Source of the DNA: an uncultured Dehalococcoidales bacterium
GTDB lineage: Bacteria > Chloroflexota > Dehalococcoidia > Dehalococcoidales > UBA2162
Assembly (NCBI GenBank): GCA_964493985.1
Contig: CAZBQL010000001.1
Coordinates: forward strand, 3,849-67,848
Direction: 5' to 3'
Length of the DNA stretch: 64,000 nt
Both the position numbers and the translations under genes were made by a program. This document shows, one piece after another, positions 1-64,000 of the stretch. The stretch's first letter is position 1. Every line of letters starts with the position of its first letter. The notes beneath the pieces were generated by a model. The model searched no databases and was not told the origin of the DNA. It worked only from the letters and a program-made list of their open reading frames with translations.

Positions 1-2
1 TC

Positions 3-224
3 CCTTCCGGTTTAGAAGATTTTATAAACAGAGTCAGAAAAACGACCGAAAAACCCCTCTGTGTCGGCTTCGGCATATCTACACCGGAACAGGCAGCACA
101 GGTAGGAAGATTAGCCGATGGTGTAATAGTTGGCAGCCGAATAGTCCAATTATTGGAGTCCAATGATTCATTTTCCAGAATCGGCAACTTTATTTCCGAA
201 TTACGGCATGCGCTTGATTCATAA
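3..224 (+). CDS. trpA: tryptophan synthase alpha chain, C-terminal fragment (5' end outside window)
   Basis: Frame-3 translation from the window edge reads ...KPLCVGFGISTPEQAAQVGRLADGVIVGSRIVQLLE...*. GFGIS and GVIVGS are the conserved C-terminal TrpA motifs. Stop TAA at 222-224. Absent from the ORF track because no start lies in the window. Confidence 0.75.
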   Translation, partial: PSGLEDFINRVRKTTEKPLCVGFGISTPEQAAQVGRLADGVIVGSRIVQLLESNDSFSRIGNFISELRHALDS

Positions 225-256
225 AATAATGCCCGCGTCCATAATTTCATAAACGA

Positions 257-298
257 AAGAAGGCCATCGTACATAAGATGGCCTTCTTTTTTATTTTC
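257..298. terminator. rho-independent terminator between trpA and the convergent small zinc-ribbon gene
   Basis: Perfect 12-bp stem AAGAAGGCCATC (257-268) / GATGGCCTTCTT (277-288) with an 8-nt loop, followed by TTTTTTATTTT. Confidence 0.8.
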
Positions 299-309
299 AT
301 AATTAAGCT

Positions 310-450
310 TTAGCCTTTTCCAATCCTGAACATCTTGGTCCCACAGGACGGGCATACACCCTGGGTTGCGGGTTTACCGTTCTTCATTGTAATTGCTTTT
401 GCGTCCTTAATCTCTTTCTTTGCCCTGCACTTTACACAATATCCTTCCAT
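310..450 (-). CDS. small zinc-ribbon protein, 46 aa (DUF5679-like)
   Basis: Reverse strand reads ATG..TAA = MEGYCVKCRAKKEIKDAKAITMKNGKPATQGVCPSCGTKMFRIGKG, with CxxC...CxxC. GGGAGG SD lies 7 nt upstream. Below the 60-aa cutoff of the ORF track. Confidence 0.6.
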   Translation of the reverse strand: MEGYCVKCRAKKEIKDAKAITMKNGKPATQGVCPSCGTKMFRIGKG

Positions 451-599
451 TACTCAACCTCCCTTTTGATTTGGTTTTAATTAGAGACTATAAACATAAA
501 CACGTACTTTGTCAAGCACTGAACGGAAATTTCTTCAGAAGATAAACATACCCTTACTCTTTAAGTTCGGAAATTATTTAATTTAATCGTGCGTAATTA

Positions 600-629
600 T
601 TGACATTATGGAGTAAGTATGCATAAAAT
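600..629 (+). promoter_or_regulatory. putative sigma70-type promoter of the tubulin-like gene
   Basis: TTGACA (600-605), 18-nt spacer, TAAAAT (624-629), about 28 nt upstream of ATG 657. Confidence 0.4.
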
Positions 630-656
630 TGCGAAAAGTTTGTGCTGAGGTGGTAT

Positions 657-1832
657 ATGAAAATAGTGGTAATTGGTCTGGGACAGTGCGGTGGAAGGAT
701 AGCTGATGAGTTCGCAAAACTGAATAACAAGGCTAAGAGACAGCGCGGCATTGAAATCGTAACCGGCGCTTTTGCTGTTAATACCGATGCTGCAGACCTG
801 AGTGGTCTGACCGCTATCAAGCGGGACTACCAGCACAGGATATTGATTGGCGGCAGAAAAACAGGAGGCCACGGCGTCGGCAAGGTAAACGAGCTTGGCG
901 CTGAGATCGCTAAAGAAGACTCCGATAAGGTAATAGACGCTATCAGGACAACCAAGCGTTTTTATGAATCTGATGCCTTCTTTCTGATCGCGAGTGCCGG
1001 TGGCGGTACCGGCTCAGGCGCTCTGCCGGTAATTACACAGCATGTTAAGGCTCGTTATTCCGACAAACCGGTATACACTGCCGTTGTCCTCCCCTTCGAA
1101 CATGAAGAACAGACCGAAGAACGTACAACCTATAATACCGCTACCTGTCTGAAATCAACCTACTCGGTCGCTGATGCGGTATTCCTTATTGATAACCAGA
1201 GGTATATCAGGAAGGATTCATCCCTCTCCAACAACCTGGCGAAAATCAACCAGATGATCGCCGAACCGTTTTACGGTATCCTCTGTGCCGGTGAGGAGAA
1301 AAAACCCAAATACATCGGCGCCAAACTGCTCGATGCCGGTGATATTATGCAGACCATCGTCGGCTGGACAGTCATCGGTTACGGAAATTCTCAGATACCC
1401 CTGCTCAGGTTCCCCGGTGAAAAGTCAAGGGACTTCATCAAGAAGGGGACCGAGACCCAGAAAGCCATCCAGGCTATGGACGCCGCTATAAGCGAGCTTT
1501 CCCTGAACTGCAAACCGGAAGATGCCAGGAGAGCGCTTTTCCTGTTATCGGCTCCTTCAAGGGAAATGAACGTGGACATGGTCAAAGAACTTGGTGATTA
1601 CATGAGGAATCTCGTTCCACTCGCTACTATCAGGAATGGCGACTATCCCAGACAAAGAGGATTACTGGATGTCAGCGTTATACTTTCCGAACTGAGTGAT
1701 GTTGAAAAGATAAGAGGTTACTATACCAAATCGGCCAGCCTCATACCGGTAATGAAGAGGAGACAGGAAGAAACCGTAGAAAAACTTATGGAAATAGATG
1801 AAACTTCCAAGGATATCCCATCACTACTGTAA
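657..1832 (+). CDS. tubulin/FtsZ-superfamily GTPase, CetZ-like
   Basis: Track ORF 642-1832. The likely start is ATG 657 (MKIVVIGLGQCGG) behind GAGGTGG. Motifs: T1 loop GLGQCGG, T4 loop GGGTGSG (tubulin/CetZ type, not FtsZ GGGTGTG), GHGVGKVNELGAEIAKED, and IDNQRY. Confidence 0.85.
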   Translation: MKIVVIGLGQCGGRIADEFAKLNNKAKRQRGIEIVTGAFAVNTDAADLSGLTAIKRDYQHRILIGGRKTGGHGVGKVNELGAEIAKEDSDKVIDAIRTTKRFYESDAFFLIASAGGGTGSGALPVITQHVKARYSDKPVYTAVVLPFEHEEQTEERTTYNTATCLKSTYSVADAVFLIDNQRYIRKDSSLSNNLAKINQMIAEPFYGILCAGEEKKPKYIGAKLLDAGDIMQTIVGWTVIGYGNSQIPLLRFPGEKSRDFIKKGTETQKAIQAMDAAISELSLNCKPEDARRALFLLSAPSREMNVDMVKELGDYMRNLVPLATIRNGDYPRQRGLLDVSVILSELSDVEKIRGYYTKSASLIPVMKRRQEETVEKLMEIDETSKDIPSLL

Positions 1833-1850
1833 AAGTTGAAAGACTGGACT

Positions 1851-1893
1851 ACCGGCTTCAAGTAAACAAATATTTGAGGCCGGTTTTTATTTT
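1851..1893 (+). terminator. rho-independent terminator after the tubulin-like gene
   Basis: 11-bp stem ACCGGCTTCAA / TTGAGGCCGGT with one G-U pair and a 12-nt loop, followed by TTTTTATTTT. Confidence 0.7.
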
Positions 1894-1952
1894 CGTCATT
1901 ATTCCTTTTTTACTGATATTTTTCTTGGGAAAGCCAACCTTATTGCGGTATA

Positions 1953-3728
1953 ATGGATAGCGATAACAATATGGCTTCACAGGTATTATATCGAAAATGG
2001 CGACCACGCTCTTTAGCTGAAGTAATCGGTCAGGAACCGGTAACGCAGACACTGCGTAATGCTCTCAGAAGCGGACGAGTTTCCCATGCTTACCTGTTCT
2101 GCGGTCCCCGGGGTACAGGAAAAACCAGCACTGCCCGTAGCCTGGCTAAGGCGATTAACTGTATTAATCCCAATGACGGTGAACCGTGTAATACCTGTGA
2201 AATGTGTCTTGCGATTTCTGAAGGCAGAGCACTGGATATTATAGAGATCGATGCGGCCAGCAATACAGGAGTCGAGGATATCCGCAGCCTCCGGGAGAAA
2301 GTAAACTACGCACCAAACCAGGCAAGTTACAAGGTCTATATCATCGACGAAGTCCATATGCTCAGTAACAGCGCTTCCAATGCGTTGCTTAAGACTCTTG
2401 AAGAACCACCCTCACATGTAGTATTTATTCTGGCCACTACCGAGGTCCAGAAAATCCTGACCACCATCCTTTCGCGATGCCAGCGTTTCGACTTCCGGAG
2501 ACTGACCCAGGCTGACCTGGTCTCGTATCTCGATTACGTTTGCCAGGGTGAGGGTATTAAGGTTAAACCGGAAGCAATGCAGCTAATAGCGAAAAGTGCT
2601 ACAGGCAGTGCCCGGGATGCTGTTAACCTCCTGGAAAGGCTGTCGACCTACTACGGCTCTGAAATCGGTCTTGAACAGGTGCAGGCGGTACTCGGGATCA
2701 CCGGAGATATGCGAAGCAGAGAACTTGTCAGGCATATAATGAACAGGGATATCACTGCCGGGCTTGCTACGATTAACGGAGTAAACAATGACGGTCTGGA
2801 CCTTAAACAATTCAACCGTGAACTCGTCGAATACCTCAGGGGATTATTACTGATCAAAACAGGCTCCGGAGATTCGGCAGACCTTGTTGCGGAAGATATC
2901 GAGGAATTAAAAGAAATTGCATCCGGTGTATCTCTTGAGCAGATATTGACCGCTGTCAGGTTGTTCGGGCAGCTTGAAATCGGTATCGATAATTATCCAA
3001 CCCTTCCACTGGAACTCGCTCTGATCGACTGTGTCCTTGCCGCTGAAAGTGAAAAAGAACAGGCAGAAAAGATTGATAATATAACACTCCATTCACAGAT
3101 AAAGACTTCGGCTCATGAACCGGCTTATACATCCGACCCTAAAGCAAAAGCACAACCGGCCAGGGAGACCAAGGAGAAACATGCTCAAGAGCATGACAAT
3201 CATGAGCCGGTGGCTGAAGAGATAGAGTCCGCACAAGAAGATGAAATAAGTGGACCGGCTATCGTGAACAGCGAACCTGCTCCCGAATCAGGAACCGAAC
3301 CCCGACATGAAGAAAAGATAGAGGAAAAGTCACAACCGCTATCTGAATCAGCCCGGGAAATTAAGCCTGAAGAAAATGGTTTATCTGCCCTGAACGGCGG
3401 CACGGAGTTGGAGAGATTAAAATTGAACTGGAGACAGGTTATCGACCTGGCGCCTCCGGAAACGAAGAAAACATCGGCTCTTGCCATTTTGAGAAGCGCT
3501 GGTATCGATCCACTTACGATCGACAATGATACGGTAGTACTGGCTTTCCGGCACAAACAGCATAAGGAGTTAATGGAAAAAACTGAAAACCTGAAGGTGG
3601 CGGAAAAAATACTCAGCAATTTCCTTGGAAGGTCCTGCCGCGTTTCCTGTGTGCAGGAAGACAACAACCATCTGTTAAAAGCAGCCCTGAAAATGGGTGC
3701 CCAAATAATCGACCAGGAGGAGAAATGA
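1953..3728 (+). CDS. dnaX: DNA polymerase III subunit gamma/tau
   Basis: LYRKWRP N-terminus, Walker A GPRGTGKTS, zinc module CNTCEMC, DEVHML. An acidic low-complexity linker precedes the C-terminal domain. The start may instead be ATG 1971 (MASQVLYRKWRP). Confidence 0.9.
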   Translation: MDSDNNMASQVLYRKWRPRSLAEVIGQEPVTQTLRNALRSGRVSHAYLFCGPRGTGKTSTARSLAKAINCINPNDGEPCNTCEMCLAISEGRALDIIEIDAASNTGVEDIRSLREKVNYAPNQASYKVYIIDEVHMLSNSASNALLKTLEEPPSHVVFILATTEVQKILTTILSRCQRFDFRRLTQADLVSYLDYVCQGEGIKVKPEAMQLIAKSATGSARDAVNLLERLSTYYGSEIGLEQVQAVLGITGDMRSRELVRHIMNRDITAGLATINGVNNDGLDLKQFNRELVEYLRGLLLIKTGSGDSADLVAEDIEELKEIASGVSLEQILTAVRLFGQLEIGIDNYPTLPLELALIDCVLAAESEKEQAEKIDNITLHSQIKTSAHEPAYTSDPKAKAQPARETKEKHAQEHDNHEPVAEEIESAQEDEISGPAIVNSEPAPESGTEPRHEEKIEEKSQPLSESAREIKPEENGLSALNGGTELERLKLNWRQVIDLAPPETKKTSALAILRSAGIDPLTIDNDTVVLAFRHKQHKELMEKTENLKVAEKILSNFLGRSCRVSCVQEDNNHLLKAALKMGAQIIDQEEK

Positions 3729-4030
3729 ACTTCGATATGATAAAACAGGCCCGGGAACTGAAATCCAAGATGGATAAAACCCAGAAAGAACTGGGAAAAA
3801 CCATCATCGAGGTTGAATCGGGTAAAGGGGCTATAAAAGTGACTATTGATGGCCAGCAGAACATACGCTCCATAAAAATATCACCGGATGTCATTGACCC
3901 GAACAAAGCGGAAAATCTCGAGAAACTTCTTCTCAAGGCAATAAAAGAAGCCACGGATAAATCCCAGAAAATGGCTTCCAAGGAATTGAGCAAGTTGACC
4001 GGTGGTATGAAAATACCCGGCCTTATGTAG
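3725..4030 (+). CDS. ybaB: YbaB/EbfC nucleoid-associated protein
   Basis: 101 aa. The start overlaps the dnaX stop (ATGA). The sequence is ...[27 protein letters not shown]...[12 protein letters not shown]..., and it sits in the conserved dnaX-ybaB-recR order. Confidence 0.9.
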
Positions 4031-4050
4031 TTAACGAAGGAGTCGTACTA

Positions 4051-4662
4051 TTGAACGAGAATTCTCAACCCACGGCGGAGCCGATAAACAGGCTTATTCG
4101 TGAGTTTAATAAACTCCCCGGCATCGGTCCCAAGAGCGCTCAGCGAATTGCCTTTTACCTGTTACGCGCTTCCGAAGAAAACGCACGGGACCTTGCAGAT
4201 GCCGTATTGTCCGTGAAAAGCCAGATTACGCTCTGTTCGTCCTGCTTTAACGTTACCGATTCGAATCCATGCCGGATATGCAGCAGCACGGAGCGCGATC
4301 AAACGAAAATATGCATCGTCGAACAACCCCAGGATATCCTTGCACTGGAACATACCCGTGTCTACAAAGGTCTCTATCACGTCCTTCACGGTGCGATATC
4401 TCCCACCGAGGGAGTGGGTACCGAGGATATAAGGGTGAGAGAACTGCTTGACCGCCTGAAGAATGACACCGTCGAAGAAGTGATATTAGCTACCAACACC
4501 AACATGGAAGGACAGCAGACCGCGATGTACCTCCATCACGTGATTTCAAACCTCGGTATAAAGGTAACCCGTCTTGCCATGGGACTACCCTTTGGCACCG
4601 AACTGGAATACGCCGATGATGTCACTCTTACCCGTGCTCTCGAAGGCAGACAGGAACTGTAA
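4051..4662 (+). CDS. recR: recombination protein RecR
   Basis: TTG start. HhH motif [15 protein letters not shown]4 zinc finger CSSC...CRIC, Toprim [14 protein letters not shown]. Confidence 0.9.
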
Positions 4663-4695
4663 CTTCACCTGTTTATTCACGGGAGGAATGATGTT

Positions 4696-5205
4696 ATGAT
4701 ACGTCTCCTGTATATCATTTGTCTGTTTTCCTTGATTCTCCTCTTTCCGGGTTGTTCTTCAGAGCCGGAGAATCCTGTGAATATGAGTTTTGGAGACCTG
4801 AAAGGACAACTTGAGGACGCCAGGGTGATAATAACGAGTATTGAGGAAGCTTCTTACCCACTTTTCAAGAATCGAAATGATGAGACCATTTTCTCTGTCC
4901 GGGCAAAGAAAATAGAGTATGAACACGGAGGTTCCCTCCTTGTATGGGAATATCCTGACCAAGAATCAGCCATAACTGAAACGAAGCTAATATCACGAGA
5001 CGGTTACGACCTGAATAATCCCGAAAAGCAGTTGATAATCCACCTCGACTGGATTTCTCCACCGCACTGGTTCCAGAAGGGCAGGCTTATCGTCCTCTAT
5101 GTCGCCCCTTCACTCCCGACGGACGATCACGAGACTCTGGCAGCAGTGAGGAAAATACTCGGGCAACAATTCGCCGGAAGCGGACCGGTCAGAGAGGTTG
5201 AATAA
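4696..5205 (+). CDS. hypothetical secreted protein or lipoprotein
   Basis: N-terminal signal peptide MIRLLYIICLFSLILLFPGC with a lipobox-like FPGC. No recognisable domain. Confidence 0.6.
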   Translation: MIRLLYIICLFSLILLFPGCSSEPENPVNMSFGDLKGQLEDARVIITSIEEASYPLFKNRNDETIFSVRAKKIEYEHGGSLLVWEYPDQESAITETKLISRDGYDLNNPEKQLIIHLDWISPPHWFQKGRLIVLYVAPSLPTDDHETLAAVRKILGQQFAGSGPVREVE

Positions 5206-5968
5206 ACAACAATGGAGATACGCCATGACGAAAAATAATAGCTGGCAGGAATATTTTAACAGTCATGCTCCAAGGTATATGCAGAATCCCTTCACCTATG
5301 GGACTCTGAAGGAGATAGATTTCCTGATTGAAGAACTGGCTTTGCCGAAAGGAAGCAGCATTCTGGATATCGGCTGTGGCACGGGAAGACATTCTATCGA
5401 ACTGGCAAAATACGGTTATATCGTCACCGGAGTCGATATTTCTTCAGGCATGCTTACCGAAGCAGAAGCCACCGCAAAAGACGAAGGTATAGAGATTGAA
5501 CTGGTAAACTCTGACGCGGCGGAATACAGGTCGGAACCGGTATTCGACGCCGCCATCTGCCTGTGCGAAGGCGCTTTCTGCCTGCTGGGGGAAGGAGATG
5601 ATCCTCACGAAAGGGACTTAACCATACTCAGGAACATCTTCGCCGCTCTGAAACCGGGGGCAAAATTTATCCTGACAGCCCTTAACGGCTGCATGCCTAT
5701 CCGGCAGTATACTCAGGAAGACATCGACAGGGGAATCTTCGATCCCGTGACACTGGTAGAAACCCACCTTATGGAAATAGATAACTCCGAAGATATTCTT
5801 ATCGTCCGCGAGCGCTCCTATACTCCATCAGAGCTTGTACTGTTGTTCAAAATAGCAGGATTCAAGATAGAAAATGTCTGGGGAGGTACAGCCGGCAACT
5901 GGGGAAAACGACCTCTCGACCTTGATGAAATGGAGGTTATGGTCGCGGCCCGAAAACCGGTATTATAG
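5198..5968 (+). CDS. class I SAM-dependent methyltransferase
   Basis: Motif I ILDIGCGTGRH and an acidic loop VTGVDIS. The start could be ATG 5225. Confidence 0.8.
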   Translation: MNKQQWRYAMTKNNSWQEYFNSHAPRYMQNPFTYGTLKEIDFLIEELALPKGSSILDIGCGTGRHSIELAKYGYIVTGVDISSGMLTEAEATAKDEGIEIELVNSDAAEYRSEPVFDAAICLCEGAFCLLGEGDDPHERDLTILRNIFAALKPGAKFILTALNGCMPIRQYTQEDIDRGIFDPVTLVETHLMEIDNSEDILIVRERSYTPSELVLLFKIAGFKIENVWGGTAGNWGKRPLDLDEMEVMVAARKPVL

Positions 5969-6002
5969 ACAGACTTTGTTTCAATTATTGATTTTAACCT
6001 TG

Positions 6003-6027
6003 GCTCTCTCTCCTCGTGAGAGAGAGC
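6003..6027. other. GA/CT hairpin after the methyltransferase gene
   Basis: GCTCTCTCTC-ctcgt-GAGAGAGAGC, a perfect 10-bp stem. No U-tract follows. Confidence 0.3.
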
Positions 6028-6076
6028 TGAAGTGAGGGAACCAGATTAAATTATCAACCCCGCAAGGAGAGAGAAA

Positions 6077-6787
6077 ATGAGACAAATCACTGGAATAAAG
6101 GCAATTGCGTTCGATACCGACGGTACACTGGTGGATTTCATCAAGGTGATGCGTCATTCACTGGGATGTTCTCTCCGTGAACTTGAAAAACATCACTCCG
6201 GCTCGTCGACCAGGATGAATGCCGACCGGATGATCGAGATCAGGGATGCCGTGGCGGAAATGTCCGGAGGTACCATCGTCGATTTCAGGGCTGTCAGGCT
6301 CGAGTCATTCAGACAGATACTTGCAATAGTCGGCAGGCAGGATGAATCTCTGGCACACCATCTCTATAACCTGTATATGAAGCACCGTTACGAGGATATC
6401 GAAGTGTACGAGGACGTTATCCCGGTGCTTGAAGCATTAAAAAGCCGGTACATCCTAGGACTGCATTCCAACGGCAACAGTTACCCGGAATTGTGCGGGC
6501 TGGAAGGATACTTTAGTTTTATGGTGTTTTCCGAGGAATGCGGTATCGAAAAACCTGATCCTGGATTCTACCGGGTCGTGCTCCAACAAGCCGGGTGTAC
6601 ACCCGATGAGTTGCTGAATGTCGGTGATTCACTGCATAATGATGTTACATCCGCTGCTTCGTTAGGGATACCCAGCGTATGGCTGAACAGGAAAGGTGAA
6701 ACAAGACCGGCCGATATCGATGTCGAGTTCGAAATACGTTCGCTTTCGGACTTGCCGAACCTCATTGACCTTACCGAAAACCGATAG
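6077..6787 (+). CDS. HAD-superfamily hydrolase
   Basis: Motif I AFDTDGTLVD, plus downstream S/T, K and GDSxxND (VGDSLHNDV) motifs. Confidence 0.8.
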   Translation: MRQITGIKAIAFDTDGTLVDFIKVMRHSLGCSLRELEKHHSGSSTRMNADRMIEIRDAVAEMSGGTIVDFRAVRLESFRQILAIVGRQDESLAHHLYNLYMKHRYEDIEVYEDVIPVLEALKSRYILGLHSNGNSYPELCGLEGYFSFMVFSEECGIEKPDPGFYRVVLQQAGCTPDELLNVGDSLHNDVTSAASLGIPSVWLNRKGETRPADIDVEFEIRSLSDLPNLIDLTENR

Positions 6788-6808
6788 GACTCTTCGGAGT
6801 GACACTGC

Positions 6809-7618
6809 ATGACCTACACTTTATTCAAGAACATATTCAAAGGTAATACGTTCAGGGTGGAGGACCTTTACCTCCTGGAATCGTTTCAGATAGGTTACCT
6901 TCCCGGTTACCTGCCCGAACGGGAATTCGCGGCTGTTCTCTGGGCATATCCACCCATTAAGACATTCCTCGAAAAGAAATGCCCGGACATTATTTCCTTC
7001 ATCGAACACGTAACGGCTAAACATGGGCCGGCGAAGGGCCAGCGGCAACTGGCGGAATTCAGTGATACGGTGGTCTGGACTATCGCAGACCTGCTGGTCT
7101 ATAACAAGTGCCCAAACGAATATGATAAACAGGAATTCAATAAATGGGATTTCAATGAAGTCACATCAATAACTTCCCTCGATGATAAGGTAGTGATCGA
7201 TACCGGAGCCGGGACAGGCAGGGTAACACTGGAAGCCGCCCTTACTGCTAAATATATATATTCGATTGAACCGGTAACCAGACTCAGGCAGTTTATCCGT
7301 GAGAAAACGAAAGAAATGGGATTAACCAATGTATTCGTTCTCGAAGGATTCCAGCATTCCATTCCCCTGCCGGACGAATTTGCTGATGTTCTACTCACCT
7401 CTCACGCGCTGGGATGGCAACTCGAAGAAGAATTACAGGAATTCGAACGAGTAACCCGGAAAGGCGGCCACATCATACACTGCCCCGGTACGGCGGAAGA
7501 GTCCCTTAACGATGAACACAAGCACCAGCGGTTGATATCCGAAGACTGGCAGTACGAATTTTCACGATACATGGAAGCCGACGGCTGGAAAAGAAAATAC
7601 TGGAAACAGGTAAAATAA
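6809..7618 (+). CDS. SAM-dependent methyltransferase with an uncharacterised N-terminal domain
   Basis: Motif I VIDTGAGTGRV in the middle of a 269-aa protein. Confidence 0.7.
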   Translation: MTYTLFKNIFKGNTFRVEDLYLLESFQIGYLPGYLPEREFAAVLWAYPPIKTFLEKKCPDIISFIEHVTAKHGPAKGQRQLAEFSDTVVWTIADLLVYNKCPNEYDKQEFNKWDFNEVTSITSLDDKVVIDTGAGTGRVTLEAALTAKYIYSIEPVTRLRQFIREKTKEMGLTNVFVLEGFQHSIPLPDEFADVLLTSHALGWQLEEELQEFERVTRKGGHIIHCPGTAEESLNDEHKHQRLISEDWQYEFSRYMEADGWKRKYWKQVK

Positions 7619-8388
7619 TGACTACCCCCAGGAACTACCAGACAGATGCTATAGTCATCAAGAAAACAAAACTGGGTGAAGCCGATACCATACTTACCCT
7701 CTATACTCCCGATCGCGGGAAGATCCAGGGATTTGCCAGGAGTCTAAGAAAGACAAAAAGTAAAATGGCCGGTCACCTTGAACTTCTTACCCATAGCCGT
7801 GTTACTTTTGCCCGTGGCAGGAATATTGATACGATCACCGGCAGCCAGACTATCGACAGCTTCGTTCCGTTAAAAAACGATTATAAATTAATGTCTTATG
7901 CGTTATACGTTATCGAACTCGTCAACCAGTTTACCCCCGATCATTATGAGGACTACAATCTATTTCGGTTACTGCTTGAAACATTGAAGAACCTGTGCCA
8001 GGCAGATGATATCGAAACCTTACTGAGGTTTTTCGAAATCCATCTCCTGGGTGAAGTGGGATACCGTCCTCAACTTCAGCATTGTGTAAACTGTAGGAAA
8101 GAACTTGAACCTGTAACAAATACGTTCAGCCCCGGTTCAGGAGGAGTACTTTGCCCCGACTGCAGTTACAAAAGTGCGTCCGTCCTGTTTTCACTCTCCG
8201 TGAACGCTCTGAAAGTCCTGCGATTTTTCCAGAATAATGACTACGATACAGCATCCCGGCTGAAGGTACCTCCCGAGTTGTCAACCGAACTTGAAAAGAT
8301 TATAAGGGGGTATATCCGGTACCTTCTTGAAAAAGACCTGAGATCAGTCGCCTGGCTGGATAGTTTAAAGTTCGATTCGGGAATATAA
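7618..8388 (+). CDS. recO: DNA repair protein RecO
   Basis: OB-fold N-terminus DAIVIKKTKLGEADTILTLYTPDRGKI and a zinc motif CVNC...CPDC. The start overlaps the upstream stop (TAATG). Confidence 0.85.
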   Translation: MTTPRNYQTDAIVIKKTKLGEADTILTLYTPDRGKIQGFARSLRKTKSKMAGHLELLTHSRVTFARGRNIDTITGSQTIDSFVPLKNDYKLMSYALYVIELVNQFTPDHYEDYNLFRLLLETLKNLCQADDIETLLRFFEIHLLGEVGYRPQLQHCVNCRKELEPVTNTFSPGSGGVLCPDCSYKSASVLFSLSVNALKVLRFFQNNDYDTASRLKVPPELSTELEKIIRGYIRYLLEKDLRSVAWLDSLKFDSGI

Positions 8389-8649
8389 GTATTAAAGCAA
8401 CATATCGAACTACTCTGAGAATTCATGAATACTGCAGGAAAGCTCTTTCTTCGTCAATTACGACTTTCTCCCCGTCATAAATTAAAACCCGCCTGTAACG
8501 GTAATGTAGTGCTTCTGGTTATGTCTGCGGTTTATAGATAATCCACCTGTATCATAAAGTCCGTATACTCTCTGCGGGTCATCCGAATCTTGACTACCTA
8601 AAAAAAGTAGCCTACCATAAGATATCTAAATCAGACGAGGAGAAGAGAA

Positions 8650-8877
8650 ATGAGAAGTACCGCTTTGATGAATGGAGCGCTTATAGGTTTCGGATTGGGA
8701 TTTATACTTGCTAGCTTAGCTTTATATAGACTGGTCGCCGACTATGTACCCCAATATGCGAACACGTGGTATTTCCAGGGAATTGCTATTGTGGGCGGGG
8801 CCGGTCTGATTGTCGGTATTATTTTTGAAATTATTGAAAGAGTTAAAGCCAGAAATAAACCGGAAGAAACGGAATAA
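8650..8877 (+). CDS. small membrane protein (2 TM)
   Basis: 75 aa with two hydrophobic helices. GAGGAG SD upstream. Confidence 0.5.
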   Translation: MRSTALMNGALIGFGLGFILASLALYRLVADYVPQYANTWYFQGIAIVGGAGLIVGIIFEIIERVKARNKPEETE

Positions 8878-8888
8878 ACAGGACTAAA

Positions 8889-10370
8889 ATGACATCAAGA
8901 CTCGACCGTATAACGCAGCAAAGAATCGATAAGGCGGAAAACCTGCGAAAGTCGGGTATCGACCCATACCCCAACAGCTATCCCCGTACTCATACAGCCG
9001 TACAGGCAGTTGAATTGCTTGAAGCCATAGAAAAGGGTGAGAACAAGGAAGCAAAGGTGTCGGTTGCCGGGCGTATTATGGCCAACAGGTCGATGGGGAA
9101 AAGTTCTTTCATGGACATCAGGGACTCAACCGGCAAAATCCAGCTTCTATTCATGAACATCAATCAATTGGATGAACACAAACTAAAGATATTTAAGGAC
9201 CTTGATATCGGTGACTTTATTGGAGTCGAGGGTACTATCCTCCGGACAAGGACCGGAGAACCAACGGTAAGAGTAGAAAGTTACATCCTGTTGTCAAAGT
9301 CGCTTCTGCCTCTGCCGGAAAAGTGGCACGGCCTGGTGGATGTTGAAACACGCTACCGCCAGCGATACGTCGACCTTATCGCAAATAACGAAGTGAAAGA
9401 AATGTTCAAGATACGCAGCAGGATTATCACTGCTATCAGACAATTTCTTGATAACAGGGATTTTCTTGAGGTGGAAACACCGGTCCTCCACCCCTCCGCA
9501 GGAGGTGCCCTGGCCGCACCGTTCATTACGCATCACAACGCTCTCGACCGGAATTTTTACCTCCGTATAGCACTCGAACTGCACCTCAAGCGATTGATCG
9601 TCGGCGGTTTTGATAAGGTGTATGAGATAGGATATGTTTTCCGTAACGAGGGTATCTCCACGACTCATCATCCGGAATATACTCTCCTGGAAACATACGA
9701 AGCCTACGCTGATTACAGCCACGTAATGAAAATGCAGGAAGAACTTATATGTGAGGTCAGCCGTAAGGTACTGGGAACTGACACTATCGAATATGCCGGA
9801 GACACGATCGATCTCACTCCTCCCTGGAGACGGATAACCCTGCGTGACGCCGTCAAAGAATACAGCGGTATCGACTTCGTAAAATATCCTACCGCTGCCG
9901 GACTGATGGAAAAGATGCGTTCACAAGGGATAGAAGCCGATCCGAATAAAAACTGGGCAAAACTGGTCGATGAGCTTCTCAAGACCTGTGTACGTCCGAA
10001 ATTGATACAGCCAACGATTGTCTATGACTACCCGGTTTCCATGTCGCCTCTGGCCAAGAACAAGCCGGGTGAAGAACGTGTTGTAGAGAGATTCCAGTCG
10101 ATAATCGCCGGTCTCGAAGTGGATAACGCCTACAGTGAGTTAAATGATCCGATATTACAGAGAGAAAGGTTCGAAGAGCAATTAAGAGAACGACAGGAAT
10201 CCGATGAAGAACGGTGGACGATAGATGAAGACTACCTGACCGCGCTGGAATACGGTATGCCGCCTACCGGTGGACTTGGTATCGGGATCGACCGCCTGGT
10301 AATGCTGCTTACCGATAAACAATCGATTCGCGAAGTAATATTATTCCCTCAGTTAAGGGAAAAGGGGTAA
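8889..10370 (+). CDS. lysS: lysine--tRNA ligase, class II
   Basis: OB anticodon-binding domain plus the class II core motifs (FRNEGIS..HHPE, GGLGIGIDRLVM). Confidence 0.95.
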   Translation: MTSRLDRITQQRIDKAENLRKSGIDPYPNSYPRTHTAVQAVELLEAIEKGENKEAKVSVAGRIMANRSMGKSSFMDIRDSTGKIQLLFMNINQLDEHKLKIFKDLDIGDFIGVEGTILRTRTGEPTVRVESYILLSKSLLPLPEKWHGLVDVETRYRQRYVDLIANNEVKEMFKIRSRIITAIRQFLDNRDFLEVETPVLHPSAGGALAAPFITHHNALDRNFYLRIALELHLKRLIVGGFDKVYEIGYVFRNEGISTTHHPEYTLLETYEAYADYSHVMKMQEELICEVSRKVLGTDTIEYAGDTIDLTPPWRRITLRDAVKEYSGIDFVKYPTAAGLMEKMRSQGIEADPNKNWAKLVDELLKTCVRPKLIQPTIVYDYPVSMSPLAKNKPGEERVVERFQSIIAGLEVDNAYSELNDPILQRERFEEQLRERQESDEERWTIDEDYLTALEYGMPPTGGLGIGIDRLVMLLTDKQSIREVILFPQLREKG

Positions 10371-10445
10371 GGGTAACTTATATACTCATTCACCTCTTCC
10401 CAACGGGAGAGGAATAATGTGGATGGAGGGAAAAGGGGTAAGGAA

Positions 10446-11693
10446 ATGCTGGATCTGAAATATATCCGAGAAAATCTGGAATCGGTAAAACAAGCCATGA
10501 GTTCCCGGCAGGATTCCGCGCCCCTCGATGAGATAATCAAGCTTGACACGGAACGGCGCAGCAAGGTATCCGAACTCGAGGAATACAGACGTCAACGCAA
10601 AGAAGCAGCACGTGAAAGAAAACAGGACGAAGCATCTATAGAACAAGGCCGCAACCTGCGCAACATGATCAACACCCTCGAAGAAGAGGTTAGAGAACTG
10701 GACGAACGGCTGGAAGGACTGCTCCTCCAGGTCCCTAATATTCCTCATGAGTCCACTCCTTTAGGCAAAGGAGAGGAAGATAATACTTTCGTACGGTCCT
10801 GGGGTGAACCGCGAAAACTGGATTTTAAACCTTTGCCACACTGGGAGTTGGGTGAGAAACTGGGGATAATTGACTTCGACAGGGGAGTTAAACTGTCGGG
10901 GAGTCGCTTCTACGTACTTAAAGGCCTTGGAGCACGCCTTCAGAGAGCGATAATTGCTTTCATGCTCGATCTTCATACCTCAAAGCACGGATATTATGAG
11001 ATATACCCCCCGTGGATGGTCAAGCGTGAGATCATGGTCGGCTCAGGCCAGCTACCAAAATTCGAGGAAAATCTCTATCACGACGAAGAAGATGACTTCT
11101 GGTTCGTGCCCACTGCCGAGGTACCGGTAACAAACCTGCACAGTAACGAGATACTCCAGCCGGGAACTCTCCCGATATACTACGTCGCCTATACTGCCTG
11201 TTTCCGGAGAGAAAAAATGTCAGCCGGACGTGATACTCGCGGTATAAAACGCGGTCACCAGTTCGATAAGGTGGAAATGTATAAGTTCACCGAACCCGAA
11301 ACCTCCTACGAAGAACTGGAGAAAATGGTAAAAGATGCCGAAGATGTCTGCCGGGCACTGGAATTGCCTTATAGAATAATCGAGCTCTGCACCGCCGATA
11401 TCAGCTTCGGTGCGACGAAAGGCTACGACCTTGAGATGTGGGCGCCGGGCTGCGAAGAATGGCTTGAGGTCAGTTCATGCTCCAACTGTACCGATTTCCA
11501 GGCGCGCCGGGCGAATATCCGATACCGTCCCGCTCCGGATTCCAAACCCCGCTTTGTTCATACTCTGAACGGTTCCGGCCTGGCCCTGCCCAGGGTAATG
11601 ATAAGTATAATGGAGAATAACCAGCAGGCTGATGGTACGATACGTGTCCCGGATGTCCTCCAGGACTTCATGAAGACAGACATCATCAGGTAA
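10446..11693 (+). CDS. serS: serine--tRNA ligase
   Basis: Track ORF 10419-11693. ATG 10446 (MLDLKYIRENLE) follows AAGGGGTAAGGA. Coiled-coil arm, then TAEVPVTNLH and FRREKMSAGRDTRGIKRGHQFDKVE. Confidence 0.95.
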   Translation: MLDLKYIRENLESVKQAMSSRQDSAPLDEIIKLDTERRSKVSELEEYRRQRKEAARERKQDEASIEQGRNLRNMINTLEEEVRELDERLEGLLLQVPNIPHESTPLGKGEEDNTFVRSWGEPRKLDFKPLPHWELGEKLGIIDFDRGVKLSGSRFYVLKGLGARLQRAIIAFMLDLHTSKHGYYEIYPPWMVKREIMVGSGQLPKFEENLYHDEEDDFWFVPTAEVPVTNLHSNEILQPGTLPIYYVAYTACFRREKMSAGRDTRGIKRGHQFDKVEMYKFTEPETSYEELEKMVKDAEDVCRALELPYRIIELCTADISFGATKGYDLEMWAPGCEEWLEVSSCSNCTDFQARRANIRYRPAPDSKPRFVHTLNGSGLALPRVMISIMENNQQADGTIRVPDVLQDFMKTDIIR

Positions 11694-11770
11694 GATACCG
11701 GACGCCCATATTCAGTGATTGAGATGAAGGTCACATACTCTCTTCTACATTGAAACTAGAATAAAAGCAT

Positions 11771-11869
11771 ATGAAGAAAGAGCATGTTGTCCTCATGGGA
11801 ATGGTACTATTCTTTATAGCAGTCGTCGCCTATATCGTGATAGCCGGAGCCGGTATCTCTCCCGTCTGA
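11771..11869 (+). CDS. possible 32-aa hydrophobic peptide
   Basis: MKKEHVVLMGMVLFFIAVVAYIVIAGAGISPV, a single TM helix. No convincing SD, and below the ORF-track cutoff. Confidence 0.2.
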   Translation: MKKEHVVLMGMVLFFIAVVAYIVIAGAGISPV

Positions 11870-11927
11870 GGTTTGTTTAATGCCCCGTAGGGGTACATTG
11901 AATAGAAAGTAAGATGGATGTACCGTC

Positions 11928-14354
11928 TTATTTTGTGTATTGGAAGACTTTTACCTGTGGTGTAAGATTTCCTGATGTAAGCTGCAGACCCTGTTCCGAA
12001 GCATGCACTAACTCGTAGTTGTCCAGCGCCTCCAGTGGTATGCACGGAGCCATAGGATCATTACTGACTATCCGGTAATTACCGGTTTCCTGGGCAGATA
12101 TGAATTCACTCGCATCCTCATATGAAGTATATTGCGTGGCTTCCGTAATCAACTTGAAAACATTGCCTGCTTCATCCTGACGTTGTTCATAACCAATAAC
12201 CCAGATACTTGTCGAATTCGCAGCCTGGCAGTTAAAATTATACATTCGGACTGCCATAGATTGGAAATATTCGGGGTAGAATAAAGGTCTCTGGATCAGT
12301 TGTGTCTGGTCCTCGGGATTGGTTACCAGGTACATATCGAAGAAATCCGTCACCTGCATCCCTCCCCAGGTTATAACCGCCCAGAATTTACCGCTGGCGT
12401 TATTAGGATTTACATAAGCTGTTTCATAATCGATGATTATGTATCTTCCATCGACTTTTTCTATCACTTTGTCGGCTGTTTCTTCATCCTGCGCCGTAAA
12501 GAATGCAGCCATATCTCTAATGGCACGTGGGTCCTGTCCCGGGTTGGCACATGGTAAACGATGGGCCATCCTGGTTATCCAGTAACCGTAATCCCACCAT
12601 GAAAGAACGCCATACGCGGTATCCGGGTAAGGGTAATATACATCCAGTGCTTTGTAATAATCTGTCGTATTCGTAGTATCCGGATAGCTGCTCAGAATAG
12701 ATGAATAAGAAATATACTTGTCGGATTGCACCAGGGCGTAATATTCGTCAGGATTACCGAAAGGATCAGGAGTATTCTCCCGGACCCAGTCGAGCACACT
12801 ACACCAGGCATCGGAAGGAGCGTAGGGCACTCTTTTAGATGCGTCGATTGCCGGCTCTATACTCCAGAAATAACCTGTGAAAAATACAACAATTACAACC
12901 ATAGCCATTATAGAATAAGGGGCTATTAACGGATTGCCTTGCTGCCTCCGGACAGCCCTCCGCTTCACGTTTTTTGCTCTCTCTATCGCCTGTTTTACCC
13001 TCTCAGTGAAGACATGTGCTCTGGCATAATCGATAACAAGCCATGTGACATACCCGGTAAGTAAAGCAATATTGACACTGTAATAATAACCAAACCGGCG
13101 TTGTCCGAGATTCGCTATAAATATAATGATACTCCAGACAAGAAAAAGGGTCTTTTCAAAACTTCCCTGTTTAAAGAAGTAATACAGGAGTATCAACATA
13201 GATATAATAGCTATGAAAAAGGTGGTATTATAATTATTCCAGACAATAGCAAAAGCATTTCCGTATGATGCACTTATAAGCGGCTGCATTTCGATGGTAG
13301 TCAGTTGTTCTCCGACTGGTCTGAATATGGAAAACGCCTCCAGCATCGACTTAACAATACCTGGAGAAATCAGGTAGAAAACACCGAAGCCTGCCGCTCC
13401 CATAACAATTACTGTTACCGGGTAATATGCGGATTTCCAGTCCCTCTTCGCCATAAACCAGGATAATAATCCAAGGGCAGCACAACCGACTGCTCCAACC
13501 AGCGAGGACGCAGGTATTATTGTCGCCACATTACCGGGAAGAACGATTAAAAAACCAACAAAAAACATAATCGTACCGACAATCGACAGGTATTCGGTAG
13601 ACCTGCTTTTAAGATGGTCGATAACAAACTGTATGAGCAGGAAAACGAATACAATAAACGTAAACATTGGAGCACCCGACCAGGTCAGGCCGAACATACC
13701 CAGCGTGACACCGGCAAGCAGACTATAGATTAACGGTTTTCTCACTGAAGGCCAGTCAAATTTCGTGAATTGAACGAACCGCACATCATTCTTTCTGGCA
13801 GCTTTCAACCCAAGTATCACGAACAGAATGAGAAGCGAGGTAAGAAAAACTTCAAAACAGTGATAGTCTGAAAAACCGAGTTTAGTACGGGAAAGATATT
13901 CACCCGGCAGTACAGCCAACAAAGCAGCCGAAAACACTCCACCCCATTTCCCGATCAACTCCCTGCCAATAAAAAAAACGATCACAATGGTCAGCGCTGC
14001 AAATACCGGCGGAGTGAACACGCCGACAATATCTATTGCACGCTGGCCGGGTGTGACCAGCCCGAAAATGCTGCTTACGCTGGCAATCAGGTTATTATAT
14101 AGGTGGGTCTGGGCGATACTGCTTCCGCCGGGATAGAGTAAGTAAGGATCAAAATTGGATGCGCTGGGGAAATTAGCTGCCAGGTTATCCACAAGCCTCA
14201 TCTGAAAATATGCATCGGCGCTGGAATATTTTATCCAATCACCTTTGAATATCTGGCTGTATGATAGAACTGTCCTGAGTATAAAAGCTATTGCGGCTAT
14301 GACTGCAACGAGAATACCGGTCAGTACGGATGACGGGAGTTTGAGTTTATTCAC
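11928..14354 (-). CDS. STT3/AglB/PglB-family oligosaccharyltransferase
   Basis: 808 aa. Roughly 13 predicted TM helices in the N-terminal ~480 aa, then a soluble domain carrying the diagnostic WWDYGYWI motif (LSWWDYGYWITRMA). Acidic first-loop residues are SSADAYFQMRLVDN. Confidence 0.85.
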   Translation of the reverse strand: MNKLKLPSSVLTGILVAVIAAIAFILRTVLSYSQIFKGDWIKYSSADAYFQMRLVDNLAANFPSASNFDPYLLYPGGSSIAQTHLYNNLIASVSSIFGLVTPGQRAIDIVGVFTPPVFAALTIVIVFFIGRELIGKWGGVFSAALLAVLPGEYLSRTKLGFSDYHCFEVFLTSLLILFVILGLKAARKNDVRFVQFTKFDWPSVRKPLIYSLLAGVTLGMFGLTWSGAPMFTFIVFVFLLIQFVIDHLKSRSTEYLSIVGTIMFFVGFLIVLPGNVATIIPASSLVGAVGCAALGLLSWFMAKRDWKSAYYPVTVIVMGAAGFGVFYLISPGIVKSMLEAFSIFRPVGEQLTTIEMQPLISASYGNAFAIVWNNYNTTFFIAIISMLILLYYFFKQGSFEKTLFLVWSIIIFIANLGQRRFGYYYSVNIALLTGYVTWLVIDYARAHVFTERVKQAIERAKNVKRRAVRRQQGNPLIAPYSIMAMVVIVVFFTGYFWSIEPAIDASKRVPYAPSDAWCSVLDWVRENTPDPFGNPDEYYALVQSDKYISYSSILSSYPDTTNTTDYYKALDVYYPYPDTAYGVLSWWDYGYWITRMAHRLPCANPGQDPRAIRDMAAFFTAQDEETADKVIEKVDGRYIIIDYETAYVNPNNASGKFWAVITWGGMQVTDFFDMYLVTNPEDQTQLIQRPLFYPEYFQSMAVRMYNFNCQAANSTSIWVIGYEQRQDEAGNVFKLITEATQYTSYEDASEFISAQETGNYRIVSNDPMAPCIPLEALDNYELVHASEQGLQLTSGNLTPQVKVFQYTK

Positions 14355-14473
14355 AAAGATGTTCCTCTAATAACACGAAAATTCAGTAGTATAATAGCTT
14401 TGCCCTAGTATTACACACTCGGATGCCTTTGGCAAGAGTATTTTGTATCAAAAATATCTTGAACGTATGACCT

Positions 14474-14503
14474 TTGCGCTAACAGACTCTTCTGGAGTAG
14501 AAT
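14474..14503 (+). promoter_or_regulatory. putative promoter of tRNA-Ser
   Basis: TTGCGC, 18-nt spacer, TAGAAT (14498-14503), 10 nt upstream of the mature tRNA 5' end. Confidence 0.35.
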
Positions 14504-14512
14504 TTATAGCCG

Positions 14513-14597
14513 GGAGGGGTGTCCGAGAGGTCTAAGGAGGCGGTCTTGAAAACCGCTGTCCCGCAAGGGACCGTGGGTTCGAATCCCACCCCCTCCG
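14513..14597 (+). tRNA. tRNA-Ser (anticodon UGA)
   Basis: Cloverleaf folded by hand: acceptor GGAGGGG/CCCCTCC, anticodon loop CTTGAAA, long variable arm TGTCCCGCAAGGGACC, T arm GTGGG-TTCGAAT-CCCAC, discriminator G. CCA is not encoded. Confidence 0.9.
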
Positions 14598-14652
14598 CCG
14601 GTTACCAGTATTTTTATTTACCGTGAATATCCTTTATCAGGAGACATTTAAT

Positions 14653-14865
14653 ATGGTAAATGCTATTTTCATTATCATTGGCCTGGCAGTCCTGGCATTA
14701 ATAGGTTGGATAGCCCAGGGATTCTTCTTTACCGCCCAAATACCGCTGATCTTCCGCATCCTTGTGGGCATTGTAGCCATAGGCGGGGTGTCGCTGCTCC
14801 TTGTCGTTATCAGGGACAGGATAAAACAGGCAAAGAAGGAAAATTTTAAAGGAGTGGATAAATGA
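14653..14865 (+). CDS. small membrane protein (2 TM)
   Basis: Track ORF 14623-14865. ATG 14653 follows AGGAG. The stop overlaps the ybjQ-like start (ATGA). Confidence 0.5.
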   Translation: MVNAIFIIIGLAVLALIGWIAQGFFFTAQIPLIFRILVGIVAIGGVSLLLVVIRDRIKQAKKENFKGVDK

Positions 14866-15176
14866 TTATCACTACTTCCGAGACAATTCAAGGTAAACCT
14901 ATTGTAAAGACTATTGGACTGGTTAAAGGCAGCACCATCAGGGCAAGACATATCGGCAGAGATATCATGGCAGGACTCAGAGGTGTCGTAGGTGGTGAGA
15001 TTACGGAATACACAAAGATGATGGCTGAATCCAGGGAACAGGCTTTACAGCGAATGGAGGAAGACGCTACGGAACAGGGCGCAAATGCTATAATTGCCCT
15101 GAGATTCACTACCTCGATGGTAATGCAGAGTGCCTCTGAAATACTTGCCTACGGTACAGGCGTGGTTATCGAATAG
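14862..15176 (+). CDS. YbjQ/UPF0145-family protein
   Basis: 104 aa, ...VKGSTIRARHIGRDIMAGLRGVVGGEITEYTKMMAESREQALQRM...GANAIIALRF, characteristic of the family. Confidence 0.85.
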   Translation: MIITTSETIQGKPIVKTIGLVKGSTIRARHIGRDIMAGLRGVVGGEITEYTKMMAESREQALQRMEEDATEQGANAIIALRFTTSMVMQSASEILAYGTGVVIE

Positions 15177-15194
15177 TATAAAGCCGTCTGTTTA

Positions 15195-16901
15195 TTACTT
15201 TCCTGTGAGAAGTGCCCAAACCGAATTGATGTAACGTAATTTTTCCTTTCCCATCGAAAGTTCCAGGTGAATTTTTTCACTATTCGGGAATGCGTTTATA
15301 CGGTCGATGTCAGGCTTCATGCGGGCTAATTCTTCTTCAGCGTTATCTCCGGCAAGCACTTCGTCTATCCTGTGCATCATGGCACGGGCTTCTTCGATAC
15401 GCTTGATCCCGACCTCTGCAAGATCATCCGGAATTACACCGTATTTGGACTTCAGTCGTACCAGTCTGAGAATACCTTCATAGGTGCTTTCCACTATCTC
15501 ATTGCGAGTCATCCATTCAGTTTCATAATTTAATGTGTATTTCCAGCTTGGTGACTCCAATGCTCGCCTGTATTCTTCTACGTTCCTGAAAAGTACCTTA
15601 TAACCATGCTTTTCAGACTGCTCATAACCAAGACTTCCCGGGTCGAGAAAAGGAGACAGAGGAGAGAGGAACAAAGCCAGGCGTTCGGTTCCTTTGAATT
15701 TTTCCATCAGGTAACCACAGTAATCGACCGTATCCATTACCGACTTCATATCCTGCCCCGGCATGCCGACCATGTAGAACACGTCCATTCTACCGCAGCC
15801 CACTTCCAGCGCATCACTGATCATGTTTTCGAGGGCTTCATCGGTATAATTCCTTCCCGATTTTTTCCTCACCCCGTAGTCATGAGATTCCGGTGAAATT
15901 TCAAGGCAGAATCCGGGAGCGGCCAGACTCATCTGTTGAAGTGCTTCTTTCGACATGGGCGAGAATATCTCGAACATCAACTGGTTCTTTACTCTCTTTT
16001 CCCGTAAACGCCGTAATACCTCATTGGCATAATCTTCCCCTTTTTGATAAAGGTCGCCGAGAACGAAAATCGGCCCCCGGCTGAAACGCGCTATCTGCCT
16101 GATATCACGCACGACAGCCTCCGGTGATCTGAAGACTGGTTTCTGTCGATTATGATAACACCGGAAAGCGGCATTAGAACCACCGCATATCACGCAATTA
16201 TTAACACAACCGCGGCAGGTAATAACTCCTGTAATGGGATAACGCAGCCAGTCGCTAACCGGTATGTGACCGACAAGGTCACGGTACCTGATTACCGACC
16301 TGATCACCCCGCCATAATGATTGATCATCACATCCTCGATATCATCAGGTACGTTGGTAAAAGGATTTATCCTGACATCACCGTCAGAGTCCTTCCAGAC
16401 CAGGTTGGGTATTGTACCGGGATCTCCCCCCTTGATTATGCAGTCCATCAATTGCCGGAAAGGCTCTTCAGTGGAATCACCCCTTATAAGAAAATCTATC
16501 TCCGGGTACTCGATCAGTTGTTCGTGAAAGTAGGTCGCTGAAAAACCGCCGAAGACAACCTTTGAGTCCGGGTGATACTTCTTTACCAGCCTGGCTACCT
16601 CAATTGAGCCGTGACTGTGGACCATCCAGTGCAGGTCGATTCCGAACACCGGAGAGTCCAAATTTTTTATCATCTTTTCGGCATCGAAATTCCTGTTCCG
16701 GAGCATGAGGACCGCAAGATTGACTATCCGTACCCTGTATCCGGCCTTTTCCAGGTACTCGGCAATACTGGCAAGACCGATAGGATACATCTCGAAAACC
16801 GGTGATGGCGGAACAAGATCACTCACCGGACCGTAAAGAATGGCCTTCTCTCGAAAGTCGTACACACTCGGAGCGTGGAGTAAAACAAGGTCTATAGCCA
16901 T
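15195..16901 (-). CDS. B12-binding-domain radical SAM protein
   Basis: N-terminal Rossmann-like B12-binding-type domain, followed by the radical SAM cluster motif CVNNCVIC (in CRGCVNNCVICGG). 568 aa. The start overlaps the stop of the upstream prenyltransferase gene. Confidence 0.85.
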   Translation of the reverse strand: MAIDLVLLHAPSVYDFREKAILYGPVSDLVPPSPVFEMYPIGLASIAEYLEKAGYRVRIVNLAVLMLRNRNFDAEKMIKNLDSPVFGIDLHWMVHSHGSIEVARLVKKYHPDSKVVFGGFSATYFHEQLIEYPEIDFLIRGDSTEEPFRQLMDCIIKGGDPGTIPNLVWKDSDGDVRINPFTNVPDDIEDVMINHYGGVIRSVIRYRDLVGHIPVSDWLRYPITGVITCRGCVNNCVICGGSNAAFRCYHNRQKPVFRSPEAVVRDIRQIARFSRGPIFVLGDLYQKGEDYANEVLRRLREKRVKNQLMFEIFSPMSKEALQQMSLAAPGFCLEISPESHDYGVRKKSGRNYTDEALENMISDALEVGCGRMDVFYMVGMPGQDMKSVMDTVDYCGYLMEKFKGTERLALFLSPLSPFLDPGSLGYEQSEKHGYKVLFRNVEEYRRALESPSWKYTLNYETEWMTRNEIVESTYEGILRLVRLKSKYGVIPDDLAEVGIKRIEEARAMMHRIDEVLAGDNAEEELARMKPDIDRINAFPNSEKIHLELSMGKEKLRYINSVWALLTGK

Positions 16902-17800
16902 TACAGACCGAAGACCCTCGATAGTATATACCCTATTCCTACGAGAAGCTGGGTGATAAGCACGACCTGTACGTTCGCTGCCAGTGCCCCCACTAGGACA
17001 GGTTTATCATCGTATTTCAAAGAGCCGCGGATCGCTTTTACTGCCATCGGTACTGTAAGGAGACCAATGAGAGTTATTACCGGCATCTGCCGGGCAATTA
17101 CGGCGCCGATTATCCACAGGTAGACCAGGACCGTCATAGCAGAGTATAACCTGGCGGAGTTTTTCTTCCCCCAGAGAATGGGTGTAGTCTTTCTTCCTGC
17201 GCCCGCATCTGCTTGAGCATCCGGGAATTCGTTTAAAAACAGGAGGTTATGTACAAGGATAAATGATGGTACAGAAGCGATAACTGCAGGCCAGGTGAAC
17301 TGACCTGTCTGCACAAAATATGCACCAAGCACAGGTAACATACCCAGACCAAGTCCCGGCGCCCATTCCGGCCAGGGTATTTTAAGAATTATCGGACTGT
17401 ATATAAGGATACACACCGCCGCTACTACTAAAAGCGGCAGTAACTCCAGCCCGTTTTCCATACTAAGTACATAGTATGCACCGATTGGTATGATGATTAT
17501 GAAGGCTATCAACCCTATCCACAAAGCCTGCCTTGCTGTAAAAAGACCCTGAGGAAGAGCCCCGCTTCCTCCATTGAACATTGTTCTCTCCGTATGCAAA
17601 TCGATACCGCTTTTAAAGTCGAAATATTCGTTAAGTACATCAACACTGATATGAGCCATCAGTATACCGAAACCCGCCAGCAAAGCATTTCCAACGTGGA
17701 AAGAACCGTTATACCATGCTAACGTTGCTCCTAAGAAAGCCAGCACTATCGACAGGGGAAGAAAAGGAGCACGGATTATCATTAACCATCTGTTCATCAT
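16901..17800 (-). CDS. UbiA-superfamily prenyltransferase (MenA-like)
   Basis: 299 aa, about 8-9 TM helices. First Asp-rich motif is LNEYFDFKSGID (compare MenA NDYFDxxxGxD); the second acidic region is NEFPDAQAD. Confidence 0.85.
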   Translation of the reverse strand: MMNRWLMIIRAPFLPLSIVLAFLGATLAWYNGSFHVGNALLAGFGILMAHISVDVLNEYFDFKSGIDLHTERTMFNGGSGALPQGLFTARQALWIGLIAFIIIIPIGAYYVLSMENGLELLPLLVVAAVCILIYSPIILKIPWPEWAPGLGLGMLPVLGAYFVQTGQFTWPAVIASVPSFILVHNLLFLNEFPDAQADAGAGRKTTPILWGKKNSARLYSAMTVLVYLWIIGAVIARQMPVITLIGLLTVPMAVKAIRGSLKYDDKPVLVGALAANVQVVLITQLLVGIGYILSRVFGL

Positions 17801-17922
17801 TTATCATCCTGGTGGGCTGTTTTCTGGTGCTCATTCCAGCACTTCTCATGAACATAGACCCCACACGCAGCACAATAATAAATATGTACTCTGGCGTCTG
17901 CTTTACAAACCGGACATTTCAT
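17797..17922 (-). CDS. 41-aa zinc-ribbon protein, first gene of the prenyltransferase/rSAM operon
   Basis: MKCPVCKADARVHIYYCAACGVYVHEKCWNEHQKTAHQDDK, with CxxC...CxxC. GGAGG SD 7 nt upstream. Its TGA overlaps the ATG of the next gene (ATGA). Below the ORF-track cutoff. Confidence 0.5.
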   Translation of the reverse strand: MKCPVCKADARVHIYYCAACGVYVHEKCWNEHQKTAHQDDK

Positions 17923-18074
17923 CAGCTAACCTCCAGAATCAATTTTTCTTAACTCCTCGTATTGTAACAGACTTTACTGTCGATATGAATATCTGCGGCA
18001 GGCGCATCGCCACAATTTTACCATATCTCTCCAGGTCCTGCACAAGTAGTGAGAAGATAGATCGACCATACAAA

Positions 18075-19502
18075 TTATATAGTATATTTTGCTGCCGTAT
18101 TCCCCATTTTAGTACCTGCTTTCGTATCTATTGATTTTTCCCCGCTCAGCATTTCGGAAATATATCGTTTGCTCGCTTCGACACCCGGTTGATCGAGTGG
18201 GTTCAGGTCATATAGTCCTGCGGTGAAAACGGTCTGCACTTCCAGCATGAACAGAAGCTGGCCAAAGGTAAACGCACTAATTTTCGGAAGAATCAGACTC
18301 ATATTACTTCTGCCGGCTTCTGTCAGGGCAAGCCTGGTCGACTCCATTTCCATGTTTATCAGGTATTCAAGGCTGTGGTCCGCAAAATATAAATATTCAC
18401 TTTCAGATGATTTGGGTATTCTAATATTGCTGCCATGGTTTTCAACTTTAAGAAGAGTGATCATTTTATCGAAGGGTCCTTCTATATATAATTGAAGCTG
18501 GCTGTGCTGGTCCGTCACACCCAGGGCAGCGACCGGAGTCTGACCTGAATTCATCGTCTCTCCGGATAGAGTCATTTTCTTGCCCAGGCTTTCCGCCCAT
18601 AGTTGTCGGAACCAGAACGCCACCTGGTACAAAGCATCACTGTAAGGCATCATCACTGTAATGTTCAGTCCTTTTCGCGTATCGGCAAGGTAGTGAAGCG
18701 CTCCGGATATACAGGCCGGATTTTCCCGAAGATTGCCTGTCCGGGTCCTTTCATCCATAAACCTTGCCCCTGCAAGTAACTCGCTAATATCTATACCCAT
18801 CATCACGGCAGGGAAGAGACCCACCGGACTGAACACGGAATAACGACCACCGACATTTTCCGGTATGGTCAGCAAAGGATATCTACTTTCCCGGGCAAGT
18901 TGGCATAAACCGCTGTTTGTATCGCCTGTGGTAATTACCACATGTTCGTTGGCGGTCTTTTCGCCCAGTCTGTCTTCGAGTATTTTTCGCACGATCAGAA
19001 ACTGGCTTATCGTCTCTACCGTTTTACCCGACTTGCTTATTACATTGAACAAGGTTTTTTGCGGATGAATAAAATCGAGGACTGATTTCACGGTTAGAGG
19101 ATCAACATTATCAAGGAAGTGTATCCTTGGAACTCCACCTCTCTCCTCTAGAGTGAAAAGGTTATGGACGGGACTGCACAAAGCTCGAAAAAGAGCTTTT
19201 CCTCCCAGTGCCGAACCACCAATTCCGAGGACTATGAAATCATCAAATTTGTCCTTATATGCTCCAGCCATTCGGAGAACTTCGTCAGCAGTTGCGAAAT
19301 TATATGGAAGCCGATAGAATCCGTACTCGCCGGAATCCCTTTTTTCCTCGATTCTTTCAGCTACGGCTTGAACAGCAGGGGAGATTTCTTCCAGCTCTTC
19401 ATAAGTGATACCTGTATGAGAACCGATAAATTCGGACATCATGCCGCCATAATCCAGCTTTATGGCATTGCCATCGGACTGCGAAGGGTCTCGGCTATGC
19501 AT
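18075..19502 (-). CDS. pgi: glucose-6-phosphate isomerase
   Basis: 475 aa with SIS domains and VLGIGGSALG. Confidence 0.9.
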   Translation of the reverse strand: MHSRDPSQSDGNAIKLDYGGMMSEFIGSHTGITYEELEEISPAVQAVAERIEEKRDSGEYGFYRLPYNFATADEVLRMAGAYKDKFDDFIVLGIGGSALGGKALFRALCSPVHNLFTLEERGGVPRIHFLDNVDPLTVKSVLDFIHPQKTLFNVISKSGKTVETISQFLIVRKILEDRLGEKTANEHVVITTGDTNSGLCQLARESRYPLLTIPENVGGRYSVFSPVGLFPAVMMGIDISELLAGARFMDERTRTGNLRENPACISGALHYLADTRKGLNITVMMPYSDALYQVAFWFRQLWAESLGKKMTLSGETMNSGQTPVAALGVTDQHSQLQLYIEGPFDKMITLLKVENHGSNIRIPKSSESEYLYFADHSLEYLINMEMESTRLALTEAGRSNMSLILPKISAFTFGQLLFMLEVQTVFTAGLYDLNPLDQPGVEASKRYISEMLSGEKSIDTKAGTKMGNTAAKYTI

Positions 19503-19525
19503 ATCCGTCCCTTTTCAGGTTACTC

Positions 19526-19741
19526 CTATGTGACCCTGAGGGCTACTATTGAGATGATGACGAATATAACTGCCAGGACTACGGTGAGTTGAAAAAGTGT
19601 TTTTTCAATTCCACGCCTGGTGCGATATACGCTGTCTGCCTGGCCAAAAATACCACCCAATCCACCACCCTTCACCTGGAGCATAATAGCCATGATAAGA
19701 GCAACGGAAAGTACTATCTGTGCAATATTCAGGTAATTCAA
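19526..19741 (-). CDS. secG: preprotein translocase subunit SecG
   Basis: 71 aa, two TM helices flanking the GGGLGGIFG glycine-rich loop. The start overlaps the gatB stop. Confidence 0.85.
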   Translation of the reverse strand: MNYLNIAQIVLSVALIMAIMLQVKGGGLGGIFGQADSVYRTRRGIEKTLFQLTVVLAVIFVIISIVALRVT

Positions 19742-21219
19742 CTTATTAATTCCTCTAGCTTCTTCTTCATTAGTTCGTTAACCAGTTGAGGATTTGCCCT
19801 GCCCCTGGTCACTTTCATTACCTGCCCGACAAGGAATTTTACCGCCGCTTCTTTACCTGCCCTGTAATCGGCGACCGCCTGCTCGTTCGCGGCTATTGCC
19901 TGTGAAATAGCTGCTTCAAGCTGGTCAGTATCACTTATCTGACCGCGGTCTCCCTTTTTAAGCAGAGTATCGGCATCCTTGCCGGTATTATACATCTCTT
20001 CCAGCATAGATTTTGCAGTTGCTGCTGAGATCTTTCCCTCTGAATTTAACTCCGTCAAGCTTACCAGGTTGGCGGCACTCACTTTTTCTCTAAATCCGGT
20101 AATATCTATGCTATTAGCATTCATTATACGACTGACTTCACCCAAAATCCAGTTACTGCCGACTTTTGCTCTCTCCGGTACTGACATTCCGCCGCGACCA
20201 CCGGCTTCTATGAACTCCTCCTCATAATCAGCCATCTCCCTGGAACCGGTCAATAGATCGGCATCGTAAAGCGTCAATTCGTATTCATCCATAAAACGGG
20301 CACGTCTTGCATCAGGAAGTTCCGGAAGTTTCATCCTGATAGCTTCCACTTTATCTGCGGTCAGTATCATCGGCGGCAGGTCCGGCTCGGGGAAGTAACG
20401 GTAATCATGAGCGTATTCCTTGCTACGCTGGGAAACGGTTACACCCCTTTCTTCGACCCAGCCCCGGGTCTCCTGGACAAGCCTTTCGCCTTTTTCAACA
20501 GCCTTTCTCTGCCGTTTTTCCTCGTATCCCATGGCCATGTACACAGCCCTGAAACTGTTCAGGTTCTTTACTTCCACCTTCGGACCAAGTTCTTCGGCAC
20601 CTACAGGCCGGATGCTGATGTTGGCATCGCATCTGAAGCTGCCTTCTTCCATGTTCCCGGTAGAAACGCCGATGTAGCGTAGTATTGTCCGGAGCTTTAT
20701 GAGATACTGGCGAGCTTCCTCAGGTGAACGTAAATCCGGTTCGCTAACGATTTCCATCAGAGGTACTCCGGAACGGTTGATATCCACAAGGCTGTAATCT
20801 TCTCCGTTCGGGACTGAGCGATGCAACAATTTAGACGTATCTTCTTCGAGGTGAATATGGTTTATCCCGATTTCCCTTGTGACTCCGTCTACCTCTATCG
20901 ACAGCCAGCCACTGCCGCTTATCGGTGAACCACTCTGGGAAATCTGGTAGCCTTTTACAAGGTCTGGATAAGGATAGTTCTTTCGGTCGAATCTGGTAAA
21001 TTCGGAAACAGGGCAGTTCAGGGCAAGAGCTGTCATAATCGTGTAATCCACTGCCTGGCTGTTAATGACCGGAAGAACTCCCGGCATTCCCATGCAAACA
21101 GGGCAGACATGAGAATTGGGAGGAGCGTCCGCATACTCCGCACTGCAGCGGCAGAACATCTTGCTTTTAGTCAGAAGCTGGGCATGAACTTCCAGCCCGA
21201 TAATTGTTTCATAGTCCAT
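19738..21219 (-). CDS. gatB: Asp-tRNA(Asn)/Glu-tRNA(Gln) amidotransferase subunit B
   Basis: Track ORF runs to 21240. ATG 21219 gives the canonical MDYETIIGLEVHAQL N-terminus. A YqeY-like tail is present. Confidence 0.95.
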   Translation of the reverse strand: MDYETIIGLEVHAQLLTKSKMFCRCSAEYADAPPNSHVCPVCMGMPGVLPVINSQAVDYTIMTALALNCPVSEFTRFDRKNYPYPDLVKGYQISQSGSPISGSGWLSIEVDGVTREIGINHIHLEEDTSKLLHRSVPNGEDYSLVDINRSGVPLMEIVSEPDLRSPEEARQYLIKLRTILRYIGVSTGNMEEGSFRCDANISIRPVGAEELGPKVEVKNLNSFRAVYMAMGYEEKRQRKAVEKGERLVQETRGWVEERGVTVSQRSKEYAHDYRYFPEPDLPPMILTADKVEAIRMKLPELPDARRARFMDEYELTLYDADLLTGSREMADYEEEFIEAGGRGGMSVPERAKVGSNWILGEVSRIMNANSIDITGFREKVSAANLVSLTELNSEGKISAATAKSMLEEMYNTGKDADTLLKKGDRGQISDTDQLEAAISQAIAANEQAVADYRAGKEAAVKFLVGQVMKVTRGRANPQLVNELMKKKLEELIS

Positions 21220-21303
21220 CAAATTCGTACCTGAAACCATTTCAGTATAACAATAATAATACTGGCTGACAAGGAATTATGATATAATCTCATGTGTAGG
21301 TGT

Positions 21304-21376
21304 GGGGCTGTAGCTCATCCGGGAGAGCGTCGCGTTCGCAATGCGAAGGTAAGGGGTTCGAGTCCCCTCAGCTCCA
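21304..21376 (+). tRNA. tRNA-Ala (anticodon CGC)
   Basis: Acceptor GGGGCTG/CAGCTCC with the G3:U70 Ala identity pair, anticodon loop TTCGCAA, T arm AGGGG-TTCGAGT-CCCCT. CCA is not encoded. The overlapping track ORF 21300-21494 is spurious. Confidence 0.9.
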
Positions 21377-21466
21377 TTTTCGTGCTATTTTAGTGCTACT
21401 TTTACTTTACAAAGCAGCATTTGTCGTTCTATCAGGTAGATTTCTTCGGATGGTTGTTTTGCATGG

Positions 21467-21495
21467 TTGCACGGTAAGCGTGTATGTAATATAAT
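21467..21495 (+). promoter_or_regulatory. putative promoter of higBA
   Basis: TTGCAC, 17-nt spacer, consensus TATAAT (21490-21495), 18 nt upstream of ATG 21514. Confidence 0.5.
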
Positions 21496-21513
21496 GGCCT
21501 CCAGTGAAATAGT

Positions 21514-21804
21514 ATGATCATATCGTTTGGAGATGATGCTACCGCCGCTCTCTACCATGGGAATGATGTTCGTCGTATTCGACGATTTCCTCCAGGCATA
21601 ATAAACGTAGCTCTTCGTAAACTCGATATGCTTGACGCAGCTTATCGCTTAAATGATTTGCGTGAGTCACCAGGGAACCGGTTAGAATTACTGAAGGGAG
21701 ACCTCGCAGGTTATTATAGTATTCGAGTTAACGATCAATGGCGAATTATCTTTCGGTGGGTAGAGAATAATGCCCGCGACGCATCTCTTAGAGACTATCA
21801 TTGA
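21514..21804 (+). CDS. higB: type II toxin, HigB-like (RelE/ParE superfamily, 'plasmid maintenance system killer')
   Basis: 96 aa, ...LRKLDMLDAAYRLNDLRESPGNRLELLKGDLAGYYSIRVNDQWRIIFRW. The toxin precedes the antitoxin, as in hig loci. Confidence 0.8.
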   Translation: MIISFGDDATAALYHGNDVRRIRRFPPGIINVALRKLDMLDAAYRLNDLRESPGNRLELLKGDLAGYYSIRVNDQWRIIFRWVENNARDASLRDYH

Positions 21805-21817
21805 GTGAGGAAAGAAA

Positions 21818-22105
21818 ATGTTACCAGAAAATCGAATCGCGACACATCCTGGAGAAATACTAAAAGCGGAGTTTCTTGACCCCCTCGGAGTTACCCAGGT
21901 AGCGCTTGCTCAACATATTGGAATACCCTTGCAAAGGATTAATGAGATAATTCGAGGCAAACGGGGTATTACGCCGGAGACAGCATGGCTGCTTTCCCAA
22001 GCGCTCGGTACGACACCTCAGTTTTGGATGAATCTACAAGACGCGTATGAATTAACGAGCAAACGCCCAAAGCGAACAGTCGAGCGTTTAATTCAAGCGG
22101 CGTAA
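21818..22105 (+). CDS. higA: HigA-family antitoxin (XRE HTH)
   Basis: HPGEILKAEFLDPLGVTQVALAQHIGIPLQRINEIIRGKRGITPETAWLLSQALGTTPQFWMNLQ, the canonical HigA/VapI sequence. Confidence 0.85.
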   Translation: MLPENRIATHPGEILKAEFLDPLGVTQVALAQHIGIPLQRINEIIRGKRGITPETAWLLSQALGTTPQFWMNLQDAYELTSKRPKRTVERLIQAA

Positions 22106-22249
22106 GCGAGGAATAAGCCATTTCTCGCAGACGAAAGCCCGGGATGTTCCGGATGGATCGACTTGCGGACTCAACCTTTATGGTGATTGTGAGTCATATA
22201 CTCAGGTTGAAGACCAAACTAAACTCCTTGCCAGTACTACCTATTGACA

Positions 22250-22260
22250 CCTCAGTTCCA
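22250..22260 (+). repeat. near-copy (10 of 11) of the tRNA-Ala 3' end, a possible att remnant
   Basis: CCTCAGTTCCA compared with CCTCAGCTCCA at 21366-21376. The two copies bracket higBA. Confidence 0.3.
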
Positions 22261-22372
22261 CTGGACTTTACGATAGGCAGAATTATTTGAGCAGATATTA
22301 TTTTCGTCTTAAACCAGGACACACTCCATTTCAGCAGGAATGGTTTATATTTCCCCATGACGATAGTAGAAT

Positions 22373-25300
22373 ATGGTCATGGAGAAAGATCTGAGCGTCC
22401 TGTCTCTTTTCCACCCGAACATAGCCCGGTGGTTCCTTGAAAAGGTTGGACAACCGACCGAAGTACAGGAAGAAAGCTGGCAGCACATTTCGGATGGCGA
22501 ACACGTCCTTATTACAGCGCCGACCGGAAGCGGCAAGACACTGGCTGCTTTTCTCTGGGCGATTAACCAGCTTTTAACCGGACAGTTTCCCACAGGGCAC
22601 ACGAGCATACTATATATCTCCCCCTTGAAAGCGTTGAACAATGACGTTCAGCGAAATCTGCTTGATCCTCTTAAAGAAGTCAGAGAAACCTTCAATAAAT
22701 CAGGGAAGGATTTTCCGGAAATACGCGTGTTGACCCGTAGCGGTGATACGCCCCAGGCCGAACGGCACCGGATGCAGCGCCATCCACCGGAAATTCTCAT
22801 TACTACACCGGAGAGTCTCAATCTGATGCTCAGTTCAGCCGGAGGCCGGTCTATCCTGACGGGACTCAGGACAGTAATTCTTGATGAAGTCCACGGCGTG
22901 TTCGGAAACAAGCGTGGAGTGCATCTGATGACAGCAGTAGAGCGTCTCATTTTATTGTCCGGGGAGTTCCAGCGTATCTCCCTGTCGGCAACCATTCGCC
23001 CTCTGGAAACCGTTGCTGAATTCGTCGGGGGATTCACGGTCGAAGGAGATGAACATTCTCCTGTTTACAGACCACGGTCCGTCTCGATCGTTCACTCCGA
23101 TACAACAAAGCAGTATGACATCTCAGTACGGTCTGCCGAAAAAATAGAAGAACAGGATTCAATCTGGGATGCTCTGACCATATCGTTCAAAGAAATTATC
23201 CGAAGAAACGACTCCACGCTGTTTTTTGCCAACAACAGGAGGTTGTGTGAAAGACTGGCGCTTAGACTCAATGATGGTGAAGAATCTCCCGTAGCCTACG
23301 TGCATCATGGTTCGCTTTCCCGTGAGGTACGCACCGAAGTTGAGCGTAAGCTGAGAGAAGGCGAACTACGCGCGGTCGTAGCTACCAATTCTCTGGAACT
23401 GGGTATCGATATCGGTTCATTGACTGAAGTCATACTGATTCAGTCCCCTCCATCGGTATCATCGGCAATACAGCGTGTCGGTCGGGCCGGACACCAGGTA
23501 GGGGAAATCTGTCGAGGAGAGATATTCCCCACCCATTCGCAGGACCTCCTGGAAGCGGCAGTACTGGCTTCCGCCATTACGGAACATGACATGGAGAGCA
23601 CCCAGCCTGTCCTGTGCCCTCTCGATGTACTGGCGCAAATTATTATCTCCATGACGGGCGTTGAGAAATGGGATATCGACAGACTTTACACACAAATAAC
23701 CGCCAGCTATCCCTACCGGTATTTGAAAAGAGAGCAGTTTGACCTGGTACTGAACATGCTGGCCGGACGATACGCCGAAGCTCGGGTCCGCGAGTTAAAG
23801 CAACGTGTTTCAATCGATCGACTGGATAACACGGTTGTTGCCGTTAAAGGAGCACTGCTCGCGCTGTATACGTCGGGTGGGATGATACCCGATCGCGGTT
23901 ATTTCCACCTCCGCCACCAGGAAACCGGTTCTCTTATCGGAGAGCTTGATGAGGAATTCGTCTGGGAAGCCACTATCGGTCAGACGTTTGCCCTGGGGTC
24001 GCAGAACTGGAAAATAGAGCGCGTTACCCATAATGATGTCTTCGTGAGTCCCGGAAATCCCAGGATAATGGCGGCGCCCTTCTGGATTGGGGAGGAGAAC
24101 TACCGTGACTTCCACTTCTCGGATCGTATCGGACGGTTCCTGGAAATCGCCAACGACAGCCTGGATGACGCCGACTTTCCCGAAACGCTGCAAAAAAAAT
24201 ATCACATGGATGTTAATGCATCCGAGCAACTGGCTGACTTTCTAAATTTCCAGAAAGAAATGACCGGCTGCGATCTTCCTCACCGGCATCATATCGTTGT
24301 GGAGTACGTCAGCACTGGACCGGGAGAAGTGCCGGGGAACCAGCTTGTATTGCACACAACCTGGGGCGGTCGGGTCAACCGTCCGTTCGCCATGGCGTTG
24401 GACGCTGCCTGGGAAGAGAGTTATGGACAAAGACTTGAAATATATACCGGCAATGATTGCATTGTCATACAGTTACCGCACGATGTCGAAGCCGATGAGG
24501 TACTTTCTCTGGTTACGAGCGCAACCGTTGAAAAACTCCTCCGAAAGCGGTTGGAAGGCTCCGGATTCTTCGGAGCCAGGTTCCGTGAGTGTGCCGGTCG
24601 TTCGTTACTCCTGACCCGTAATAAAATCGGCCAGAGAATGCCACTCTGGATGAACCGTATGCGTTCACAGAAACTTCTTGCTTCCGTCATGCAGTATGAA
24701 GACTTTCCCATTCTTCTGGAAGCGTGGCGTACGTGCCTGCAGGATGAATTTGATATGGAAAGCATGAAACAGGTGCTGACCGAACTTGAAACGGGAAAAA
24801 TCAAATGGTCGGTGACTCATACCGGCTATCCCAGTCCGATGGCACAGAGTCTTTCCTGGCGGCAGACTACTGAGTACCTTTACAGAACTGATGAGTTGAA
24901 AACAGATTCTACTTCCAGGCTACGCAGCGACCTTTTAAATCACGTGGTGTTTACACCCGGAATCCGTCCTCCTGTCGACCGGGAGATGGTGGAGCAGTTC
25001 GAACTGAAACAGCAACGGCTCTCTCCCGGCTATTCGCCGGAGACACCGCGAGAACTGGTAGACTGGGTCAAAGAACGACTACTGGTACCGGTAGCTGAGT
25101 GGGAGCGCCTGTTACAGGCTATGAAAACCGACCATAAAACCGATATAAAAAAGTTACAGGAATCGCTTACAGAAAGACTGGCCTTGATAAATCCGCCGGC
25201 GGCATCGGAACAACTGGTAGTGGCACTGGAAACACTTCCTCGAATTACTCAAGCTTTCTACGGAGAACAGGACATTGCTATTGAATCACTGACAGGTCCT

Positions 25301-26884
25301 CAGAGTATATCGTACGACAGAGAGGATACTTCTTCAATTTTAGCCGAAGACAGTGATGAAATAATGACCGAAGTGCTTGTGGAATGGCTCCGGTATTACG
25401 GTCCGGTAACGTACGACTTTATTCAGACCGCACTCGGCATCGAGAAACAGCGCCTGTCTCTGGTGCTGGAAGACATCATCGACTCTCAGAAGGTAATCAT
25501 GGGGTCGCTGGTAAAGGAAAGCACGGATGAATATATCTGTGACAGTGAGAATTTTGAAATACTTCTCAGACTGGCACGGGCAAGCGCCATACCTGTCTTC
25601 GAGCCGTTGGATATAGAGTGGTTACCCCTTTTCCTGGCGCAGCATCAGGGATTGACCGATACCGAGGATGAACTGGCATTCTTTATCGAAGAATTATTCA
25701 GGCGCATCGAACAGTTACTCTGTCTGCCGCTACCGGCAGCACTCTGGGAATCGGAGGTTCTGCCTGCCAGGCTCCACCAGTACTCTACTTCTTGGCTGGA
25801 CAGTGCCGTGGGAGAAAGCAATCTTCGCTGGATAGGCAGTGAGAAACAACGAATATCTTTTTGCTTTGAGTCTGATCTGGACCTGATGCAGGAAAATGAT
25901 GCTAATGAAATAGATACAGAAGGACCTCTCAGCGATGATGGTGAACTTATCGACGTGTTCCCCGGTAAGCTGGGTAAATATGATTTTTCCACCCTGCTCA
26001 CCCAGTCCGGGTACCGGCCAGGCAAGCTTTCAGACTGTCTCTGGGATGCGGTGTGGCGGGGAAAGGTTACCAACGACACTGTCACCGCACTCCGTCGCGG
26101 AATAATGAACCGCTTTAAACCACCTGAGGTTAGCGTACCAACAACAGGCAGACGTTTTCGCAGGAGGCGGACTACAGGCGGTCGACGTGGTTTCACACGC
26201 TGGAAGAATACCCTACCGTATGTCGGCAACTGGTTCCTGCTTCCCGATCCCGAACCGGATGAAGACCTGCTTGAGGCAGAAGAGCGGATAAAAGACCGGG
26301 TGAGACTTCTGCTTGACCGATACGGTATTCTCTTCAGGGAACTCCTGGAAAGAGAGCTGCCTGCTTTCCAGTGGAGAAACGTTTTCCGTGCCCTGCGGTT
26401 GATGGAACTGTCCGGAGAAGTACTGGCGGGGTATTTCTTCCATGGTATTCCCGGGCTCCAGTTCATCTCACACCAGGCTTTTCGCCGTCTGCAGCGAAAA
26501 CTGCCTGGGGACGCCGTATACTGGATAAATGCCGCAGACCCGGCATCACTGTGCGGGACCAAGCTTGACTCGATAAAAGGCACCTTACCGAAACGAGTTA
26601 CCGGTACTCACCTTGTCTATTACGGTACCAGGCTGGTAGCAGTATCCAGGCGGAACGGACGTGACCTGATATTTAACGTTTCTCCAGACGATCCTCACCT
26701 GCCTGAATACCTCGGTTTTCTGCGTCATATGTTGACCCGGCAATTTCAGCCAGTTCGCCAGATAACTATCGACACGATCAATGACGAGAAAGCAACAGGC
26801 AGTCCTTACCTGGATGTGCTCCGGACTTTTTTCGACGTCCAGCGCGACTACAAGAACGTTACTCTCTACCGAAAATCAGGCTGA
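22373..26884 (+). CDS. lhr: Lhr-family large ATP-dependent helicase
   Basis: 1503 aa. Walker A TAPTGSGKT, DEVH box, helicase C domain, and a long Lhr-type C-terminal extension. Confidence 0.9.
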   Translation: MVMEKDLSVLSLFHPNIARWFLEKVGQPTEVQEESWQHISDGEHVLITAPTGSGKTLAAFLWAINQLLTGQFPTGHTSILYISPLKALNNDVQRNLLDPLKEVRETFNKSGKDFPEIRVLTRSGDTPQAERHRMQRHPPEILITTPESLNLMLSSAGGRSILTGLRTVILDEVHGVFGNKRGVHLMTAVERLILLSGEFQRISLSATIRPLETVAEFVGGFTVEGDEHSPVYRPRSVSIVHSDTTKQYDISVRSAEKIEEQDSIWDALTISFKEIIRRNDSTLFFANNRRLCERLALRLNDGEESPVAYVHHGSLSREVRTEVERKLREGELRAVVATNSLELGIDIGSLTEVILIQSPPSVSSAIQRVGRAGHQVGEICRGEIFPTHSQDLLEAAVLASAITEHDMESTQPVLCPLDVLAQIIISMTGVEKWDIDRLYTQITASYPYRYLKREQFDLVLNMLAGRYAEARVRELKQRVSIDRLDNTVVAVKGALLALYTSGGMIPDRGYFHLRHQETGSLIGELDEEFVWEATIGQTFALGSQNWKIERVTHNDVFVSPGNPRIMAAPFWIGEENYRDFHFSDRIGRFLEIANDSLDDADFPETLQKKYHMDVNASEQLADFLNFQKEMTGCDLPHRHHIVVEYVSTGPGEVPGNQLVLHTTWGGRVNRPFAMALDAAWEESYGQRLEIYTGNDCIVIQLPHDVEADEVLSLVTSATVEKLLRKRLEGSGFFGARFRECAGRSLLLTRNKIGQRMPLWMNRMRSQKLLASVMQYEDFPILLEAWRTCLQDEFDMESMKQVLTELETGKIKWSVTHTGYPSPMAQSLSWRQTTEYLYRTDELKTDSTSRLRSDLLNHVVFTPGIRPPVDREMVEQFELKQQRLSPGYSPETPRELVDWVKERLLVPVAEWERLLQAMKTDHKTDIKKLQESLTERLALINPPAASEQLVVALETLPRITQAFYGEQDIAIESLTGPQSISYDREDTSSILAEDSDEIMTEVLVEWLRYYGPVTYDFIQTALGIEKQRLSLVLEDIIDSQKVIMGSLVKESTDEYICDSENFEILLRLARASAIPVFEPLDIEWLPLFLAQHQGLTDTEDELAFFIEELFRRIEQLLCLPLPAALWESEVLPARLHQYSTSWLDSAVGESNLRWIGSEKQRISFCFESDLDLMQENDANEIDTEGPLSDDGELIDVFPGKLGKYDFSTLLTQSGYRPGKLSDCLWDAVWRGKVTNDTVTALRRGIMNRFKPPEVSVPTTGRRFRRRRTTGGRRGFTRWKNTLPYVGNWFLLPDPEPDEDLLEAEERIKDRVRLLLDRYGILFRELLERELPAFQWRNVFRALRLMELSGEVLAGYFFHGIPGLQFISHQAFRRLQRKLPGDAVYWINAADPASLCGTKLDSIKGTLPKRVTGTHLVYYGTRLVAVSRRNGRDLIFNVSPDDPHLPEYLGFLRHMLTRQFQPVRQITIDTINDEKATGSPYLDVLRTFFDVQRDYKNVTLYRKSG

Positions 26885-26944
26885 ATACGGTCAACTCAGC
26901 TCCACGAGGTATTGTGTTTCATTCATTACATAATACTGGCTAGT

Positions 26945-28552
26945 CTAGACACCAGCCGTTACATATTTTTTCTGATTTGCTGGAACGTGATACCTTGCTT
27001 TTGATGAATTTATACCGTCTCGTGTTTGATTTTGATTGTGAACCTTTTGCAGTATCATATTCCGGTATTTCATCAAGGATGCTGGATCATAATACAACGC
27101 ATGATAGGCTGCGGGATTCACAGCTTCGTGTATAATACCTGTCGGTATCACGGCTGTACGAGTAAAGTATTTTATCCATTTATCCAGGTGGTAATACAGA
27201 CCTGCGGTTGAGACCGCTGCCTTCACATCTTTTTTAACTCTGGATGTTATTCGCGGTTTTTCCGGCTCTATGTATCTCAGCCAAGAATCCGGCTGATAAT
27301 AAAGTCCTCTGTTTTCAGGCCGGGGACCGATTTCCATTTCCTTAATACTATCAGTTTTCTCTTCAGTTGATTTCACTTTTATTGCATAATCGATTAGCTT
27401 TGGTATGATAGACAGGGCTACCAGCCCCCGGAAGATACCGGAAATCAGGAAAATACTGAGAATTCTACTGCCGGAAATCGGAAATATCTCATCTAGTAAA
27501 TATACACTGAGTAGTCCTCCAAGAAACATACAGAACAGGGTAAGGCTTTTACTGTACATAATATATCTTAACTTCTTTTCGGGCGGTGCCAGTTTAAACA
27601 GGTAGTTTTGAGTACAGAGATCATAAGCTCCCCAGCAGAGTCCAGATATTGCCTGTATAAAAATAAAATATCCCAGATTGGAAAAGAAAAGCCAGCAAAT
27701 GGGGATGAATGGAATAACACGGGAAACTAAGCTCAATACCTCGATGTTTCCCTTCCGATCAGCCAGCCGGCCCCAGAACGGCATACTGATTATCCTGGTG
27801 AAGTACTCCGTGCCTATGATAATGGTAAAGGAGAGGTATCCGAAATCGAGTTCCTTCAACATATATACGGCATAAAGCGGGCCGCTGAGGCTTATCGTAA
27901 TACTGAAAAGAGAAGTGAAAAGGATAAACTTCGTCAAACGCCGTGTTTTCAGTTCCTTTATAAAATCGACAGTGCCGAAACCTGCCTGTTGCTGCTGTCC
28001 GGCAGCTCTCATATTGATTTTTGCGTCCTTCATAGACCAATAAATGCTGAAGTTAAGAAAAGCTGTAAGGAAAGCAATGAAAAAGATGAAACAAAATCCC
28101 GATATTGCACCGTTGGCGGACGAGTCAAGCAAGTATCCGAAAAGACAGAACGAACCAAGATAGAAACCACTTTTGATTGCCATGCGGCGTCCCAGATAAC
28201 GCCCCATTATATCCTTCGGAATCATGTTTGAAAGCCAGTTATCCCGTTGAGTGGATAACAATACTGCGGGTACCAGGTTCAGTAGCCAGAGGAAAACAAA
28301 CCCTAAAGGTGACACCGTGTTCGAAAAAAGCAAAAAAGATAATATCAGAGGTATCCAGACGCAGACATTTATCAAAGCAAGTATAACAGCCCCTCTCTTA
28401 GTCAGACCGATACGTTCGATAAATACTGGCGCTTTAAGGCATATTATCGAGAGTAAAAGGTTGACCATAAGTGCCAGCAAGGAAACACTCTGAGCGTCAG
28501 CTCCCACGGCTATTACAGATGGTGACTGATAATTGATAGCAGCTTCTTCCAC
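26945..28552 (-). CDS. MFS-type transporter with a ~150-aa C-terminal tail carrying three LYY repeats
   Basis: GTG start. About 12 TM helices, followed by GLYYQPDSWLRY / GLYYHLDKWIKY / ALYYDPASLMKY. Confidence 0.7.
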   Translation of the reverse strand: MEEAAINYQSPSVIAVGADAQSVSLLALMVNLLLSIICLKAPVFIERIGLTKRGAVILALINVCVWIPLILSFLLFSNTVSPLGFVFLWLLNLVPAVLLSTQRDNWLSNMIPKDIMGRYLGRRMAIKSGFYLGSFCLFGYLLDSSANGAISGFCFIFFIAFLTAFLNFSIYWSMKDAKINMRAAGQQQQAGFGTVDFIKELKTRRLTKFILFTSLFSITISLSGPLYAVYMLKELDFGYLSFTIIIGTEYFTRIISMPFWGRLADRKGNIEVLSLVSRVIPFIPICWLFFSNLGYFIFIQAISGLCWGAYDLCTQNYLFKLAPPEKKLRYIMYSKSLTLFCMFLGGLLSVYLLDEIFPISGSRILSIFLISGIFRGLVALSIIPKLIDYAIKVKSTEEKTDSIKEMEIGPRPENRGLYYQPDSWLRYIEPEKPRITSRVKKDVKAAVSTAGLYYHLDKWIKYFTRTAVIPTGIIHEAVNPAAYHALYYDPASLMKYRNMILQKVHNQNQTRDGINSSKARYHVPANQKKYVTAGV

Positions 28553-29012
28553 GGCAGATGCTGCGGATTCGGCATGGAATTTTTTCAGATTGACCTTCGA
28601 GCCATCATCTTCTGATTTAGACGGCTCTCCTTGATCCTTTTTATTAGGTGTAATATCAGACGTAGACGTATCGGTACTCCTGCCCTCTTCAGGGAGAAAC
28701 GATATTAATTATAACAAACACAATCTTGCTGCACCTAAACCGGTCTGAAGAGATGGCAGCATATCCTCGGCTAAAATGAGTCACCTAATATACAATATCC
28801 TTCATTTTACTCACTATCTCAATACCAATATCATTCAAACCGACTGCTTTGTTATTATTGGGAATATATTCATGTTATAAATAAACAACATAGATATACA
28901 GGATGGTAATCCGTTCATGAGAACACTTCGGAAGTAATGGGTTTTTAACTTTCTAACTTGACCTTTATTTAAAAACTGTTAGCAAAGTACTGAAGGTTTA
29001 TTATTTACATAT

Positions 29013-29069
29013 TTGACCTCCTGCTCTTAATGAAATAGTATAATCACGCATGCATCCATAACGTGATTA
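29013..29069 (+). promoter_or_regulatory. putative promoter plus inverted repeat upstream of the candidate selenoprotein gene
   Basis: TTGACC (29013-18), 17-nt spacer, TAGTAT (29036-41). Inverted repeat TAATCACG (29041-48), 13-nt spacer, CGTGATTA (29062-69), overlapping the -10 and the transcription start. Confidence 0.35.
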
Positions 29070-29112
29070 CCTGATACGATAATTCATGCGTAAAAATAAC
29101 GAAGGAGGAATA

Positions 29113-30870
29113 ATGGCTACTACCTATAAATGTCTTAATCCTGTCGGTATACAGGAACCGATTGAAGTGAAGTCGCTGGCACCGCGACTCGATACCATCG
29201 AAGGTAAGACCATCTATGTCTGCATCAACGCCGGTGGTGACCAGGATATCACCATCCCGCTGTTGAAAAAACTGCCCGCGGACTATCCGAATGTAAACTG
29301 GGTAATAAAGAGGAAATTTGGCTTCAGCGCGGATCTTTCCGAAGAGGAGAAAAAGGACGCCGACGCACTTATTGCCGGGGTTATCTGGTGACATGGCGCG
29401 ATCTGGGAACAGTTGTTCCAGGTAGCGGATGTTGAACAGTCGGGTATCCCCACGGTATCGATGATATACGGCGACCAGACCGAGTGCTTCACGCAGGCAG
29501 GCCTGATGAGTGGTTCGCCCCATTTACGCCGCGTCCACGTATCACGCTCCATGCAGGGTCCGGAAGATGTCGAAAGATTCCTGCCGATGGTGTTTGACGC
29601 CCTTACCAGACCGTTAACCGATGAAGAAGCAAAGGGCTATGTGCACACCATAAACCAGGACAGGATACTTTTCGAAGGAACCCTCGAAGAAGCGGAAGAA
29701 TTTTACGCCCAGACCGAATATTACGACATACTTGGAGCCCCTATAGCTAAATACACTACCGGACTGCCTGTCGTGATTCCCACCGAAGAACGGGTAGCGG
29801 CAATGCTGAAAGGCACCAGCCATAAACCGGATGAACTCATTGTCCATCATAAAGAGCATTCGGCCTTCCTGTTCCAGAACAACACTAACAGGCCGATCGA
29901 AGGGAAAGGTTCTCCTGTTACTTTCAAACCCGTCAAACGCACGGCGACAGTTGAACAGGTCGCGGTTAACGCCGTAATGGCGGGATGTAAACCCGAGTAT
30001 TTCCCGGTTGTCCTGGCAATCGCCGAAGCCGAAGGCGGTGGCAGCTACGACGGGCGTGGCGGTATGGCCATCTGTATCAGCGGACCTATCTCCAGGGAAA
30101 TCAAGATGAATTTCGGGACCGGTATGTTCGGTCCCGGAAATTACGCCAACAGAAGCCTCGCCCATGCTTCCGAGTTAATGTGGCGTAACCTCGGCAACAA
30201 TATCCCGCAGGTAACTAACTGCGGTATCGTAGGAACGCCCCTCTTCAACGTCTTTCCTGAGAACCTGGACGCCCTTCCCCCCGGATGGAAGGGACTGAAT
30301 GAAGAATACGACTATAAAAAAGACGAGAGTATCATCTTCTGCATGCAGATAGGTACCGGTGGAGGGGTTTCGATAGGTCGCACAACCTTCTCTCCCGGCG
30401 GCTACCGTGCCTTCCAGAAGAGTGGCCACGGCGGTATTGCCCGTCGACTTGGTGTAAAAGGCGTTCCCGGTCCTAAGAACTGGATCCCGTATATACTTCC
30501 CGAATTCTGGCCCGGCAGTTCGGGCGGTATCACCTTCTGGATGCTTCCCCAGATGGCACAGCACCTCTATGAAGCCGGTTTCAAGAGTAAAGACGAAGTC
30601 TATGAGTGGATTCAGAAGAACAGCTATATATCGGTAAAGGAATACCGTACTCAATCATGGGCGGATGTAAACACTGCCTCGTGGACAGGTATCGAGCCTA
30701 CCTCCGGCAAACCGTGGAAAGAACTTCCTGAAGACTACATGGTCCCGATGGTTTCCGACCCCTGGCAAAACTGTATCATTGTCTGCGGTGCCGGTGAAGA
30801 AAGTACACACTGGATCGGCGGTCGAAGCCCTGGAATGGAAGCCGTCCACAGCATCGACGCCTGGCGATAA
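29113..30870 (+). CDS. candidate selenoprotein (~585 aa) with in-frame UGA at 29389-29391; function unknown
   Basis: Track ORFs 29086-29391 and 29413-30870 share one frame (offset 327) and are separated only by TGA plus 7 sense codons. A strong GGAGG SD precedes ATG 29113, while the downstream ORF has only a TTG with no SD. A SECIS-like hairpin starts 10 nt after the UGA. Context is ...DALIAGVIW-U-HGAIWEQ... Confidence 0.55.
29401..29423 (+). promoter_or_regulatory. SECIS-like stem-loop downstream of the in-frame UGA
   Basis: AUCU(G)GGAAC-AGUU-GUUCCAGGU: a 9-bp stem with one bulged G and one G-U pair. The apical tetraloop contains GU. The loop begins 19 nt after the UGA. Confidence 0.4.
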
Positions 30871-30891
30871 TATCAACGGACAATAAAGTTA

Positions 30892-30928
30892 AAGAAGCCT
30901 GCCGGATAATCGGCAGGCTTCTTCTCTT
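30892..30928. terminator. bidirectional rho-independent terminator
   Basis: Perfect 13-bp stem AAGAAGCCTGCCG / CGGCAGGCTTCTT with a 6-nt loop, followed by a T-rich run. It lies between convergent genes. Confidence 0.75.
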
Positions 30929-30942
30929 CCCAAACAATGAGA

Positions 30943-31347
30943 TCAAAAACCGAAATCAGGCCTTCCTACCACCAGGAGCAGGATTAGTATTGCCGCGTTG
31001 ATGAGTATTGCGAAAAGTCCCTTATTGGCCAGCTCTTTCATTTTCCCGTCCCACATGAGAATCACGAGAAGCGATGAAAAAGCCGCAGCACCGACGGTGA
31101 TCCACACCCAGGCTGTCTGTTTCGCAAATATGAAAACTCCACCGACGATGAAAACCAGAGCCGCCGCTACACAGGAAACACCGGCTATTACACGGGTCGC
31201 TTTGTTCCCGAACGGCCTGGAAAACACCCAGGAGTTCTCCGGCCAGGTCATCCCCTCACCGAGTTGATACCATTTCATGCTCTGGCCCAGGTACAGAAGG
31301 TGTACCAGACCATGCAGTATAAGAAATACCGCAACCGCTATATTCAT
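30943..31347 (-). CDS. hypothetical membrane protein (4 TM)
   Basis: 134 aa. MNIAVAVFLILHGLVHLLYLGQS... followed by three further hydrophobic helices. Confidence 0.6.
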   Translation of the reverse strand: MNIAVAVFLILHGLVHLLYLGQSMKWYQLGEGMTWPENSWVFSRPFGNKATRVIAGVSCVAAALVFIVGGVFIFAKQTAWVWITVGAAAFSSLLVILMWDGKMKELANKGLFAILINAAILILLLVVGRPDFGF

Positions 31348-31374
31348 TCACTATCTCACTCTCCGAATATGATG

Positions 31375-32289
31375 CTACTGTCTATGCGAGCCCGTGTACG
31401 TTCCGGTAGGACCAGCGGTAAAGACCAGGGTAGGTTTCACAATAGCATGGAATTTCCAGGGACAATGGTTCAGGTTCTTCGGAATACATACCATCGCACT
31501 GCCGTTGATATCATATGTATCTCCGCCGAGAACTATGCTCATTTTCCCGCTTTCCATATCATACGGATTATCCTGGTCACATACTGCCATGGCGATCAGT
31601 TCTTCCCATTCGTGATTGTGGACCTGTGCCGGAGCCTGACCGGTGCCTTTGTATATCCAGACGAAATCGACGTAAAAAGAGCCTTCTGCCACGTTATCCT
31701 CAAGGTGCATGACACGGGCGCCTTCAAGGTCCGAATCAGGCGGTCGCTGGGGTGGAGTACCACCACCCGGACCGAATTCTGCAACCTCAGTGATGACCCG
31801 GCATTTCGGTTCAAGTCCCGCCGCTTCTTCTTCGGTGATTGCTTTGCGCGTATATACGGTCGAAGGAGATATCGTTCCGAAGAATATTGGCCTGTCTATC
31901 CTGTTGAAAATTATAGGACAGTGGGCGGCGCCGGCAGGGACAAATATAAGGCAGGTCTTTGTTATTTTCTGCTCTTTCCCGTCAAGCCAGATGGTTATCT
32001 CGCCGCACAGGTCCTGGGGATTCGCCTGGTCGGAACCGATAAAAGCGATTACCTCCGGAAACTCATGAATGTGCGGTTCTTCCACCTTATCCTCAGATGC
32101 GCCTTTCCAGAGCCAGACGGCATCCGCGTAAAACATGTCCGGTATGACTTCACTGTCTACCTGCATGATATGGGTAGACTCGATAGTGGACTTTCTCTTC
32201 GGTCTTTCGTCCTCCATTTTAGCCCGGATTTCCGGCGGAACGGGCTTCGGTTCGGTGACAATATACTTCGAATACTTCATCTTGGTCAT
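31375..32289 (-). CDS. bicupin protein, member of a local paralogue family
   Basis: Two cupin modules: PHIHEFPEVIAFIG...FVPAGAAHCP and VHNHEWEELIAMAV...CIPKNLNHCP. The N-terminal KYSKYIVT is shared with 47004-47906. AGGGGG SD. Confidence 0.75.
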   Translation of the reverse strand: MTKMKYSKYIVTEPKPVPPEIRAKMEDERPKRKSTIESTHIMQVDSEVIPDMFYADAVWLWKGASEDKVEEPHIHEFPEVIAFIGSDQANPQDLCGEITIWLDGKEQKITKTCLIFVPAGAAHCPIIFNRIDRPIFFGTISPSTVYTRKAITEEEAAGLEPKCRVITEVAEFGPGGGTPPQRPPDSDLEGARVMHLEDNVAEGSFYVDFVWIYKGTGQAPAQVHNHEWEELIAMAVCDQDNPYDMESGKMSIVLGGDTYDINGSAMVCIPKNLNHCPWKFHAIVKPTLVFTAGPTGTYTGSHRQ

Positions 32290-32377
32290 AGTTTCCCCCT
32301 TTTTATCATTTTCACTTGATTTTCCCGATTATAACACACCCGTGATGCAGATATGGAGACCCTGTATTATTTACTCA

Positions 32378-32426
32378 TTGAGATCTAGAGTTATTACACG
32401 TATAATACACGTATAGAGGATCTAGA
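32378..32426 (+). promoter_or_regulatory. mazEF promoter with embedded operator repeats
   Basis: TTGAGA (32378-83), 17-nt spacer, TATAAT (32401-06). ACACGTATA occurs twice 11 bp apart (32396-404, 32407-415). GATCTAGA occurs twice (32382-89, 32419-26). Confidence 0.55.
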
Positions 32427-32427
32427 T

Positions 32428-32658
32428 ATGCAGAAAAAATTAACCATTACAATTAGCGAGGATGTCTATATTGGTCTTCGTGAAAACATAGGACCGCGGA
32501 AAATAAGCAAGTTCATTGAGGAGCTGGTCAGGCCTTATGTTATCCGTCCTGACCTGGAATCGGCTTACGCTGCAATGGCCCGGGATGAGGAGCGAGAAAA
32601 AGAAGTTGCGGAGTGGGCGGAGGTTACTTTTCAGGACTTAACCGATGAAACGGTGTGA
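32428..32658 (+). CDS. ribbon-helix-helix antitoxin (MazE/CopG-like)
   Basis: 76 aa, [15 protein letters not shown]...ISKFIEELV. It overlaps the downstream toxin gene. Confidence 0.75.
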
Positions 32659-32968
32659 AGTATGGTGGGTTAATTCCGATCCTTCCATTGGTGGAGAAAT
32701 CCAGAAGAGCCGACCCGCTGTAATCGTCAGCAATGATGCCTCGAACAAATTTCTCAACAGGGTCCAGGTCGTTCCTCTGACCAGCAACACTGAGCGCCTT
32801 TATCCAAGCGAAGCCCTGGTAACAATCGATGGGAGAAAAAGCAAAGCCATGGCCGATCAGTTAGCGACGGTGAGTAAGTCCAGGCTATCAAGCTGCGCGG
32901 GTGCCATTTCACCGGAAGATATGCACAAGTTGGAAAAAGCCATTAAAATACAGTTAGCTCTCGATTAG
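32645..32968 (+). CDS. mazF: MazF/PemK-family endoribonuclease toxin
   Basis: 107 aa, [28 protein letters not shown]...VQVVPLTSN. Confidence 0.85.
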
Positions 32969-32979
32969 GATACTGCGCG

Positions 32980-33015
32980 AATACCTGCCGTGCCAGTTCA
33001 CGGGTATTTTATTGC
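32980..33015 (+). terminator. probable terminator after mazF
   Basis: AATACC(TGC)CGTG-ccagtt-CACGGGTATT followed by TTATTG. The stem contains a bulge. Confidence 0.4.
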
Positions 33016-33141
33016 GTGGAAAGTGAAATATTGTTAGAATGAATTTCGGGCGCAGGTTAAAATGAAGCTCCGGAGGGAGACACCTGCCACTAAAAAACGA
33101 ATACTCGAAAAAAGTCTTAAATAGTCTCATTTACGTAATTG

Positions 33142-33258
33142 GTTACAAGAGCAAACAATAGTAGGTTAAGAATCGGACACTCGTAATGGGCGCAAAATAG
33201 TTACAAGAGCAAGTCATAGCTTAATAAAAACCGAATACTCGTAATAAGTTTGGAAAAA
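33142..33258 (+). repeat. two degenerate ~58-bp tandem repeats immediately 5' of tRNA-Arg
   Basis: GTTACAAGAGCAA occurs at 33142 and 33200. CGgAcACTCGTAAT and CGAATACTCGTAAT occupy the same register. A third partial copy, ACGAATACTCGAAAAAAG, lies near 33099. Confidence 0.6.
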
Positions 33259-33334
33259 GCCCCTGTAGCTCAGAGGATAGAGCAACGGTTTCCTAAACCG
33301 TGTGTCGTGCGTTCGAGTCGCACCAGGGGTACCA
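33259..33334 (+). tRNA. tRNA-Arg (anticodon CCU)
   Basis: Acceptor GCCCCTG/CAGGGGT, anticodon loop TTCCTAA, T arm GTGCG-TTCGAGT-CGCAC. CCA is encoded. The track ORF 33214-33426 on the opposite strand is spurious. Confidence 0.9.
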
Positions 33335-33347
33335 ACGAAATTTGTGC

Positions 33348-33375
33348 AAACTGGTAACAATGTTACCAGTTTTTG
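33348..33375 (+). terminator. terminator after tRNA-Arg
   Basis: Perfect 11-bp stem AAACTGGTAAC-aat-GTTACCAGTTT followed by TTG. Confidence 0.7.
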
Positions 33376-33656
33376 TCTCAAATTGTCCGCAGAATTTAAT
33401 AGTATTTCTTTCAAATAAGCCTGCAATCAAGTATTACTTTTCCTGATTGCGCAGTTGCGATTCCCGGGCTAACCGACCGGATATGCCTGAGCCTTTCAAG
33501 CGGGTATTCTTAAAATAACTTTTACTTAATTTGTGAAGTAATTTACGGCTGTAAAAAATAGTAACTATATTGAACCGCATCTGCCCGAATAATGAAGGAC
33601 GTTTATTTTAAGGTTTGGCTTCATTTTATTGAAGCGTATCACGGGAATACCTGGAT

Positions 33657-35327
33657 TTATGACTCGCCGAGAGATGAAGCGGAATTGAGAAGCTGCCTGG
33701 TATAACCCTGCCGGGGTGAAGTGACTATTTCGTTTGAAGGTCCTTCTTCGATAATCTTTCCGTTGAGCATAACTGCGATCCTGTCACTGACTTTCCTTGC
33801 GGCGGCAATATCGTGGGTTATATACAGCATGCTCAATCCTCTTTGTTCCTGGAGATTGAGCAACAGCTTGAGGATTTTCGCCCCGACGCTGGCATCGAGG
33901 AAAGCCGTCGGTTCATCAGCGATAAGCAAATCGGGGCCCAGTACCAGCGCCCTGGCGATGGCAACCCTCTGCAGTTCACCGCCACTCAGGTGGTGTGGGT
34001 AGGTATTGATAAACGCTTCGGTTTGTGGCAATTCGACTTCCCCGATTGTCTTGATAGCCTTTTCTTTCCTCTCCTGCTCATTGCCGATTTGCTGAATTAA
34101 CAGAGGTTCCATCACCGATTCCAGGACTGACAGGCGGTGACTCAACGATTCTCCCGGGTTCTGGAATATCATCTGCACCCTTTTATAAAAGTCCTTTTTC
34201 CTGACTGTAATCTCCTTTCCTTCCAGGTATATTGAACCTCCCGATTGGGGATACAGTCCCATAATCGTTTTAGCAAGTGTTGTCTTCCCAGAGCCACTCT
34301 GCCCTACCAGCGCCAGTGTTTCACCGGCGTCTATGTGCAGGTCCACCGAATCGACCGCTTTCAATGAACCGAACGACTTCGACAAGCCTGACATGGAAAG
34401 GAGAGTAATGATACCACCGCGGTGGCAGGCGACTGACCTTTCCTGACTTTGGATAAGCTCCGGCACCCATTCCCGGCAGATATCGATCGCCTGGGTGCAG
34501 CGAGGGTGGAAGGGACAGCCACTCACCGGTCGGGTCATCCTTCCTTTTATGCCCTGCAGGTCTTTCACCGTCGTCATATTTGGATAAGCTCGGATCAAAG
34601 CTCGGGTATAAGGATGTCGCGGCGTACGCAACAATTCGGCAATTGGTCCCGATTCGATAATTCTACCTCCGTAAAGAACAGCGAGTCTTTCCGATAACCT
34701 GGCGGCTGTATCCAGGTCATGAGTTATTACCAGCCTAGTACGCTTATCGGTAACCTGCCTCAGTAAATCACCAAGTTCCCTCCTGGTAGTTACGTCAAGT
34801 GAAGAAAGAGGTTCATCCAGAATCAGCAGGTCGGGATCATTTGCCATTGCCATTGCCAGCAGTACCCGCTGCTGTTCACCACCGCTGAGCTGGTGAGGAT
34901 AAGCGTTAAACCGGTCCTGCCGGATTCCGAACCGTTCTAATAACTCACCAGCCCTGGCACGGGCATTTTTCTTCTTCATAATTCCGTGTTCGATTATCGA
35001 CTCGGATACCTGTTCCAGAATTGGATAGACCGGGTCAAGTATGTTATTCACGTTCTGGAACACCATAGCGATCTGGTTCCACCTTATCTCCCGCATCTCT
35101 TTATCCGAAAGCGTTAACAGGTCTTTACTGTCATTTAAGCTAATACTACCCTGCACATTTCCTTCCGTCAGGCGCATAATACTCAGTCCCAGGGTGGTCT
35201 TTCCGGCGCCGGACTCACCGATGATTGCCAACGATTCTCCATCGGCTAATTCAAGGTTTAGTCCGTTCAGAATCCTGTCATTGCCATAGCTAACCTTCAG
35301 GTCCTCAATCTCAAGCAACTGCTTCAC
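33657..35327 (-). CDS. fused double ATPase of an Opp/Dpp/Nik-type ABC importer
   Basis: 556 aa. Two Walker A motifs (GESGAGKTT, GQSGSGKTT) and two signature motifs (LSGGEQQR, LSGGELQR). Confidence 0.9.
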   Translation of the reverse strand: MKQLLEIEDLKVSYGNDRILNGLNLELADGESLAIIGESGAGKTTLGLSIMRLTEGNVQGSISLNDSKDLLTLSDKEMREIRWNQIAMVFQNVNNILDPVYPILEQVSESIIEHGIMKKKNARARAGELLERFGIRQDRFNAYPHQLSGGEQQRVLLAMAMANDPDLLILDEPLSSLDVTTRRELGDLLRQVTDKRTRLVITHDLDTAARLSERLAVLYGGRIIESGPIAELLRTPRHPYTRALIRAYPNMTTVKDLQGIKGRMTRPVSGCPFHPRCTQAIDICREWVPELIQSQERSVACHRGGIITLLSMSGLSKSFGSLKAVDSVDLHIDAGETLALVGQSGSGKTTLAKTIMGLYPQSGGSIYLEGKEITVRKKDFYKRVQMIFQNPGESLSHRLSVLESVMEPLLIQQIGNEQERKEKAIKTIGEVELPQTEAFINTYPHHLSGGELQRVAIARALVLGPDLLIADEPTAFLDASVGAKILKLLLNLQEQRGLSMLYITHDIAAARKVSDRIAVMLNGKIIEEGPSNEIVTSPRQGYTRQLLNSASSLGES

Positions 35328-36156
35328 CTCTCAGCCTGGGATCGAGAATTGATTCGGCGGCGTGACTGACGAAGGTAAGACCGATTATCGTCAGCGAAAG
35401 CGCTACTCCGGCTGGAACGAGCCACCATTGCCAGACATCCAGATAACTGAATCTCATCGCGTCCCGCATCATCACACCCCAGCTTATAGACATCGGGTCG
35501 GTGATACCGAGGAATGCCAGGCCGGCTTCCAAGAAAACAGCCCTCCTGACACCGTAAATAAACTCCACGAGCAGGATCGGTGTAAGGTCAGGCAGGATGT
35601 GGTGACAGGCAATATAGAACCGGCCGGCACCGAATCCCCTGGCAGCATTCACATGTCCCTGTTCTTTCAGTGACAGCGCCTGCCCCCGAATGACCCTGGC
35701 ACCTCCCTGCCAGCTTAGTGTCGAAAGCATAAGAATGAGTACGGGTAATGATGGTTTAATATAGGCGGCAACGAGTATTACTACTATCACTACGGGAATC
35801 ACAATAAATGCGTCGACGACTCGCATAACAATACGGTCATATATCCCACCGATTATTGCCGAAGATACTCCGAAAAATACACTCAACAACAAACTGATAA
35901 AACCAACACCGAAGCCCACCAGCAGTGACGTACGGGCTCCGTACAGTAACTGGCTCCAGATATCCTGGCCGACATGATTAGTTCCCAGCAAGTGCCCGCT
36001 ATAAGGTGAAAGCAGGGAATCCGCCGATTGCTGACCGGGGTCGTAACTGCTGAATACCGGCGCCATCAGAGCCATCAGGATCACCAGCAGTAATAACAGG
36101 AGTCCGACTTTTCCGGCCCTGCTTTTCTTTATTTCTTTTTTTATACTAATATGCAT
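35311..36156 (-). CDS. ABC permease (DppC/NikC-like)
   Basis: 281 aa, 6 TM helices, BPD transport-type EAA loop. Confidence 0.9.
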   Translation of the reverse strand: MHISIKKEIKKSRAGKVGLLLLLLVILMALMAPVFSSYDPGQQSADSLLSPYSGHLLGTNHVGQDIWSQLLYGARTSLLVGFGVGFISLLLSVFFGVSSAIIGGIYDRIVMRVVDAFIVIPVVIVVILVAAYIKPSLPVLILMLSTLSWQGGARVIRGQALSLKEQGHVNAARGFGAGRFYIACHHILPDLTPILLVEFIYGVRRAVFLEAGLAFLGITDPMSISWGVMMRDAMRFSYLDVWQWWLVPAGVALSLTIIGLTFVSHAAESILDPRLRGEAVA

Positions 36157-37117
36157 ACTTTATCCTCGGATCAAGCTTCGGATAAAGGAAATCTACGACA
36201 AAGTTAGCCACGAGTACAGAGACTGCTACCATTAGAAATATGCCCTGTATGAGCGGATAATCACGGGTAAGCAATGCCTGATAAGTCAGGTAACCTATAC
36301 CAGGGTAGGCAAAGACCAGTTCGATGAATAATGCGCCGGTGACCACTCTGCCAAACCAGATACCGGTCACGGTCAGTACCGGTAGCATCGAATTTCTCCC
36401 GGCGTGCCGGTATTTCAGAGTTTTTTCGGAAAGCCCCTTAGCCCTGGAAGTCAGCATGAAAGGTGCTTTCAGCACCGTAATCATTGTATTTCGAGTGAGT
36501 AGATAACCGCCGGCGAGATGCGCCAGAGTCAGAGCGGCTACCGGCAGCGCTGCATGCTTGATAACATCGATAAAGAGGGAAAAACCGCTGAGGCCGGAAT
36601 ACGGTGTTATCGCCCCGGCAAGGGGCGCCAGTCTCAACGTAACGCCGAATATAATCAGCAGTATCAATCCTATGAAGAAGTCGGGAAATCCGTTCAGACT
36701 CATCAGCCCGGCAAGCATGGCATGGTCGGTCTTCGAACCGCGCCGCCATCCGGACTCTATCCCCAGTACGATACCCAGCAACGTGGATAATATCAGGGAA
36801 GTTCCGACGATCAGAAGTGTCCAGGGCAAGCTCCCCATAATAACGCTTAATACCGGCGCATTATAGTAATATGAATATCCCAGATCACCCCGGAAAAGCG
36901 CTGATATATACGCTCCGAACTGTGACAACAGCGGCTCATTCATAGCGAGACGTTCCATCAGGTGCGCTTTTAACTCCGGAGTCATGGCAATAAGCGCTTC
37001 GTCTCCATATATTGCCGAGAACGGATCGCCGGGCATCAGTCGGGGTAAAAGGAAATTAAGCGTAAGAATAATCAGAAAAGCAACGCCATACGTTACCAGA
37101 TTACGCTTTTCAGTCAT
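36146..37117 (-). CDS. ABC permease (DppB/NikB-like)
   Basis: 323 aa, 6 TM helices. It overlaps the downstream permease gene. Confidence 0.9.
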   Translation of the reverse strand: MTEKRNLVTYGVAFLIILTLNFLLPRLMPGDPFSAIYGDEALIAMTPELKAHLMERLAMNEPLLSQFGAYISALFRGDLGYSYYYNAPVLSVIMGSLPWTLLIVGTSLILSTLLGIVLGIESGWRRGSKTDHAMLAGLMSLNGFPDFFIGLILLIIFGVTLRLAPLAGAITPYSGLSGFSLFIDVIKHAALPVAALTLAHLAGGYLLTRNTMITVLKAPFMLTSRAKGLSEKTLKYRHAGRNSMLPVLTVTGIWFGRVVTGALFIELVFAYPGIGYLTYQALLTRDYPLIQGIFLMVAVSVLVANFVVDFLYPKLDPRIKYAY

Positions 37118-37139
37118 TTAATTGTTACCACACACTCCG

Positions 37140-37697
37140 TTATTCTCCAGTATTATTATCAAACCGGCGATTTACCTGCTTCATCCATTCCGGTACTCTT
37201 ACTTCACCTGCGTCAACACTCTCAGGATAATGAGGTTTTATATCGAGTACGGGACTTCCGTCCAGAGCATCGAGTCCCGTAACTGTAAGCACATTATTGT
37301 GTCTTCCCAGCAGGCGTACCACAGTAGCCAGTATTGTATTGGGGCGAACCGGGCTCCGGGTGGCAAAGACACCGACCAGCGGAAAGTCCCTGTTGCCGAT
37401 AGGGTGTACTCTGGTCACGGAACGTCTTTCCTCAGGAAGGAGATGCGGCCAGTAGAGTATAAGAAGGTGGGAAAAACCTTCTATTCCGTCAAGAGCATCG
37501 GCGAACTCAGGATTAACGGTAATCTCAGAGGCAGAGTCACTCTGGCCTTTCATCCGGGCAGCACGTTCCTGCCAGTTTAATTTCCCAAGTGTCTCACCCC
37601 AACTAGCGTCATTTGACCGGTTCCTGACAATGCCTATCGGCTTTAATTCGATAATTATATTATTGTCATTATTTTCACTTTTCCCGGATTGCTCCAT
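37140..37697 (-). CDS. TrmO/YaeB-like (UPF0066) SAM-binding protein
   Basis: LKPIGIVRNR..., ...SHLLILYWPH..., RSPVRPNTILATVVRLL, GLDALDGSPVLDIKP. This is the family signature of the TrmO N-terminal domain. Confidence 0.8.
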   Translation of the reverse strand: MEQSGKSENNDNNIIIELKPIGIVRNRSNDASWGETLGKLNWQERAARMKGQSDSASEITVNPEFADALDGIEGFSHLLILYWPHLLPEERRSVTRVHPIGNRDFPLVGVFATRSPVRPNTILATVVRLLGRHNNVLTVTGLDALDGSPVLDIKPHYPESVDAGEVRVPEWMKQVNRRFDNNTGE

Positions 37698-37709
37698 GAT
37701 ACATAACTC

Positions 37710-39341
37710 CTACTTAAAAAAGCACATTCTATTCAGGGGTATTGGTATGCCTATTGCCAGGCCGTCCATTGTATAGTAAAGATTTATATTGCCATCGTGT
37801 GCCCAGTACGACCTGGGATAATAAAGGGTCAGCGCCGGGACATCCTCGGCGTATAGCTCCTGTATCCGGAATACCATTTCTTTTCTTTTTTCAGGGTCCA
37901 TCTCGGTTAACTGGTCCTGCAGCAACTCAGTCAACTCCGCGTTGGATGTATAACGGGCGCTGTTAAAGCCATCATCAAGTATTGTCCTCTCAAGAATGGA
38001 CGGATCATAGATACCGCCATGACCGTATATGGACAGATCGAAATCCCAGGCTTCGACCTTTGAGTCGACCGTCTTGGCTTCGTAGGTCTGGAAATCAATA
38101 TCGATACCGATATCCTCAAGCTGTCCTGTAATAAACTGCCCCAGGTCTTTATAGTCGGAGGCTGCTATCAGGCTGAGTTTAAGCGGTTGGCCATCCTTAG
38201 AGTAGTAATCACCGTCCATCGAGTATCCGAGTCCCTCGATAAGCTCTTTTGCTTTGTCAGGATTGTATTCGTACTGAGGTGTGTCCGGGTAAAACCAGAC
38301 GCTGGTCGGTGGCATAAGTCCGGGGCTCCCGGGGATACCCTCGCCCCGGAGCACGATCTCTACCAGGGACTCGCGGTTAATAGCATAGGCAATAGCCTGT
38401 CTGAACTCTTTATCGGATAAAGGTTCTTTCTGATGATTGATCATCAGTTTGGCATTCCATGACGGAGGACACTCGATGACGGTAAATCCGGATGCCTTGA
38501 TGTCATCGATCACTTCGACAGGAACGCTGGCAGAGTCCACCGAACCGTCCTTCAGCGCTGCCGGATTCATCTCGGGAGCTATTCTAACAAACCTTATTTC
38601 TTTTACAGCCGGTTTACCCAGATAATAATCGTCATTAGCCACGTAAAGATATGTTCCATGTTCTTTGCTGTAATCCCCGAACTTATAAGGTCCCGTGCCA
38701 ATGGTCGATTCTTCGGACTGGAACTCCTCCGGTACATCCACATTCTCCCATATATGCTTCGGCAGTATCGGCTGAGCGCCGGCAACATCCTGGAAGAAAG
38801 ATGCATAAGTCTTGCTAAGGTATATCTTTACGGTATATTTATCGAGTACTTCAACGGACTCGACGATGCTGTTATCGACCCACTGGTAAGGATGTTCTTC
38901 GGCGTAATTATAGGTGAAGGCAACATCATCGGCAGTGAATTCCACTCCGTCATGCCACTTAACATTTTTTTGCAAAGTAAAGGTGTAGGCATTAGCCTTT
39001 TCATCGTACTCCCACTCTCTCGCCAGTTGCGGGATGAATTCGGTAGCATTCTTCCATACGAGCGTTTCGAATATATAATGCATCCTGACATAGCCAGGTC
39101 CGCGGGAGTAATGAGCGTAGGGTGAAGGAAACCCCCAGTCACCGGTCGAATCAGCTATTGTATAGGTTTCGAGCCGGGTTATAGTCCCAGCTTCGTTCGC
39201 AGGTGCCGGTTTACTCTCTGTACTCGCAGGTCCCTGTTCTTCGCCGCAGGCTGGCAGGAGCAGAAACGAAGATACCAGGAGAATTATACCAGTCACGACG
39301 GTGATACCATGTAACTTATCAGACATCTTTTTTCCTTTCAT
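37710..39341 (-). CDS. family-5 ABC substrate-binding protein (peptide/nickel/opine type), probable lipoprotein
   Basis: 543 aa. Signal peptide with LLPAC. SBP_bac_5-like throughout. Confidence 0.9.
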   Translation of the reverse strand: MKGKKMSDKLHGITVVTGIILLVSSFLLLPACGEEQGPASTESKPAPANEAGTITRLETYTIADSTGDWGFPSPYAHYSRGPGYVRMHYIFETLVWKNATEFIPQLAREWEYDEKANAYTFTLQKNVKWHDGVEFTADDVAFTYNYAEEHPYQWVDNSIVESVEVLDKYTVKIYLSKTYASFFQDVAGAQPILPKHIWENVDVPEEFQSEESTIGTGPYKFGDYSKEHGTYLYVANDDYYLGKPAVKEIRFVRIAPEMNPAALKDGSVDSASVPVEVIDDIKASGFTVIECPPSWNAKLMINHQKEPLSDKEFRQAIAYAINRESLVEIVLRGEGIPGSPGLMPPTSVWFYPDTPQYEYNPDKAKELIEGLGYSMDGDYYSKDGQPLKLSLIAASDYKDLGQFITGQLEDIGIDIDFQTYEAKTVDSKVEAWDFDLSIYGHGGIYDPSILERTILDDGFNSARYTSNAELTELLQDQLTEMDPEKRKEMVFRIQELYAEDVPALTLYYPRSYWAHDGNINLYYTMDGLAIGIPIPLNRMCFFK

Positions 39342-39382
39342 GCCGGTTTCCTGATTAAAACGGTAATACAGGTCATCTGTAT

Positions 39383-40072
39383 CTATCCTCCGACAAGTGA
39401 AAGCCCATCACCGGCGAGTTGATAATATGCCTGGCCGGAGCAGGGAAGGCAGACGTATCCTCCGTCTTTAACCCTGGCACGCGGTTCCATGATATTCTCG
39501 CCGCATATTGAACATTTAACACTGGAGAATATTCCGGCATATTCCGGCACGTCAGCTTTTACCCGGCTGATGGTAAACAGTTCCTCGTCGGGTAAATCCA
39601 GCATTTCAAAGGAAATATCTATCCATAACTTTCTTAACTTTTCGCTGTCTTCCCCGGTACCACTACGCTCCTGGACAACCTTCCTGAAGAGTTCTGCCGC
39701 TTCAGGGTATCTTTGCAGAGGACTGCTGTCAGGCTTTGCTGCCAGCCTGATGCCATCTCTGTTTCTCTGTGCCAGGGTTACTGCCGTCTTGCCATAGTCA
39801 CGGTAAATAAGAGCATTGTTACCAAATGAGCAGCCGGTAACCATCTGGACGCCGTCGCTGAAACAACTGTTTGTTTCAACTATCGCTATTACTTCTTCCA
39901 TTCCTGTCGAACTCGTCTTCATTTCTTTCACAGCTCTTGCTGCTGCTTTTACTCCCATGGACGATCCCGGACAATAGTGACCGTGAAGCATACCGTTCAG
40001 CATTAATAAATGATGCAGATCACCGGCGTCGATAGCTTCCTCAATCTCCTGTCGTGGCTTTTCTTTATCCAT
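39383..40072 (-). CDS. FmdE-family protein with a C-terminal zinc ribbon
   Basis: Track ORF runs to 40138. ATG 40072 (MDKEKPRQ) follows AGGAGG. HGHYCPGSSMGVKAA is the FmdE motif. C-terminal CSICG...CLPC. Confidence 0.8.
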   Translation of the reverse strand: MDKEKPRQEIEEAIDAGDLHHLLMLNGMLHGHYCPGSSMGVKAAARAVKEMKTSSTGMEEVIAIVETNSCFSDGVQMVTGCSFGNNALIYRDYGKTAVTLAQRNRDGIRLAAKPDSSPLQRYPEAAELFRKVVQERSGTGEDSEKLRKLWIDISFEMLDLPDEELFTISRVKADVPEYAGIFSSVKCSICGENIMEPRARVKDGGYVCLPCSGQAYYQLAGDGLSLVGG

Positions 40073-40111
40073 ATGCTGAAGTCCTCCTTCTTTATGAGTA
40101 ATTAGAATACA

Positions 40112-40149
40112 ACCCTTTATTATTGCAACTAGTTGCAATAATAAAGGGT
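40112..40149. promoter_or_regulatory. 38-bp perfect palindrome, candidate operator of the FmdE/ABC operon
   Basis: ACCCTTTATTATTGCAACT|AGTTGCAATAATAAAGGGT, 40 bp upstream of ATG 40072. No flanking U-tract in either orientation. Confidence 0.55.
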
Positions 40150-40343
40150 AAAAAAATTTGCAGGTAATTCAGCTTTGATTTTCACTTTTTTCCTCACAAT
40201 TTTTACGAATACCGGTCATAATCAAATATTTCGGAAACCGTACTTCTCTCCTGGAGCTTGTTATAACGTATTCAATAGATTTCATAGCAGTCTATAGCCC
40301 CGTCGCATTTTATGCTTACCAGGTGACGATGATAACCTTGTCA

Positions 40344-40365
40344 TAATTGCACCTGGTTGCAATTA
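40344..40365. promoter_or_regulatory. second copy of the ATTGCA-N6-TGCAAT operator motif
   Basis: TAATTGCAcctggtTGCAATTA. It shares ATTGCAnCTnGTTGCAAT with the core of the 38-bp palindrome. Confidence 0.45.
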
Positions 40366-40489
40366 AACTGGTTTCAGTATATCCTTTAAAAATAACCAGT
40401 GTCAAGGTATATATCAGTTTATTACCGGGTGGAAAAGTTCTGATAGCATACAACAAATGGTATAAATGCTTTAGCCGAGGAGTATTCTT

Positions 40490-41419
40490 GTGGAAGTAAT
40501 CGTTACCGGTTCTCTGGCTTATGACAGGTTTCTGAATATTAACGGGTCGTTATCGGATATTTGTATTAATAATCGTGAATATCCAATTGAAGCAGGTTTC
40601 CATGTTGTTGAAATCAGGGAAAGTTTCGGAGGTAATGCGGGTAATATCGCTTACACTCTCTCATTGCTTGGCAGAAAACCGGTAGTAGTGTCATCCGTCG
40701 GAAAAGACTCTGACAGGTATTTTACCTGGATGGAGGAAAATAATATCGAAACAGAAGGAATCCGGGTAGTCGATACGGAGATGACGGCAGTAGCCCATGT
40801 CATCACCGATAATGACTCCAACCGGATAACAGCCTTTGTTCCCGGAGCTCTGGATTATCCAACGGAATATGATTTATCGCAAATGAATGCTGATGATACT
40901 CTCGGCATGGTCTCACCGGGTAACCTGGAAGATATGAAGAATTACTGCCATGATTTCAGGAAATTCGGAATCCCCTATATTTTCAGTCCGGGGCAGTCTC
41001 TCTCCCGGTGGGATTCTGGAGAATTGGTTCTCTGTATCGAAAAAGCATTGATTACCGTTGTTAATAAAGCCGAACTCTCTTTCATTTACAATAGAACCGG
41101 ACTAACAGGAAATGCATTGACGAGAAAAGACGGGGCGCTTATCGTTACACTCGCTGATAAAGGGTCGATAGTCTATGCCGGTAGTGGCGAGACTGTTATA
41201 CCTTCAGTAACCCTTGATAAGGTAGTGGACTCGTACGGTGCCGGGGATGCTTTCACGGGTGGTCTGGTCGAAGGTATTCTGGAAGGAAAAACAGTTATGG
41301 ATTCAGTAATGATAGCTGCTGTCTGTGCTTCTTTTTCAATTGAATATAATAGCACCCAGGGGTTCAGTTTCAGTCAGGATGATTTTAACAAAAGACTTGA
41401 GAACTTAATAAATGAATAA
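40490..41419 (+). CDS. PfkB-family carbohydrate/nucleoside kinase
   Basis: GTG start. GG dipeptide region FGGNAGNIA. C-terminal DSYGAGDAFTGG anion-hole motif. Confidence 0.8.
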   Translation: MEVIVTGSLAYDRFLNINGSLSDICINNREYPIEAGFHVVEIRESFGGNAGNIAYTLSLLGRKPVVVSSVGKDSDRYFTWMEENNIETEGIRVVDTEMTAVAHVITDNDSNRITAFVPGALDYPTEYDLSQMNADDTLGMVSPGNLEDMKNYCHDFRKFGIPYIFSPGQSLSRWDSGELVLCIEKALITVVNKAELSFIYNRTGLTGNALTRKDGALIVTLADKGSIVYAGSGETVIPSVTLDKVVDSYGAGDAFTGGLVEGILEGKTVMDSVMIAAVCASFSIEYNSTQGFSFSQDDFNKRLENLINE

Positions 41420-41655
41420 CTTCTCGGCATAGGAAATGTAATATTTTTGTAACCAAATAACGTACTTTGTTACAACTGTTTTATTACTTATATTTTATAA
41501 TATACCCACTTAGGCAAAATACGAATATGTTACTCTGGTTACCAGTAAAACAAACAGCTATACCAGGGATTGGTAAAGAGTATATCATGGACATGGTTAA
41601 CAGCATGTTCCTATTAATGATTTTTTAACACGAAGACTACAGCGGTGGTATAGCA

Positions 41656-42333
41656 ATGAGTATCGACCTGGAGAAAAAGATTGATGAAATTTCTAAAAGA
41701 AACCGTGAGTTAACCAGCCAGCTTTTACTCGTTCAGGAAGAAGAACGCCGAAGATTGGCAGACAGTATTCATAAATATCTGGGACAAACACTGACGTTGA
41801 TGGTCATGCAATTAAATCGTTTAAGTAAATTACCACCGGAAGAAGTTTGTACTGAGCTGGACGAGATTAAGGCACTGACCGATGAAATAATACAGCAAAC
41901 ACGGGATTTATCCAACTCTCTCTCTATGCATGAACTTAACAAGGTAGGACTATATCAGGCACTCCGGAATTACTTCAATATCGTTCAAGAATCCACTCCG
42001 ATCATAGTTAATTTTCAGACCTATGGACTTCTGGAAACACGACTAGCTAGAATTGTCGAAATCTCAGTTTTCTACATAATCCAGGAGGCGATAACAAATG
42101 TCTTAGGGCATGCCAACACTGATGAAGTTGACATTTCGATAGAAGTCGTGGGCAAGGTTCTGAAACTGCGTATTACGGATAAAGGAATCGGATTTGTCCC
42201 GGATGCCATCAAGTTGCATTCCTCGGGTATGAAAAGAATGCATGAGAGAGCCGAAGTAATCGGCGCCAGGTGGGTGGTGGAATCATCACCCGGAAAAGGG
42301 ACACTACTTTCCGGGGACTTTCCGTTACCCTAA
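41656..42333 (+). CDS. sensor-less HisKA_3 histidine kinase (soluble, 225 aa)
   Basis: Only about 25 aa of coiled coil precede EEERRRLADSIHKYLGQTL (H-box), followed by HATPase_c (N, G1, G2 boxes). No TM or sensor domain. Confidence 0.8.
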   Translation: MSIDLEKKIDEISKRNRELTSQLLLVQEEERRRLADSIHKYLGQTLTLMVMQLNRLSKLPPEEVCTELDEIKALTDEIIQQTRDLSNSLSMHELNKVGLYQALRNYFNIVQESTPIIVNFQTYGLLETRLARIVEISVFYIIQEAITNVLGHANTDEVDISIEVVGKVLKLRITDKGIGFVPDAIKLHSSGMKRMHERAEVIGARWVVESSPGKGTLLSGDFPLP

Positions 42334-42401
42334 TTCAAACAAGCTGAAAAAGCCATTTCCTGTAATTGGTTGAAATTAAAATAATCGTTAAGGAGGTCTA
42401 A

Positions 42402-43526
42402 ATGCATATCACTCTAAGCGTTATCAAAGCGGATATCGGTGGATATGTGGGGCACTCGGAATCGCATCCAGATGTATTATTAAAAGCCGATGCGATGCTT
42501 GCAGACGCCAGAAAATCAGGGCTTTTAATTGACTATCATGTAACCAAGTGCGGCGACGACCTGCAACTAATAATGACACATCGGTTTGGTGTTGAGAACA
42601 AGCAGGTCCACAAACTTGCCTGGGAGGTGTTTCTGGCAGGCACGGAAATTGCCAAGTCACTCAAGCTGTATGGTGCCGGTCAGGACCTGCTCTCGGATGC
42701 ATTTTCCGGCAATGTTAAAGGTATGGGCCCCGGCGTCGCGGAGATAGAACTGGAAGAGCGTAAATCAGAGCCTGTAATCATTTTTATGGCGGATAAGACC
42801 TCTGCCGGGGCGTGGAATATGCCTTTGTACAAGATGTTCGCCGATCCATTCAATAGTGTTGGGCTTGTTATTGCACCCACTATGCATAGCGGATTCTCTT
42901 TCGAGGTACATGATGTCCTGGAAAACAAGAAGGTAATTATGAATGCTCCGGAGGAAATTTATGATCTTCTTGTCTTCATCGGAGCACCCTCCCGATACAT
43001 GGTGAAGGCGTTGTACAGCCGTGCAAGTGGAGAGATTGCGGCGGTATCATCGACTCAGCGCCTGGCACTCCTTGCTGGTCGCTACGTCGGAAAGGATGAT
43101 CCCGTGTGTATTGTCCGTGCGCAAGGCGATTTTCCTGCCGTGGGCGAGATTCTTGAACCCTTTGCTTCTCCCATACTTGTCGAAGGCTGGATGCGAGGTT
43201 CCCACATGGGTCCGTTGATGCCAGTCGCAGTGGAGGATAGTACTCCCTCTCGTTTTGATGGACCCTCCAGGGTAATCAGCCTTGGCTTCCAGTTGGCTGA
43301 AGGCAAGCTGATCGGACCGCGAGATATGTTCAAAGATAAAGCTTTTAACCTCGCTCGCCATCAGGCAAATGAAATGGCAGATCTCATGAGACGACATGGG
43401 CCTTTTGAGCCGCATCGTCTACCTCTCGGAGAAATGGAATATACTACCATGCCACAGGTAACCGAAAAGTTAAAGACCAGGTTCGTTGACCTGAACAAGG
43501 AAAAAATACCTGCTGTTTCAACATAA
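42402..43526 (+). CDS. fbp: bifunctional fructose-1,6-bisphosphate aldolase/phosphatase (class V FBPase)
   Basis: ITLSVIKADIGGYVGHS N-terminus and overall 374-aa length typical of the archaeal-type FBP A/P. Confidence 0.9.
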   Translation: MHITLSVIKADIGGYVGHSESHPDVLLKADAMLADARKSGLLIDYHVTKCGDDLQLIMTHRFGVENKQVHKLAWEVFLAGTEIAKSLKLYGAGQDLLSDAFSGNVKGMGPGVAEIELEERKSEPVIIFMADKTSAGAWNMPLYKMFADPFNSVGLVIAPTMHSGFSFEVHDVLENKKVIMNAPEEIYDLLVFIGAPSRYMVKALYSRASGEIAAVSSTQRLALLAGRYVGKDDPVCIVRAQGDFPAVGEILEPFASPILVEGWMRGSHMGPLMPVAVEDSTPSRFDGPSRVISLGFQLAEGKLIGPRDMFKDKAFNLARHQANEMADLMRRHGPFEPHRLPLGEMEYTTMPQVTEKLKTRFVDLNKEKIPAVST

Positions 43527-43571
43527 TAGACGAAGAATGTGAAAGATGAGTAATCGAGGAGGGGGGAAAAA

Positions 43572-44582
43572 ATGGCCTCAATCGGAATTAACGGATTCGG
43601 AAGAATCGGAAGAATAACTTTCAGAGTGCTAAAAGAGTACCACAACGGAACAATATCAGCAGTGGCAGCAAACGGCAGTTCTGATGCGCGGACGAACTCT
43701 CACCTATTAAAATGGGACAGTGTTTACGGAAAATACCCCGGAGTTGTTGAAACGAGCGAAGACAGCATGATTGTTGACGGAGAAAGGGTCAAATTTTTTT
43801 CCGAACGTGACCCGGCTAAAATTCCGTGGAGTCAACTCGGTGTAGATATCGTTATCGACTGTACCGGAACTCTCAGAGATGCAAAACAGGTTGTTGGTCA
43901 CTTAAATAACGGCGCTAAAAAAGTCATCATATCAGCGCCGGCAATAAGAGAGGATATTACCATCATCCCGGGTGTGAATGAGGAACAGTACAATCCAATG
44001 AAGCACCACATACTTTCGGCAGGTTCATGCACAACTAACTGTATTGCCCCTGTGGTCAAAATATTGCACCAGAAATTCGGTATAACAAAAGGCTTTATTA
44101 CCACCGTTCATGCCTATACCAGAGACCAGAGACTGCTTGACAGGCATCATGAAGACCTGCGGCGTGCGAGGTCAGCTGCGATTAATATCGTTCCGACGGT
44201 AACAGGTGCCGCCAAACTCGTTGGGAGGCTGATACCAGGGCTTGACGGGAAGCTGGACGGAATGGCAATAAGAGTACCGGTGCCCGCAGGTTCCCTGGTT
44301 GATTTTGTCGCCAACCTCGAGTGTAGCGTTACTGCCTCAGAAGTGAATGACGCTTTACATGAAGCTTCCGATGGAATATTGAAAGGTATTTTGGAATATT
44401 CGGAAGAAGAACTGGTCAGTAGTGACTTTATAGGCACCAGTGCAAGCGCTGTTGTGGATGCTCCAAGTACCAAGGTAATGGGCGGCAATATGATTAAAGT
44501 CCTGGCCTGGTATGACAATGAATGGGGTTATTGCTGCCGCCTGGCAGACCTCGCAGATTATATAACCCAAAAAGGTCTATAA
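43572..44582 (+). CDS. gap: type I glyceraldehyde-3-phosphate dehydrogenase
   Basis: INGFGRIGR, catalytic SCTTNC, WYDNEWGY. Confidence 0.95.
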   Translation: MASIGINGFGRIGRITFRVLKEYHNGTISAVAANGSSDARTNSHLLKWDSVYGKYPGVVETSEDSMIVDGERVKFFSERDPAKIPWSQLGVDIVIDCTGTLRDAKQVVGHLNNGAKKVIISAPAIREDITIIPGVNEEQYNPMKHHILSAGSCTTNCIAPVVKILHQKFGITKGFITTVHAYTRDQRLLDRHHEDLRRARSAAINIVPTVTGAAKLVGRLIPGLDGKLDGMAIRVPVPAGSLVDFVANLECSVTASEVNDALHEASDGILKGILEYSEEELVSSDFIGTSASAVVDAPSTKVMGGNMIKVLAWYDNEWGYCCRLADLADYITQKGL

Positions 44583-44829
44583 CCTGAAACCGAGTTCATA
44601 ATTCATATAACCGCGGACACACTTTTTTCGTCAAATCCACATATCGTATTATCGCTGCAGCCGGCAGAACGGCAGGCGGAGATTATCGATAAACGAGGAT
44701 TGTAATATCAATGGAGTTTTTATCCAAAGATTCCCATTTCTTGCTTAGAAGACATTATCGAATCACATCCTTTCCTGATCAATATTTTATGAGGATTTCC
44801 CGGCTAACATCTATCCCTGGCTGGCAATG

Positions 44830-45393
44830 CTAATTGGCTGAATTGCGGTCAGTAAGATCAAATGACCGCAAAACAAGGTGAGTCCAATTACTCCGGGAAA
44901 AGAGGGGCCAACTAACTTTTACATTCCTTACACTCTTTTTACCCCACCGAAGCTTAGAAAAGTACCCGCTCGGATCATTCACATATAGATATTGACCATC
45001 GGTTTCTTTGGAATACCCCACAACCACCAATGTGTGACCGGGGAAGCCAAAAGTGGATACCACTATCGGGATACCTTCGTCGATGATATCTACATAGTGA
45101 GTAAAATCCCAGTTCCCCAGATGGTGCTGGGCCGAAAGTTCAGGCCACCCTGATAAATAGGAGTCCACAAGACCCAGAAACATATCCAGAAAACTTATAC
45201 TATCACTTTTTTGTTCCCCAAGACTGGCGGCTATATCGGCTACAGTGACTTCTTTCCCCTGGTATTGTAATACCATGCAAAGAGATGCCTCGAAACACCA
45301 GCTTGTATCTCCCTGTTCCACATAGGGAACTGTAAGCCGTTTGCTGGAAACAGAAAGTAGTTCTTTTACCGGTATATCCATCTCTTTGGTCAA
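44830..45393 (-). CDS. C39-like (papain-fold) cysteine peptidase; the reading frame continues upstream to 45540 and encodes a signal anchor
   Basis: Q...C (VEQGDTSWCFEASLCM), H (GHTLVVVGY), D (VNDPS). The in-frame upstream extension encodes RSRCRALLVSNKAGYIFSYVVLAVLLAAFA but has no ATG/GTG/TTG. ATA at 45538-40 sits 9 nt after GGAGG. Confidence 0.6.
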   Translation of the reverse strand: MTKEMDIPVKELLSVSSKRLTVPYVEQGDTSWCFEASLCMVLQYQGKEVTVADIAASLGEQKSDSISFLDMFLGLVDSYLSGWPELSAQHHLGNWDFTHYVDIIDEGIPIVVSTFGFPGHTLVVVGYSKETDGQYLYVNDPSGYFSKLRWGKKSVRNVKVSWPLFSRSNWTHLVLRSFDLTDRNSAN

Positions 45394-45830
45394 TTCGGTG
45401 GTTTCAGAATTTTGACTGGAAGTGCTGAGATTATTTGACGCAAAGGCTGCAAGAAGAACAGCCAGTACTACGTACGAAAAGATGTATCCAGCCTTATTCG
45501 AGACGAGAAGAGCTCTACACCTGCTACGAATCTCCCCTATGGCGAAAAACCTCCGATAATTGACTGATGGTCTATATAATTTGGGGGCAGTTTACCAGAT
45601 TTTTTATTTCTTGTAAAACTATTCTCGGTCTGATCGTAAAATATACGTATAGCGAAAGTTTCTATGGAAGAATGACACCGATTTATCAATTATTTCTGCT
45701 TTGGACACATAAACCCATTTTGGAAAATTCGCATCCCCCCGAATAAGAAAAAGCATCTCCCAGTGTAAAAATAGGCTTTAGATATTGTGATATTTTTTTC
45801 AATTAAGTTAAATAAAATCTCATCGTAAGT

Positions 45831-46457
45831 GTGGTAAGATTTAGAGTAATGTGGTTTCTTAACTATAGGACCTTAATAGACCCCTTGTTGAAAGACCTAA
45901 GGGCTTTCATTGCCGAGTTCGCCGGCATGAATCCTGGTGACCGGGTGCTTGATGTTTGCTGCGGAACAGGAGCCCAGGTTCTGGAGTATGGACGCCGCGG
46001 TATTATTACCACAGGAATAGATATTAACCCTGTCATGTTGAGGATGGCCAGACAAAGTGTAGCAGAAGAGAACCTGGATTATGTATCCTTTCAATTGGCT
46101 GATGCAGCCAAGCTGCCTTTCAGAGACAATTATTTTGACCATGTTTCCATTTCGTTCGGTTTACACGATAAAGTAAGCAGCGTTCGCTTTAGGGTTGTCT
46201 CTGAAATGAAACGGGTGGTTAAACAACAAGGAACCATAATTTTGATAGATTTTCAGGTGCCACTTCCTGAAAATGCGTGGGCTATGCTCGCCCGTAGCAT
46301 CGAATTCATGATAGATGGATCTCACTATGCAGGCTTCAAAGATTACCTTAGCAGTGGTGGGATTCCGAGGATTCTTGAGATACACAATTTACAGGAAGAA
46401 CAAAGGGCACATTTGAAAAGCGGGCTGGTAGCTATTGTCAAGACTAAAAGAATGTAG
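45831..46457 (+). CDS. class I SAM-dependent methyltransferase (UbiE/MenG-like)
   Basis: VLDVCCGTGAQ motif I. ATG 45849 is an alternative start. Confidence 0.8.
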   Translation: MVRFRVMWFLNYRTLIDPLLKDLRAFIAEFAGMNPGDRVLDVCCGTGAQVLEYGRRGIITTGIDINPVMLRMARQSVAEENLDYVSFQLADAAKLPFRDNYFDHVSISFGLHDKVSSVRFRVVSEMKRVVKQQGTIILIDFQVPLPENAWAMLARSIEFMIDGSHYAGFKDYLSSGGIPRILEIHNLQEEQRAHLKSGLVAIVKTKRM

Positions 46458-46483
46458 CCTTTCCTCTAAATATAATTTTCTTT

Positions 46484-46924
46484 TTACTTTTCATCCGGGG
46501 TTATCATTTTGTACTTTCCCTCGGTCTCGAGCGTCACTTCCAGGAAGAAGACCGGCTTGGATACCCTTTTGAAAATCAAAGGAGCATGTACCAGCCCGGC
46601 TGGAATATCTACCAAAGTCGGAGAAGTAATGGTATAGGGTTCGCATTCCTCTCCCATCTGCAGTTCGATTTCGGCATCGAAATCATTGATATCTTCAGGA
46701 TTCCCTCCGATGAAAATGAGAACCTCATGGCCATCGTGAGAGTGGGGATATACATCGGTGTATGGTTCCGTCATGTAATGAAACCCAAGGGTATGACCGG
46801 CTCCGGTTTCACCGTCATGAGCGTATATCGACGGGAAATTGTATCCGGGAGCGTTTTGCCCCTTCTCCTGTACTCTTTTAATCGGCGCCGGTTTAAAATA
46901 TTTGGCGTATTTGCCTTCAGCCAT
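46484..46924 (-). CDS. single-module cupin protein, paralogue of the bicupins
   Basis: MAEGKYAKY N-terminus. PHSHDGHEVLIFIG...IPAGLVHAP. AGGAGG SD. Confidence 0.7.
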   Translation of the reverse strand: MAEGKYAKYFKPAPIKRVQEKGQNAPGYNFPSIYAHDGETGAGHTLGFHYMTEPYTDVYPHSHDGHEVLIFIGGNPEDINDFDAEIELQMGEECEPYTITSPTLVDIPAGLVHAPLIFKRVSKPVFFLEVTLETEGKYKMITPDEK

Positions 46925-47003
46925 TACTATCTTTCCTCCTTTATTATCATCTCAAAATATTCAAGCCGCGGAAGTGGTTGCCCCTTAAGCGTTTCCGGTC
47001 AGA

Positions 47004-47906
47004 TTACTCCTCCGCGATTAAATTCTGTTTATACGTGCCGCTGCGGACGATTGTAAAATGAAATATAGGCTGGTTAACACTGAGAACTCTCAGAGGACAG
47101 TGAGTAAGCCCTTCCGGGATAAACAGCAGAGTGCTTTTGGTCAGGATATATTTTTCATCTTCAAGCCAGAACTCCACCTCAGCATTCAGGTCACTTGGCC
47201 TGTCTAGATCGCTGCCAAAGAAACCGATAACCTCATCATAATCATGCTTATGGGCTTCATCATGGTTGAAATCAGTGGCTTTCCAGAGCCAGGTCACATT
47301 CACGTTAAAAGCTCCGGGAGTATTTTCACCGTCCATCCAGAGTACCTTGGTCGCCCTTTGCATATATTCAGCTGAAGGCATCATTCCTTCGGGCATTCTC
47401 AGTTCCTGGAGGATATATTTCTCATACTTACTTTCAGAATGTGCTGGTCTACTTCCAGTTGTGGTTGGTTTTAATTCATCGACAGGTCTTGGTATATATT
47501 TGCCGCCCATTACTACAGTGAAATGAAAAATCGGTTTGTCTGCCCTTAGAACTTGCACAGGGCAATGCTTTAACCCTCCGGGGACGAAGATAAGAGTGCT
47601 TCTATCGAGGATATACTTTTCATTTTCGATCCAGAACTCTACCTCTCCGTAGAGATCGTGTGGATTATCCAGGTCACCACCGAAGAATGCGATCACCTCA
47701 TCATAGTCGTGGGTATGAGCTTTAGAAGGCGTTTCCGTTGGTTTCCCGTACCACGAACAGTTGACCTGGAAGGATCCGGGCACCACGTCTTCATCAAGCC
47801 AGAGTATCTGCGTTGCCCATCGGGCATAATCTGCAGCTCCCGCCTGTATCTCTTCCGGTAATTTAAGGTCCGTCACGATATATTTCGAGTATTTACCTTC
47901 AGCCAC
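47004..47906 (-). CDS. bicupin protein, paralogue family
   Basis: GTG start, MAEGKYSKYIVT N-terminus. Modules AHTHDYDEVIAFFG...VPGGLKHCP and AHKHDYDEVIGFFG...IPEGLTHCP. Confidence 0.75.
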   Translation of the reverse strand: MAEGKYSKYIVTDLKLPEEIQAGAADYARWATQILWLDEDVVPGSFQVNCSWYGKPTETPSKAHTHDYDEVIAFFGGDLDNPHDLYGEVEFWIENEKYILDRSTLIFVPGGLKHCPVQVLRADKPIFHFTVVMGGKYIPRPVDELKPTTTGSRPAHSESKYEKYILQELRMPEGMMPSAEYMQRATKVLWMDGENTPGAFNVNVTWLWKATDFNHDEAHKHDYDEVIGFFGSDLDRPSDLNAEVEFWLEDEKYILTKSTLLFIPEGLTHCPLRVLSVNQPIFHFTIVRSGTYKQNLIAEE

Positions 47907-48293
47907 TAATTACTTGTTTCCTTTTTTATCGTAGTCAGCTCAATCCACTATTGTTAAAAACTAGCTCGATTGTATCACCAGCCCTGTAGTAAGACAATTC
48001 TAGGATACGGACTATCTCAGATCGGACGCGATTTTAATGTTAGTTCTTGCTATTATCCACACGAGAAACAACATCCTCACGACCATACAATCAACTTTAA
48101 AATATGTTGAACGCGAAGCCTTGCCTGACGGTACCACAGACATTATACTTACTTAATGTATAGTTTCCTGCGATACGATTAACTATGCAGACGTTTTCAT
48201 TATGTTCCGGTATCCTGTCCGTCGCTATTTATCTTTTACCTGTTGGTACGGTACAGGAATTTTTCATTTCAAAGAGATGTGTGATGATCACCT

Positions 48294-49682
48294 ATGGGTA
48301 GAAAAACAGAAGAAATAACAAGTACTCCAACCACCAGGGCAGAACGCGACTGGACCCAGGGTAATATATTCAAAAACCTGTTGTCCCTGTCATGGCCGAT
48401 GATTATCAACGAATTTCTCTGGGGAGTAGGATCGATCATCGACATGATATGGGTGGGGAGACTCGGTTCGGAATCTATTGCCGGGGTCGGCGTCGCTGGT
48501 ATCATTGTCATGCTGCTGATGTCATCACTGTTCGGTCTTACAACCGGTACCGCGGCGCTGGTAGCCCGTGCTTTCGGAGCAGGAAACAAGGAAGGTGCCA
48601 ATCACGCTGCCCAGCAGTCATATATTATCGGCGGGATTTATGCGGTTACTTTATCTATACTTGGCATCCTCCTCGCCGAGCCATTAATGGTCCTGTTCGG
48701 ACTGGAGCCAGGCGTCGTTCATGAAGGAGCGACTTACCTGCGCATTCAACTCGCTGGCTCGATACTTATGACGTTCTGGGTAATCGGTGAATTTATTATG
48801 TACGCATCCGGCGACGGCAAGACTCCCATGAAGATAAGCTTTATCGCCCGGGCTCTCCACCTGATTTTCGCACCATTACTCGTCCTCGGCTGGGGTATAT
48901 TCCCCAGGCTTGGTGTTAGCGGAGCCGCTTTGGCCAACATTATTGCCTACTGCGGAGGAATGATCCTTGCCTTCTGGGTGCTTTTTACCGGGAAGACCCG
49001 CATCAAATTAACTCTGAAAAATTTCCGCGTCGATCTCAACCTTATCCGGCGTACCATAAAAATTGGAATCCCGTCCAGCGTCAGCAATATCCAGAGATCA
49101 CTCAGTAATCTGGTCCTGTTATGGCTGATAGCCCCCTTTGGCACCATTGCGGTGGCGGGGCATTCTTTGTGCCAGAGAATTGAGGGAATCCTTTTTATGC
49201 CGGGTATGGGACTGGGTGCAGCCGCCGGGACGCTCGTAGGGCAGAACCTGGGGGCCAGACAACCTGACCGGGCAGAAAAAAGCGGCTGGATGGCATCAGG
49301 AGTGGTAACCGGTATCATGGTCATCGGTTCGGTGGTAATACTGATATGGGCGGAAAAGATAATCGGTATCTTCACTACCGAGCCTGACCTGGTCGAAATG
49401 GGAGCCGTTTTCATGCGGATAGCGACAGCAGGATACCTGGTGATGGGCTTCAGTTCGGTCCTGATGCAGAGTATATCCAACGCCGGAGATACTCTGCCGC
49501 CGATGATTTTCAATATCGTTATGATGTGGGTGGTACAGATACCGCTGGCCTGGGCATTACCCAAATATGCCGGCATGGAGGTACTCGGGGTACGCTGGGC
49601 TATCGTGATCGGGCGATACGTGGCAGGAATAGCCTATATAGTATACTACAGACTGGGCCGCTGGAAATTAAAAAGAATCTAA
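48294..49682 (+). CDS. MATE-family efflux transporter
   Basis: 462 aa, 12 TM helices, NorM-like N-terminus (IFKNLLSLSWPMII). Confidence 0.9.
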   Translation: MGRKTEEITSTPTTRAERDWTQGNIFKNLLSLSWPMIINEFLWGVGSIIDMIWVGRLGSESIAGVGVAGIIVMLLMSSLFGLTTGTAALVARAFGAGNKEGANHAAQQSYIIGGIYAVTLSILGILLAEPLMVLFGLEPGVVHEGATYLRIQLAGSILMTFWVIGEFIMYASGDGKTPMKISFIARALHLIFAPLLVLGWGIFPRLGVSGAALANIIAYCGGMILAFWVLFTGKTRIKLTLKNFRVDLNLIRRTIKIGIPSSVSNIQRSLSNLVLLWLIAPFGTIAVAGHSLCQRIEGILFMPGMGLGAAAGTLVGQNLGARQPDRAEKSGWMASGVVTGIMVIGSVVILIWAEKIIGIFTTEPDLVEMGAVFMRIATAGYLVMGFSSVLMQSISNAGDTLPPMIFNIVMMWVVQIPLAWALPKYAGMEVLGVRWAIVIGRYVAGIAYIVYYRLGRWKLKRI

Positions 49683-49719
49683 TAATGAACCTGAATTAGA
49701 GAAATACCATTAACCGAAT

Positions 49720-51207
49720 TTATTCGGATGGCGGGGGACTTTTTCCGGGTAACTGTCCGGCTACTACTGCGGCCGCTATTGCCGCAATTCTCTTCCTCTC
49801 ATCGAATATTTGAGAAAGCCTTTCTTCCATCGGTTTATCTCTTTCGATGATTCTCTTCATATTCTCCAGGAGTGAGGTTTCGTTCTCTATAAAATGAGTG
49901 GTCAATTCGCCACTTATAAAACGCTCATTCTCCATGACCGCTTTGTGGAAAGGAATGTTCGTTTTCAGACCCAGTATGATATATTCATAGAGCGCACGAC
50001 GCATCCTGTGGATGGCTTCAGTTCGATCTCTTCCCCAGACGATAAGCTTGGAGATCATCGGGTCATATATCGGCGGTATGGTATACCTTGTATAAACACT
50101 ACTGTCGATACGTACGCCAATACCTCCCGGCGACCGATAACCTCTGAGCTTGCCCGGTGAAGGTACGAACCTGTTCAGGGGGTCTTCGGCATTGATCCTG
50201 CATTCAATCGCCCAACCTCTCGCTTTAACCTCATCCTGCTTGAAACTTAAAGGATTTCCGGCTGCAATTGAAATCTGCTCTTTCACAATATCTATTCCGT
50301 ATACCATCTCGGTAACCGGGTGCTCGACCTGGACGCGGGTATTGGCCTCCAGGAAATAAAAATTCCCGTTCGAATACAGAAATTCTATCGTACCGGCACC
50401 TTCGTAGTTAACCCATCGCCCGGCCTTAACAGCGGTCTCGCCCATAACGGCGCGAAGTTCCGGGGTAATGACCGGCGAAGGAGCTTCTTCTATCAGTTTC
50501 TGGTGGCGTCGCTGAATAGAACACTCTCTTTCTCCAAGATGAACTACATTATCGTGAATGTCCGCCATTATCTGGATTTCGATATGACGGGGATTCTCCA
50601 GGTATTTCTCCATATAAATATCGGCAAGTCCGAAAGTAGACGAGGCTATCGCCTGGGAAGACTCAAGCGCTGCACGAAGCTCTCCCTCGTTCCTAACGAT
50701 ACCCATGCCAATGCCGCCGCCGCCTCCAGCCGGTTTGCAGATTACCGGATATCCTATTGTTTCAGCTATTTCCCTGGCATGTTCGTAATCGGTAATTTCT
50801 TCCTTGGAACCCGGCACGACCGGCACGCCGGCTTTCTCCATTTCCCGCCGGGCAGCTATCTTGTTGCCCATTAACTCCAGCAGTTTACTCGAAGGCCCGA
50901 TAAACTTGATACCGGCTTTGTCGCAGGCATACGCGAAGTTCGGATTTTCAGCCAGGAATCCATAACCGGGATGGATGGCATCAGCCTCGCACTCACCAGC
51001 CACCTCGATTACCTTGTTAATGTTCAGGTAACTCTCTATTGCCGGCGCACGACCTATGTATATGGATTCGTCAGCATATTTGGCAAAGAGTGCATCCTTG
51101 TCCGCCTCAGAATAGACCGATACAGAGGTAAGACCGAGTTCACGGCAGGCCCTCATTATACGGATAGCTATTTCGCCACGGTTAGCGACAAGTACTTTCT
51201 TAATCAT
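49720..51207 (-). CDS. pycA: biotin carboxylase subunit (pyruvate carboxylase subunit A / AccC-like)
   Basis: MIKKVLVANRGEIAIRI and an ATP-grasp domain. It overlaps the upstream pycB stop. Confidence 0.9.
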   Translation of the reverse strand: MIKKVLVANRGEIAIRIMRACRELGLTSVSVYSEADKDALFAKYADESIYIGRAPAIESYLNINKVIEVAGECEADAIHPGYGFLAENPNFAYACDKAGIKFIGPSSKLLELMGNKIAARREMEKAGVPVVPGSKEEITDYEHAREIAETIGYPVICKPAGGGGGIGMGIVRNEGELRAALESSQAIASSTFGLADIYMEKYLENPRHIEIQIMADIHDNVVHLGERECSIQRRHQKLIEEAPSPVITPELRAVMGETAVKAGRWVNYEGAGTIEFLYSNGNFYFLEANTRVQVEHPVTEMVYGIDIVKEQISIAAGNPLSFKQDEVKARGWAIECRINAEDPLNRFVPSPGKLRGYRSPGGIGVRIDSSVYTRYTIPPIYDPMISKLIVWGRDRTEAIHRMRRALYEYIILGLKTNIPFHKAVMENERFISGELTTHFIENETSLLENMKRIIERDKPMEERLSQIFDERKRIAAIAAAVVAGQLPGKSPPPSE

Positions 51208-52927
51208 CGGCTTCCACCACCATCAAGATATCTCCAGCACTTACCACCTCGCCCTGGAAGGTGAAAAGTTCCTTTACAGTCCCATCATATTCGGCTACGA
51301 TGTTGTTCTGCATTTTCATGGCTTCGATAGTCAACAGGACGTCACCTTCCTTGACACTGTCACCGGCTTTTACCTTTATCGCCAGGATCATACCCTGCAT
51401 TGGTGATACGACTGCACCTTCGGGAACTTCCTGGGGTTTCTGTGGACTTTCTACACTGATGGTTTTACTCATGATGGAGGATACTTTAACGTTAAATACC
51501 TCACCGTCAACATCCACGGCAAATTCCGCCGGGAGGTCCGTTGTTCCCGGGCCCTTTGATGTAGCTTCCGTGGGTGAAGGCATGGCTTCTTCCTTTAGCT
51601 CTCCACGCAGGAATTTTACCGCTACCTGAGGATAAAGAGCGTAGGTCACCAGGTCTTCGTCACTGTGAATGATTCCGAGTTTATGTCCTTCTTCCGACAG
51701 TTTTTCCAGTTCCGGTTCAAGCAGATCTGCGGGACGACCTTCAATAACCGGTTCGTCACTTATTACCTGTTTCCTGATCTCTTCGTTCACCGGTCCGGGC
51801 GGTCGACCGTAGAGACCGAGAAAATAGTTTTTTACCTCCTGGGTTACCTGCTTGTACCGTTCACCAAGCAGGACATTGAGTACTGCCTGAATACCCACAA
51901 CCTGGCTTGTCGGTGTTACCAGAGGGGGATAACCAAGGTCCTCCCTGACCCGGGGGACTTCTTCGAGTACCTCGCTGTATTTGTCCAGGGCACTTTGTTC
52001 CCTTAACTGGCTGACAAGATTCGAAAGCATTCCGCCGGGAATCTGGTGCAGGAGTACATTCACGCTTGGGCGTGTGGTCTCGGCAGTGAACAGCATCCGA
52101 TATTTACTGGCCACAGAAGCAAAATATTCGCCAATTTCATACATCAGTTCAAGGTCGATACCGGTATCGTACGGAGTACCCTGCAGAGTAGCCACCATAC
52201 TCTCAGTTGGTGGCTGTGAAGTACCCCACCCGAACGCTGAAAAAGCCGTGTCCAGGATATCGACTCCCGCTTCGGCTGCCGCAAAGTAACTTGCCGGGGC
52301 CATTCCGCTGGAGCAGTGTGAATGAAGACCAATCGGAATGCTCGTCCTGCTTGTTATCGTCTTGACCAGGTCCGTAGCGAGAGCGGGAGAGATAAGTCCA
52401 GCCATGTCCTTGACACATATAGAGTCGCAACCAAGATTCTCCAGGTCTTTAGCCATTTCGGCAAATTTTTCATTATTATGGACCGGGCTGGTAGTATAGC
52501 ATATCGTACCCTGCACATGGCCCTTGTATTTACCGACGGCTCTGATCGCAGGTTCCATGTTCCTGAGGTCGTTCAACGCATCGAAAATGCGAAAAACATC
52601 GACGCCGTTCTTGACAGAGAGCCTCACGAATTCATCCAGTACATCATCGGCATAGTGACGATAACCGACAAGGTTCTGTCCCCGGAGAAGCATCTGCAAG
52701 CGTGTATTTTTCACGATTTTCCGCAGGCTTCGAAGCCTCTCCCAGGGATCTTCGTTGAGGAAGCGAATACAGGCATCGAAGGTGGCTCCTCCCCATACTT
52801 CGAGCGAAAAAAATCCCGCCTGGTCCAGTTTTTCCGCGATCGGGAGCATATCTCTCGTCCGCATCCTGGTTGCGATCAGAGACTGGTGCCCATCTCTTAA
52901 AGTCGTTTCTGTTATCTGTACACCCAT
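51200..52927 (-). CDS. pycB: pyruvate carboxylase subunit B (carboxyltransferase plus biotinyl domain)
   Basis: HMGL-like TIM barrel (ETTLRDGHQS), C-terminal EAMKMQN biotinylation motif. Confidence 0.9.
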   Translation of the reverse strand: MGVQITETTLRDGHQSLIATRMRTRDMLPIAEKLDQAGFFSLEVWGGATFDACIRFLNEDPWERLRSLRKIVKNTRLQMLLRGQNLVGYRHYADDVLDEFVRLSVKNGVDVFRIFDALNDLRNMEPAIRAVGKYKGHVQGTICYTTSPVHNNEKFAEMAKDLENLGCDSICVKDMAGLISPALATDLVKTITSRTSIPIGLHSHCSSGMAPASYFAAAEAGVDILDTAFSAFGWGTSQPPTESMVATLQGTPYDTGIDLELMYEIGEYFASVASKYRMLFTAETTRPSVNVLLHQIPGGMLSNLVSQLREQSALDKYSEVLEEVPRVREDLGYPPLVTPTSQVVGIQAVLNVLLGERYKQVTQEVKNYFLGLYGRPPGPVNEEIRKQVISDEPVIEGRPADLLEPELEKLSEEGHKLGIIHSDEDLVTYALYPQVAVKFLRGELKEEAMPSPTEATSKGPGTTDLPAEFAVDVDGEVFNVKVSSIMSKTISVESPQKPQEVPEGAVVSPMQGMILAIKVKAGDSVKEGDVLLTIEAMKMQNNIVAEYDGTVKELFTFQGEVVSAGDILMVVEADD

Positions 52928-53015
52928 AATATCCCTGTGTCACCTGCTTTCCAGATTATTTGTAAGTAATTGACCCATTACGATACTCTTATTTTACACA
53001 ATTACAAACCGAGCG

Positions 53016-54104
53016 TCAGTTTATGAGGTTCAGTTCTTTTTTTAGAATATCTGAGATTTCGTTCAGGTAATTAAAAGCCCGTTCAACCAGGACTTCTTCC
53101 ACAGAGAGGTTAACCTCTAGGACTTCACCGGGTTTTACATCGTCACTCGCCCCCACCAGCCCGATATTCTTCAGGCAGCATCGAGCCGGAGCCAGGAGCG
53201 CTTGACCGGCAATCGTATTCAGTGATAAACCTGTATTATCGGATATCACTTTCCAGTACTTGACCAGCAGATTGGTAAGACTTTGTGGGGTATGTATGCT
53301 CAGGTTGTCAGAATCAGTCGGCACTATTCCCCAGGATATGATACCGCCGTTAGTAATAAATCTGGATACTGAAGCAGCGTATCCTTTGGGCATCAATTGC
53401 ATCTGGTAGGCATCGAAGGAGAGCAGGTCGACTCCAATTTCCAGGAGGTACGATAAGTTAACATTGGCACACAAGTGCAATGCCCGGATACTCTCCAAGC
53501 CTGTTAAAAAGCTCTGGTAGTCCTTCGCTGCCTGAACGTCGCTATACCCGGACAGGCCGCTGAAAACCCAACTCAGTCCCGGTTCGTCCAGCCAGACGAA
53601 TGCATTTTCGTTTTTCTCTCTGAGTTCTTTATACTGAATGTTGATCTTCCTCATTATGAAATCGAACAGTATTGTCCTGACACTATCGTTATAAATAACG
53701 GGGCGTTTTTTTTCATCGACTACCTTAAAACCAAAACTGACCGGCCCGATCAACTGACCCCGTATAGCACTATAATCATCCAGTTTTTCTTCGAGGAAAC
53801 GGTGATAGACCACGGAATACTTCTCACTCAGTGAGAAAGCTTCCGGGTCTTCCATTTTCAGAGAGTAGTCCACCAGTTCTTTTTCAAACCTCGAAGTCTC
53901 GAAATCCAGCCGGCTGTTTTCTTCATCGACGATTATGCCGGGAAAATGCTGTGAAAACTGGGCATACATATCCTCGTAATAACTCACGTGGGGCAGTTGA
54001 GGCCAGAACGGTATATCCAGGCTTAAAGTAAGTTGTAAAGCCCTGTCGATATCACGATGCGGCATTATCCCCATAGCCGTAGTTTTGCAGTTCCCTTTAA
54101 ACAC
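53016..54104 (-). CDS. UROD/MetE-fold protein (cobalamin-independent methionine-synthase-like), function unknown
   Basis: N-terminal TTAMGIMPHRDIDRAL...FWPQLP, later LHLC and ARCC as possible zinc ligands. The assignment is tentative. Confidence 0.5.
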   Translation of the reverse strand: MFKGNCKTTAMGIMPHRDIDRALQLTLSLDIPFWPQLPHVSYYEDMYAQFSQHFPGIIVDEENSRLDFETSRFEKELVDYSLKMEDPEAFSLSEKYSVVYHRFLEEKLDDYSAIRGQLIGPVSFGFKVVDEKKRPVIYNDSVRTILFDFIMRKINIQYKELREKNENAFVWLDEPGLSWVFSGLSGYSDVQAAKDYQSFLTGLESIRALHLCANVNLSYLLEIGVDLLSFDAYQMQLMPKGYAASVSRFITNGGIISWGIVPTDSDNLSIHTPQSLTNLLVKYWKVISDNTGLSLNTIAGQALLAPARCCLKNIGLVGASDDVKPGEVLEVNLSVEEVLVERAFNYLNEISDILKKELNLIN

Positions 54105-54247
54105 CCCTGTTTTTCACCGCAACAAGTATTTAACTCCATTATACACAAAAGTGAATTACGACATAACGACCGCAAAATCGGGGAAAGTCCGGTCATCATT
54201 GACCGTTATCAGTCCGGTGTGTATTATTTCAATGGATTCCACACATA

Positions 54248-55495
54248 ATGTCTATTATCAAGCGTCTGCAAGAACGAACCGGCATTACGGGGGAAATGAC
54301 GGCGGTACTGGCTGTCATGGGACTTACTATCCTGGCAATGAGCCTGCCCAATCCGGTATTACCACTCTATTTGACTTCCATCGGCATCGGGCCGGCGTTA
54401 CTGGGAACGATGCTTTCCGTTGCCATGTTCGGCATGGCTATCGGCGAGGCCGGCTGGGGATGGCTGGCAGACAGGACAGGGATAAGACTCGCCATGATAA
54501 CCGGCACATTTTTCACCGGTCTTTCCGTCCTGATGTTCGTCTTCACGCAGAGTGTTCCCATTATCTTCAGCATATTCTTTATCTGGGGATTTCTTCGCTC
54601 CGCTGTGTTCGGTCCGATACGCGGCTATATAGGTACCACTGCCCCTCCCCATAAAAAAGCTACCTTCATGGCCCTTTCGGCCGTTATGCTATCGGCTTCC
54701 AGCAGTCTGGGGGCACTCCCGAGCGGCTTTCTGGTAGATTCACTCGGATACCATTCCATCTTTTATACCTCGCTGGGTGTGTCGATAATCGGTGGAGTAA
54801 TCGTACTTAGCACGTTGAAATACAACAAAGTCTCCTCTGGAAAAGTGATCGAAGAAGAGACTTTGGAAGATATACCTCCGAAACTAAAATTCAACCTGTT
54901 TTCCCTGACGCCGATGTGCCTGGTTACCGCATTGAGATTCTTCGGACTGGGATGCATGATGACATTCCTACCTCTCTTCGCGACCGAGGAAGCCGGTGTT
55001 GATATCACGCTGGTCGGAGTCCTCTTTACCATAGGAGGGCTGGCTAACGTGGCATTGACCGTTCCCACCGGGATCCTGGCAGACCGGATGGGTAAGAAGA
55101 ACATCATGATGGCCGGTATGATAGTATCAGCCGGCGCAATGGCAGGAATTGCATACTCAGGGAACTTTAGCTGGCTGGTTGCGTACATGGTCCTGAACAG
55201 CCTGGGAATGGCGCTCTTCAGCCCGGCAGCACTCGGGTTGCTTTCAGACTCGGTACCTCTAAACAGGCAGAGCACCGCAATGGGCTTCTACGGCGGCATC
55301 TGCGAGAACGTGGGAATCCTGGCAGGTTCGGCACTTGGAGGTGTCATCTGGGATGCCCTCGGTCCGCAATCGACATTTTTTACCGGAGCAATAGCGTGCG
55401 GACTGGGTGCAGTACTGTGTATTACTCTGGTAAAAAATGTAGTTGCAGGAACACCCGGTATTAAATCAACAACCGGAGAAGATACTATCAACTGA
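54248..55495 (+). CDS. MFS transporter
   Basis: 415 aa, 12 TM helices, GxLADRxGR-type loops (WLADRTGIR, ILADRMGKK). Confidence 0.85.
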   Translation: MSIIKRLQERTGITGEMTAVLAVMGLTILAMSLPNPVLPLYLTSIGIGPALLGTMLSVAMFGMAIGEAGWGWLADRTGIRLAMITGTFFTGLSVLMFVFTQSVPIIFSIFFIWGFLRSAVFGPIRGYIGTTAPPHKKATFMALSAVMLSASSSLGALPSGFLVDSLGYHSIFYTSLGVSIIGGVIVLSTLKYNKVSSGKVIEEETLEDIPPKLKFNLFSLTPMCLVTALRFFGLGCMMTFLPLFATEEAGVDITLVGVLFTIGGLANVALTVPTGILADRMGKKNIMMAGMIVSAGAMAGIAYSGNFSWLVAYMVLNSLGMALFSPAALGLLSDSVPLNRQSTAMGFYGGICENVGILAGSALGGVIWDALGPQSTFFTGAIACGLGAVLCITLVKNVVAGTPGIKSTTGEDTIN

Positions 55496-55533
55496 AAACT
55501 TAAGAATATGACATTACAATACAATGTAAAAAA

Positions 55534-55567
55534 ATAGTCCCGCCTTTGTCAGGCGGGACTATTTTAA
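55534..55567. terminator. bidirectional rho-independent terminator
   Basis: ATAGTCCCGCC-tttgtca-GGCGGGACTAT, flanked by an A-run and TTTT. It lies between convergent MFS and pilin genes. Confidence 0.8.
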
Positions 55568-55605
55568 GGAGGACCGAATATTACCTCAAGCTACTCCTAT
55601 ATTTG

Positions 55606-55992
55606 TTATGGACAAACCTGGGTTACCGTACCGTTAGCAGTAACTGTATACTCGCAACCAGACTTGGTTGTGCCGTCCGCGTTGAGGTTAGTCATAAACT
55701 CGGAAACAGTAATATTACCGCTCGCAGACTGAAGCTGGTCCATATCATCCGTCGGACCGCCTGGTGCCATATAACCTTCGGATTTAGCCATTACAGCCAT
55801 GACAGCAGTCTGTACGTTGTGGAATTCAGTATCATCAGCCGTATCTTCACCTGTACCGATGAAACTACCGACATTAGGTATCGCAATAGCCGCCAGAACT
55901 CCGAGAATAGCTACGACCACCAGCAGTTCGATAAGGGTGAACCCTTTCTCTCCTCTGGCAAATAAGCCCTTGGGCTTTTTATTTCTCTGCAT
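55606..55992 (-). CDS. type IV pilin / pseudopilin with prepilin-type N-terminal methylation motif
   Basis: Leader MQRNKKPKGLFARGEKG|FTLIELLVVVAILGVLAAIAIP. C-terminal Cys pair SGC...QVCP. GGAGG SD. Confidence 0.85.
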   Translation of the reverse strand: MQRNKKPKGLFARGEKGFTLIELLVVVAILGVLAAIAIPNVGSFIGTGEDTADDTEFHNVQTAVMAVMAKSEGYMAPGGPTDDMDQLQSASGNITVSEFMTNLNADGTTKSGCEYTVTANGTVTQVCP

Positions 55993-56264
55993 CTCCTTCC
56001 TCCTTTCCTTACTTTGGTTTTAGTTACAGTATAGGGCTGACACACCACGCATAAAATAACCGAAATGATTATTTAGGTGTAATCCTTTGGGAGTACTCGT
56101 ACTTCTCTTACAGGGTGTTTTGACAGAGATACGACCGAGACCGAGGACCTGTATAGACCTGAGAAAATACAGGACTGGTATTAGAAGCATAAAAAAACAC
56201 GGCGCTGTTTCATGTAAATGTATAAAATCAAACCGTGTGTTATATGATCGAACTTGTAACCTTG

Positions 56265-56726
56265 TTACGCTGGAACCGTTTCACCCTGGTGAACTCTTCT
56301 GATGCAGTCAGTCAGGACGTTAAACTTTGCTCCTTTTAGTAGGTACGCTCTTACGCCATATTCAAATGCTTTCGACTCAAAATCCTGGTAACTGGTAAGC
56401 ATTATGATTTTACAGGGTGAACCACTTTGATTCAGTATCCTGCTGGCTTCCAGTCCATTGAGCCCGGGCATTCTCTCATCCATTATGATAATATCAGGTT
56501 CGAGTTCAGCCGCCTTTTCCAGGCTTTCCTGTCCATTTGTCGCTTCGCCTATCACTTCTATATCGTTCGTAAGAGTTAAAAGATTCTTTAACGCTTGCCG
56601 GATTTCTTCATGGTCATCGACAAGCATAATTCGAATACTCTCAACTTCGGCACTGCTATGGTTCTTATTTGATGTAAACTCTTGCATCATTTCCTCGTCT
56701 AAAGTATTGCATTCATTACCAGACAA
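56265..56726 (-). CDS. stand-alone receiver-domain response regulator
   Basis: TTG start behind GGAGG. IMLVDDHEE...IIIMDERMPGLNG...IIMLTS...K. No output domain. Confidence 0.8.
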   Translation of the reverse strand: MSGNECNTLDEEMMQEFTSNKNHSSAEVESIRIMLVDDHEEIRQALKNLLTLTNDIEVIGEATNGQESLEKAAELEPDIIIMDERMPGLNGLEASRILNQSGSPCKIIMLTSYQDFESKAFEYGVRAYLLKGAKFNVLTDCIRRVHQGETVPA

Positions 56727-56930
56727 CTAATCCTCCAAAATGACTATTTATCTATGCTACTTTAGGACTAATTACGTTCATACATTGGCATTTCTCGCAG
56801 CGGAATCACACTCAGAAATTATAATCTACCAATCTGCACGCTGTTTTACATGAATATTAATGAAACCTTTATAAATCTTTTACAAAACCTTTAGTTTCTT
56901 AACGCTCATCTTTATGGTCGTCTGTTAGAT

Positions 56931-57314
56931 TTGAATCAAGGTGAAGACCGCGAATTGTGGAGGAAACAAAAAGTGGATAGTTGCACACTTGATAATAACA
57001 GTCGTTTAAAAATACGTAACTTGATGTTACTGTGGGGAGCCCTGTTCAGTCTTGTTGTGACAGACGGGATAATCACTCAATATCTTATCACTCACGGAAT
57101 TGCATGGGAGTTGAATCCATTTCTGGTGAGTTTTATAAATAAAAATGTATTCCTTCTGATAAAAGGTGCAGGCGTTTTATTTGCCATTTCCATTTTGTGG
57201 GACATATCAAAGAGAAATTACCGCCTTGCGCTTGCAACTTCAAGTTTCTTCGTTATGTTTTATACCCTGGTCGTGCTCTGGAACACATATCTGTGCACTA
57301 TGAAATGGATGTAA
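56931..57314 (+). CDS. small membrane protein (DUF5658-like)
   Basis: TTG start, 3-4 TM helices, VVTDGIITQYLITHGIAWELNPFL. Confidence 0.5.
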   Translation: MNQGEDRELWRKQKVDSCTLDNNSRLKIRNLMLLWGALFSLVVTDGIITQYLITHGIAWELNPFLVSFINKNVFLLIKGAGVLFAISILWDISKRNYRLALATSSFFVMFYTLVVLWNTYLCTMKWM

Positions 57315-57694
57315 CCATCTCCTTTTTCCCAATCAAAAGGTCCGTCCGTCCATTACCATTACGTAAGATGTAGTAATATCCAGCAGACCCGTTTTTTATC
57401 TATTCTTCCCTATATTATCTTTTTGTACTCTTATATTATCCTTTTTCTGTTTGAAAGATATTAGCAGGAGTTTTCAATAGCCTGAATCATTTGAATCTTT
57501 TCTGTAATACATAGTAGTCAGGTATTAAACTGAAAGGATTAATTTTTATCATCCGATAATACCGTCATAATCTATCCAAAGAAGGATATACGTAGCGACT
57601 AATCATGAGTAAAATCTGAGATAGAAATGCAGGATGGCCGACAAAATTTATTATCATTTCACAACTGAAATAGAGTAGTCGGAGGGCACTATTG

Positions 57695-58336
57695 ATGAAT
57701 GATACAGTTTATCCCTCGGGGTGGTTTGACCTCGATGAAAATGGACTATACATAAACAGCCAGTTTTTCAGAAGGCTGTTGTCGTATTATCGCTGGTCAG
57801 TTTATGCCGACCGCAAGATAAAAAATGACTCAACACAGGACAATTTATTGTTAAAAGACACTATAGCCATGACGATGACCGAGAAATCCGGAAGAGTTAT
57901 TATGGCAATATCAAAATATCCCTCGTTTATCGGTACTCTACATTACATTTTCAACTGTCGAGGTTATTCCATAGTTGCTGCTGTTACACACGAGTTGGGG
58001 CTAATCGAATTAGTAAATGAGATGAAACCTGATTTGTTGATTAACGATATTATGATGCCATCAATGATAGGTATTAGTATGGCTTTGCGTCTCCGAATAA
58101 ATACAGAAGTACCCACTATATTGATAAGTAACTGGCAGACTGCTGATAACAGCTTTAAAAGCTTAAATATCGATGGTCCCGGGATCCTCAGCTCCCAGAT
58201 AGGTCCGGATGAATTAGTAGAATGGGTAGATAACGTTCAAAAACGGAATATAAACTTCAATCGCGGTAGAATTTACATACCAAATACACAAAACGAGGTT
58301 AATAAGAGCGAAACATCTTACCAGGTATTCAATTAA
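57695..58336 (+). CDS. atypical (pseudo-)receiver-domain protein
   Basis: ATG 57695 follows GGAGGG. The REC-like core keeps PDLLINDIMMP but replaces the N-terminal acidic pair (AISKYP). Confidence 0.5.
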   Translation: MNDTVYPSGWFDLDENGLYINSQFFRRLLSYYRWSVYADRKIKNDSTQDNLLLKDTIAMTMTEKSGRVIMAISKYPSFIGTLHYIFNCRGYSIVAAVTHELGLIELVNEMKPDLLINDIMMPSMIGISMALRLRINTEVPTILISNWQTADNSFKSLNIDGPGILSSQIGPDELVEWVDNVQKRNINFNRGRIYIPNTQNEVNKSETSYQVFN

Positions 58337-58522
58337 ATTTATGATTTTGGTAGTAGTGAATTAGCTAAATGGCGACAGCCTGAATCACAGGCAAGATAAA
58401 ACTTTATGATATATCAGGGTAGGAAAAATAAGAACTAAACGTATAATACAAGGTATTCAAAAAAAGACAGGGAATTTGAAAAACGTTGGTTTCTTTCCCG
58501 GTTCTACCAGGATATGAGGTGA

Positions 58523-59203
58523 TTAGGATACTGAGGATGATACTTCATCGCGGGAAATCTTCGGCAAGATGCCCATCGTTGTCGCAAGTGATACAGCTCC
58601 TGCCCGATTTTTAACTTCCATCTTACTCAGAATGTTCCTGAGATGAGTCTTAACCGTTGTCTCGCTAATATAGCAGCTTTTAGCTATCTCTTTATTACTC
58701 GCTCCGGTGGCAACATACTTAAGAATCTCTTTTTCTCGATCACTTAACGAGAACAGACTCTGATTCTGCGCACTATGAGATTGCCGCCGAAACGCCTCCA
58801 TCAACTTGCCGATCATTGAAGGTGTCAGTACCTGGACCCCGTTTACTACTGAAAGAATGGAATCGGCAAGTTCGTAAATGGAACAGCTTCTCAGGAGGTA
58901 CGCTGAAATACCGGCATTAATAAGGCGTGGAAGATTCGTCCCGTCTTCCGATACACTTAATGCTATCACTTTTATCTCAGGATATTTTTTATGTACTGTT
59001 TCTATAAGTTCAATACCACGATCACTATATGGGCGGACTCCGATAATCATCACATCTGGTTTAAGTTCTTCGACACCAGTGAGAATATCTGCGCTAACAT
59101 CTAATTTCTCAACAATCCTGAATTCATCATAATCTGTACTGAGCGTATGCTCGAGTAATTCAAGGAAGAGATGATCGTCATCGACTAATAATACTCTTGT
59201 CAT
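58523..59203 (-). CDS. NarL/FixJ-family response regulator (REC plus LuxR HTH)
   Basis: VLLVDDDH and the acceptor-Asp region; LSDREKEILKYVATGASNKEIAKSCYISETTVKTHLRNILSKM. Confidence 0.9.
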   Translation of the reverse strand: MTRVLLVDDDHLFLELLEHTLSTDYDEFRIVEKLDVSADILTGVEELKPDVMIIGVRPYSDRGIELIETVHKKYPEIKVIALSVSEDGTNLPRLINAGISAYLLRSCSIYELADSILSVVNGVQVLTPSMIGKLMEAFRRQSHSAQNQSLFSLSDREKEILKYVATGASNKEIAKSCYISETTVKTHLRNILSKMEVKNRAGAVSLATTMGILPKISRDEVSSSVS

Positions 59204-59636
59204 TGCAGTTAATTCCCTTCAGTTAATCGTTCCAGTGTTCCTTATTTTACTTAACCACCTGTAAGTGACTCGCATTACCTATTGTACGGCTGGAAAGGTC
59301 GTTAAAACGATTGTTGAAAGGTAGAGTTAAGTGGGAACTGGGTACTACTTAAGTGGAAATAACAGAATCTGAACAAACCAAATATGATCAGGAAAGTGAT
59401 CCTGTTACCGGTAAGAAAGATATATCAATATCCATGAGCATTAATTAGTAATGAATGATAGATCAAACAATTAAACAGGCCATCATATCGATAAATACGT
59501 TGTCAGTTTATTTCGCTGAATATAATGAAAGTCCAGATACTCTTATACCAGATATTTCTCCAGAAAAATGATAGTTTGACGCATAAAGGCTTGTGCTGAG
59601 TTTACTACGAAAGCGCAAATAATAGGTCTAATGTAT

Positions 59637-60335
59637 TCAGGAAGGTTTTACAAACCGATAGCCTACGCCACGTTCATTTAGAATGAGTTTAGGTTCGTTT
59701 GCATTATCACCAAGCTTTAACCTGAGTTGATAGATATATCGTTTTAACGAGGTATTATCAAGGTATTTGGCCTCGTTTCCCCACACATATTGTTTAATAG
59801 CATCCTGCGTCACAACCCTGTTCTCATTTGAAGCTAAATAATAAAGTATACGTCTCTCATTTGGAGTAAGATGTATTTTTTCGTTATCAACAATAAATTC
59901 ATTGGTGTCTAAATTCAGGTAGATATTGCCAGATTTAATAGGAGGCAGTTCCGAGTCTCCGGGAGAGTGTGTACCGGTACGTCTAAGCACCGCCTGACAT
60001 CGTACCAAGAGTTCACTCGGGCTGAAAGGTTTCACGATATAGTCATCTGCACCTATTTCGAGACCCCTGACTTTATCAATCTCCTGGTCTCTTGCGGATA
60101 GAATTATGACCGGAACTTCAGAAAATTGGCGAATGTGTTCTAAGACATCAAAACCTGACATATCAGGGAGATTAATGTCCAGAATAATAATATCAGGAGA
60201 ATCATCTTCAACCTTGTTTAAACCATCAGTGCCATTCTCCGCCGATATTATAACCGCGTCAGACCATCGAAGTTTGAATGTAAGGGTGACTCCCTTTACT
60301 ATTTCCGGACTGTCCTCAATTAATAATATTTTCAA
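59637..60335 (-). CDS. OmpR/PhoB-family response regulator
   Basis: MKILLIEDSPE, IIILDINLPDMSG, winged-helix C-terminus (RGVGYRF). Confidence 0.9.
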   Translation of the reverse strand: MKILLIEDSPEIVKGVTLTFKLRWSDAVIISAENGTDGLNKVEDDSPDIIILDINLPDMSGFDVLEHIRQFSEVPVIILSARDQEIDKVRGLEIGADDYIVKPFSPSELLVRCQAVLRRTGTHSPGDSELPPIKSGNIYLNLDTNEFIVDNEKIHLTPNERRILYYLASNENRVVTQDAIKQYVWGNEAKYLDNTSLKRYIYQLRLKLGDNANEPKLILNERGVGYRFVKPS

Positions 60336-62430
60336 CTATTTCCTCCCGAGTAGTAAGGGGTAACGAAAACTTAAATTCATTACCTTTCTCATTAGATTCT
60401 ACCCATATTTTACCATCGTGCAATTGAACTAATTTTTGACAGATGTAAAGGCCTAATCCTAATCCTCCTTCTGTCTTTTTCCTACCCTGCTGGTATGGGG
60501 TGAACAGTATTTCTATATCTTTAAGTGTAAGTTGCTGGCCGCCATCGCATACTCCAATTATAACATTATTTCCCTCTCTGTAAGCCTTTACAAGTAAAGA
60601 ATCACCTGCCGGGCTGTACCTGACCGCATTCGTCAAGAGGTTAAGCAGTATTTGTACTACTCTGTCCGGATCACATTTGACCATGCCTATTGGAGATTGT
60701 ATATCGATATTGATAATTTGTTGTCTGGTCTGTAACATCCCTGAACTTTGAGCAATAGCCTCATGAATTACGTTACTAATATCGATATCCTGCAGGTTTA
60801 AGGTAATTTCAGTACGCTGAAGTTTCGTAAACTGAACAAGTTCAGATATCCTTCTATTCAAGTTCTGGACAGCATCATCCATATTTGAGGCCAACTCGCC
60901 AAGTACAGAATGTTCCGGGTCCAGTTCTTCTTTTAGTAGTTCCGACGATGCCAACATAGCAGTTATCGGTGTCTTAACTTCGTGAACCAGTGCATCGACA
61001 AATTCTGTCCTTTCTCTATATTCTCTCTGTAAATCCATATATGCCATTTTCTCTTGCATATAAAGGCGAGCGTTGTCCAGAGTTGCTGCCATTTGACTGA
61101 CCAGTAGTTTCAGTATAGTTATTTCTTCTATCGAATATTCGTGGTCCGACTTTTTACTGCTTAGTACCAGTATCCCAGTAATTCTATCTCTAACATTCAG
61201 TGGAGCAAGAATTTCTACGTCAAGTGTATCCAATAATAACTGTTCATTGATAGCGAGTGCCTGGAATTGAGGCATTATATCAATATCTTGTCGTATAATA
61301 GTATCTTTATTTTCCCTGAGCCACGAAGCAATAGTCCCGTAAAAAGGTAGATTGATGGAACTATACTTATCGTCGTGTGATGATGCTAAAATAAAACTCT
61401 TTTCCTCTTGATCAGGTAGTAAGAGAAAAACCTTTTGTGCTCTTAAGGTAGTTATAACGGTATCGATGAGAGCATCGACAATATAATCAAGCTGCGTAAT
61501 TTCCTTAGTTTTAATGCTTAGTGTTTGCATGGCCCGTAAATAATCGTATTTACTTCGGTAAAACAACGGATCCAACAGGTTTTTCAGCCATCGGATCACG
61601 ACAAGCAGTAATTCAACAATAACTAGTATTAAACCAATAGCTTTCCAGTCAAGTAATTGGCGGTCTACAAGACCAATCAGGGAAGATGAATAAATTAAGG
61701 CCACGATGAGTCCGATCGATACCAGGATTATAACAAAATACATCGCCGCCCTGCGGATAACCAGAGTAACGTCGAAAAGCTGGTATTTTAAGATGGCATA
61801 ACTGCAAATAAGAAGGAATCCAATATTGCCAATAATCCCTAACGGGTATATTTTTAAACCTTCTGAAGCGAGTACATCACTCACGAGTCCCGACAGGAAG
61901 ATGAAGGCACCAATCGTAACGTATAAATATCGGCTTTTCTCGATGGTGGAAGATGAATAACGATACGCTCTTATTAATTCATATATTCCTAAAGAAATGA
62001 AACCGAACAATAATATCATATAGGGATAATACAGCAATCCCGGAATATATCCGTTTCCATACCACATTAATTTCGTGTCGCTTATAATAAGTCCCGGAGG
62101 AACCAGCGATATTGCCAGTATTGCCAATCCATAGGCAGTGATAAGCCATACATTTGATTTTATAGAATGACTTAGTAATAGAACAGAGTGATAAAACGAA
62201 ATCGCAACGATGGGCAGGGTAATGAATATAGCCTTTTCCCATCCAAAAGCTTGGTCGATTGAACTCTCCCTCATGTTATAGACACAAAATGACCATAAAG
62301 TCATCGCTACGAGAAACATAAGAAAAGGACCATGCAAACGACTTCTACGTCGTTGTAGTATTATTAGCAATGTCAAAGCAACACCGCTAATAACTCCATA
62401 TAAAGGTGAAAAAAATAAAAAAGCATCCAT
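60316..62430 (-). CDS. sensor histidine kinase (polytopic N-terminal membrane domain, GAF, HisKA, HATPase_c)
   Basis: 704 aa. About 7-8 TM helices, a GAF-like region, H-box ALVHEVKTPIT, N/G boxes. It overlaps the downstream OmpR-type regulator gene. Confidence 0.9.
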   Translation of the reverse strand: MDAFLFFSPLYGVISGVALTLLIILQRRRSRLHGPFLMFLVAMTLWSFCVYNMRESSIDQAFGWEKAIFITLPIVAISFYHSVLLLSHSIKSNVWLITAYGLAILAISLVPPGLIISDTKLMWYGNGYIPGLLYYPYMILLFGFISLGIYELIRAYRYSSSTIEKSRYLYVTIGAFIFLSGLVSDVLASEGLKIYPLGIIGNIGFLLICSYAILKYQLFDVTLVIRRAAMYFVIILVSIGLIVALIYSSSLIGLVDRQLLDWKAIGLILVIVELLLVVIRWLKNLLDPLFYRSKYDYLRAMQTLSIKTKEITQLDYIVDALIDTVITTLRAQKVFLLLPDQEEKSFILASSHDDKYSSINLPFYGTIASWLRENKDTIIRQDIDIMPQFQALAINEQLLLDTLDVEILAPLNVRDRITGILVLSSKKSDHEYSIEEITILKLLVSQMAATLDNARLYMQEKMAYMDLQREYRERTEFVDALVHEVKTPITAMLASSELLKEELDPEHSVLGELASNMDDAVQNLNRRISELVQFTKLQRTEITLNLQDIDISNVIHEAIAQSSGMLQTRQQIINIDIQSPIGMVKCDPDRVVQILLNLLTNAVRYSPAGDSLLVKAYREGNNVIIGVCDGGQQLTLKDIEILFTPYQQGRKKTEGGLGLGLYICQKLVQLHDGKIWVESNEKGNEFKFSLPLTTREEIVENIIN

Positions 62431-62439
62431 ATTAATTAT

Positions 62440-63945
62440 TTACAACGAAGCACTTATTTTAAGTAAATCATTAAGTACAGTATCGGAAGGATTGATATGA
62501 TGGAGTTTACAATGGGCAATTTCAAATCCTTCCGACTGTATCGTTTTCATATATCTCTGAAAAGTACCTTGCTTCAATAGCGTGACCTTTATCGGGATTA
62601 AATTTATAATCTCTTTGAAACCTTGATAGTCTTTTCTCGTATTTTTAAGCTGGTCGTTGATAAGGCTGGATACTGTTTGATCGTCGTGGTGATTACCGGT
62701 TAGTTCAAGGTATACATGCAATAAAGGATTCAATTCACTGCCTTCTTTACGCACAGTCCAGTCTTCGTAAGGGAGGCACGTGTTATGTATAGCCTTCCAT
62801 ATCTCTTTTTCACAGAGACGCATAAAGCCACTGATATCAATTATATCGTCGACCCGACTATGAAAAATTATCTGTGGCAACGTTGAACTGGTTTCTTCAT
62901 CACCAATCGAAATAACCTTAATCAAATCTCCTATTCGATACCTGACAAATGGGCCGCCATGGAAATTAGTGATAACAATTTCATAAATCTTACCAGCTTC
63001 GAGTTCATCCACCATTACAGTATCGGGTATGAAATTGTCATCTCTCTGACTTCTCAAGCATTCCTCTTCAGGGATAAATTCATAAAAATTGGAATATGGA
63101 ACAAGAGTCATTCCTTTCTTATTCCAGCCTTGCATTGCTATAAAACAAGTTTCGGTAGCAATGTAAACATCAAGAGGTTTTATCCCCCAATTATTAGCTA
63201 TTTCGTCCTGGTAGATGGTAGTATCTGTACCACTGCAAACAAGACCTTTTATCTGCCATATATCTTTAGGAATAATCGGTCTATTAGCTATTCGTGCTTT
63301 GATCAATGCTTGAATTAAACGGAGTGCAGCAATAGGGTGTAATGTCTTTAAAGATACTTCTGAATCATTTCCTAATTTATTAAAACTGTTGCCAATCTTA
63401 TTAAGGACCCCGGCCAGGGAGGTGGCGTAATCAACTCCAGAACGTAAACCAATATGAAGGCCTTGCTCAATTCTTTCTTGAAATTCCATTTGTTCAGCTT
63501 TATCAAGTGGCGGGATGGGATAATACAACAAACGTTCCTCGGCTGCGTATCCCATTACCCCGGTAGTATAAGGTATCGGTGGTAAATCGACGACAACTCT
63601 GGCACCTGGACGTAACTTTACCTCTCCATGAGTATTGGCTGAAGAAAGTATGAAGGCAGATAGAGTGTTATCCGCAAGGACTCTAATATTTCCTTGTGTG
63701 TAAGGTATCCATTTTATTGTTCCGGAATATCCTGATGTGTGTGCCCACAAGATTGGTTTTTCCGCTAAAACTGATTCATTTTTTTCGTCGAAATAGGATT
63801 GGTAGTCTCTATAGGTCGTAAAAGGAACATTCTTTCGAAAATCATCGATATTCTCGCATTTTCGGCTGCCTATAATTTTCTTTCCCAACTCCGACTTTTG
63901 AAGCAGCTCTATCTGGTCATTAAGCAGAGTCCTCTGAATTGTCAT
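62440..63945 (-). CDS. GH3-family acyl-adenylate-forming (amido synthetase-like) protein
   Basis: 501 aa. SGYSGTIKWIPYT (adenylation P-loop-like), YATSE-like region, RYRIGDLIKV. It lies 10 nt upstream of the kinase gene. Confidence 0.75.
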   Translation of the reverse strand: MTIQRTLLNDQIELLQKSELGKKIIGSRKCENIDDFRKNVPFTTYRDYQSYFDEKNESVLAEKPILWAHTSGYSGTIKWIPYTQGNIRVLADNTLSAFILSSANTHGEVKLRPGARVVVDLPPIPYTTGVMGYAAEERLLYYPIPPLDKAEQMEFQERIEQGLHIGLRSGVDYATSLAGVLNKIGNSFNKLGNDSEVSLKTLHPIAALRLIQALIKARIANRPIIPKDIWQIKGLVCSGTDTTIYQDEIANNWGIKPLDVYIATETCFIAMQGWNKKGMTLVPYSNFYEFIPEEECLRSQRDDNFIPDTVMVDELEAGKIYEIVITNFHGGPFVRYRIGDLIKVISIGDEETSSTLPQIIFHSRVDDIIDISGFMRLCEKEIWKAIHNTCLPYEDWTVRKEGSELNPLLHVYLELTGNHHDDQTVSSLINDQLKNTRKDYQGFKEIINLIPIKVTLLKQGTFQRYMKTIQSEGFEIAHCKLHHINPSDTVLNDLLKISASL

Positions 63946-64000
63946 GAACTCTTCAATGTAAAGATCAAGGAAACCACAATACTTTAACCAAAGTTTTTGG

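Follow-up and report, generated by a model that had tools for sequence, protein, structure and literature searches.

We identified in a 64-kb stretch of DNA from an uncultured Dehalococcoidales bacterium (the whole stretch analyzed, hereafter the window) a gene encoding a 391-residue GTPase of the tubulin superfamily. The gene lies downstream of trpA and is followed by dnaX, ybaB, recR and recO, then by lysS, serS and gatB (Table 1). The neighbors are bacterial, as an earlier note made from the sequence had read them, and the contig is that of a Dehalococcoidales bacterium, with no chimera found. The open reading frame was called at positions 642-1832 of the forward strand, yet we place the actual start at ATG 657, because a Shine-Dalgarno sequence is conserved 3 nt before it. 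Alignment of 16 homologue upstream regions showed that both the ATG and the Shine-Dalgarno are kept, with GAGGTG preceding the start codon. The alternative start, GTG 642, was ruled out; it sits just upstream of, and overlaps, the conserved Shine-Dalgarno region. Searches of the 64-kb window by tblastn with the CetZ-like protein recovered no second tubulin gene, tblastn likewise found no coiled-coil partner ORFs there, and neither ftsA nor ftsZ is present within it. An archaeal-type AglB oligosaccharyltransferase is encoded elsewhere in the same window.

Table 1. Features of the cetZ-like locus, in window coordinates.
Feature	Position	Strand	Basis
Sigma-70-type promoter-like site	600..629	+	TTGACA 600-605, 18-nt spacer, TAAAAT 624-629; 11/12 consensus matches
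Shine-Dalgarno GAGGTGG	647..653	+	Read from sequence; 3 nt 5' of ATG
cetZ-like gene (TAA stop included)	657..1832	+	ORF, Pfam, PDB matches, AlphaFold model, dN/dS
GTPase (Tubulin/FtsZ) domain, residues 2-183	660..1205	+	Pfam PF00091
T1 loop GLGQCGG	675-695	+	Motif position
T4 loop GGGTGSG, tubulin signature	999-1019	+	Motif position
CetZ_C domain, residues 188-354	1218..1718	+	Pfam PF21011
T7-loop equivalent LLDAGDIMQT	1326-1355	+	Within CetZ_C; alignment
Long C-terminal helix, residues 350-384	1704..1808	+	DSSP on AlphaFold model
Extreme C-terminal peptide DIPSLL, residues 386-391	1812..1829	+	Motif conservation and alignment with FtsZ tails
Intrinsic-terminator-like hairpin, 14 pairs (6 G-C), then TTTTTATTTT	1851..1894	+	Sequence scan
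Promoter-like site for dnaX, separate from the cetZ-like promoter	1925-1954		Sequence scan

The span of 600-1893 that the note had assigned to the unit is correct and brackets the gene from promoter to terminator. Both of the signals proposed for it, a promoter of its own (TTGACA-18-TAAAAT) and a terminator, were located, the latter as a hairpin with a T-run at 1851-1884. Promoter-like sites numbered 5 in the region against 4.4 expected from shuffles, and a lone match is therefore not significant. The site is significant because it is conserved across homologues: a score of at least 10 of 12 was obtained in 84 of 98 homologue upstream regions, mostly at the same offset, compared with 15 of 500 random windows, and the distance from motif to ATG is constant among homologues irrespective of the upstream neighbor. 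Terminator-like sites are also frequent, occurring 3' of 39 of 99 homologues (9 of 300 random windows). Given the fixed promoter offset and the frequency of the terminator, the reading of the gene as monocistronic holds.

The protein matches the Tubulin family (PF00091) at 128 bits (cutoff 33; 7e-37) and CetZ_C (PF21011) at 57.4 bits (cutoff 21.6; 1.6e-15), the latter domain being annotated on all 120 closest homologues. The FtsZ equivalog TIGR00065, on the other hand, is matched at 72.2 bits against a cutoff of 295.2, Tubulin_2 reaches 19.6 bits, under its cutoff of 27, and Pfam returned no match to the FtsZ_C or Tubulin_C domains. We located all of the motifs originally quoted for the protein, i.e., GLGQCGG at residues 7-13, GHGVGKVNELGAEIAKED at 71-88, GGGTGSG at 115-121 and IDNQRY at 178-183. 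The FtsZ forms of the T1 (GGGGxN) and T4 (GGGTGTG) loops are absent, with GLGQCGG and GGGTGSG in their place. The GQCG, GGTGSG and DAGDI motifs are each at least 95% conserved among 105 clade members. In the T7-loop equivalent, D226 and D229 align with D209 and D212 of Escherichia coli FtsZ; D229 occupies the position of E218 in CetZ1, with a conservation of 95% or more across the clade.

The fold agrees with these assignments. An AlphaFold model of the protein (pLDDT 92.3) has as its top Foldseek matches the structures 4b46, 4b45 and 3zid, and its target-normalized TM scores to CetZ1 and CetZ2 (0.92-0.93) are ahead of those to every FtsZ. Similarly, phmmer searches of the PDB matched CetZ1 (4b46, 3.3e-45) and CetZ2 (4b45, 7e-30) over the full length, whereas the best FtsZ scored 1.7e-11 and tubulins gave partial matches at about 1e-6. 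The C-terminal helix expected of a CetZ is also present in the model, where DSSP assigns a long helix to residues 350-384. The protein is, as had been supposed, of the CetZ rather than the FtsZ type: CetZ_C is above its cutoff, TIGR00065 is far below it, and the best PDB matches in sequence and fold are CetZ1 and CetZ2. The window gene thus encodes, in a bacterium, a CetZ-like protein of the tubulin/FtsZ superfamily.

With CetZ1 and CetZ2 of Haloferax volcanii the protein shares the Tubulin plus CetZ_C architecture, the GHGVG..NELGAEIA block, the tubulin-type T4 loop, an acidic T7 residue (D229 here, E218 in CetZ1), a long C-terminal helix that leads into a short tail of hydrophobic and acidic residues, and the occurrence of several paralogues per genome. 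It differs in that identity is only about 29-35%, the host is bacterial, the T1 loop reads GQCGG (with a conserved Cys) instead of GQAGG, the chain ends precisely in a tail, DIPSLL, that includes a Pro, and the Dehalococcoidia sequences form a separate clade. The superfamily fold (Foldseek about 1e-24), the T7 D..D catalytic pair and a nearly identical C-terminal peptide pattern, D-[IV]-P-[SA]-[FL]-[LM], are held in common with bacterial FtsZ, but the CetZ-like protein has no long disordered linker ahead of the tail, no FtsZ_C domain, and T1 and T4 loops of the tubulin type. Eukaryotic, Asgard and Prosthecobacter tubulins (BtubA/B, AtubA) carry the same GGGTGSG loop, and beta-tubulin has the GQCG form of T1 as well. 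However, the CetZ-like protein is much shorter than these tubulins and lacks Tubulin_C, and the fold search places CetZ and FtsZ ahead of them.

A neighbor-joining tree (Kimura distances) separated FtsZ from the CetZ-like protein at 100% bootstrap and grouped the latter with CetZ-type sequences, among which the Dehalococcoidia form a distinct clade (bootstrap 83). The phylogeny that the earlier note had proposed thus places the protein firmly outside FtsZ, but not relative to canonical CetZ, as backbone support is below 50%. The tree contains no labeled Thermococcales sequence, and it is at the Thermococcales CetZs that the boundary of the canonical CetZ clade has been drawn (Brown and Duggin, 2023). 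We recovered 149 relatives by scanning species-representative genomes with an 11-sequence alignment. The best 80 of the 149 loci all belong to Dehalococcoidia (58-85% identity), the closest archaeal-type sequences are only about 35% identical, and among the divergent representatives P0152 has a clearly archaeal gene context, the contigs of P0148, P0149 and P0165 being too short to be informative. An archaeal host is a descriptive rather than a mechanistic trait of the CetZ family; here the window carries bacterial genes and the best 80 loci are exclusively from Dehalococcoidia.

The order cetZ-like, dnaX, ybaB, recR is shared by 29 loci, and Ala/Glu-rich coiled-coil ORFs adjoin the cetZ-like gene in 29 loci. 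At least two cetZ-like paralogues were present in 25 of 79 loci, and many genomes carry 2-3 of them, often on both sides of two coiled-coil ORFs. The gene is under strong purifying selection (dN/dS of 0.058), with amino acid identity of 72-85% even with synonymous sites saturated. It is a conserved, vertically inherited and lineage-wide gene in Dehalococcoidales.

The C-terminal tail is a further conserved element. In 100 of the 105 clade members a motif of the form [ILV]-P-[STAVM]-[LFIV] lies within the final 14 residues, and in 89 it forms the exact C-terminus. The DIPSLL of the window protein aligns with DIPAFL of E. coli FtsZ and with DVPSFL and SIPSFM of Dehalococcoidales FtsZ, and it fits the FtsZ docking pattern (D/E)(I/V)Px(F/Y)L except for the substitution of Leu for Phe. 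The tail thus appears to resemble the FtsZ C-terminal docking peptide, a likeness that spans six residues. Because archaeal-type CetZ representatives carry similar tails (DIESLL, DIEPLF), the motif may instead be ancestral and have a different partner.

Canonical division proteins co-exist with the CetZ-like protein in related genomes. The ftsZ that the earlier note had proposed to look for was found there as an ftsA-ftsZ pair: locus L013 of a relative reads mraZ-rsmH-ftsA-ftsZ-cetZ-like, encodes an FtsZ with an FtsZ_C domain at 103 bits, and is a division cluster stripped of all peptidoglycan genes, with no mur or ftsI. In a second relative (L034), ftsZ adjoins the cetZ-like gene. Such adjacency is rare (2-3 of 79 loci). 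Because FtsA and FtsZ co-exist with it in relatives, the CetZ-like protein is not an FtsZ replacement.

Judging from its sequence, the protein most likely forms a GTP-driven, tail-tethered filament that would shape, or help divide, cells devoid of peptidoglycan. GTP would be bound via the tubulin-type T1 to T6 loops, and subunits would polymerize head to tail, each using D226 and D229 to complete the GTPase site of the subunit after it. These filaments, which would be dynamic, could dock by the DIPSLL peptide to a membrane anchor or partner, the likeliest being FtsA, which is used by the resident FtsZ. Once anchored, they would organize the envelope of peptidoglycan-less, S-layer-coated cells, with shape as the primary role and assistance to FtsZ as its rival. 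Polymerization, GTPase activity, localization, FtsA docking and the role in cell shape are all features that we infer, the first three from homology, and the last is plausible. Peptidoglycan has been reported to be absent in Dehalococcoides and Dehalogenimonas (PMC10284905), which a 64-kb window cannot show for the host MAG. Proteomics of D. mccartyi detected an 'FtsZ/tubulin GTPase' distinct from FtsZ, a putative relative of the CetZ-like family, that becomes less abundant as cells turn from discs into barrels (PMC8163811). As the best explanation, we lean slightly toward a CetZ-like lineage component whose filaments would organize the wall-less envelope, primarily for shape.

The tail and the gene neighborhood in relatives also bear on a role in division. 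The protein could be a second divisome tubulin, similar to archaeal FtsZ2, that co-assembles with FtsZ at midcell via a shared FtsA-binding tail and supplies the constriction or scaffolding that septal peptidoglycan synthesis cannot give wall-less cells. Consistent with this, the C-terminal peptide is FtsZ-like, the gene lies directly 3' of ftsA-ftsZ in L013 and beside ftsZ in L034, and the L013 division cluster is without any peptidoglycan gene. In D. mccartyi the abundance of the extra tubulin-like protein, the putative relative mentioned above, declines together with that of FtsZ (PMC8163811). Further, a review of CetZ states that the two archaeal FtsZs seem to matter in archaea that lack a wall of pseudopeptidoglycan (PMC9856176). 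However, of the relatives that have been characterized, the closest (CetZ1 and CetZ2) figure in the literature consulted as cell-shape and motility proteins, with division assigned to FtsZ1 and FtsZ2. Linkage to ftsZ is the exception, the dominant linkage being to dnaX and the coiled-coil ORFs, and the 2-3 paralogues per genome are more like the haloarchaeal CetZ expansion. An accessory role in division is, in our estimation, somewhat unlikely.

More doubtful still is a scenario in which the Dehalococcoidales swapped peptidoglycan morphogenesis for an archaeal-style toolkit of envelope and cytoskeleton. In it, several CetZ-like paralogues would work with dedicated coiled-coil partners underneath an S-layer glycosylated by AglB, and CetZ-like filaments would use the same FtsA anchor as FtsZ by way of a C-terminal peptide either mimicked or retained. 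Archaea would have supplied the module, or it would have been kept from before the split of FtsZ and CetZ, at about the time of wall loss.

The gene had also been described as a possibly transferred unit, and it could in principle have been acquired horizontally in recent times, belong to a mobile cassette, or be an archaeal cetZ placed in a bacterial bin by chance through a chimeric or contaminated contig. It has its own promoter and terminator, the archaeal-type AglB is encoded in the same window, and nucleotide homology to the closest relative, a closed genome, is limited to window positions 537-1831, with unrelated flanks. Against this stand the order of genes from cetZ-like to recR kept in 29 loci, the Dehalococcoidia-only membership of the best 80 of 149 loci with archaeal-type sequences so distant, the paralogues, and the low dN/dS. 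The composition of the gene (GC 48.6%, GC3 53.6%) is within the range of the window genes (47.7±3.4% and 50.5±5.7%, respectively), no transposase or integrase adjoins it, phage matches were none, and the only plasmid matches were to CetZs of haloarchaeal megaplasmids at about 31% identity. Synteny, distribution, normal GC and purifying selection effectively refute a recent transfer, which we consider very improbable; a transfer between domains could still have taken place long ago, at the root of the Dehalococcoidia clade. Least probable of all is a DNA-segregation tubulin of the TubZ/PhuZ type serving a plasmid or prophage, a reading suggested by a tubulin-superfamily protein outside FtsZ with a weak Tubulin_2 match but rejected because that match is under the cutoff, no TubZ is among the best 60 PDB matches listed, phage and bacterial plasmid matches are none, and the gene is chromosomal and sits beside housekeeping genes, its vicinity being free of tubR and of centromere-like repeats.

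Santana-Molina et al. (2023; PMC9871819) mention CetZ-like proteins of Chloroflexota-Dehalococcoidia in passing, and their HMM for the CetZ C-terminus matched these proteins with values near 1e-10. The groups were termed sparse and paraphyletic and given the name "CetZ-like", with no further analysis (Santana-Molina et al., 2023). The window gene almost certainly belongs to this group. What appears to be new relative to that study is that the family is broad (149 relatives), syntenic and multi-paralogous, and that it has a coiled-coil linkage, a conserved promoter and a tail peptide. CetZ is still introduced as archaea-specific in the 2023-2024 literature (including PMC9856176), and the part of Cavalier-Smith (2020) available to us contains no CetZ passage. 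The term "archaea-specific" is undercut by the presence, in an order of bacteria, of a CetZ-like family that is broadly conserved, under strong constraint and multi-paralogous; the family also adds a data point on the inter-domain exchange of cytoskeletal genes. As cultured members are peptidoglycan-less discs, the family is a concrete candidate for the means by which a wall-less bacterium with an S-layer coat sets its shape and divides, and it allows CetZ function to be compared beyond Haloferax. The FtsZ-like tail and coiled-coil neighbors lead to testable protein-protein hypotheses. Bacteria of the Dehalococcoidia are themselves difficult to manipulate. In D. mccartyi, the genes btf_0551, DET0589 and DET0636, of which two other proteome papers on this species make no mention, are putative orthologues only.

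We identified at the locus a single long open reading frame (ORF) in the six-frame list, whose true start is the ATG that follows a GAGGTGG Shine-Dalgarno sequence (see table); both elements are kept in the upstream alignment of 16 homologues. The product is a CetZ-like protein of 391 amino acids carrying all four of the motifs quoted in the earlier note, and the observation of a CetZ-type gene at this position is thus confirmed. The neighborhood is bacterial, as had been read from the sequence. The end of trpA and then a minus-strand zinc-ribbon ORF lie 5' of the gene, and dnaX, ybaB, recR, recO, lysS, serS and gatB lie 3' of it. The zinc-ribbon ORF runs divergently from the cetZ-like gene and has a promoter-like site of its own.

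Coordinates of features in the window, in the CetZ-like protein and in related loci
Feature	Position	Strand	Details
Zinc-ribbon ORF, 46 aa (MEGYCVKCRAKKEI...CPSCGTKMFRIGKG)	310-450	-	Pfam DUF5679 in twin contig
Promoter-like site of zinc-ribbon ORF, TTGACA-17-TATAGT	515-487	-	11/12
Promoter-like site of cetZ-like gene, TTGACA-18-TAAAAT	600-629	+	consensus scan, 11/12
Long ORF	642-1832	+	six-frame ORF list
Shine-Dalgarno GAGGTGG	647-653	+	
cetZ-like gene	657-1832	+	ATG at 657
GLGQCGG	residues 7-13		CetZ-like protein
GHGVGKVNELGAEIAKED	residues 71-88		CetZ-like protein
GGGTGSG	residues 115-121		CetZ-like protein
IDNQRY	residues 178-183		CetZ-like protein
Hairpin, 14 pairs, and T-run	1851-1884	+	consensus scan
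Promoter-like site for dnaX	1925-1954	+	consensus scan
Archaeal-type oligosaccharyltransferase, 808 aa	11931-14354	-	NCBIfam archaeo_STT3, 554 bits (cutoff 450)
B12-binding radical SAM protein	15198-16901	-	TIGR04190, 671 bits; model short name B12_SAM_Ta0216
Ala/Glu-rich ORF, locus L017	2150-4180	-	no Pfam family
Ala/Glu-rich ORF, locus L010	1628-2140	-	no Pfam family
Stretch with Ala/Glu-rich ORFs, locus L009	3273-9269		no Pfam family

Sequence and fold comparisons agreed with the proposed CetZ-type rather than FtsZ-type assignment. The protein matched Pfam Tubulin (128 bits) and CetZ_C (57.4 bits; cutoff 21.6), whereas Tubulin_2 fell below threshold, FtsZ_C and Tubulin_C had no match in the Pfam search, and the NCBIfam FtsZ equivalog scored 72 bits (cutoff 295). 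Among all PDB sequences, Haloferax CetZ1 (4b46; E 3.3e-45, residues 1-382) and CetZ2 (4b45; E 7e-30, residues 1-363) ranked first, followed by Methanosaeta CetZ (3zid; E 2e-14, residues 2-211) and, with partial coverage, by FtsZs (E 1.7e-11 and weaker) and tubulins, BtubA/B and AtubA (E about 1e-6). An AlphaFold2 model built from a 34-sequence alignment was confident (pLDDT 92.3, pTM 0.90) and contained the long C-terminal helix that the earlier note had proposed to look for (residues 350-384). Foldseek placed CetZ1 (target-normalised TM 0.92), CetZ2 (0.93) and 3zid on top in the PDB and all FtsZ structures lower. The T7-loop equivalent in the multiple alignment is LLDAGDIMQT, with D226 and D229 aligned to E. 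coli FtsZ D209 and D212, and D229 to CetZ1 E218. Further, across 105 members of its clade, conservation of GQCG, GGTGSG and DAGDI is 95% or higher for every motif. Together, these results identify the protein as a CetZ-type tubulin-superfamily GTPase, with an intact predicted nucleotide site and catalytic loop, and not as FtsZ.

The promoter-like site gains significance from its conservation across homologues. Sites scoring at least 10/12 occur in 84 of 98 homologue upstream regions (15/500 random windows), mostly with the same spacing, about 57 nt ahead of the ATG. In the upstream alignment, TTGACA is invariant and is followed by a -10 box similar to TAAAAT, a leader of at least about 20 nt and a GAGGTG Shine-Dalgarno, an arrangement independent of what lies upstream. 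Downstream of 39 of 99 homologues there is a terminator-like hairpin (9/300 random windows). The promoter and terminator described for this gene are therefore both borne out, which supports its monocistronic reading, a trait of the CetZ-like family.

Relatives of the protein are concentrated in one lineage. More than 120 clusters in the protein database share at least 80% identity with it, and all that bear organism names are Dehalococcoidales or Chloroflexota metagenome-assembled genomes (MAGs), most annotated as "FtsZ" or "tubulin/FtsZ family." In an exhaustive HMMER search of 1.84 billion representatives, no more than 82 clusters reached E ≤ 1e-30, a number that rose to 289 with the cutoff at E ≤ 1e-10. 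With each GTDB species represented by a single genome, a scan yielded 149 encoded relatives, the best 80 of which (58-85% identity) are all from Dehalococcoidia, counting one labelled Deltaproteobacteria. This contig (JAUVYB010000005.1) has the Dehalococcoidia-like order eno-MBL-HgdD-gap-cetZ-like-cetZ-like-dnaX-ybaB-recR and is probably from a mislabelled or mis-binned MAG. The nearest sequence with a demonstrated archaeal context (P0152; neighbors cdhCDE, fae-hps, class V FBPase and AOR) is 35% identical. By tblastn, plasmids gave only haloarchaeal megaplasmid CetZs (~31% identity) and phages gave nothing.

In a neighbor-joining (NJ) tree (183 sequences, 387 columns, 100 bootstraps), the FtsZs of E. 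coli and two from Dehalococcoidales split from all else at 100%. A clade of 129 (bootstrap 83) unites all GQCGG-type Dehalococcoidia sequences, close representatives and one small further clade, and CetZ1, CetZ2 and P0152 sit in a poorly resolved archaeal-type group. Because backbone nodes have bootstraps below 50%, the tree fits both nesting in canonical CetZ and a sister position. This outcome agrees with the term "CetZ-like" given to Chloroflexota sequences whose CetZ C-terminal HMM matches are ~1e-10 (Santana-Molina et al., 2023; PMC9871819).

The suggestion of an independent, possibly transferred unit held in its first part. The closest homologue (L001, closed Dehalococcoidales chromosome CP070832.1, 9881-11175; 94% amino-acid identity) lies in an unrelated neighborhood, and nucleotide homology spans only window positions 537-1831, promoter plus coding sequence, with entirely different flanks. 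Thus, gene and promoter are a compact unit relocated or duplicated at least once within the lineage, not imported. Recent transfer is contradicted by dnaX lying no more than two ORFs downstream in 29 loci, usually with ybaB-recR next as in the window, by normal GC (48.6%) and GC3 (53.6%; other window genes average 47.7±3.4% and 50.5±5.7%) and by a dN/dS of 0.058 against the 94%-identical homologue. Synonymous sites are saturated against more distant homologues, at protein identities still of 72-85%.

Two or three paralogues lie within the fetched stretch in 25 of 79 loci, commonly as eno-MBL-HgdD-like-gap-[cetZ-like B]-(two minus-strand ORFs)-[cetZ-like A]-dnaX-ybaB-recR. Judged by synteny, the gene in the window is the A copy, linked to dnaX. 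The two ORFs that separate the paralogues, as they do in many Dehalococcoidia genomes (~170 and ~676 amino acids), have no Pfam family, are Ala/Glu-rich and look coiled-coil by eye. Such ORFs flank cetZ-like genes in 29 loci, are absent from the window, and are possible filament partners. More divergent paralogues (~40% identity) adjoin in some loci. One Chloroflexota MAG (L069, 10001-13635) carries three tandem tubulin-family genes, one GQCGG Dehalococcoidia-type and two GQAGG archaeal-type, the latter grouping with representatives near archaeal P0152.

The window holds no second tubulin gene. Canonical ftsZ, whose co-occurrence the earlier note had raised, is present in related loci: in L013 (mraZ-rsmH-ftsA-ftsZ-cetZ-like-nrdR, 5811-11983; FtsZ 45% identical to that of E. 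coli, with FtsZ_C), in L034, where ftsA-ftsZ adjoins the cetZ-like gene convergently, and partially in L024. Peptidoglycan genes normally sit between rsmH and ftsA; the minimal L013 division cluster lacks ftsL, ftsI, mur, mraY and ftsW there, which fits the peptidoglycan absence reported for Dehalococcoides and Dehalogenimonas (PMC10284905). D. mccartyi encodes FtsA and FtsZ (DET0342, DET0343) and two more "FtsZ" genes, DET0589 and DET0636 (PMC5102406). In the same species, the "FtsZ/tubulin GTPase" btf_0551 was seen in proteomics and becomes scarcer as discs become barrels (PMC8163811); it and the two extra "FtsZ" genes are possible members of the CetZ-like family.

The protein's C-terminus resembles that of FtsZ. 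The motif [ILV]-P-[STAVM]-[LFIV] occurs within the last 14 residues of 100 of the 105 clade members, 50 of these having DIPSLL as the six-residue tail window, which forms the very C-terminus in 89 members. It aligns with the FtsZ C-terminal peptide (DIPAFL in E. coli, DVPSFL and SIPSFM in Dehalococcoidales), where FtsA, ZipA, SepF and others are well known to dock. Similar endings (DIESLL, DIEPLF, KDIPPLL) are frequent among archaeal-type CetZ representatives, so the tail may have been present in the ancestor of the CetZ/FtsZ lineage and not have arisen in bacteria. We infer, as the best-supported reading, that the CetZ-like protein would self-assemble in a GTP-dependent manner into a cytoskeletal filament, which would dock to a partner through this tail in peptidoglycan-less, S-layer-coated cells. 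On balance, we lean toward a role for this filament in shape determination; that it is instead an accessory to FtsZ in division seems less likely.

CetZ-like proteins in Dehalococcoidia have been reported in one sentence and one figure (Santana-Molina et al., 2023; PMC9871819), and the window gene thus belongs to a known, barely described group. CetZ reviews and papers (PMC9856176 among them) still describe CetZ as archaea-specific. We found no earlier description of the family's breadth, synteny, paralogue/coiled-coil clusters, fixed promoter or FtsZ-like tail. The best PDB matches of the oligosaccharyltransferase were Archaeoglobus AglB-L (5gmy, 3waj; 5e-56), then eukaryotic STT3A, with bacterial PglB absent among the matches listed. 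With it, the window has two archaeal-looking envelope genes, 10 kb apart, the cetZ-like gene being the other.
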